From NCBI GenBank assembly GCA_002269645.1, contig NIVC01001134.1, forward strand, positions 248,001 to 312,000: a DNA stretch of 64,000 nucleotides. The letters run 5' to 3'. Every line of letters begins with the position of its first letter. Positions within the stretch are counted from its first letter, which is position 1. The position numbers and the translations under genes were made by a program. Source of the DNA: Macrostomum lignano. Its lineage: Eukaryota. Below the pieces are notes generated by a model that saw nothing but the letters and a program-made list of their open reading frames with translations, was not told where the DNA came from and made no database searches. Positions 1-64,000 of this stretch are shown piece by piece.

Positions 1-49
1 TAATTGAGAATCTCTATCAGCTTCAGCGACAGGATATTTTTCAGGAGCT

Positions 50-3000
50 TCAGAGCTGCTGAAATTCTGCCAGCATGGCGTCCATCTCTTGCTTGAGAGC
101 CGAGGTGCGCTGCTTCTCCTCGATCAACTTCTCTGCAAGCGGGGGCGCAGGCAAGGAGAGCGAATGTTTTAGTTTGGGGCCAAGTCACGTCAAAATTATT
201 CAAGCATGCGTCTCAAGCTGTCCGGTCTTTTCATTCTTATTTGACACCCAGAAATTCGAACAGTGTGGTGGGGAGCCACCAAACTGCTACAATAAAACCA
301 AGCGGGTGTTAGGAAGCCCCGAATCGCATGGCCGTAGAGAGCCCCATAATTGACATCGAATCGGCTGAGTGGAAATAAAGAGCCCTAAAAATCAAATTAG
401 GGTCAGCACGGTGGGAATCCTTCAGAACTGCACAGAGTGCGTTAAAAACGCAGACCAGAACTCACAATGGAATAAGGGAGCCACAAACTGGATCCCATAA
501 GATACCTGAGTCCAGAACCTAAAAGGGACGTAGAGAGCCCAGAAACTATTAGGGTTGTGGTAGCCCCATAGGCCATAATATACGTAGCTAGCCCCAAAAC
601 CCGCAAGGGACGTACAGAGCCCAAAAACCACATGACGTAGGGAGCCCCAAAATGCCCCGAGCACTCACAAAAATCGCAACCCCCCCAGAAACTGAAAGGT
701 GTGGGTTGCACCATAAAGCATAAAATTCGTAGGTAGCCCACAACCCATAAAGGACGCTTAGAGCCCAAAAACCACATAACGTAGGGAACCCCATACCGCC
801 GCCTAGAACTGGGGTACAATGAAAAACCGGAAGCTATATAAAAATGCAAGTTAGTAACAGAAAATTTTCACCGCCAACATGCAAACCACAGAGCAGTGTT
901 AAAAAATGATAGTTTTTAGCCGAAGGCAAATTAAAAGTGCTTAGGATCACCGGTATCTCATGGCAGACAAAAATAAATACTAAAATCTAAAACTAACACC
1001 GACACTAAAGCAAACTACTATATATATATGTAATTTAGCAACCTTCCGCCAAGTCTCTTTCGCGCCTCATCACGAGCAACTCTCGTTCCGCTTGCTCCAT
1101 ACGAAATACGCACTTGAAATAATAAGCCATTAAAATCATTACTTCGATTGATAGGCATTAATGATGATTAAGATTAAGCAGGTAATTATTGCAGCTAATT
1201 TAGATCGAAAGAATCATTATAAACTGTGTTGATTAACTAAATCGGCAATAGTGTTGGTTATTAAAGGAATTAAAAGTGCCGTGGCTACAATACAACATTG
1301 AATATTACTAATGAGTAGTAACTACTGCGTTTCTACTGCATTTTACCTTCCACCTTCTCCAATTCTTTCTGGCGTTTGGCCGCCTCTCGTTCAACATTTT
1401 CAGCCCTCTCGGTGGCCTGGCAGAGCCAAAAAATAAACAAAATTCGGATGAATTGAGGACAGCACGGCAAACCAGCAAGCAAAACATCCTGGATACGCTG
1501 CGTCACCGACGGCGAATATTAAATATACAAACTACTATAATACTGAAAATATAGACAGACGACTGGGATTCTGTGAGCATCATAAATCATAGTCAAAGTA
1601 CTACACAAACAATAAAACATTGATTTCAGGCACACAGGCTCAGTCAGGCTCAAGCGCGTACCCTCGAGACGGTCCACTTCGCTCTGCAGCTTCGACACCT
1701 GGCGCTCCGCCTCCTGGGCCCTCTGCTCCGCCTGGGTCACCGGGGTCAAGGGGGGGCACAAGATAGGTCAGAGACAGACAGAATCTAGCGTCAGGCTAGT
1801 AAGAGAACAGAATACAGAACGATATGATGGCAAGGGAACGAAGAAAGATAGAAACACGTAGATAGAAAGATGCTGTCAAGCTAGGTCAAGGTCAAGAGTT
1901 CAATAAAAGGTCAAATTGGTTAAGGTTAAAGATCAATTGAAGGTCAAGCTAGTTGAGGTCAAAGGTCAATAAAAGGTCAAGCTGGGTGAGGTCAAAGGTC
2001 AATAAAAGGTCAAGCTGGGTGAAGTCAAAGGTCAAAAGTCAGGTCAGGGATCAAGAGTTCAAACCAGGGTCATGCACTGTGTAGGCCTAGGGTCAAGCCA
2101 AGCGAGGTCAAAGGTCAAGCTACATGTACGCCAAAACAAAGTAAACAGGCATGCGCAGGCAAATTCTCAGTCATCAGCTACGCTGAAACAATACATGTTG
2201 CTAAAATTCATAAATTATATCGTAGATCTTGTAAGAGAAAAAGTGATAAATGCAGTTATTTTACCTGTTTCAGCCTGTCCGTGAGGTTTCTCATCTGGAT
2301 TTCGTAGGACTCCTCTCTGTCAACTGACTGCAAGAAACAAACGAACGATGCGGGTTGGAGGAGGCACGTGCTCAAGCGGAGATTCTCAGCAACCGGACTG
2401 GCGCAGACTGGCACTAACAAAATCTGCTTTCGTATTTTTAATAAAAAATTTCACACCAACCTGTCAGCATGCGGGTTGCAAGCAAACTCGGGAAATTTAC
2501 GCAGGCAAAAAAACGACAGGAAAAAACTCGATGCAAGATGAGCTGACAGCAGAGTGAACAGAAATCGTCTTGATTGAATAGACAGCAGGAATGAATCAAA
2601 TTTCAGCAGTAGAAACTCGATAGCCATTGATATTGTAATATGAAAAGTTCATACAGTTTCTGTACGACTAATTGGCAGTGACGGATTCAGATCAGCTGTT
2701 AGGAAAACTCGTGTCCAAGACCATTAGTTCATCAGGCTTAGCTCTCAGACCCTGTTTGCCATTCGGGTCAATAAGTTCTTTCAATAAGGTTTACCCTTCA
2801 GGTCCTTTAGATGTATCTATAAGTTCCTTCAGGTATAACCTTCAGGTCTGTATGCTACAGGTCCTTCAGGTTTATCCTTCAGGTCTGTACGCTTCAGGTC
2901 CTTTAGGTTTACATTTCAGGTCTGTACGCTTCAGGTTTACCCTTCAGGTCTGTACGCTACAGGTCCTTCAGGTTTACCCTTCAGGTTTGTACGCTTCAGG

Positions 3001-6000
3001 TCCTTCAGGTTTACCCTTCAGGTCTGTACGCTTCAGGTCTACCCTTCAGGTCTGTACGCTACGCTTCAGGTCCAAGGTTTGTACACTTTAGGTCCTTTCG
3101 GTTAACTCTTTAGATGCTTCAGGTTTTGTAAGGCCTTTGAGGTAATCTTTCTACTGGACTTTAAACTACTTTTATAGAGTAAAATTTCTCTAGTGCAACA
3201 TTGCCCATAGGAGTTGGAGAGCCAGCAGCTCCTGGATCCGCCACTGCCACACTAAAAGTACACAATGAACTGCATAAGCCACAGGCCCGACGGCCCGGCC
3301 GCTTACAGCCTTGAGCCGGTCTGTGAGCTCCCGGATGGTCTCCTCGTAGGACTCCTCGCGCTGGGCCGCCTCCTGCTCGGAGACCTCGAGCGACTTCATG
3401 TTGCTTCCGACAACGCGCAGCTCCTCCTCCAGCTCCAGAATTTTGCTACAGTTGTCGGTTTGCTGCTTTTAGCGTTGCTGGCTGACGGGTTATTATGCAT
3501 GGATGCGACGGGACTGGGCAGGTGGGTAAGCGGGACCTCGAGAAGGTCAATGAAGGTCAATGGGTTACGTAGATCGTAGGAGTAACTTAGACCACAAGGT
3601 TCAAGTGAATCATAAGGGTAGCCCCAGGTTGAAGGGCCACGTAGGTCATAAATTCAAAATCATAGGTCATGTGGTCATAAGAAAGTGGGGTCATATGGTC
3701 AAAAAATCATGGGCATGGGTTCATAAGGTCATAAGGTATAGGCTCATAAGGTTACGGGGTCATAATATAATTGGGTCATAAGGCTATAGGGTCATAGTTT
3801 CATGAGGTCATAAGTGTCATAGGTTCATAGGATCATAGGGTCATGGGTCATAGGTTCATGGGTTTATGGGGTCATAGGTTCATAGGGTCATGAGGTCATA
3901 AGGCCCTGGGATCATAAGGTGATAGGGTCAAATGATTTCACGCAATGCTAACACGCACATGTGAGCAACAGCAAAAAAAAATTACACCAAAGAGAAGCGA
4001 GAACAGCAAAAAAGGGCACAAATCCCAGAAAATGCAAAAGTGCCGGGGACAAGCGAAAAAGAAAACGCGCGCATGCTGACAGGTGAGTAAATTTTAGTAA
4101 ACAAATAAGAACCAATCATACTCATCAATAAGTTTTGACAGTGCGTCCATAGGGTTGCGTCGATTTTTTTCACCTAAGATTATAATAAATGCTAGAACCC
4201 TTCTTAAACTATAAGAGTATACGCTCGTAATAGTAGAACTAGATAAGATCAACGCTACTCATAGTAGTAGACCGTCTAGAATGAGAACATATCCATATTT
4301 CTGTTCACCTGGGCCTCGCTGGCCTCCAGCGATCGGAGGCTGTGGCCAAGGCGCTGCAGCTCCTCCTGCAGCTCCTTGGCGCGCCGCTCGCTAGCCTCGG
4401 CGCGGGATTCGGCGCGCTCGAGCTCGGACTCCGTCATGCGCTGCTTACGGCTCACCTGACGCCGGAACCGGATGTGGTTCGAACATTTCGTTACTCAGGG
4501 GGTCAATGTACTAATTAGAGGAAGTTTTATTGAAGGCTCAGTTTTGCTACACAGCACACAGCAGCGCGAGACTCGATGGCTTGTGAACAAGCGGAGTTTG
4601 TTCATAATACAATAAAGTTAGAAGGTCATGGAATACCGGTAATTGGGTCATAAGGTCACGGGTTATTCGGTCATAAGATCATGGAGTCAGTCATAAGGTC
4701 ATAAGGTCACTGAGTCAGTAGGTCATACTCATAAGGACAAGGAGTCATTGGGTTGGGTCATAAGTTCATGGAGTCAAAAGGTCATAAGGACACGGGGGTC
4801 ATTGGGTCATAAACTCATGGAGTCATTGGGTTAAAATTTCATGGAATCATTTGGTCATAAGGTCACGGAGTAATTGGGTCACAAGTTCATAGAGTCAATA
4901 GGTTATTAGGTCAAAATATTCAGACAAATGAATGGAATATTCAGTATATGAATATTTTCTACTAATTTTTTTTCTACTAATATTTTCTACTAACATGAAA
5001 ATTTTATCTCGCGAATGCATTACTGAACAAAATTGAGCCTTCAAAACATTTTTATCTAACAACTAGTGGTCATTGACATTACTTTTGTTATCTAAGCCAG
5101 ACTTCTTAAGTCAACTTTAGAAATCTAGCAACCAAAAGTGGCCAAAATTAACTACAAAACCCATTTAAATTGGACTTGCTATAGTAACAGTAACTAGTCT
5201 CCAGTTGACTTCATCAACTTAAGCGCAGAGTGCCAAGAGATACACACCAAATATACACAGCATTAGCATTCGCGCTGCACACAACTACAACGCAAGCCGC
5301 ATACCAAAACACAACGGAGAAAATGCAGACGCATAAGTTAGTATCAATAGCAGTCGCGCCAGACCAGAAGGCCCGACTGTGTTGCCAGCAAGGCAGGAGG
5401 CGGGAAACTGCGCAGCGCACACGCTGACACCCCGCCCGCCCCCTTCACTGGCCCGCATCTTGGACCAGAACCCAAACTCTCACTGTGCGTAGGCAAGCAC
5501 GCAGGCTCTGGCTGATGTTAATACATGAGAAATTCTAACGAAATTCTATTTCCGTACGTTTAAGTTACTGTTTGTTTGATTGGCGACCACGCTATTAGAC
5601 CGAAAACATCCTTTAAATAAAGCATTTAGCATAGGCGATTTCAGATCCAACTAGACCTGTCTACTGCGTGTCACAATCGATCTAAAACCTTCGTTATCTA
5701 AATTTAGCAATGAAACCTACCCCTCTCAGCCCCTACCTCACTCCACACTGAACAGCAACCCTCAATTTTCCTACCCCTCCCCAGCCCTACCTCACTCCGA
5801 ACTGGACAGCGACCCTCAATTTTCCTACCCCTCCCCAGCCCCACCTCACTCCGAACTGGACAGCGACCCTCAATTTTCCTACCCCTCCCCAGCCCCACCT
5901 CACTCCGAACTGGACAGCGACCCTCAATTTTCCTACCCCTCCCCAGCCCCACCTCACTCCGAACTGGACAGCGACCCTCAATTTTCCTACCCCTCCCCAG

Positions 6001-9000
6001 CCCCACCTCACTCCGAACTGGACAGCGACCCTCAATTTTCCTACCCCTCCCCAGCCCCACCTCACTCCGAACTGGACAGCGACCCTCAATTTTCCTACCC
6101 CTCCCCAGCCCCACCTCACTCCGAACTGGACAGCGACCCTCAATTTTCCTACCCCTCCCCAGCCCCACCTCACTCCGAACTGGACAGCGACCCTCAATTT
6201 TCCTACCCCTCCCCAGCCCCACCTCACTCCGAACTGGACAGCGACCCTCAATTTTCCTACCCCTCCCCAGCCCCACCTCACTCCGAACTGGACAGCGACC
6301 CTCAATTTTCCTACCCCTCCCCAGCCCCCACCTCACTCCAAACTTAACAACCATATCTTAATTTTCCTACCCCTCCTCAGCCCTCACCTCGCTCCCCATT
6401 GAACAGCCACCCCTCAATTGTACAACCCCTACAAGCCCAACCTCACTGAATCAATAACAGCCAAATTTCTAGCATGCAAACACAGCAAAATCATGCAGGT
6501 AATCAATGCCATGAGACAAAGTCGCACAGCCTTCTTCAATCCAATTCAGTCTCATCGCAATTTCCAGTCTAAAAAACCTTTCGGCAGTCTCCAGCCGAGA
6601 GTCGACCCGACCAAGGTCAACCTCGGAGATGGCCAGCCTGCGGGCGGCCTCGTCGTACTTTCTGTCAGCATCTTCGGCGATGAACTTGGCCTCTTTCAGC
6701 TGCTCTTCGAGCGAGCTGAGCCGCTCATCGGTAGCGAAAGAGGCGGTCTCCAGCAGCTTGCGGGCGCTGGACAGTCAGTTTGATTTGAATCAGTCAGTCA
6801 GCCAATTTTTTCAGTTCAATGCGACTCGCACAGTCATTCAAGCGTCACTTGGACGAAATGAGAAAAAAATCAGCAACGCTTAAGTCAAACGACCCCAAGA
6901 CAGCGAAAAAAGTAAAATTAGCCTTAAAAGAACGCCTACTGAAAACCTGGAGTCGGGGTGGAAAATTATCGAACAAACAATTGGCGGCCGCTACCTCCTC
7001 AAATTTCCGTTCGGCCTCGGCGGCGGCCTGCATTGAGTCCCGGTACCGCTGCTCGTGCTCGGCCGCTTCTATCTCCACCTTGCTGAGATTGGTCTCCATC
7101 ACCTTGCGAGACCTTGACGACAATGATGGTGGCAAAATGCTAAAATTTACTCCTGTTGGGCTCAATTTTGCCTAGATTGTTCAATAGGGGCTCAAAATGC
7201 TTCGGGGAGAAGCATGCGCGCATGCAAAAGGCACTAAAGTGCACAAGGCACTAAAGTGCACAAGGCACTAAAGTGCACAAGGCACTAAAGTGCACAAGGC
7301 ACTAAAGTGCACAAGGCACTAAAGTGCACAAGGCACTAAAGTGCACAAGGCACTAAAGTGCACAAGGCACTATATTTTTGTAAACGAAAGCAACTTAGAC
7401 TCTTATACAAAATCTAAAAAGTTAAATTCATAACGAGATGCAATGAAAAACAAGATTTTTTACGAAATAAGAGGTAAACAGGTTCGACTAAAACTGGTAG
7501 GACTACTAGGTGTTGTTATTAATTTTACTATAATTAGAAAATGCTAAACGTTGCATACAAAGTAGTGTTTCCTAAATCTTCTTTTCAATCTTTAACCAGT
7601 TTGTCTGCCAACTCTTTGCCAGGCTCCATATGGATGGATCAGCACAGGCAGATAAAATTGCAAAGCAAAAACTTGTGCTTACAGTTACTAGGGGCGCCAA
7701 AGTTGCTGTGGGGCCGTGGGGGGGGGGGGCGCCAAGGCCAAAGCTGCTGATAGGGAGGGGGCGCCAAAGCTGCTGATAGGGAGGGGCGCCAAAGCTGCTG
7801 ATAGGGAGGGGGCGCCAAAGCTGCTGATAGGGAGGGGCGCCAAAGCTGCTGATAGGGAGGGGGCGCCAAAGCTGCTGATAGGGAGGGGCGCCAAAGCTGC
7901 TGATAGGAAGGGGCGCCAAAGCTGCTGATAGGGAGGGGGCGCCAAAGCTGCTGATAGGGAGGGGGCGCCAAAGCTGCTGATAGGGAGGGGCGCCAAAGCT
8001 GCTGTGAGGGGGCGCCAAGGCCAAAGCTGCTGATAGGGAGGGGGCGCCAAAGCTGCTGATAGGGAGGGGCGCCAAAGCTACTGCTGTGAGCAACTCTATC
8101 TGCCCTATCGTGCCAAACTATAGCATTCAGAGCTCAAAGCAATGGCCAAGCTCTCACCGCTCGCTCTCATCAGCCAGTTTGCTGGCCTGCTCAAGCTTCG
8201 ATGTGACCTCCTGCCGCCTGCTCTCGGTCTGCTCCAGGTCCTCCTCTAGCAGTCGGATTCGCCTGGTCAGAGCCTGCACCTCAGCCTCGGCCTGAGGTGG
8301 CAAAATTACATAGTGAATTAATGGATAAAACTATTGCTTGAATTGAACTTTGAACTTTCGTAAAGCTGCTAAAGCTGGTCAACTCAATGGAAAAAGTTAG
8401 GAAAGGCCAGGACCCAACTCTAACTCATAAATAATTTCTGCAACTTAACAATGCAAAAGTTAGTTTGATTGCCAATACTTTAATCAAGTTGAGTTTTTAT
8501 CAAGTAGAATTGATATTAATATATAAATGATCCTAAGATTAGGACTCATATTCAAATATAGTTAATAAAGCCTATCAATTTGATAATTCTTAAAAAATTG
8601 CCCTTGCTATAGAAAAATTTATATAGCTACTCATTTAAAAATCAAGGGCATTGAAATATATATTAAGACCACTGTACTGTGGCTTCCGATTCCACGCCAT
8701 ATATTGTCTGTAAAACATAATGGAAATGGAAGCTCTCTTACCCTTATTAAAATTAATTTTTAGTGCCACACCCCCTTACCTTTGGTTTATGATCCTTTTC
8801 ACATCTGCACTCCATTGAAATGATTGCAAACCAAAGCTGGCAATACCTTTCTGCTTCATGGACTTTCAATTTTGCATATTTTTTCATTAGTCAGTTTTGA
8901 ACACAAATGAGTAGCAGTTTGAGTATTTGACATATTTTTCTTTAGCCAGCTTTGGTTTACAATAATTTAATGAGAAACATACATTTGGGTGATCATAAAG

Positions 9001-11771
9001 TGAGGTGATATATAAGCTATTAGCAAACTGATGTTTGAAAACATTTGATATTTTTAAAATTATTTGATATAAACATTTTTATATAGTGATTATCATTATT
9101 TGAAGTAGTTATAAACCAAAGGATTGCCAACAAAACCAATAAAATACATTAGGGCCTATTTAACAACTTAATAGTCTAGTTCAATAGTAGACCTAGAGGA
9201 AAAGGCCACTAGGGCCATGCCTCTTTAGTTATAACAAAAAATTTGTTATATTATACCTTTTGATAGACATACATGCGCAACCTCCAAAATTCGGTCGGCC
9301 GTGCGACTTAGTTTTAACAAAAAATGCGACGTAGTTTTTGGCTAAAAATGCGACTTACATGTAAAAAAAACCCTAAAGCAAAATTACCGCAACTTTGGGT
9401 AAACGGCAGGAGTAACTATGACTGTCTTATTAAGCTAAAATGCCTCGTCAGCTACTTAGTACTACTGCTTGGGTGTTTTTTCGGGTGGCCATTTTTGCGA
9501 CTTCTTTGGTTGGCCGCCAAATCGGTCGGCCGGATCGGCCGACTCGGCCGACTGTTGCGCATGTATGTTGATAGATAAAATATATAAGTTTATTTTCTAA
9601 TATTGGGTTATAAATACTTGGTATAACTTGCCCCCCTCAAAATTTTTCTTAGTCTGTCTTTGGTTGTCATTTTAAAAAAAAGATAATGTGATATAGGCCT
9701 AGATTCTTTTTTCTAAATATATTATTACTATTTATAATTATAAAATAGCACATTTTCAAAATAGCAGGCAATGGCTAGCTTTGCTGAAATAGCTGTTATA
9801 AATTGTGGTAGACCAAAATAATAATGTAACTGGGTGCTGACCAATTCAGGGACAAACAAATTCGGTGACAGAGATTCACCATAGACAAATTTGGCCAAAG
9901 CAAATTTGGCAACAATCTTGTCAAATTCAGCAATAGAATAATTCTGTATAATTTTATTAATTATTTTGGTACAATGATATCGATCATGCATATTAGCTTT
10001 CTTTTTAAATTGAGTTTGTTTTATCTATTATTTATCCTAAAATTTAATTCAATTATGCTTACCAATAAATGTTTGTTTAGGCCTGATTCTTGAAGAGATA
10101 CGCAATGCCTTTGATACAATATTTTCTATCAAAGGTCATGCATACAAGAGTTTAGTGGCTAGAGTCTCAAGGCACTTGCCACAGAAATCTAAATTTATAT
10201 AGTGTATATGTACAATAATTATATCAATTGACAATACTTCTATTCTGATATTTTCTGTATTTTTCTAAGTTAACTAACTAACTTCTACTTAGCTAACTAT
10301 GTATACCTTATAGTCATATGTCCTTAAGTTAAAGTCATATGTTGTACTATTAACAAAGGGGGTGGGGGTTGGTCTGGTCAGACAACAGATAGCTTATATC
10401 TGAAGCCTTGGTTGCAGTCAATAATTCCTTGACTGATTTAAAAATGACTTGTCACCAAATTTGCCTAAATTTTTGCCAACTGCCAAATTTGCTTTTGCCA
10501 AATTTGTCTGTGTTAATTCTGTTGCTGAATTTGTATGCATCCACTTAGGCCTAGCAACATAAGTCACCGACACCATTTGACTTTGTCTTTTGACAAAAAT
10601 AGGAAACAAAAACAAACAAATTAAAGATTTTTATAGCTTAATTCTGGATAATTTGGGAACCTGGAGTCACATTTTAAGTCAAAACCAAGCTGCATGGCTG
10701 ATGTAATTTCAGAGGTTGCATTTGCAAATGTATGGCTATTGGCTTATTATGGCTTATTAAGGTTTACTTTTATAATTATTTAGTTAGTTATCTTATCTTC
10801 ATAATTAATATTCTGAAGCTTTGACTAAGTAAAAGCATACCTGTGCTCGCAAATGAACTTCTTCCTTCAATGCAGCCTCTTTTTTAGAAAGCTCCTCTGT
10901 AACTTTATCGAGCTCATTTCTCAAACTTGTCATCTTGTTTTTAAGTGTTGCCAAAATGTTCTGGCCTTGACCCTGGTCCTTATTCGAAGACATAATCAAA
11001 TCAGTTAACACTGTATTTAAATTTCTAAGTAGGCCTAGTTCTTAGGAAAAAGTTATTTAAATCCAGTGTAAATGAGCTCAAACAAAGGCACTAAGACAAG
11101 TGGTAAAGGTTATTAAATTTACTATTAAGTGTCGTTAGCTAATTCACAAATTCGATTTTTTTCTATGAAACGCATTTTTTATCAAAATTCAAATGCCTCC
11201 TTTCGAAATAAACAAATAGATACATTTATTAGATATTTTTGCAGGATTTCAGCTGCACTAAAATACATAAAATAGGAAACTTACGTTGCTAGCTCGCTTT
11301 TCGGTCTCGTCCAAATTGGTGGTAGCTGCAGCTAATGTATCCTGCGCTTCGTCAACATTAATTTGCAATTGCTTTAATTTATTCTGAAACTCGCCCATCT
11401 CTTCTTCCTTCTTGTTCATTTCAGCTTCCTTTTCCTTTAGCTTTTCTTCCAGCTGGGTAGCTCTAAAATTTTTGAGTTGAATCCATCGGTGAGTGGGGCT
11501 TTATCGACATCTTAAACAATGCTTGCAAATTTGAATTCGAATTGTGTCGAATTCTGAGCTGGTATTCGTTCAGCATCGCAATCATACTCAAAATGTATTT
11601 GAAAACCCATGAAAGCAATCAGTGATGAAAGCAAATTCCTCATTATAATTTAAATACCATTGAAATATCAAACTCAAGTGCAATTTTCTGGTTCATCATG
11701 CAAACTTACTTTTCTCCAGCACTCTCACGCTCGTGCTTCATCACCAGCATCTTCTTCTTGATGGCGTCCAT
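50..11771 (-). CDS. TPM: Tropomyosin, long muscle-type isoform (spliced, 284 aa)
   Basis: Exons 11710-11771 ([12 protein letters not shown]), 11285-11462, 8158-8291 ([20 protein letters not shown]), 6578-6766 ([19 protein letters not shown]), 3307-3445 ([20 protein letters not shown]), 1662-1731, 50-132. All are GT-AG with compatible phases and sum to 855 nt = 284 aa + stop, the canonical tropomyosin length. Confidence 0.97.
1043..1112 (-). CDS. TPM: Tropomyosin alternative exon 8c (divergent)
   Basis: Exactly 70 nt, tttcaAG acceptor, GTTGCT donor, phase 0/1; [23 protein letters not shown]. Confidence 0.65.
1347..1416 (-). CDS. TPM: Tropomyosin alternative exon 8b
   Basis: 70 nt, phase 0/1, GTAAAA donor; [23 protein letters not shown]. 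Confidence 0.85.
1875..2125. repeat. AGGTCA-rich degenerate repeat
   Basis: Many GGTCA(A) motifs; related GGTCAT tracts at 3545-3930 and 4620-4915. Confidence 0.75.
2265..2327 (-). CDS. TPM: Tropomyosin alternative exon 7b
   Basis: 63 nt, ttgtttcttgcAG acceptor, GTAAAA donor; [21 protein letters not shown], paralogous to [21 protein letters not shown]. Confidence 0.9.
2787..3125. repeat. CTTCAGGT-based degenerate tandem repeat
   Basis: Repeated cttcaggtctgtacg / ggtttacccttcaggt units. Confidence 0.85.
4309..4455 (-). CDS. TPM: Tropomyosin alternative fused exon 5+6b
   Basis: 147 nt = 71+76, phase 0/0, GTGAAC donor; [49 protein letters not shown]. Confidence 0.88.
5734..6420. repeat. 54-bp minisatellite (~12 copies), G-quadruplex-like on minus strand
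   Basis: Unit ccctcaattttcctacccctccccagccccacctcactccgaactggacagcga, nearly invariant. Confidence 0.97.
6995..7112 (-). CDS. TPM: Tropomyosin alternative exon 4b
   Basis: 118 nt (canonical exon-4 size), AG/GT flanked, phase 2 in and 0 out; [39 protein letters not shown]. Confidence 0.88.
7229..7370. repeat. 17-bp minisatellite (~8 copies)
   Basis: Unit aggcactaaagtgcaca. Confidence 0.95.
7690..8085. repeat. 25-26-bp minisatellite
   Basis: Unit gggcgccaaagctgctgatagggag(g). Confidence 0.95.
9268..9567. mobile_element. Non-autonomous hAT-type MITE (300 bp)
   Basis: Perfect 14-bp TIRs CATACATGCGCAAC (9268-9281 / 9554-9567), perfect 8-bp TSD TTGATAGA (9260-9267 / 9568-9575), subterminal TCGGCCG and GCGACTT repeats. 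Confidence 0.9.
9397..9460 (+). pseudogene. Decayed 28S rRNA fragment (helix 69-71 region) inside the MITE
   Basis: 52/64 ungapped identity by hand to the conserved LSU sequence GGGTAAACGGCGGGAGTAACTATGACTCTCTTAAGGTAGCCAAATGCCTCGTCATCTAATTAGT (recalled, not searched). Confidence 0.85.
9850..10545. mobile_element. Decayed foldback/MITE-like element
   Basis: Inverted repeat 9883-9911 vs 10481-10509 (28/29 identical) with weaker extensions; termini and TSD not resolved. Confidence 0.45.
10841..10993 (-). CDS. TPM: Tropomyosin alternative first coding exon (short, exon-1b-like isoform)
   Basis: [51 protein letters not shown], 51 codons of coiled coil, ends in a phase-0 GTATGC donor compatible with exon 3; would give a ~255-aa short isoform. 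Confidence 0.88.
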
Positions 11772-13530
11772 GCTAAATTTTGGTTGACAACAGCACAGAA
11801 AACTTAGCGACAGAAAAGGAAACCGACGATAGCAGCGAAAAGCCTAGCGAAGTTGGGTTGCAAGTTGACCGCAGAAAAGATGAAGGCTCTGCAGTAGAAT
11901 GAAGGAGGAATAGGGCCGGCAGCCAGCAGGAAGGAGGAGGGCAATTTTGCAGCGGGCGCAGCGACATTTAACTAGGAGCTGATCCCACGTACCCCGCCCT
12001 GACCCTCGCTGCCGTCCCTGATCCCATCCGCTACCCCATTCGAACGCCACCCGCCCACTCTTTCAAGGATCCACGCAGAATTCTGGGAGACAAAAGCAAG
12101 TTTTCATCTGCAGCAAGCGAATGCCAGAGAGAGGCTGCATGAGGAGGTGGGAAGAACAGAGAGGGAGAGAGGGAAGAGAGGTCGCACTGGGCCGCACTCG
12201 GCCCCTTCGAATCGATTGCGCATTTTTACTGCAGCTGAAGCAGCCCCGATCCACTGGGCTGCAGAAGGCCAAGGTAAAATACGGCTGGAATGATGGCATT
12301 TTCCTATCCACCTAAGAACGTCGTCCATCCCGATCCCTCCCCAGAAGTGACAAAACTTCTGCAGCATGTATTCGGGCGGCGTACGCAATAATGAACTAAT
12401 TCTACCTGGTGTACATCACATGGCAGAGGTTGGTGTGGGAATCGGCAAAAGAAATTCGTCGTGTCGCATCTGCTTGGAACAGACAGACAGGGCTGCGATG
12501 CGTCAGAGGCTGCGCAGACGGGGCAGTCCAGGGGGGCAGAGCGCACGAAAGTGGAAGCAAAGTTCGAGCCACGCGTATGCAGAGCCTGAAGCAGTAAGGG
12601 ATGAATGCCTGGCATTAAGGGCCAATTCCAACAACGAATCCCGCCCTGCAGCAGACGCTTTCAGAAAGGCCGGCGCAAACCCAGCACTGAATTCTGCTAT
12701 GGTTTTCCATAGAGTTACAATTAGGGTTCCTAAGAGGATCCCTCCATAGCCGCACTTTTGTGCAAGGCGTTGAAAAGAATTATGAAGCAAGAATGCAAGC
12801 TGAAACATTGATGGAGCAAAAGTCAATAAATTCCGGTAAATAACTAAACACTTTCCTAAGAGTGCATATTCTTATTTGATCCAGCGTGCAAGAATGCTTT
12901 GGAAGTCGCCAAATGCGTGCAGAAATGCAAGTGTCTATGGTAAAAGCACCTTGAATTTACATGTGCACTCCGTGCAGTAGGAATGTCAATCGTGCAAGAA
13001 TGTAATGCGCGATGTTTCTATATTTACGAGCTAGCATAACAGCCATAGACTACAAGCATAATCTTCTTTCCATCGTGCAAGAATGTTCAGACTAGCTCGC
13101 GCATATTTTGTCTATGGTTCAAGTCTAACTCCACACCCCAGCTCCACCCTAGTCTACTTTAGCCACACATGTTGGATCAAATAAGAATGGGAATCAGGCA
13201 CTTTGACTTGTGCGTCTATGGTAAAAACCCTCGTGCGCTACGCACTCGTGTTTCAGTCATTGACGCACTCGTCAGCGTGCTAGATTCCTCCATTCGTGAT
13301 TGCCCAGTTTTTTTCGTTTTTGAAACAATCATCGCTTAATCTAGCTAGCCAAGGAATTCCAGATTTAAGAGTAGAATTCCTTGGGCTAGTCACTTGAAGA
13401 ACGTTTTCAAAAATATTAAATTACCATAGACAGAACAAATACGAGCTACTTAAAATAAATTTATTCATTTTTGGTAAGTCAATATCTCAGTTTGAATCTC
13501 TGCCAAATTTCATTTCAAGGTATCCACTAT

Positions 13531-13930
13531 AAGTGAATAATCCATAGAAGTGAATAATCCATAGAAGTGAATAATCCATAGAAGTGAATAATCCATAGAA
13601 GTGAATAATCCATAGAAGTGAATAATCCATAGGCCCTCGTGATTTATACAAATAACTCCCTCAAAAGGCATGTTTAATCTGATACGTATATCCTCAAGTG
13701 TCCTCAAGGTATCCTCAAGGTGTCCTCAAGGTATCCTCAAGGTGTCCTCAAGGTATCCTCAAGGTGTCCTCAAGGTATCCTCAAGGTATCCTCAAGTGTC
13801 CTCAAGGTATCCTCAAGGCCCTTAAGGTATCCTCAAGGTGTCCTCAAGGTATCCTCAAAGTGTCCTCAAGGTATCCTCAAGGTGTCCTCAAGGTATCCTC
13901 AAGGTGTCCTCAAAGTATCCTCAAGGTGTC
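13531..13930. repeat. Adjacent 17-bp (aagtgaataatccatag, ~6x) and 11-bp (ggtRtcctcaa) tandem repeats
   Basis: Arrays at 13531-13632 and 13689-13930. Confidence 0.92.
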
Positions 13931-14416
13931 TGAGTTCAAATCAGACGCCTCGCATACGCAATTTGGAAGTTTTGCATCGTCAAAAACTCCCCTATTTTGA
14001 AGATTTTAAAATGCCGCAATTAATTTTTACACAGCGACCACGTTGAACTCGGTGCGAAATTTCTGCAGAAAAGTTGACTTTCATGTAGAGGGTTTTAAAT
14101 TTCATGGATTTTATATAGATGCATTCTACTTTACGAAAACCTTTCGACAGCGCGAAACGTTTTGATATGTGATTTTTTCGATAGCGAACAAAGATTTATG
14201 AGCGAAACAGTCCAAATGAAAACCTTCTTTTTGCCATAAACTTTTCTTTAGTAAGATGGAAAAATTACACCGTAAAAGATTTTTACCCCCCCCCCACTCT
14301 GTAGATTCAATTTTTAAAAACTAAATCGCGTATGTTGGTGCTTTGGTGCTCCTATGAATTAACGGGTAGGCTTGCGTGCTGGGTTAGCAGGTCAGATGGG
14401 GGGCAGGGTTGCGCTC

Positions 14417-14996
<580 letters not shown>

Positions 14997-15108
14997 TTTC
15001 TAAAGAAGGCTGAAACCCGTCAGATTAATCACTTTAAAGTTGTATACGAGCGCTTCTACGTATAAGTTATAAGAAGTTGTGGGAAGTGTGGATGAGCCCA
15101 GTGGGCAG

Positions 15109-16558
15109 TCAGTTGTCAGTTTCAGTTTTTCCACCTTTCCGGACAACGTCGGCCACCAGCTCCAGCAGTCGGTCGTCTGACAGAATCGCCACGTGCTGCG
15201 CCTTGGCCAGCCGCGTCACCCGCACCGGCGCCGCCTGTTTCGCCGACCAGTCGCGACAGAGGCGCGCCGTGGACGCCGCCACAGTGCCGTCGCCGTTCTC
15301 GTGCTCGTCGGCATCAGCCACTTTGTCGCCAACCTTCGGCCAGGCGATGCTGGCCAGAGTCGGCAGGCCGTCGCCAAAAACGCAAGTGGTGGTCACTCCG
15401 GGCGGCTTGCCGACGTCCGTGAGCTCGCCGTACCTGGCCCGGCCCTCGGCGTAGCCTTTCGCGAAGCTAGCCTTGGCGAACAGGGCGGACAAGTTGGCCG
15501 TGGTGTACACGGCGTCTGGCGGCGATGGCGGAGCCCTCTTCGACTTCACCAGGGGCCGGTCAGACCCGAATAGGATGGCATCGGGCAGCAGGTAGTGCGT
15601 GCTTGGCCAGGACCGCTGAACCGTGCGGAATTGCAGCGGATTGATGGTGGGAATTCCGAGGTTGTAGCCTGGAATGCAGTGGCTATTTAGAGTAGGGAAT
15701 TCCCGGGAATGTAGCTTTGAATTGGGTGGCTATTTATAGTAGGGAACTCCCGGGAATGTAGCCTTGAATGTGGTGGCTATTTATAGTAGGGGATTCCCGG
15801 CGCTGTAGCCTTGAATGTGGTGGCTATTTATAGTAGGGGATTCCCGGATTATAGCCTCGAATGTGGTGGCTATTTATAGTTGGAAACCCGGATTGCAGCC
15901 TTGAGTGTGATGCTATCTATAGTAGGGAATTCCCACATTGTAGAGTGGAATGCAGCGGCTATTTTTAAAAACGGGGTTTCCTACATGTACATGAAAGCCT
16001 AGAATGTCGAGCTATATATAATAGGAAAATCTCATTGTCTGATATGATACAGTTGTCAGTTGTCAGTTGTTTGATTGTACAAAGTAACTTGGATTGTTGA
16101 ATTGCCAAAGTCATCTATACAGAATGCGATACGAAAGTCAGCAGTCATTACATTGGTGGAAGTCTACTTATAGATGTAGAAAGGGGAATTCCTATTTGTA
16201 GGTTGTGACCTGGAATAACACAGGAATCTCATGGTATGGAAAATTCCATGCTTCCATACCTGAAAGCATGGCCAGGAGTGAGACAGTGACACCGCCGAAT
16301 GCGCCACCGATTGCTACAAAGTGCCCGATGTACTGATCCCTCCAATGCTGCGGCTGGGAGTGCAGAAAGTGAAGCATCAGTTTGCCACCGAGGCTGTGCG
16401 CTACGAGAACCACCTTGCGACCCGAAGCTCGATGGAAAGAGTCCTCGATGAGAGTCTTCAGGGACTGGAAATAATCCCCGAGTTCGTCTGCGGACAGAAT
16501 TTATTGAGATAGACATGACTCAACTTTAATTGCAATTTCCTGCTCACCTGCCCCATGA

Positions 16559-16648
<90 letters not shown>

Positions 16649-16664
16649 TGCCCGCCCGCCTGCC

Positions 16665-16696
<32 letters not shown>

Positions 16697-16740
16697 GGTC
16701 TGTTTGTCTGTCTGTCTTTGTGTCTGTCTGTCTGTCTTTG

Positions 16741-16833
<93 letters not shown>

Positions 16834-16836
16834 TTG

Positions 16837-16890
<54 letters not shown>

Positions 16891-19800
16891 CCAACCTGGC
16901 GCCTTCCGGAAGTCGTACGGGGCGGCTTTGATGTCGATATTTTTTGTGTAGTTGAGCTTCTCCTCTAGGTGAGCAACAATGCTTGAGTAGTAGGCGGCTG
17001 GAAGGAAAATTTTAAGAAGCTGTTAAGAATCGTTCTGAATACTACATGCATATTACAATAATAAATTTTTATGGTATCAATAAAATACTAAGTTGATAGT
17101 TTGGTGAATGTGTCAATGAAATATCTAATCAAATAAACTAACGCCAGTGCTCATAATCCACGAAGTACTCACTGTACTTTGTCTGCCAGTTAGAGAGCCA
17201 CAGCACAGTGTCGACGATTCCAAAGCCGGGCACGAAAGTTTGCACTCCGACATTGTCGTGAGTCGATGCCGCGGTTAGAAAGCTTTCCGGCTGAGTCTTT
17301 AGCCTGTGATTAAGAATTATGATCAAGGTGCAAGCTGCTGTTTTCGCGTTTTTTATTTAAAAAAAAAAATAAATCCGCGGATCTGACCCATTGGAAATGA
17401 ATTGTCGGAACAGTCGGAACTGAACTGTATATATGGGACCTCCGTTTGCAAATGTCTTTGTCCAACTAATTATTATTTAAACGCTATCTAATTAATACCA
17501 ATAAGCATGAAAAAAAAACAATTCAATTAAACCAGTTGTGGCTGGTTGAGCGAGGTGGGATTGCGCTGTGATATTTAACGGTCCGCGAGACTTGCCCGGC
17601 TCAGAATTGGGGTGTGGTGGGTTTCACCGCTCACATTAAGTGAACGCGAGGGGAAATCTCGCACCCCCCAAAACCCTAACCCCTGTCTTGAAGCTGATTG
17701 GTTGAAACAAAATAGCCAGTAAATTTTGTGCGCGTCTACTATGTATGTACATTTTTCAGGCTTCCCTGTATGGTTAAGAACTGGAATAAACCGCACTGGA
17801 CTGTAAATGTCATGTCCACCTGATACCCAGGCCAAGCACCATAAATAGAGCCACTTATCACTATTATAATCTATTACCTACACCAGCAGTATCGATAAAC
17901 TCGATTGATCAACTTTCAACTTGGGACAACTAGCAATATCCAGTATGAAGCTTCTGATCGTGTCCGCCGCTCTGATCGCAGTTGCAGCTGCTCACGCTGG
18001 AGGCCATGGCAGCTCTGATCTCTACGATAGCTACGGCGGTGGCTATGGAGGCCGCGGCTCTAGAGGCTACTACGGCGGCTACGGCACTAAAGGCTACGGA
18101 GGCCACGGCGATGAGGGCTATGAAGGCTACGGAGGCCACGGCGATGAGAGCCATAAAGGCTACGGAACTGGACGCCACGACTACAGTGCAGGTTCTGAGT
18201 ACGGAAGCTACATCTACAACGGCAATGAGGATGCCAAGGACAACGGCAACGGCTACGGCAACGAAAAGTATCCATCCAAGGGGTACCGGCGTCGCCGTTG
18301 AATGCATGCGGAGCTATCTAAGATACTAGTTTGCAATTGGGTACATTGGTTAGATTTATTGATAGCAGTCTGAACGATTTTGAGTTTGTTCCGTATCGTT
18401 TTCAAAATATATACGTAGTTTTATACAAATTAATTATCTCATAACGAACGAGTCCGTTAAATTAACTAGAGGTTTTAATTCTTTCCTTAATCACTCGCTT
18501 TTATCGGTATAAAGTTTGTTAATAATCAGCATTGAAATATCTTGAAATCATTCATAATTGTCAAAAAAAACTGACTTCTGCAGCAAGAGAAAACTTCCCC
18601 AGCGTAATAAAATGAGGATTTTAGCTCACACTAGGTTGTAGGCCATGCAGTTTACAGCTGGATAGAGCAGGCTGCTCATCTCCAGCCACAGCTGTTGCGG
18701 CCTGCCCTCGGGGGACCTCCGTCGGCAGTACCAGGGACTCTCAGCGCCGTTCAGGTGCGCCCACAGCTGGCTGCCACCGTTTCCTGGCACTGCAATGGTT
18801 GTTTTCGAAAAGAGTCTGATATTGTCACGAGTATCTTTCTTGGTTAGGTAGCTGAACTGTCCGCAATGCACCAGCATTTGAAGTTAATTCCTCAGTTCAG
18901 CCCTCAGTAGTCTATGGTTCCAAATGCATTGAGCCAACCCTCAGTAGTCTATGGTTCCATATGAACTGAGCCAACCCTCCAGTAGTCTATGGTTCCAAAT
19001 GAACTGAGCCAACCCTCCAGTAGTCTATGGTTCCAAATGAACTGAGCCAACCCTCAGTAGTCTATGGTTCCAAATGAACTGAGCCAACCCTCCAGTAGTC
19101 TATGGTTCCAAATGAACTGAGCCAACCCTCAGTAGTCTATGGTTCCAAATGAACTGAGCCAACCCTCAGTAGTCTATGGTTCCAAATGCATTGAGCCAAC
19201 CCTCAGTAGTCTATGGTTCCAAATGAACTGAGCCAACCCTCAGTAGTCTATGGTTCCAAATGAACTGAGCCAACCCTCCAGTAGTCTATGGTTCCAAATG
19301 CATTGAGCCAACCCTCAGTAGTCTATGGTTCCAAATGCACTGAGCCAACCCTCAGTAGTCTATGGTTCCAAATGAACTGAGCCAACCCTCAGTAGTCTAT
19401 GGTTCCAAATGCACTGAGCCAACCCTCAGTAGTCTATGGTTCCAAATGCATTGAGCCAACCCTCAGTAGTCTATGGTTCCAAATGAACTGAGCCAACCCT
19501 CAGTAGTCTATGGTTCCAAATGCATTGAGCCAACCCTCAGTAGTCTATGGTTCCAAATGAACTGAGCCAACCCTCAGTAGTCTATGGTTCCAAATGAACT
19601 GAGCCAACCCTCAGTAGTCTATGGTTCCAAATGCATTGAGCCAACCCTCAGTAGTCTATGGTTCCAAATGCACTGAGCCAACCCTCAGTAGTCTATGGTT
19701 CCAAATGAACTGAGCCAACCCTCAGTAGTCTATGGTTCCAAATGCACTGAGCCAACCCTCAGTAGTCTATGGTTCCAAATGCATTGAGCCAACCCTCAGT

Positions 19801-20716
19801 AGTCTATGGTTCCAAATGCACTGAGCCAACCCTCAGTAGTCTATGGTTCCAAATGCATTGAGCCAACCCTCAGTAGTCTATGGTTCCAAATGAACTGAGC
19901 CAACCCTCAGTAGTCTATGGTTCCAAATGAACTGAGCCAACCCTCAGTAGTCTATGGTTCCAAATGCACTGAGCCAACCCTCAGTAGTCTATGGTTCCAA
20001 ATGCACTGAGCCAACCCTCAGTAGTCTATGGCTACAAATGCATTGAGCCAACCCTCCAGTAGTCTATGGTTACAAATGCATTGAGCCAACCCTCAGTAGT
20101 CTATGGTTACAAATGCACTGAGTCAACCCTCAGTAGTCTATGGTTACAAATGCATTGAGCAACCCTCAGTAGTCTATGGTTACAAATGCACTGAGCCAAC
20201 CCTCAGTAGTCTATGGTTACAAATGCATTGAGCCATGCAGACCTCAGTAGTCTATGGCTACAAATGCATTGAGCAACCCTCAGTAGTCTATGGTTACAAA
20301 TGCATTGAGCCAACCCTCAGTAGTCTATGGTTCCAAATGCATTGAGCCAGCCCTCAGTAGTCTATGGCTACAAATGCATTGAGCCAGCCCTCAGTAGTCT
20401 ATGGCTACAAATGCATTGAGCCAGCCCTCAGTAGTCTATGGCTACAAATGCATTCAGCCAGCCCTCAGTAGTCTATGGCTACAAATGCATTCAGCCAGCC
20501 CTCAGTAGTCTATGGCTACAAATGCATTGAGCCAGCCCTCAGTAGTCTATGGCCCAACTGGGTTTGTTAGGTACACAGATCCATCAAAATAATCCGCATC
20601 TCACCCAAGATGACTGGGGTTCTTTCTTGGCTGTCAGACCCCTGGCAGCATGCTGCTAAAAGCAGCAATGAAACGAACCAGAAGACTGGAGCCGAAAACG
20701 GAGCGCCTTGGCTCAT
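15109..20716 (-). CDS. PLA2G15: Lysosomal phospholipase A2 / LCAT-family acyltransferase (6 exons, 430 aa)
   Basis: Exons 20605-20716 (signal peptide + TPVIL), 18630-18789 (VPGNGGSQL), 17173-17303 (VPGFG), 16896-16997 ([10 protein letters not shown]), 16260-16487 (nucleophile AHSLG), 15109-15668 (NGDGTV Asp, QHVAIL His). Phases are compatible and the total is 1293 nt. The exon 2/3 junction is the least certain. Confidence 0.93.
15649..16020. repeat. 46-bp degenerate minisatellite overlapping the last PLA2G15 acceptor
   Basis: Unit gggaattcccgggaatgtagccttgaatgtggtggctatttatagta, about 7-8 copies. Confidence 0.85.
16560..16890. repeat. Compound (GCCT)n(GTCT)n microsatellite
   Basis: Fills most of PLA2G15 intron 4 and abuts the donor at 16895. 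Confidence 0.98.
17840..17848 (+). promoter_or_regulatory. Putative TATA-like box of the nested Gly/Tyr-rich gene
   Basis: CATAAATAG about 100 nt upstream of the ATG at 17945. Confidence 0.4.
17945..18301 (+). CDS. Secreted Gly/Tyr/His-rich small protein (eggshell/DOPA-protein-like), nested gene
   Basis: Intronless 118-aa [21 protein letters not shown] + [13 protein letters not shown] repeats, 17 Tyr, C-terminal RRRR. TATA-like CATAAATAG at 17840 and AATAAA at 18606-18611. Lies in intron 2 of the phospholipase gene on the opposite strand. Confidence 0.85.
   Translation: MKLLIVSAALIAVAAAHAGGHGSSDLYDSYGGGYGGRGSRGYYGGYGTKGYGGHGDEGYEGYGGHGDESHKGYGTGRHDYSAGSEYGSYIYNGNEDAKDNGNGYGNEKYPSKGYRRRR
18895..20550. 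repeat. 37-38-bp minisatellite (~44 copies)
   Basis: Unit cagtagtctatggttccaaatgaactgagccaaccct; fills PLA2G15 intron 1. Confidence 0.98.
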
Positions 20717-21084
20717 CCCGCCGCGGGCCTGTTTTGCTACTGAAAAACAAATCTGTGCAGAAAAATATTTTGCTTTCGAATCGCTTTTTCTGACCTCGAG
20801 TTTGCACCTACCGTTTTAAACTTTCTCGTATCAACTGTGAATTGTCTGCATATCTTTTCTGCTTTTATTGCACTAGATTGATAAGATATAGGCGGTCATG
20901 TACCACCTTAATCAGTGCATAGATAAGTTTCTAGAGCTCTGCAGCAAATGCCTTGAGAATTCCAAGTTCAAACTATAAGATTTAGTAAATATCATGCACT
21001 TATTTGGGAAAGTCTTAATCAACTACATTTAGGTCGATTATACAAAGTGTGCCTGTAATGAGCATGGTTTGATTGTAAAACTTC

Positions 21085-22205
21085 GATTAGATTGGCTGAG
21101 CCAGTGTGGCTGGGTTGTAAAACTTCGATTAGATTGGCTGAGCCAGTGTGGCTGGGTTGTAAAACTTCGATTGGATTGGCAGAGCCAGTGAGGCTGGGTT
21201 GTAAAACTACAATTGGATTGGCTGAGCCAGTGAGGCTGGGTTGTAAAACTCCGATTGGATTGGCTGAGCCAGTGAGGCTGGGTTGTAAAACTACAATTGG
21301 ATTGGCTGAGCCAGTGAGGCTGGGTTGTAAAACTACAATTGGATTGGCTGAGCCAGTGAGGCTGGGCTGTAAAACTCCAATTGGATTGACTGAGCCAGTG
21401 TGGTTGGGTTGTAAAACTCCAATTGGATTGACTGAGCCAGTGTGGTTGGGTTGTAAAACTCCAATTGGATTGACTGAGCCAGTGTGGTTGGGTTGTAAAA
21501 CTCCAATTGGATTGACTGAGCCAGTGTGGCTGGGTTGTAAAACTCCAATTGGATTGGCTGAGCCAGTGTGGCTGGGTTGTAAAACTCCAATTGGATTGAC
21601 TGAGCCAGTGTGGTTGGGTTGTAAAACTCCAATTGGATTGACTGAGCCAGTGTGGTTGGGTTGTAAAACTCCAATTGGATTGACTGAGCCAGTGTGGCTG
21701 GGTTGTAAAACTCCAATTGGATTGGCTGAGCCAGTGTGGCTGGGTTGTAAAACTCCAATTGGATTGACTGAGCCAGTGTGGTTGGGTTGTAAAACTCCAA
21801 TTGGATTGACTGAGCCAGTGTGGTTGGGTTGTAAAACTCCAATTGGATTGACTGAGCCAGTGTGGTTGGGTTGTAAAACTCCAATTGGATTGACTGAGCC
21901 AGTGTGGTTGGGTTGTAAAACTCCAATTGGATTGACTGAGCCAGTGTGGTTGGGTTGTAAAACTCCAATTGGATTGACTGAGCCAGTGTGGCTGGGTTGT
22001 AAAACTCCAATTGGATTGGCTGAGCCAGTGTGGCTGGGTTGTAAAACTCCAATTGGATTGGCTGAGCCAGTGTGGTTGGGTTGTAAAACTCCGATTGGAT
22101 TGGCTGAGCCAGTGAGGCTGGGTTGTAAAACTCCGATTGGATTGGCTGAGCCAGTGAGGCTGGGTTGTAAAACTCCGATTGGATTGGCTGAGCCAGTGTG
22201 GCTGA
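21085..22205. repeat. 42-bp minisatellite (~27 copies) with CCAAT motifs
   Basis: Unit ggattgRctgagccagtgtggYtgggttgtaaaactccaatt. Confidence 0.98.
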
Positions 22206-23985
22206 GTATTACTCGTAAATTTGGTCAGTGAGACCTGATTGGCTGGGCTGATGTCGTTGGGCCAATAAAAATGAGTCCAAAAAGGCAAAGCAAATCCGAA
22301 TTGTGAAATGTTTTTTTCAGTCGAATGTAAAGCGATTTTGCCATAGTTTTTCAGCCATGCACTTGAACATGCGATTGAAACAGCCGAGATTCGCAGCAGA
22401 GAAATGATTATTTTTCAAATTAATAAGTAAGAATTTGCTACTAGCAAGCGCGCGAGTCAAATTAGCAATGTTATTGAGTAGCCGGAGTCAGGCAGTCAAG
22501 GACTACTCAAGTAGAAGGACTGGAAACACCGTTTCTTGGAAATTTTAAGGAGGCAGGTTTTACCTGAAGCAGAATTACTTCACTTTTACAGCACTAAATT
22601 TTTAATTGATTTTGATAGGAGGCAGACCCAGAGTATATCTTTTGATATTACTTGCCTTTCTTTTTGTTTAGAATAAAAGGCTTTAATAATATACTAATTA
22701 AAATGCCATATTTATTATAACAAAAGCCAAGCCTACTCAACTTTGTCTCATTTGTTGTAAATGCGGTGCTGAAAATATGGCAAACTTCATTCACTGTAAT
22801 GTATTTTTTCGCTCGGGAAAACCTGCCTCTAAGAAACGTTGTTTCCGGTCCTCCTTCTCAAGTTGCTCTTTCAGGCAATATCGAAAACTACACGAATGAG
22901 TTGCTCAGTAATACTAAACACATCGCGAACAAAACAGAGCTGCAACCGTGAGCAAAAAATATAGTTTTCGAGTTGACAAAAAGAATCGCGATTAAGTAAA
23001 ATTTTACTAGTCATTTTGTCAGAGGGTGCGCCCCAAGAGAGAGTGAAATTGGTCGCTGGTGACCACAGATACTATTCTACAGATACTTTCAGTTCAGTAG
23101 TAAGTTAAACTGAAGCATTTTAATGTATTTTTAAAGACCAAGGCTTCTTTTGGCTCCAAGCTTAAACCCTCAAACTCCACACAGTGTTTATTATAAGTGT
23201 TTTTTACTGTCATTTTGAAACTGTATTAACACAGACTGTAATAAATTTGCTTCACATTCTACTCTTGCTACTATAGTTAGTGATTCCCCTATTTCAGGTA
23301 TTTCCTATTTGAGATAAATCTGCATTTAGCGTCATGCTGATGGTGAGGGTGAGGTGAGGGTGAGGTGAGGGTGAGGTGAGGGTGAGGTGATCAGTCATAG
23401 TTTTGTTCCCGGGAAATCTCCTCGACCAATCAAACTCATCCCAAAGATGAAGATGAGCATGAGAAGCAGACTGATTGATTGAAAGCTGGCAAATAAAAAC
23501 ATTTAAAAAGCAAATGTTACATCCACCAAGAAGACAGACTCGAGTTCAAAGGGAAATGCCGCCGCCAGCTGAGCTACTTGGGAACTACAAATCCGTGGCG
23601 ATAGAATTCAAAACAAAATAGAGAATTTCTGAGAGCAGGGTTGTCACGATGCGCTGATATGCAGAGCGGTTCTATAATTGACATCTATCGTAACGGACTC
23701 TAACGGTGGATGATAAAATAAACTACACATACGCATAAAAGTACTATTAGAAGCAGCTGTCTCAAGAAGAACATTTTAAAATTTTCCAAAATCGATGAAC
23801 TATTCAAATTTAATACGAAAAAGCAGAAAAAATAAGGGAGATCAGAAACTCTCCATCAATGGCTGGCTGGGGAGTTCGGCTGCGTCATGACAAAAACTCA
23901 TTGGAAATTGATCACATAAAATAGATCTAAATTGGTGAATATTTCATGAGCAAAGCTTGTGCAGCTGCGCTAATATTTTCAGTCA

Positions 23986-56512
<32,527 letters not shown>

Positions 56513-56649
56513 CTCTGCCGAGGCTGCAGCAGCTTCCACTGCTGGCTGTCTGTTCTGCTGTAAAGTAGCTGGCAGCAGCAAGGCTACTCGATAGAGCTCA
56601 GAGCCGAATCGGGCAAATGGAAGGACCAAGAGGGAAACAAACAGAATAA

Positions 56650-57050
56650 TTAGAGAAGAAGCAAAATAGATGCTCTCCTGCGCTTCCTGCCGTCAAATGT
56701 GATCGCCCGCGCGCCTTTCACTGCAGCTCGGCGTGCACGCCTTTGGGGGGTGGGGGTTCCAAAATCTCCGGCGTTATAGCCCTGCCTGCCCTTCTGCCCT
56801 GCGCCACACACCCACCCCCTCCGCGTTACACGCCGCCCTTTCGCGTCGCCCCTTGTTGGCTAGACTTGGGGGGGGGAGCTTTGCACTCTGCATCGGAGGG
56901 GGGTGGCGGCGCGGTAGAGGGGTGGTTGGGCGACGCCAACCCCCGCCCCAAGTCTGTCCTGCCAGCCCCAACCCCCCTCCAGAGCAGATGTGCTGCAATG
57001 GAGCGATAAAGCCTAAGAGCTGTCATAGGATGAGACCGCTGAGGTCTGGC
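56650..57050 (-). promoter_or_regulatory. GC-rich putative promoter/5' region of PDE2
   Basis: CpG-rich, GC box (ccccgcccc at 56941), just upstream of the first coding exon at 56512. Confidence 0.35.
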
Positions 57051-57693
57051 TGCTGCTATTTCTTCTATTTTTTAAGACCCCGGCTCTTAGCGCTCTCTCT
57101 CCGCATCTAATTCTCTGTCTATCGGATTTATGCAGCAATCCAGTGCCAAACTGTTTTGTTTAACAATTTTTTTGGAGCGAGACCAAGCCATCCACCCCTA
57201 ATACTATGGCCTGTTTACAACAAAAATACCAGGGGTGAGGCGAGAGAGATGGAATAAAGAGGACAGGGCACGGCTCTTGGGTGACGGGCCAGTGCAGAAA
57301 TTTTGCTGCGCTTCATCTCGCTTTCTTGCCTTTGTTTGGCCTGAAAACCGTTGGAGCGACACTCGCTGCTCAAAATCGTGCAGTCCGAGTCTGACCTATG
57401 GGCACCCCACCTATCTTCCTATACCTATAAGCTGCTTGTTTTGTGAAGAGAATAGCGTTTGTCCTCAGTGTTTGCCTGACTGGGCCAAGCCTCATAAACT
57501 GATCTCTGCTATCTTCTTTTAGTTGGAGTTCGGTGCAGTGTGGTTCTCACTGTTTTTGTACCAACACTGTGCTCAGAGCATATTTACGATGAAATAAAAA
57601 TGTTTCTTTTCAAAATGGTGTCTTCGCAAAAGATTTATTATGAACCCCGTCTGGCGCAAATGCAGGTCGGCACAATTATGTCACTGTGTAGAT

Positions 57694-57828
<135 letters not shown>

Positions 57829-58443
57829 GGATAGATAGATAGATTTTCAGGAGTTTTCTGGCAACATTAAAGTACTAGTACTTTTAAATAACGAAACAGA
57901 GAGAAAATGACGCACTGTCATAAAATTCTCTCTAACCTCGTTTTCCTACTTGTAGTAGCAACCAACATACTTATGGATATGAAAAAGAAGAAACTGAAAA
58001 ATGTGGAAGTCCGGACGAAAATTTATTTAGAAATCGAGGACCAGTGCAGGTGCATGAAAAGACTGCTTAGTTAGGATTTATCATAAAGGATGACAAACAG
58101 ACCAGTGAATCCGAACTCACAGTGAAATTGCTTCTCAATGATTCTTCGAGCTCAAATTTTCCGCGTTTCTTGGCCGACTCGGCAGATTCCGCTGATCGCT
58201 TCATTACTAGCCGGCCAGCTGTCAGTCAGTTGTTGGCTCGCACCAGTTAAATACTTTATGACTATTGTATGACTTTATACCGACTGCAGATTAAGCGGCG
58301 GATTAAAGCGGAGAGGCGCAAAGCTGAAACAGAACAAGCTGTGGGGGTGAAATTCAATCGGATCGAATAGCAGTGTCTCACTATTCCTACGGCAATGAAA
58401 ATATGCTAATGACTGGCTGGAAACTCGCTGCAGATACCCTCTC

Positions 58444-58518
<75 letters not shown>

Positions 58519-58842
58519 AGCTTCCAGCAGTTTTTCGATCAGATAAGACAGTCAAGACAGTTGGGCAAGCAGAAGCAGATTTTAAGGCAGGCGGCTTCGT
58601 GACGAAGAGCTTATATAATTAGAGGTGCACGAAGCGTACGTACGGTTATGTAGCGATTGCCAAGACTGCTCAGCATGAAGGAAGTCAGTAAACGCAACAG
58701 GTGACGCGTTTTTAATATTGATATTGACGCACTGGCTGAGATACTGACAGCCAAAATAGTTATACTTATCTTTCATGCGCACAAATCTTCTGACTGACTG
58801 CTCGGTTGACTTAGCGAGCACAAATATTTTTGTGGTCTCGAT

Positions 58843-59814
58843 TGGAGCTACAATTGGGTCTTGATTGGAGCTACGATTGGGTTTTGATTGGAGCTACAAT
58901 TGGGTCTTGATTGGAGCTACAATTGGGTTTTGATTGGAGCTGCAATTGGGTTTTGATTGGAGCTACAATGGGGTCTTGATTGGAGCTACAATTGGGTCTT
59001 GATTGGAGCTACAATTGGGTCTTGATTGGAGCTACAATTGGGTCTTGATTGGAGCTACAATTGGGTCTTGATTGGAGCTACAATTGGGTCTTGATTGGAG
59101 CTACAATTGGGTCTTGATTGGAGCTACAATTGGGTCTTGATTGGAGCTACAATTGGGTTTTGATTGGAGCTGCAATTGGGTTTTGATTGGAGCTACAATT
59201 GGGTCTTGATTGGAGCTACAATTGGGTCTTGATTGGAGCTACAATTGGGTCTTGATTGGAGCTACAATTGGGTCTTGATTGGAGCTACAATTGGGTTTTG
59301 ATTGGAGCTGCAATTGGGTTTTGATTGGAGCTACAATGGGGTCTTGATTGGAGCTACAATTGGGTCTTGATTGGAGCTACAATTGGGTCTTGATTGGAGC
59401 TACAATTGGGTCTTGATTGGAGCTACAATTGGGTCTTGATTGGAGCTACAATTGGGTCTTGATTGGAGCTACAATTGGGTCTTGATTGGAGCTACAATTG
59501 GGTCTTGATTGGAGCTACAATTGGGTTTTGATTGGAGCTGCAATTGGGTTTTGATTGGAGCTACAATTGGGTCTTGATTGGAGCTACAATTGGGTCTTGA
59601 TTGGAGCTACAATTGGGTCTTGATTGGAGCTACAATTGAGTTTTGATTGGAGCTACAATTGGGTTTTGATGGGAGCTACAATTGGGTTTTGATTGGAGCT
59701 ACAATTGAGTTTTGATTGGAGCTACAATTGGGTTTTGATTGGAGCTACAATTGGGTTTTGATTGGAGCTACAATTGAGTTTTGATTGGAGCTACAATTGG
59801 GTTTTGATGGGAGC
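58843..59814. repeat. 23-bp minisatellite, left arm
   Basis: Unit gattggagctacaattgggtctt. Confidence 0.98.
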
Positions 59815-60941
59815 TAGGGGTGTTCGGGGTTCGGGGTCGGGTCGGGTTTTGGGTCGCGTTTTGGTACCGGGTTCTGGGTTCGGGATAGGGTGTTCGGGTC
59901 GAGTATCGGGTTCGGGGTTAGGTGTTCGGGTTCGGGTGTTCGGGTTCGGGTTTTCGTGTCGGGTTTAGGGTCGGGTTTTTGGAGTTTTAGGGTTCAAAGG
60001 AAAAATAAACTTTAGCTATTTAAAAAATAAATTTCTAATGTCGTTATGTAACGCTTTTTAAGTATAAAAAGGCGAATATTTAAACTTCGAGAAACCGAAA
60101 TTAAGGACTGAATTAATGAATGTAGGGTTCTACGGATGAAATCTATAAATCTAACTATAACTATAATCATAATTAAACATAATTATGCTTCCAGAATTCT
60201 AGCCAATTAGTTGTAGTCCTACACCGAGGGTTGTGGCTTGTAGGCCCCCTTTTCTGTTTTCTATTTTCTGTTTTTGCGGTACATGCAGAAGTTTTAAATA
60301 AAAAATTTAAGGCTGTTCAACCTTCATTTTTCAATTCTTCATTAAGCTACCACTCGAGTGCTGCGCTAACAATGACAACCTAAACCCAAGTTGGCAAACA
60401 TTTGGATAAGTGGATGTTAAAGTCAATGCTAAGATCTTAAGAATGAGGAGTCAAATTATAGGGAGGGGAGAATTGTGAAGACTTTCTAGTCAGTTAAGGA
60501 GCCAGGACTGCAAATGAGAACGAGAAGAAGACTACTAGAGGTGCTAGCTGATGACTAGAAATAGGAGTTAAGGAGCCAGGACTGCAAATGAGAACGAGAA
60601 GAAGACTACTAGAGGTGCTAGCTGATGACTAGAAATAGGAGTTAAGGAGCCAGGACTGCAAATGAGAACGAGAAGAAGACTACTAGAGGTACCTCAGGAC
60701 GAGTAACTCTCTTTAGATGTCACTCTTGGAAAAAAGATCACCACAGAAAGCCTGAGATGAAGCGTTCTCCTTTCAGGGAAAGTTCAGGGTCGGTCCGGGT
60801 CGGGTTTCGGGTTCGGGGTACAGAGTCCGGGTTGGGTTTCGGGTTCGGGGTCAGTGTTTCGGGTTCGGGGTTTACCCCGAATGTTGATATTGATCGGGGT
60901 TTACCCCGAACACGGAAAAAATGGAAACCCGAACACCCCTA
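59815..60941. mobile_element. Non-autonomous hAT-type element (1127 bp) inserted into a 23-bp minisatellite
   Basis: Perfect 14-bp TIRs TAGGGGTGTTCGGG. Flanking 8-mers ATGGGAGC / ATTCGAGC are each one change from the host unit ATTGGAGC. Subterminal GGGTTC-rich tracts at both ends and an internal 74-bp tandem repeat (about 2.7 copies, 60492-60690). Confidence 0.8.
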
Positions 60942-63040
60942 ATTCGAGCTACAATTGGGTTTTGATTGTCACTACAATGGAATCTTTATTGGAGGTAAAA
61001 TGGGGTCTTGATTAGCGCTACAATGGGGTCTTGATTGGAGGTACAATGGGGTCTTGATTGGAGGTAAAATGGGGTCTTGATTAGAGCTACAATGGGGTCT
61101 TGATTGGAGATACAATTGGGTCTTGACTGGAGCTACAATGGGGTCTTGATTGGAGCTACAATGGGGTCTTGACTGGAGCTACAATGGGGTCTTGATTGGA
61201 GATACAATGGGGTCTTGATTGGAGCTACAATGGGGTCTTGATTGGAGATACAATGGGGTCTTGACTGGAGCTACAATGGGGTCTTGATTGGAGCTACAAT
61301 GGGGTCTTGATTGGAGCTACAATGGGGTCTTTATTGGAGGTACAATGGGGTCTTGATTGGAGCTACAATGGGGTCTTGACTGGAGCTACAATGGGGTCTT
61401 GATTGGAGCTACAATGGGGTCTTGATTGGAGGTACAATGGGGTCTTGATTGGAGCTACAATGGGGTCTTGATTGGAGGTACAATGGGGTCTTGACTGGAG
61501 CTACGAGTACAATGGGGTCTTGATTGGAGCTCCAATGGGGTCTTTATTGGAGGTACAATGGGGTCTTGATTGGAGCTACAATGGGGTCTTGACTGGAGCT
61601 ACAATTGGGTCTTGACTGGAGCTACAATGGGGTCTTGATTGGAGCTACAATGGGGTCTTGACTGGAGCTACAATGGGGTCTTGATTGGAGATACAATGGG
61701 GTCTTGATTGGAGCTCCAATGGGGTCTTTATTGGAGATACAATGGGGTCTTGACTGGAGCTACAATGGGGTCTTGATTGGAGGTACAATGGGGTCTTGAT
61801 TGGAGCTACAATGGGGTCTTGATTGGAGGTACAATGGGGTCTTGACTGGAGCTACGAGTACAATGGGGTCTTGATTGGAGCTCCAATGGGGTCTTTATTG
61901 GAGGTACAATGGGGTCTTGATTGGAGCTACAATGGGGTCTTGACTGGAGCTACAATTGGGTCTTGACTGGAGCTACAATGGGGTCTTGATTGGAGCTACA
62001 ATGGGGTCTTGACTGGAGCTACAATGGGGTCTTGATTGGAGATACAATGGGGTCTTGATTGGAGCTCCAATGGGGTCTTTATTGGAGATACAATGGGGTC
62101 TTGACTGGAGCTACAATGGGGTCTTGACTGGAGCTACAATGGGGTCTTGATTGGAGCTACAATGGGGTCTTGATTGGAGGTACAATGGGGTCTTGATTGG
62201 AGCTACAATGGGGTCTTGATTGGAGCTACAATGGGGTCTTGATTGGAGGTACAATTGGGTCTTGACTGGAGCTACGAGTACAATGGGGTCTTGATTGGAG
62301 CTCCAATGGGGTCTTTATTGGAGGTACAATGGGGTCTTGATTGGAGCTACAATGGGGTCTTGACTGGAGCTACAATGGGGTCTTGATTGGAGCTACAATG
62401 GGGTCTTGATTGGAGGTACAATGGGGTCTTGATTGGAGATACAATGGGGTCTTGACTGGAGCTACAATGGGGTCTTGATTGGAGCTACAATGGGGTCTTG
62501 ATTGGAGCTACAATGGGGTCTTGATTGGAGCTACAATGGGGTCTTGATTGGAGGTACAATTGGGTCTTGACTGGAGCTACGAGTACAATGGGGTCTTGAT
62601 TGGAGCTCCAATGGGGTCTTTATTGGAGGTACAATGGGGTCTTGATTGGAGCTACAATGGGGTCTTGACTGGAGCTACAATGGGGTCTTGATTGGAGCTA
62701 CAATGGGGTCTTGATTGGAGGTACAATGGGGTCTTGATTGGAGATACAATGGGGTCTTGACTGGAGCTACAATGGGGTCTTGATTGGAGCTACAATGGGG
62801 TCTTGATTGGAGCTACAATGGGGTCTTGATTGGAGGTACAATGGGGTCTTGATTGGAGATACAATGGGGTCTTGATTGGAGGTACAATGGGGTCTTGATT
62901 GGAGCTACAATGGGGTCTTGATTAGCGCTACAATGAAGTCTTGATTATCACTACAATGGGATCTTGATTGGCGCTACAATGGGGTCTTGATTGTCGCTAA
63001 AATGGGATCATTAGTGATGCTAGCAACAACGGTGTCTTGA
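60942..63040. repeat. 23-bp minisatellite, right arm, with higher-order structure
   Basis: Unit gattggagctacaatggggtctt; a +6-bp variant (gctacgagtac) recurs at 61501, 61852, 62272 and 62577. Confidence 0.98.
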
Positions 63041-64000
63041 TTCCGGGCAAATCTCCAGGCATCAATTTAATTTGACCGATCTGTCACTAGAACGGTGCAC
63101 ACCTTTTCAAGGCCCCAATGCTGACTTGGAATACCCAGCGGTGGGGAGCCGGCTGCCTTGATCAATGATGCATGGCAGCTGGCCGCTCAAATAGCTGCTC
63201 AGGCATCATTAACTCTATCCCCCTCTGTCCCCCGCTCTCCCCAATGCCCGCAGTGTATTATAAGCTGTCTATTTTGCTGCTCACGGCCTAAGAACCGTTT
63301 CACCCTCGGTCGGAGGAAGAATCTCCCACGCCGATCTATATTATATAGGAGGGAAATCCCCAAGCGGGAAGAATCGATATTGACTCTAGGCCATCGCCAG
63401 CGCGCTCCTAGCAGGTGTACTCAGCCGCTCCCAACACCCCACCACTCCGCGTTCACGCCCGATCGGCGATGCTGCCACCTTTGCGCGTCATCATTTGGGC
63501 CGCTTTTCCCCAAAAAGTACTTTTTGCTAGGCGCGGCCAAACCGAACGCATTCCGAGTCACCGGCACTGGGGCTGGGAGAAAATAACAACTGCGGGGCTA
63601 CGAAGAAATCTGGGCAGGGGGGGGGGCGGCTTCTCGTAGATCCTCGGGGTCCCTTTTCCCAAAATCCTGTGCCTGCTTTTCTTCCCTTCCCTCTCTCTCT
63701 TCAATGGTCGCTTGCTTCCAAAGGACAGGACAGGTTTCCGCCCTGCCCTTCCCTGACTCGCCCGGCCGGCCGTCCGCCCCGCTCCCCTTTTCTCGTGCAA
63801 TAAAACGCACTCCGATCCGCGGATCAGCCCGAATTCCCCGGGGGATAACTCGATGCAGCGGCATTACGTCAGGCGGATATACAGGGAGGGCAGGGCATTC
63901 AGAAGCGGACAGGATGTGCCGAAATTGCAATAGAAATGAGGAAGAGAAACGTGCGGCCCTGCACTTCAGGAGGGAAGGAAATGATAACGGATGGTTTAAA

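Follow-up and report, generated by a model that had tools for sequence, protein, structure and literature searches.

An interleaved two-track exon system in a flatworm tropomyosin gene, apparently derived by intron loss from an older array of tandem exon duplicates

A tropomyosin gene was identified on the minus strand of the 64-kb window (the whole stretch of DNA that was analysed), with five exons at its centre (2265-7112), each flanked by AG on its 5' side and by GT on its 3' side (Table 1). Among the surrounding exons, candidate exon 1b is similar to trematode exon 1b in position and sequence type, exon 8a shares 87-91% identity with its counterpart in parasite TpmI-type genes, candidate exon 8c has a weak similarity score (28), and exon 9z resembles the trematode exon RIITERAMYETLRKEMDTMINEFHSI. 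No muscle-type exon 9 was found within the window, and a fixed-length scan of the gene revealed no extra unfused copies of exons 4-7. The product of an adjoining PDE2-like gene matches a Macrostomum lignano protein at 83-88% identity, which points to a Macrostomum-like flatworm.

Table 1. Exons of the tropomyosin gene and complementary intronic boxes, in window coordinates
Feature	Position	Strand	Description
Exon 1a, coding part	11710..11771	-	ATG at 11771; 62 nt, 21 residues; phase 2 end
Exon 2	11285..11462	-	178 nt; remainder of ancestral exon 1 plus exon 2, to residue 80
Candidate exon 1b, alternative first exon of short isoform	10841..10993	-	51 residues; phase-0 GT donor
Exon 3	8158..8291	-	134 nt; constitutive; phase 2 end
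Exon 4b, track B	6995..7112	-	118 nt; residues 126-164
Fused exon 4a+5a (4+5a), track A	6578..6766	-	189 = 118 + 71 nt; residues 126-188; phase 2 end
Fused exon 5b+6b (5+6b), track B	4309..4455	-	147 = 71 + 76 nt; residues 165-213; phase 0 both ends
Fused exon 6a+7a (6+7a), track A	3307..3445	-	139 = 76 + 63 nt; residues 188-234
Exon 7b, track B	2265..2327	-	63 nt; residues 214-234; phase 0 both ends
Exon 8a	1662..1731	-	70 nt; 23 residues
Exon 8b	1347..1416	-	70 nt; 23 residues
Candidate third exon 8 (8c)	1043..1112	-	70 nt; AG/GT; open frame, 23 residues
Exon 9z, with stop codon	50..132	-	27 residues; non-muscle C-terminus type
Box 1, upstream arm	4063..4092	-	intron 5+6b / 6+7a; pairs with 2449-2478
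Box 1, downstream arm	2449..2478	-	about 130 nt upstream of 7b acceptor
Box 2, arm	7140..7152	-	28-40 nt upstream of 4b acceptor; complementary to 4085-4097, overlapping box 1 arm
Box 3, shared arm	5028..5059	-	intron 4+5a / 5+6b; complementary to 7159-7170 and 4515-4546

Residues 126-234 are encoded twice, by exon sets A (4a+5a, 6a+7a) and B (4b, 5b+6b, 7b), which interleave along the gene and total 328 nt apiece (189 + 139 and 118 + 147 + 63, respectively), and either track joined to exons 1a, 2, 3, 8 and 9z gives an open reading frame of 284 aa with the N-terminus MDAIKKKM. Exon 4a runs into 5a with no intron at the fusion point (GAG/GCC); 4+5a ends with two nucleotides of a codon completed by the first of 6+7a, and the junctions of track B all fall at codon boundaries. 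The a and b copies of exons 4-7 stand in tandem on the same strand in the order 4b, 4a, 5a, 5b, 6b, 6a, 7a, 7b and align without gaps (47-57% nucleotide and 26-62% amino acid identity); the tracks as wholes are 38.5% identical in residues, with no indels over 328 nt. Both isoforms score above the curated cut-off (38.6 bits) of the Pfam Tropomyosin family (PF00261; A 260 bits, B 201 bits). In splicing, the pre-mRNA would follow one track or the other, track A giving what would be a muscle-like isoform (64% identical to shrimp tropomyosin) and track B a divergent isoform (43% identical) that is probably cytoskeletal. These results bear out the original prediction of a conserved A and a divergent B, as well as its extent, whose limits coincide exactly with the outer boundaries of 7b and 4b; the exon sizes, the phases, the equality at 328 nt and the 284-aa products that it gave were all reproduced.

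The only introns left within a track are those in which exons of the other track lie, which puts the A junction in phase 2 and those of B in phase 0. With the phases staggered in this way, every direct junction between A and B breaks the frame, as had been predicted for any crossing between tracks (4/4: 4b to 6+7a, 4+5a to 5+6b, 4+5a to 7b, and 5+6b to 6+7a). Mixing of exons such as occurs in the unfused Schistosoma gene would no longer be expected to yield a full-length protein here. After a switch from A to B, translation would end prematurely, 96-276 nt short of the last junction. Switches from B to A meet no stop before the window edge and would therefore escape NMD, and NMD cannot be the whole enforcement of track exclusivity.

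The further prediction that the exon choices collapse into two whole-cassette isoforms holds, as far as the reading frame goes, for direct crossings, but not for track A plus exon 7b (305 aa) or for three skips (3 to 6+7a, 4b to 7b, and omission of 7b), all of which stay in frame and remove or add whole heptads (63, 49 or 21 residues). The tracks may consequently not be strictly exclusive, and there is an appreciable, though minor, chance that more than two products arise through these skips, through 7b after 6+7a, or through AG dinucleotides within the fused exons. Such AGs remain where the 4a/5a and 6a/7a introns once lay; they are compatible with phase-0 donors and might in principle allow 284-aa hybrids, but the exon sequence around them is purine-rich and offers no pyrimidine tract. 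The actin-binding period of tropomyosin is roughly 39 residues, and deletions of 49 or 63 residues would not match it, which also speaks against these products.

Comparative genomics indicates that the same exons exist unfused in relatives. The array 4b-4a-5a-5b-6b-6a-7a-7b, unfused and with ancestral exon sizes, is found in Echinococcus granulosus, Schistosoma japonicum and Paragonimus heterotremus, and again in S. margrebowiei in the second tropomyosin paralogue, whose S. mansoni counterpart is published under the name TpmII; a non-flatworm invertebrate represented by metagenomic contigs has the order 4b-4a-5a-5b-6b-6a (exons 4-6). The a/b order matches at five duplicated positions (4, 5, 6, 7 and 8) in the four flatworm genes, which represent two paralogues. 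An intron after codon 21 is common to the window gene and the parasitic flatworm genes and absent in an annelid and in the metagenomic invertebrate. Exons of the comparison loci are separate (118/71/76/63/70 nt for exons 4-8), and the exon sizes of the window are exact sums of 118, 71, 76 and 63. Sizes of this type are the bilaterian ancestral ones, as in vertebrate TPM genes, and the unfused state is therefore the older. Exons of the same isoform are already paired as neighbours within the unfused array. At the level of exon structure, this comparison establishes that the layout in the window goes back to an earlier array in which single exons were duplicated in tandem. The ancestral order that the original prediction had reconstructed (4b-4a, 5a-5b, 6b-6a, 7a-7b) is the order present, unfused, in the four parasitic-flatworm genes, and the introns mapped in these orthologous loci separate exons of ancestral length.

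The introns missing in the window (4a/5a, 5b/6b and 6a/7a) are exactly those that hold no exon of the other track, in agreement with the proposal that introns were lost only between neighbours used in the same mRNA. Since relatives keep the same exons unfused, the fused layout was made by precise intron loss, and the structural comparison demonstrates that a Macrostomum-like flatworm lineage lost these three introns precisely: all of the losses are exact to the nucleotide, and introns at those positions are retained in five other genes. As for mechanism, the suggested cDNA-mediated loss agrees with the exact excision and with the introns kept in homologues, but not with the pattern along the gene. 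Loss of this kind typically produces runs of adjacent, 3'-biased intron losses, whereas here lost and kept introns alternate within each mRNA, with no concerted loss of neighbours and no 3' bias. This alternation gives some weight to the possibility, still the lesser one, that genomic deletion (through microhomology-mediated repair, for instance) removed the introns, as opposed to recombination with reverse-transcribed mRNA. The exactness of all three losses argues against deletion, and the alternation has another explanation, as the intervening introns could be retained by selection because they hold exons of the other track.

Inheritance of the b copies from the ancestral array rests on exon order, not on sequence, because 5b and 7b of the window resemble a-type exons more: 5b is 57-65% identical to parasite 5a and 22-43% to parasite 5b, 7b is 62% identical to 7a and 19-29% to parasite 7b, and 7a and 7b have an identical run of 14 nt, GAGGAGTCCTACGA. 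The b exons could accordingly be independent later duplications or have been overwritten in part by a-to-b gene conversion, with a convergent order, and recurrent independent duplication of tropomyosin exons is documented (PMC3342872, citing Irimia 2010). This origin is nevertheless unlikely, as the a/b order matches at exons 4-8 in four flatworm genes and at exons 4-6 in a non-flatworm, five matching orders having a chance of about 1 in 32, and as the fast evolution of parasite b exons lowers the identity between b exons.

Track B is real, intact coding sequence. Each B exon is open in the tropomyosin frame only, and in shuffles of the same composition all three are open in approximately 3.5% (0.25 x 0.42 x 0.33). 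The GC3 of the B exons (0.71-0.90) is similar to that of the A exons and well above the GC of the introns (0.42-0.49). With the heptad register set by residue 1 and the flanking exons, 22/31 a/d positions of track B are hydrophobic (25/31 in track A), as against just 4-14/31 in the other six registers, and the 109 B-specific residues by themselves give a colinear match to Pfam Tropomyosin (profile positions 85-192, 81 bits). Neither isoform had an identical or close counterpart, protein or contig, in searches of metagenome contigs, 1.84 billion representatives and 5.8 billion clustered proteins, and none of the databases searched yielded a recognisable B orthologue; the collections searched likewise yielded no transcript data from this species. 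Several acceptors have no obvious pyrimidine tract, and the tracts at 4b and 5+6b are weak. That the mRNA takes only A exons, 4b, 5+6b and 7b being pseudo-exons left to decay after old duplications, as the failure to find a B-like protein in those collections, the 43% identity of B to the reference tropomyosin and the weak tracts at 4b and 5+6b might suggest, is very improbable given AG/GT boundaries and exact ancestral lengths in all three B exons, 328 nt with neither indel nor stop, a retained heptad register, coding-type GC3, a Pfam match above threshold, the low frequency of open frames in shuffled sequence, and the expression of b-type exons in Schistosoma (PMC4026961). The picture as a whole, two intact interleaved tracks that came from an older tandem array via three intron losses and are spliced one track at a time, is held with good confidence.

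The choice of track might be determined by tissue-specific regulators, by coupling to the 1a or 1b promoter, or by long-range intronic RNA pairing. Three sets of complementary boxes lie in the introns. Box 1 has a perfect core of 15 nt that extends to 26 bp (-34.9 kcal/mol), and its arms bracket exon 6+7a, so that the 26-bp RNA duplex would loop out this exon; the 15-mer occurs at just these two sites in 64 kb, and 0/100 shuffles reached 15 nt in a post hoc comparison. Box 2 is a perfect complement of 13 nt, unique in the window, to which 2/100 shuffles come up (also post hoc). Box 3 has alternative partners, upstream of 4b (7159-7170) and upstream of 5+6b (4515-4546), and its complementarity is reached by 6/100 shuffles, again post hoc. 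The three sites appear to be copies of a single short repeat. Duplex energies are equal on both strands, and at the distantly related Echinococcus locus intronic pairing is no better than chance, with no counterpart of the boxes. A bistable RNA bridge on a single 28-nt intronic site (4070-4097), coordinating the choice of track over 5 kb, is a quite speculative reading of these boxes. In one state, the site would pair about 130 nt upstream of 7b, looping out 6+7a and leaving the 4b acceptor free for track B; in the other, an overlapping part of it would pair 28-40 nt upstream of the 4b acceptor, masking 4b and releasing 6+7a for track A. One change of structure would then settle both of these distant splicing choices together, in a gene that staggered fusion has already cut to very few splice decisions.

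Several known systems share features of this gene. In FGFR2, the exclusivity of IIIb and IIIc is achieved through frame incompatibility and NMD, inclusion of both or neither of one pair shifting the frame. Wrong combinations likewise shift the frame in the window gene, where A-to-B switches stop well upstream of the last junction, but here the shift comes from the differing intron positions of the two tracks. Docking-site/selector and exon-looping RNA structures control exclusive splicing in Dscam exon 6, 14-3-3 zeta and Mhc; the unique complementary intronic boxes that adjoin alternative exons in the window make it a candidate for this type by sequence. Arthropod tropomyosin genes also have fused 6+7 exons as alternative cassettes (over-long arthropod-like models P0179, P0180 and P0182), but these have common boundaries and form an ordinary exclusive cluster, with no stagger of tracks.

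The closest flatworm gene is TpmII of S. mansoni (Smp_031770), in which exons 4-9 are each tandem-duplicated and mutually exclusive, as the exon pairs F/G, H/I, J/K, L/M, N/O and P/Q (Silas et al. 2014, PMC4026961); the mapped order in its S. margrebowiei orthologue is b-a, a-b, b-a, a-b, a-b. Unlike those of the window, the exons of TpmII are separate and of ancestral size, and at least 13 isoforms, in which a and b exons are mixed, are reported (PMC4026961). A TpmII gene model (P0013) joins 4a-5b-6a, and the cloned non-muscle TpmII.3 keeps the 4a-type 10-residue epitope with many other exons swapped (PMC4026961). In the window gene, by contrast, three fusions forbid mixing at the 4/5, 5/6 and 6/7 junctions.

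The MATEs of metazoan tropomyosin (mutually exclusive sets of tandem-duplicated exons), as described in a review (PMC3342872), are similar in their tandem-duplicated internal exons, in the long and short isoforms that arise from 1a and 1b, and in the linkage of alternative exons along the gene as "internal paralogues". Members of a MATE pair as described there have the same length and phase, and the exon choices are therefore formally independent. Pairs in the window, however, are fused across pair boundaries, staggered, and in frame as whole tracks: the exons differ in length and phase (118/189/147/139/63 nt), and equality exists per whole track only. Duplicated, mutually exclusive tropomyosin exons are known; what appears to be new is their staggered fusion, which is set apart from the MATEs as far as that review (PMC3342872) characterizes them.

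The tropomyosin gene was located by tblastn with a shrimp tropomyosin query, and runs on the minus strand from approximately 11771 down to the window start; its exons were taken from the minus-strand reading as AG/GT-flanked segments (table below). Exons 4 to 7 are present as two interleaved tracks of alternative copies (a and b), track A comprising the fused exons 4+5a and 6+7a, and track B comprising 4b, 5+6b and 7b. The exon architecture of the original prediction is confirmed: the predicted span, 2265-7112, corresponds exactly to the outer edges of exons 7b and 4b, and the predicted lengths resolve into classical tropomyosin exon sizes (189 = 118+71, 147 = 71+76, 139 = 76+63), which are those of vertebrate TPM genes and make up individual exons in all comparison loci. 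The two tracks are equal as claimed (328 nt each), a 284-aa ORF being completed by either, and the predicted phases are also correct: the A junction is in phase 2 because 4+5a stops two bases into a codon whose third base comes from 6+7a, and the B junctions are in phase 0 because all of them fall at codon boundaries.

Exons of the tropomyosin gene (window positions)
Exon	Position	Strand	Length or feature
1a	11710-11771	minus	62 nt from ATG
2	11285-11462	minus	178 nt
3	8158-8291	minus	134 nt
4b	6995-7112	minus	118 nt
4+5a	6578-6766	minus	189 nt
5+6b	4309-4455	minus	147 nt
6+7a	3307-3445	minus	139 nt
7b	2265-2327	minus	63 nt
8a	1662-1731	minus	70 nt
8b	1347-1416	minus	70 nt
9z	50-132	minus	stop codon at end

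Outside the duplicated tracks, the ancestral exon 1/2 intron (114/126 nt) is missing and there is an intron after codon 21 instead (62/178 nt), which the window gene has in common with the loci of Echinococcus, Schistosoma and Paragonimus (L001, L002, L003), and which is absent in the annelid Dimorphilus (L004) and a metagenomic invertebrate (L053); the intron may have shifted in flatworms specifically. A candidate exon 1b (10841-10993, minus strand), located between exons 2 and 3 and consisting of 51 codons from an ATG to a phase-0 GT donor, would imply that the gene has a promoter inside it and makes a short isoform, approximately 255 aa long. Downstream of 8a and 8b is a candidate third exon 8 ('8c', 1043-1112, minus strand), which measures 70 nt between AG and GT, is open in phase 0 and reads like a coiled coil; the parasite loci have two copies of exon 8 only. 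Exon 9 in the window is of the non-muscle type only (1-132). The Echinococcus gene has a muscle-type exon 9 (...ELDQTFAELTGY) further downstream, past its non-muscle counterpart; as the muscle type is absent from the window, the gene probably continues past the window start.

Splicing is predicted to follow one track or the other. Equal length and phase, a standard criterion for clusters of exclusive exons, is found for whole tracks only and not for single exons, and crossing between tracks shifts the frame as had been claimed: 4b to 6+7a, 4+5a to 5+6b, 4+5a to 7b and 5+6b to 6+7a are all out of frame. Switches from A to B bring stops 96-276 nt ahead of the last junction and so are plausible NMD targets; switches from B to A meet no stop up to the window edge and would give rise to aberrant proteins, not NMD substrates. 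The proposed collapse of four choices into two cassettes therefore stands for direct A/B junctions (splices between tracks), but not for every path, because track A plus 7b and three skips are in frame: 7b after 6+7a yields 305 aa, and the skips 3 to 6+7a (63 codons), 4b to 7b (49 codons) and omission of 7b (21 codons) remove whole heptads. An AG persists where the 4a/5a and 6a/7a junctions used to be (6648/6649 and 3369/3370) and, with a phase-0 B donor, would permit 284-aa hybrids by frame, but use of these AGs is unlikely because the exon sequence around them is purine-rich.

A conserved track A and a divergent track B had been predicted, and their identities to shrimp tropomyosin are indeed 64% and 43%, respectively, with 38.5% identity to each other. 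Track B is nevertheless real coding sequence and is predicted to be used. It has zero indels and zero stops over 328 nt, the open frame in each B exon is the tropomyosin frame only, and when the heptad register is that of the flanking exons, hydrophobic residues occupy 22 of its 31 a/d positions (4-14 of 31 in other registers). The GC3 of B exons (0.71-0.90) resembles that of A exons (0.76-0.87), versus an intron GC content of 0.42-0.49, and the 109 B residues alone match Pfam Tropomyosin colinearly with 81 bits (cut-off 38.6). Retention of length, frame, register, GC3 and Pfam match would not be expected of a decaying relic, and it is highly improbable that track B is an unused one. No B orthologue was found in a word-indexed search of 5.8 billion proteins, in an HMMER scan covering all 1.84 billion representatives (top matches: ordinary or over-long arthropod-type tropomyosins, 43-46% identical), or among the metagenome contigs searched. 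The A isoform, for its part, has nothing identical or near-identical in the protein collection searched, which therefore contains no transcript of this species, the closest database matches being flatworm tropomyosins; searching metagenomes with the A segment yielded a muscle-type cDNA (L006, 83% identical), but neither a B-type partner for it nor another fused locus.

Comparative analysis indicates how the fused exons may have arisen. Several of the flatworm matches to the A isoform are over-long gene models that run through both tracks, and four parasite loci of this sort (Echinococcus granulosus, Schistosoma japonicum, Paragonimus heterotremus, and TpmII, the second flatworm tropomyosin paralogue, of S. 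margrebowiei) were scanned for AG...GT-bounded open segments of exact ancestral lengths, which were scored against tropomyosin. All four possess the identical array 3-4b-4a-5a-5b-6b-6a-7a-7b-8a-8b, in agreement with the deduced ancestral order, and unfused orthologous loci thus exist as anticipated, with separate exons of 118, 71, 76, 63 and 70 nt. Five metagenome contigs (L046, L052, L053, L061, L067) recovered with the A segment contain 4b-4a-5a-5b-6b-6a-7-8a-8b with introns of 35-140 nt, and an exon 1/2 intron at the ancestral site, after approximately residue 38; since rhabditophorans share the codon-21 intron with the window gene, the source of these contigs is not a rhabditophoran flatworm. 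The order of the parasite genes, b-a, a-b, b-a and a-b in alternation, is matched for exons 4-6 by the non-flatworm contigs and is therefore old. In the metagenomic invertebrate, the distance between 6b and 6a (approximately 35 nt) is short enough for exclusivity by steric hindrance.

The alternating order places same-track exons side by side, and introns have been lost only between such neighbours, as claimed: three are gone in the window lineage, with nucleotide exactness, the former junctions now reading GAG/GCC, GCG/GCG and GAG/GCG. These three are the only introns of the stretch without an exon of the other track, so that their 'complementary' loss is what selection would allow under any mechanism. 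The introns may have been lost by genomic deletion or via cDNA recombination; along each mRNA, lost introns take turns with kept ones, a pattern atypical of a single cDNA conversion tract. Macrostomorpha split off before the lineage of the parasites, and a fusion that is derived and specific to one lineage is consistent with this. The evolutionary model is an interpretation that the unfused homologues support.

Two of the window's own b copies are closer to a-type exons (57-65% for 5b and 62% for 7b) than to the b exons of the parasites (19-43%). Possibly b exons changed slowly in the window's lineage but fast in that of the parasites; possibly a-to-b gene conversion has occurred. Exons 7a (3307-3369) and 7b are identical over a run of 14 nt (GAGGAGTCCTACGA) and agree in 62% of residues, far above other a/b pairs, which is suggestive of gene conversion or of a more recent duplication. 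Independent origin of some duplicates is unlikely: five genes agree in exon order at five positions, which favours inheritance.

An inverted-repeat search of the gene identified complementary intronic sites near the alternative exons, which were assessed by comparing the longest exact complement of each intron pair with 100 shuffles. Box 1 is a 15-nt perfect complement between 4070-4084 (intron after 5+6b) and 2459-2473 (approximately 130 nt before 7b), unique in 64 kb and as long in none of the 100 shuffles, that extends to 26 bp (-34.9 kcal/mol); its pairing would loop out 6+7a in the pre-mRNA and bring 5+6b beside 7b. Box 2 (4085-4097) adjoins the box 1 core and is complementary to 7140-7152, 28-40 nt ahead of the 4b acceptor (13 nt, unique, 2/100 shuffles); as it overlaps the extended box 1 helix, the two pairings are mutually exclusive. 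Box 3 (5028-5059) matches 7159-7170 (before 4b) and 4515-4546 (before 5+6b). By these positions, a box lies no more than 150 nt upstream of every B exon, and A exons have none. That the boxes coordinate track choice is a post hoc hypothesis and quite doubtful: sense and antisense duplex energies are similar, without strand asymmetry, and so offer no evidence for RNA-level selection, and in Echinococcus the same test placed 2 of 45 intron pairs at or below 5/100 shuffles, the chance expectation. Rfam has no match in the window. The boxes (4066-4097, 2449-2478, 7139-7173) look like copies of one sequence of approximately 30 nt, CGCATGCTGACAGGTGAGTAAATTTTAG, and could be repeat fragments; this sequence includes, at 4081-4089 on the plus strand, a CAG/GTGAGT that resembles a consensus 5' splice site.

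The window is eukaryotic and full of minisatellites, and every long intron of the gene contains one (5716-6447, 7223-7372, 7737-8083, 2812-3062, 3688-3930, 4753-4913, 1875-2035); among them are 13.5 copies of a 54-nt unit, 13.5 of a 26-nt unit and 8.8 of a 17-nt unit. On both sides of 5+6b there are arrays of GGTCAT/AGGTCA type, which share one orientation. Such minisatellites around 5+6b and 7b were considered as a splicing signal and rejected: in inverted form, the family also fills 44-48 kb, and is thus a genomic repeat family, not gene-specific. Elsewhere in the window are a PDE2-like cyclic-nucleotide phosphodiesterase gene (23989-26853, minus strand, at least 3 exons; 83-88% identical exon by exon to Macrostomum lignano A0A1I8JLH5, next match 57%) and a 146-aa ORF (15109-15549, minus strand) that by eye we take to be lecithin-cholesterol acyltransferase/phospholipase-like. 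The PDE2-like gene places the window in a macrostomid flatworm, as DNA of another Macrostomum species or as a diverged gene copy.

How choices at several exon pairs are linked into coherent isoforms is an open question, to which this locus suggests a purely structural route: duplicates of the same isoform become neighbours and precise intron loss follows, so that what were four independent choices are reduced to two cassettes locked by frame, which takes the gene from combinatorial splicing a step closer to two 'genes within a gene'. The states before and after are experimentally comparable because the parasites keep the unfused array and Schistosoma TpmII still mixes a and b exons. Gene finders in general, and especially predictors that need exclusive exons to be equal in length and phase, will overlook loci of this kind or join their exons wrongly. 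In the databases, several parasite models string a and b exons together (370-490 aa), and P0001, P0002, P0005, P0014 and P0019 concatenate a and b exons with intron stretches (370-470 aa); these are annotation errors, the duplicates being interleaved.

Tropomyosin is a classic example of how duplicated, mutually exclusive exons diversify isoforms, and Irimia et al. 2010 reportedly linked such exons as long-form/short-form 'internal paralogues'. Staggered fusion, or a Macrostomum tropomyosin, was not found in the literature searched (the full text of Irimia et al. 2010 being outside its scope), and what is apparently new is the staggered fusion that gives the tracks unlike intron positions and phases. 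Duplicated exclusive tropomyosin exons are associated as long-form/short-form 'internal paralogues' (PMC3342872), and S. mansoni TpmII has six exon pairs and at least 13 isoforms, among which the cloned non-muscle TpmII.3 keeps the 4a-type epitope while many other exons differ (PMC4026961). The S. mansoni TpmII model P0013 likewise joins 4a-5b-6a. Exons of types a and b are mixed in the unfused Schistosoma TpmII, whereas such mixtures are out of frame in the window gene, where the collapse to two cassettes is a real cut in coding possibilities.

What the first reader, a model, noticed from the sequence alone, without database searches (positions are those of the whole stretch)
17840..18640. 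Nested antisense gene for a secreted Gly/Tyr/His-rich, eggshell/DOPA-like protein
An intronless 118-aa ORF with a signal peptide, 17 Tyr mostly in GYG contexts, a duplicated GYGGHGDE motif, no Cys and an RRRR tail sits in intron 2 of PLA2G15. The composition resembles tyrosinase-tanned flatworm eggshell proteins and other DOPA/His-rich structural or adhesive proteins (compositional similarity only). Its likely AATAAA (18606) is ~20 nt from the host exon-2 donor, so the 3' end would overlap the host exon antisense and could interfere with host transcription or splicing. It is probably a lineage-specific, uncharacterised biomaterial protein.
Basis: partly seen in the sequence, partly recalled or inferred. 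Interest (0 to 1): 0.7.

Follow-up and report, generated by a model that had tools for sequence, protein, structure and literature searches.

The report
Orphan secreted Gly/Tyr/His-rich flatworm gene
A small, probably real gene inside an intron of a lipase-family gene of the flatworm Macrostomum lignano encodes a secreted, disordered glycine/tyrosine/histidine-rich repeat protein that has no detectable relatives, looks like a hardening structural protein such as an eggshell precursor, and has no tested function.

Summary
The window is Macrostomum lignano contig NIVC01001134.1. An intronless ORF (17945-18301, + strand, 118 aa) lies inside intron 2 of a minus-strand LCAT/PLA2G15-family gene. It is already called as a gene in the GenBank annotation, which is built from RNA-seq transcripts.

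The protein has an N-terminal signal-like segment. Its mature part is 32% Gly, 17% Tyr and 5% His, with no Cys, a duplicated GYGGHGDE motif and an RRRR tail.

New evidence comes from two paralogous M. lignano loci with the same nested arrangement. One ORF copy is identical. The other has the 33-nt [11 protein letters not shown] unit expanded in frame from 2 to 9 copies (195 aa). ORF and promoter diverge less (4.2% and 1.6%) than flanking intron and 3'UTR (9%). No frame-breaking indel occurs, and the stop codon is kept (TGA to TAA).

Three database-wide protein searches, Pfam and PDB found no relative. The databases lack close relatives of M. lignano, so the gene's age is unknown.

The eggshell/DOPA reading fits composition only. 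Expression site, DOPA and antisense interference are untested. This is an uncharacterised orphan of a known compositional kind, of modest interest.

The parts
17511..17944 (+). Conserved upstream block: putative promoter and 5'UTR of the nested gene. It includes an inverted CCAAT (ATTGG, 17697-17701) and a TATA-like CATAAATAG (17840-17848), about 100 nt before the ATG.
   Evidence: Mismatch to the diverged paralogue L003 is 1.6%, against 9.0% in flanking intron and 3'UTR (Fisher p=2e-7). The block is single copy in each locus. TATA-like hexamers are reported. There is no upstream ATG between the TATA and the start codon (read).
17945..18301 (+). Intronless CDS of 118 aa including the stop codon: a secreted Gly/Tyr/His-rich protein.
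   Evidence: It is called as a 118-aa gene in GenBank assembly GCA_002269645.1. It is intact in three paralogous loci. It shows 4.2% mismatch against 9% neutral (p=0.004) and no frame-breaking indel where 6.7 events are expected (p=0.001).
17945..17998 (+). Predicted signal peptide [18 protein letters not shown], with an Ala-His-Ala cleavage motif before GGHG.
   Evidence: Read from the sequence: a charged n-region (MK), a 14-residue hydrophobic core, and small residues at -3 and -1. No signal-peptide predictor was available, so this is inferred.
18088..18166 (+). Coding 33-nt tandem repeat (unit [12 protein letters not shown]), 2.4 copies here and 9 copies in paralogue L003.
   Evidence: TRF gives period 33 with 91% matches. 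L003 has an in-frame insertion of 231 nt, which is 7 x 33.
18302..18629 (+). Putative 3'UTR of the nested gene. The canonical AATAAA is at 18606-18611, and weaker variants are at 18406, 18508 and 18521.
   Evidence: The UTR body diverges at the neutral rate (9.1%, with 6 indel events). The last 37 nt (18593-18629), which include AATAAA, are invariant in all three copies.
17304..18629 (-). Host intron 2 (1326 nt), which contains the nested gene.
   Evidence: Exon reconstruction gives a 430-aa protein that matches the deposited P0041 on visual comparison.
15109..20716 (-). Host gene of the LCAT/PLA2G15 family (BOX15_Mlig020808g1). Exons are 20716-20605, 18789-18630, 17303-17173, 16997-16896, 16487-16260 and 15668-15109.
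   Evidence: The product carries PF02450. The best named hits are 'group XV phospholipase A2-like' proteins at 35-36% identity.

Best explanation
This is a genuine, intronless, protein-coding gene of Macrostomum lignano, nested antisense in intron 2 of an LCAT/PLA2G15-family gene.

Shown:
- The ORF, its composition and the nesting.
- The GenBank gene call.
- Three paralogous copies, with promoter and ORF more conserved than the flanking intron.
- In-frame repeat expansion in one copy.

Inferred from sequence:
- Transcription starts about 30 nt after a TATA-like box near 17841.
- The mRNA is about 0.75 kb and is polyadenylated after the AATAAA at 18606, next to the host exon-2 edge.
- The product enters the secretory pathway and loses an 18-residue signal peptide.
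- The mature product is a 100-residue, near-neutral, intrinsically disordered protein (32% Gly, 17% Tyr, with His, Lys, Asp and Glu) built around [11 protein letters not shown] units.

Inferred by analogy only, and my committed guess: it is a structural matrix precursor stored in secretory granules and hardened after release. Hardening would be by oxidation of its Tyr residues (DOPA/quinone or dityrosine) and cross-linking to Lys/His, possibly helped by metal binding to the His-Asp-Glu units. The most likely material is the eggshell, made from oocyte eggshell granules or shell glands. Repeat number would set protein size and cross-link density and is free to vary.
For: Gene reality:
- GenBank assembly GCA_002269645.1 calls a 118-aa gene here. 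That annotation derives from genome-guided RNA-seq transcripts plus TransDecoder (PMC5730564).
- Against paralogue L003, mismatches are 4.2% in the ORF and 1.6% in the promoter block, versus 9.0-9.1% in distal intron and 3'UTR. Host introns are 85-91% identical and host exons 96-100%.
- The ORF has no frame-breaking indel where 6.7 events are expected.
- The only ORF indel is 231 nt, which is 7 x 33.
- The stop codon is kept as TGA to TAA.
- The L002 copy has zero differences across the 357-nt ORF, while the distal intron differs by 3.5% plus indels.
- Gly and Tyr codon choice (GGC, TAC) matches the host CDS.
- The start codon has A at -3, and the 5'UTR has no uATG.

Protein class:
- AlphaFold2 gives mean pLDDT 47 and no secondary structure.
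- There is no Pfam or PDB match.

Functional analogy:
- Trematode eggshell precursors are secreted Gly/Tyr-rich proteins: p14 has 11% Y and 44% G, and p48 has 26% Y and 15% G (PMC3499410).
- In those proteins Tyr is often followed by Gly, and they are tanned by tyrosinase to Lys (PMC2758302). Here 9 of 17 Tyr are followed by Gly, and the mature protein has 5 Lys and 5 His.
- M. lignano oocytes make eggshell granules, and the animal has shell/cement glands (PMC4490696).
- Repeat units are not flanked by basic residues, and the protein is neutral to acidic. This fits a structural protein better than a peptide precursor or a cationic antimicrobial peptide.
Against: - No expression site, protein detection or DOPA evidence for this gene was found in any source.
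- There is no sequence homology to any eggshell protein or to anything else. The functional link is compositional only.
- Gly/Tyr-rich composition is shared by unrelated protein classes.
- pN/pS against L003 is about 0.55 from only 14 substitutions, which is weak purifying selection.
- Two other frames over the ORF are also open in all copies. The choice of frame therefore rests on the signal peptide, the flanking signals and the annotation.
- An identical ORF in L002 and the variant in L003 were not called as genes.
- No transcript contig with this exact product is on record outside the genome assembly.
- Low divergence of the ORF and promoter could partly reflect gene conversion between paralogues.
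Confidence: 0.4

Rival explanations
1. It is another rapidly evolving reproductive or glandular secretion. Candidates are a prostate seminal-fluid protein, or a cement/shell-gland or other gland product that is not a tanned structural component.
For: The protein is small, secreted and without homologues, and its repeat number varies. This is typical of reproduction-related orphans in Macrostomum, which evolve fast (PMC7336406; PMC5977470). The protein diverges about three times faster than its host protein: 9 of 118 residues against about 12 of 430.
Against: No probe or primer matching this gene appears in the supplements of the seminal-fluid in situ screen or the positional RNA-seq paper. This is a weak test. 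A composition of 32% Gly and 17% Tyr is not a described feature of those proteins. Known flatworm temporary adhesives are very large proteins, and no DOPA was found in footprints (PMC9229212).
Confidence: 0.2
2. It is a Gly/His/Tyr-rich antimicrobial or metal-binding peptide. This would be analogous to plant shepherins or to the nematode GYGG-rich NLP/CNC peptides, secreted by the epidermis or gut.
For: The GYGGHG motif is the N-terminus of shepherin I, a Gly/His-rich peptide whose activity and fibril formation depend on Zn(II) (PMC10698721). The protein has a signal peptide, is small and lacks Cys. The nematode comparison is from my own knowledge.
Against: The mature protein is not cationic. 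Its pI is 6.6, and the 9-repeat paralogue has pI 4.6 because each unit carries Asp-Glu...Glu. No homology was found. Processing sites that would release short peptides are absent between the units.
Confidence: 0.12
3. It is not a protein-coding gene. The ORF would be an accident of a GC-rich coding-like minisatellite in an intron, and the annotation would reflect a non-coding or intron-derived transcript that TransDecoder over-called.
For: Three overlapping frames are open. The window is dense in minisatellites that create long ORFs. The ORF itself contains a 33-nt repeat. Database searches found no homologue, and the product is absent from the large protein collection. The copies in L002 and L003 are not annotated.
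Against: The unique, non-repetitive N-terminal signal-like segment and the C-terminal 50 residues are conserved. ORF divergence is half the neutral rate, and there is no frame-breaking indel. The stop codon is preserved by TGA to TAA. A strongly conserved TATA/CCAAT-bearing block lies upstream and an AATAAA downstream, both on the same strand. Codon use matches the host.
Confidence: 0.08
4. It is a neuropeptide or peptide-hormone precursor that is cleaved at basic residues, with RRRR as one of the sites.
For: It has a signal peptide, repeated units and a C-terminal tetra-Arg.
Against: The repeat units are not separated by dibasic sites. No Gly-Lys/Arg amidation signal follows any unit. RRRR is at the extreme C-terminus, so cleavage there releases nothing. 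The expanded paralogue adds seven units with no basic residue at all.
Confidence: 0.03

Closest known systems
Trematode eggshell precursor proteins (Schistosoma p14/p19/p48, Fasciola vitelline proteins)
   Same: Flatworm origin, secretory, small, rich in Gly and Tyr with Tyr often followed by Gly, and with Lys/His available for quinone cross-links. The mature protein here has 32% G and 17% Y, which lies between p14 (44% G, 11% Y) and p48 (15% G, 26% Y).
   Different: There is no detectable sequence similarity. It has no Cys. From memory, p14 does contain Cys. Its acidic His-Asp-Glu repeat unit is not described for those families. M. lignano has no vitellaria, so any eggshell role would run through oocyte granules or shell glands. 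Expression and DOPA content are unknown.
Shepherin-type Gly/His-rich peptides and plant class glycine-rich proteins
   Same: A signal peptide is followed by a Gly-rich low-complexity body. It shares the exact GYGGHG motif and has His residues positioned for Zn/Cu binding.
   Different: Shepherins are short cationic peptides cut from a precursor. This protein is neutral to acidic, Tyr-rich and lacks internal processing sites. It comes from a different kingdom and shows no homology.
His/Gly/Tyr-rich sclerotised biomaterial proteins (Nereis jaw Nvjp-1, squid beak His-rich proteins, mussel foot proteins) and insect chorion GYGG arms
   Same: These are secreted, disordered, Gly-rich proteins with His and Tyr/DOPA. 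They are hardened by metal coordination or oxidative cross-linking, and repeat number varies between copies. This comparison is from my own knowledge and was not tested here.
   Different: There is no homology. This protein is much smaller than most of them. His content is modest, at 5% in the mature protein and 7% in the expanded copy. No evidence links it to any hard structure.
Nested intronic genes in metazoan genomes
   Same: A small intronless gene lies wholly inside a host intron on the opposite strand, which is the commonest nested arrangement. This generalisation is from my own knowledge. Here the arrangement is inherited by all three paralogous loci.
   Different: The poly(A) signal lies unusually close to the host exon edge, at 18 nt. 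No functional coupling between the two genes has been shown.

Membership tests
Trematode eggshell precursor families (p14/p19/p48, vitelline proteins) | Sequence homology to a family member | tested here: not met
   No protein scored at E<=0.01, at E<=0.001 among 1.84 billion representatives, or at E<=10 with a two-paralogue profile. These databases include public flatworm proteomes only to an unknown extent.
Trematode eggshell precursor families (p14/p19/p48, vitelline proteins) | High Gly and Tyr content, with Tyr commonly followed by Gly | tested here: met
   The mature protein has 32% Gly and 17% Tyr, and 9 of 17 Tyr are followed by Gly. Reference values come from PMC3499410 and PMC2758302.
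Trematode eggshell precursor families (p14/p19/p48, vitelline proteins) | Expression in eggshell-forming cells and packaging in shell granules | not testable with these tools
   No expression data for this gene were found in the searchable papers or supplements.
Trematode eggshell precursor families (p14/p19/p48, vitelline proteins) | Tyr converted to DOPA/quinone by tyrosinase and cross-linked into the shell | not testable with these tools
   This needs biochemistry. Only the substrate residues (Tyr, Lys, His) are present.
Secreted protein (classical signal peptide) | N-terminal n-, h- and c-regions with small residues at -3 and -1 | tested here: inconclusive
   MK + [14 protein letters not shown] + AHA|GG fits the rule by eye. 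It is conserved in L003 with one V-to-A change. No signal-peptide predictor was available.
Gly/His-rich cationic antimicrobial peptides (shepherin-like) | Net positive charge, and a short mature peptide released by processing | tested here: not met
   The pI is 6.6, and 4.6 in the expanded paralogue. There are no internal dibasic sites between the units. Only the GYGGHG motif is shared.
Neuropeptide precursors | Repeated peptides flanked by dibasic cleavage sites, often with Gly amidation donors | tested here: not met
   Units abut directly (…[14 protein letters not shown]…), and RRRR occurs only at the C-terminus.
LCAT/PLA2G15 family (host gene) | PF02450 domain, and the alpha/beta-hydrolase nucleophile motif | tested here: met
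   PF02450 is on record for the 430-aa product. An AHSLGG motif is present. The best named relatives are group XV phospholipase A2-like proteins at 35-36% identity. Strict orthology to PLA2G15 rather than LCAT was not resolved.
Nested (intronic, antisense) gene | The whole transcription unit lies inside one host intron on the opposite strand | tested here: met
   The CDS (17945-18301) and the predicted promoter and poly(A) signal lie within intron 2 (17304-18629) of the minus-strand host. The exact 3' end could reach 0-12 nt into host exon 2, and this was not measured.

The most novel reading that the evidence does not exclude
A free-living, archoophoran flatworm makes a tanned extracellular matrix, most plausibly the eggshell. 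It would use an orphan Gly/Tyr/His-rich protein unrelated in sequence to the parasite p14/p19/p48 families. The modular [11 protein letters not shown] unit would combine Tyr cross-linking with His/Asp/Glu metal coordination, and it varies from 2 to 9 copies between duplicated genome copies. This would be convergent invention of eggshell chemistry within Platyhelminthes. The gene would be born and kept inside an intron, with its poly(A) site abutting a host exon.
Probability: 0.22. Interest if true: 0.45.

Novelty: new member of a known kind. Interest (0 to 1): 0.3.

Why it matters
If the structural reading is right, this would be the first candidate matrix or eggshell precursor in a free-living model flatworm that already has transgenesis and RNAi. 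It would show whether quinone-tanned eggshell proteins in flatworms are homologous or were repeatedly invented from low-complexity sequence.

The short His-Asp-Glu-Tyr repeat is also a compact motif of interest for bio-inspired cross-linkable or metal-binding materials.

If the reading is wrong, this is one more uncharacterised orphan secreted protein. Its main value would then be as a clean example of an annotated nested gene under constraint, with repeat-number variation between homeologous copies.

Tried and rejected
Homology and family searches that found nothing:
- Word-indexed search.
- Exhaustive HMMER search over 1.84 billion representatives.
- Profile of two paralogues at E<=10.
- Pfam and PDB sequences.
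- Rfam on the whole window and on 17300-18700, and tRNA search. No known RNA gene explains the conserved upstream block.
- tblastn of the protein against the window. There is no second copy in the 64 kb.

Exact-product look-ups:
- The 118-aa product is on one contig only and is absent from the 15-billion protein collection.
- The TTG-started 126-aa form and the antisense 125-aa ORF are not on record.

Literature:
- No paper or held supplement links this sequence to an expression pattern.
- RNA815_13, the shell/cement-gland transcript of Arbore et al., is a collagen/vWA-like protein and not this gene.

Other points:
- The bacterial promoter/terminator scan is irrelevant for a eukaryote.
- AlphaFold2 gave only a low-confidence coil, so I ran no fold search.
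- I rejected using ORF openness as evidence, because other frames are equally open.
- I rejected trans-splicing at the acceptor-like TTTTTCAG|G (about 17752-17760) as the main 5' end. It would leave several upstream ATGs, whereas the TATA-proximal start leaves none. It is not excluded.
Full report
**Identity of the window.** The exact 118-aa product of the ORF is on record on one contig, NIVC01001134.1 of assembly GCA_002269645.1. It is called there as a gene inside a 430-aa PF02450 (LCAT) gene and next to a GAF+PDEase gene. From my own knowledge, this assembly is Macrostomum lignano Mlig_3_7. The deposited names of the host protein, BOX15_Mlig020808g1 [Macrostomum lignano], confirm it. The GenBank annotation of this assembly was derived from genome-guided RNA-seq transcript assemblies. 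Coding potential was called by TransDecoder after filtering out non-coding and repeat-overlapping transcripts (PMC5730564). The gene call therefore implies an assembled transcript. I could not see the reads themselves.

**Checking the observation.**
- The ORF starts at ATG 17945 and ends with the stop at 18299-18301.
- The product is [18 protein letters not shown] followed by a 100-residue body.
- The body is 32% Gly, 17% Tyr, 9% Ser, 7% Asp, 7% Arg, 6% Glu, 5% His, 5% Lys and 5% Asn, with pI 6.6 and mass 10.6 kDa. It has no Cys and ends in RRRR.
- GYGGHGDE occurs at residues 50 and 61. It comes from a 33-nt tandem unit.
- Of 17 Tyr, 6 are in strict GYG, 9 are followed by Gly, and 12 have Gly on at least one side.
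- A TATA-like CATAAATAG lies at 17840-17848, and an inverted CCAAT (ATTGG) at 17697-17701.
- The start codon has A at -3, and there is no upstream ATG between the TATA and the start.
- The only canonical AATAAA downstream is at 18606-18611.

**Host gene.** I rebuilt the host gene by enumerating GT-AG junctions that give an open 430-aa frame. The LCAT-like solution has exons 20716-20605, 18789-18630, 17303-17173, 16997-16896, 16487-16260 and 15668-15109 on the minus strand. On visual comparison its product matches deposited protein P0041. Intron 2 is therefore 17304-18629 and contains the whole nested unit. The AATAAA ends 18 nt before the host exon-2 edge.

**Is it more than chance?** ORF length alone is not informative here. 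Two other frames across the same stretch are open (115 aa in +2 and 125 aa antisense). The window is packed with minisatellites that generate many ORFs over 180 aa.

The decisive evidence came from paralogues. The host protein belongs to a cluster of three M. lignano proteins on three contigs. I fetched all three loci. Each has the PDE-LCAT synteny, and each carries the nested ORF in intron 2.

Copy L002 (NIVC01000061.1):
- Its ORF is identical to the window at all 357 nt.
- The distal part of the same intron differs by 3.5% plus indels.

Copy L003 (NIVC01000391.1) is the more diverged copy:

| Region | Mismatch to the window |
|---|---|
| Distal intron | 9.0% |
| 3'UTR | 9.1% |
| ORF | 4.2% (Fisher p=0.004) |
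| Upstream block 17511-17944 | 1.6% (p=2e-7) |

For scale, host introns are 85-91% identical and host exons 96-100%.

The flanking 535 nt carry 10 indel events, of 1, 1, 1, 1, 2, 2, 3, 4, 4 and 8 nt. The ORF carries only one, a 231-nt insertion equal to 7 x 33 nt. The expectation was 6.7 events, so the chance of no frame-breaking event is about 0.001. That insertion expands [11 protein letters not shown] from 2 to 9 copies and gives a 195-aa protein with the same signal peptide, the same C-terminal 50 residues and the same RRRR. The stop codon changed from TGA to TAA.

pN/pS is about 0.55, from 5 synonymous and 9 non-synonymous changes. This is weak purifying selection measured with low power. 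Gly and Tyr codon use (GGC, TAC) matches the host CDS.

Indel and divergence patterns preserve all frames equally. The choice of this particular frame and strand therefore rests on four things: the signal-peptide-like N-terminus, the promoter signals upstream, the poly(A) signal downstream, and the annotation. Together these make a real protein-coding gene very likely. I put the non-coding or artefact alternative at about 8%.

**Relatives.** None was found:
- A word-indexed search of 5.8 billion proteins.
- An exhaustive HMMER scan of 1.84 billion representatives.
- A two-paralogue profile at E<=10.
- Pfam and PDB sequences.

Two caveats apply. The protein itself is not in that collection. The best LCAT hit outside M. 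lignano is only 35-36% identical, so the databases contain no close relative of this species. The gene is an orphan with respect to what could be searched, but its age within Macrostomorpha is unknown.

**What it probably is.** AlphaFold2 without an alignment gives mean pLDDT 47 and no secondary structure. This is consistent with intrinsic disorder, although single-sequence predictions are weak. The protein is secreted (inferred), small, Gly/Tyr-rich and Cys-free. It has Lys and His, and it is built from a unit whose copy number is free to vary between duplicated loci.

Those features fit a structural matrix precursor hardened by tyrosine oxidation. In flatworms the known examples are the trematode eggshell precursors:
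- p14 has 11% Y and 44% G, and p48 has 26% Y and 15% G (PMC3499410).
- In these proteins Tyr is typically followed by Gly.
- Tyrosinase converts the Tyr to DOPA-quinone, which then binds Lys (PMC2758302).

M. lignano has no vitellaria. Its oocytes deposit eggshell granules, and shell/cement glands surround the antrum (PMC4490696). The cell biology for such a protein therefore exists. This is analogy, not membership. The homology test failed, and neither expression nor DOPA could be tested. I give the structural/eggshell reading about 0.4 overall, and about 0.2-0.25 for the eggshell specifically.

**Rivals.**
- A cationic Gly/His antimicrobial peptide. This is suggested by the GYGGHG motif shared with Zn-dependent shepherin I (PMC10698721). 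It is disfavoured by the neutral pI of 6.6, the acidic pI of 4.6 in the expanded copy, and the absence of processing sites.
- A neuropeptide precursor. This is disfavoured because the units are not flanked by basic residues and RRRR is terminal.
- A temporary-adhesion protein. This is unlikely because known flatworm adhesives are very large and no DOPA was found in footprints (PMC9229212).
- A fast-evolving seminal-fluid or gland secretion. This remains a serious alternative (about 0.2) that only expression data can separate.

**The antisense-interference idea.** That is expected both for a used poly(A) signal and for host splice-donor context. Cleavage 10-30 nt after AATAAA would fall between 9 nt short of the exon edge and 12 nt into the exon. 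Nothing here shows regulatory coupling. Opposite-strand nesting is the common arrangement for nested genes (my own knowledge).

**Verdict.** It is already annotated as a hypothetical protein but is uncharacterised. Its function is a composition-based inference. It is a new member of a known compositional kind of protein rather than a new kind of system, and it is of modest interest. The most useful new facts from this check are three: the three-copy comparison showing constraint on promoter and ORF, the 2-versus-9 repeat polymorphism between homeologous copies, and the identification of the organism, which makes direct tests (ISH, RNAi, reporter lines) straightforward.

Noticed in passing
window 17511-17944: The block upstream of the nested ORF is the most conserved non-exonic sequence in the locus, with 1.6% mismatch to L003 against 9% for neighbouring intron. 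Its + strand at 17530-17680 folds better than shuffles (z=-3.06), and the - strand less so (z=-1.85). It has no Rfam or tRNA hit and is single copy in each locus. It could be purely a promoter/enhancer, or it could hide a small structured RNA.
   Followed up: partly
window 14418-14996 and 16559-16889: Two long tetranucleotide arrays are reverse complements of each other: (GACA)x145 just downstream of the host gene, and (CTGT)x82 in host intron 4. They bracket host exons 5-6 about 1.5 kb apart and could pair as a long inverted repeat in DNA or pre-mRNA.
   Followed up: no
window 18901-20552 and 21073-22204: Host intron 1 is almost entirely a 37-nt minisatellite (44.5 copies). A 42-nt minisatellite (27 copies) sits just upstream of the host first exon and creates ORFs of 379-416 aa in several frames. 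These are spurious-looking ORFs that a naive scan would flag.
   Followed up: partly
whole window: Minisatellite density is extreme: TRF gives 42 rows with score >=400 and periods of 4-243 nt. For example, the same 23-nt unit occurs at 58834-59816 and 60942-63006. Most ORFs of at least 180 aa in the window coincide with these arrays.
   Followed up: no
window ~23986 onward (-), L002 1-7057, L003 1-7132: The neighbouring gene is a 934-aa GAF+PDEase cyclic-nucleotide phosphodiesterase. PDE-LCAT synteny is kept in all three paralogous loci. Two copies are about 97-98% identical in introns (window and L002), and one is about 85-91% identical (L003). This is consistent with the known large-scale duplication of the M. 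lignano genome.
   Followed up: partly
window 17752-17760 (+): A good 3' splice-acceptor-like TTTTTCAG|G lies about 185 nt upstream of the nested ATG, inside the conserved block. It could be a trans-splice acceptor, and many M. lignano genes are trans-spliced. Using it would leave several upstream ATGs in the leader.
   Followed up: no
L002 12010-12363 (-) and L003 ~11167-11751 (-): The identical 118-aa ORF in L002 and the 195-aa expanded variant in L003 are not annotated as genes in the GenBank record, although the window copy is. Copies of this gene are therefore under-annotated.
   Followed up: yes
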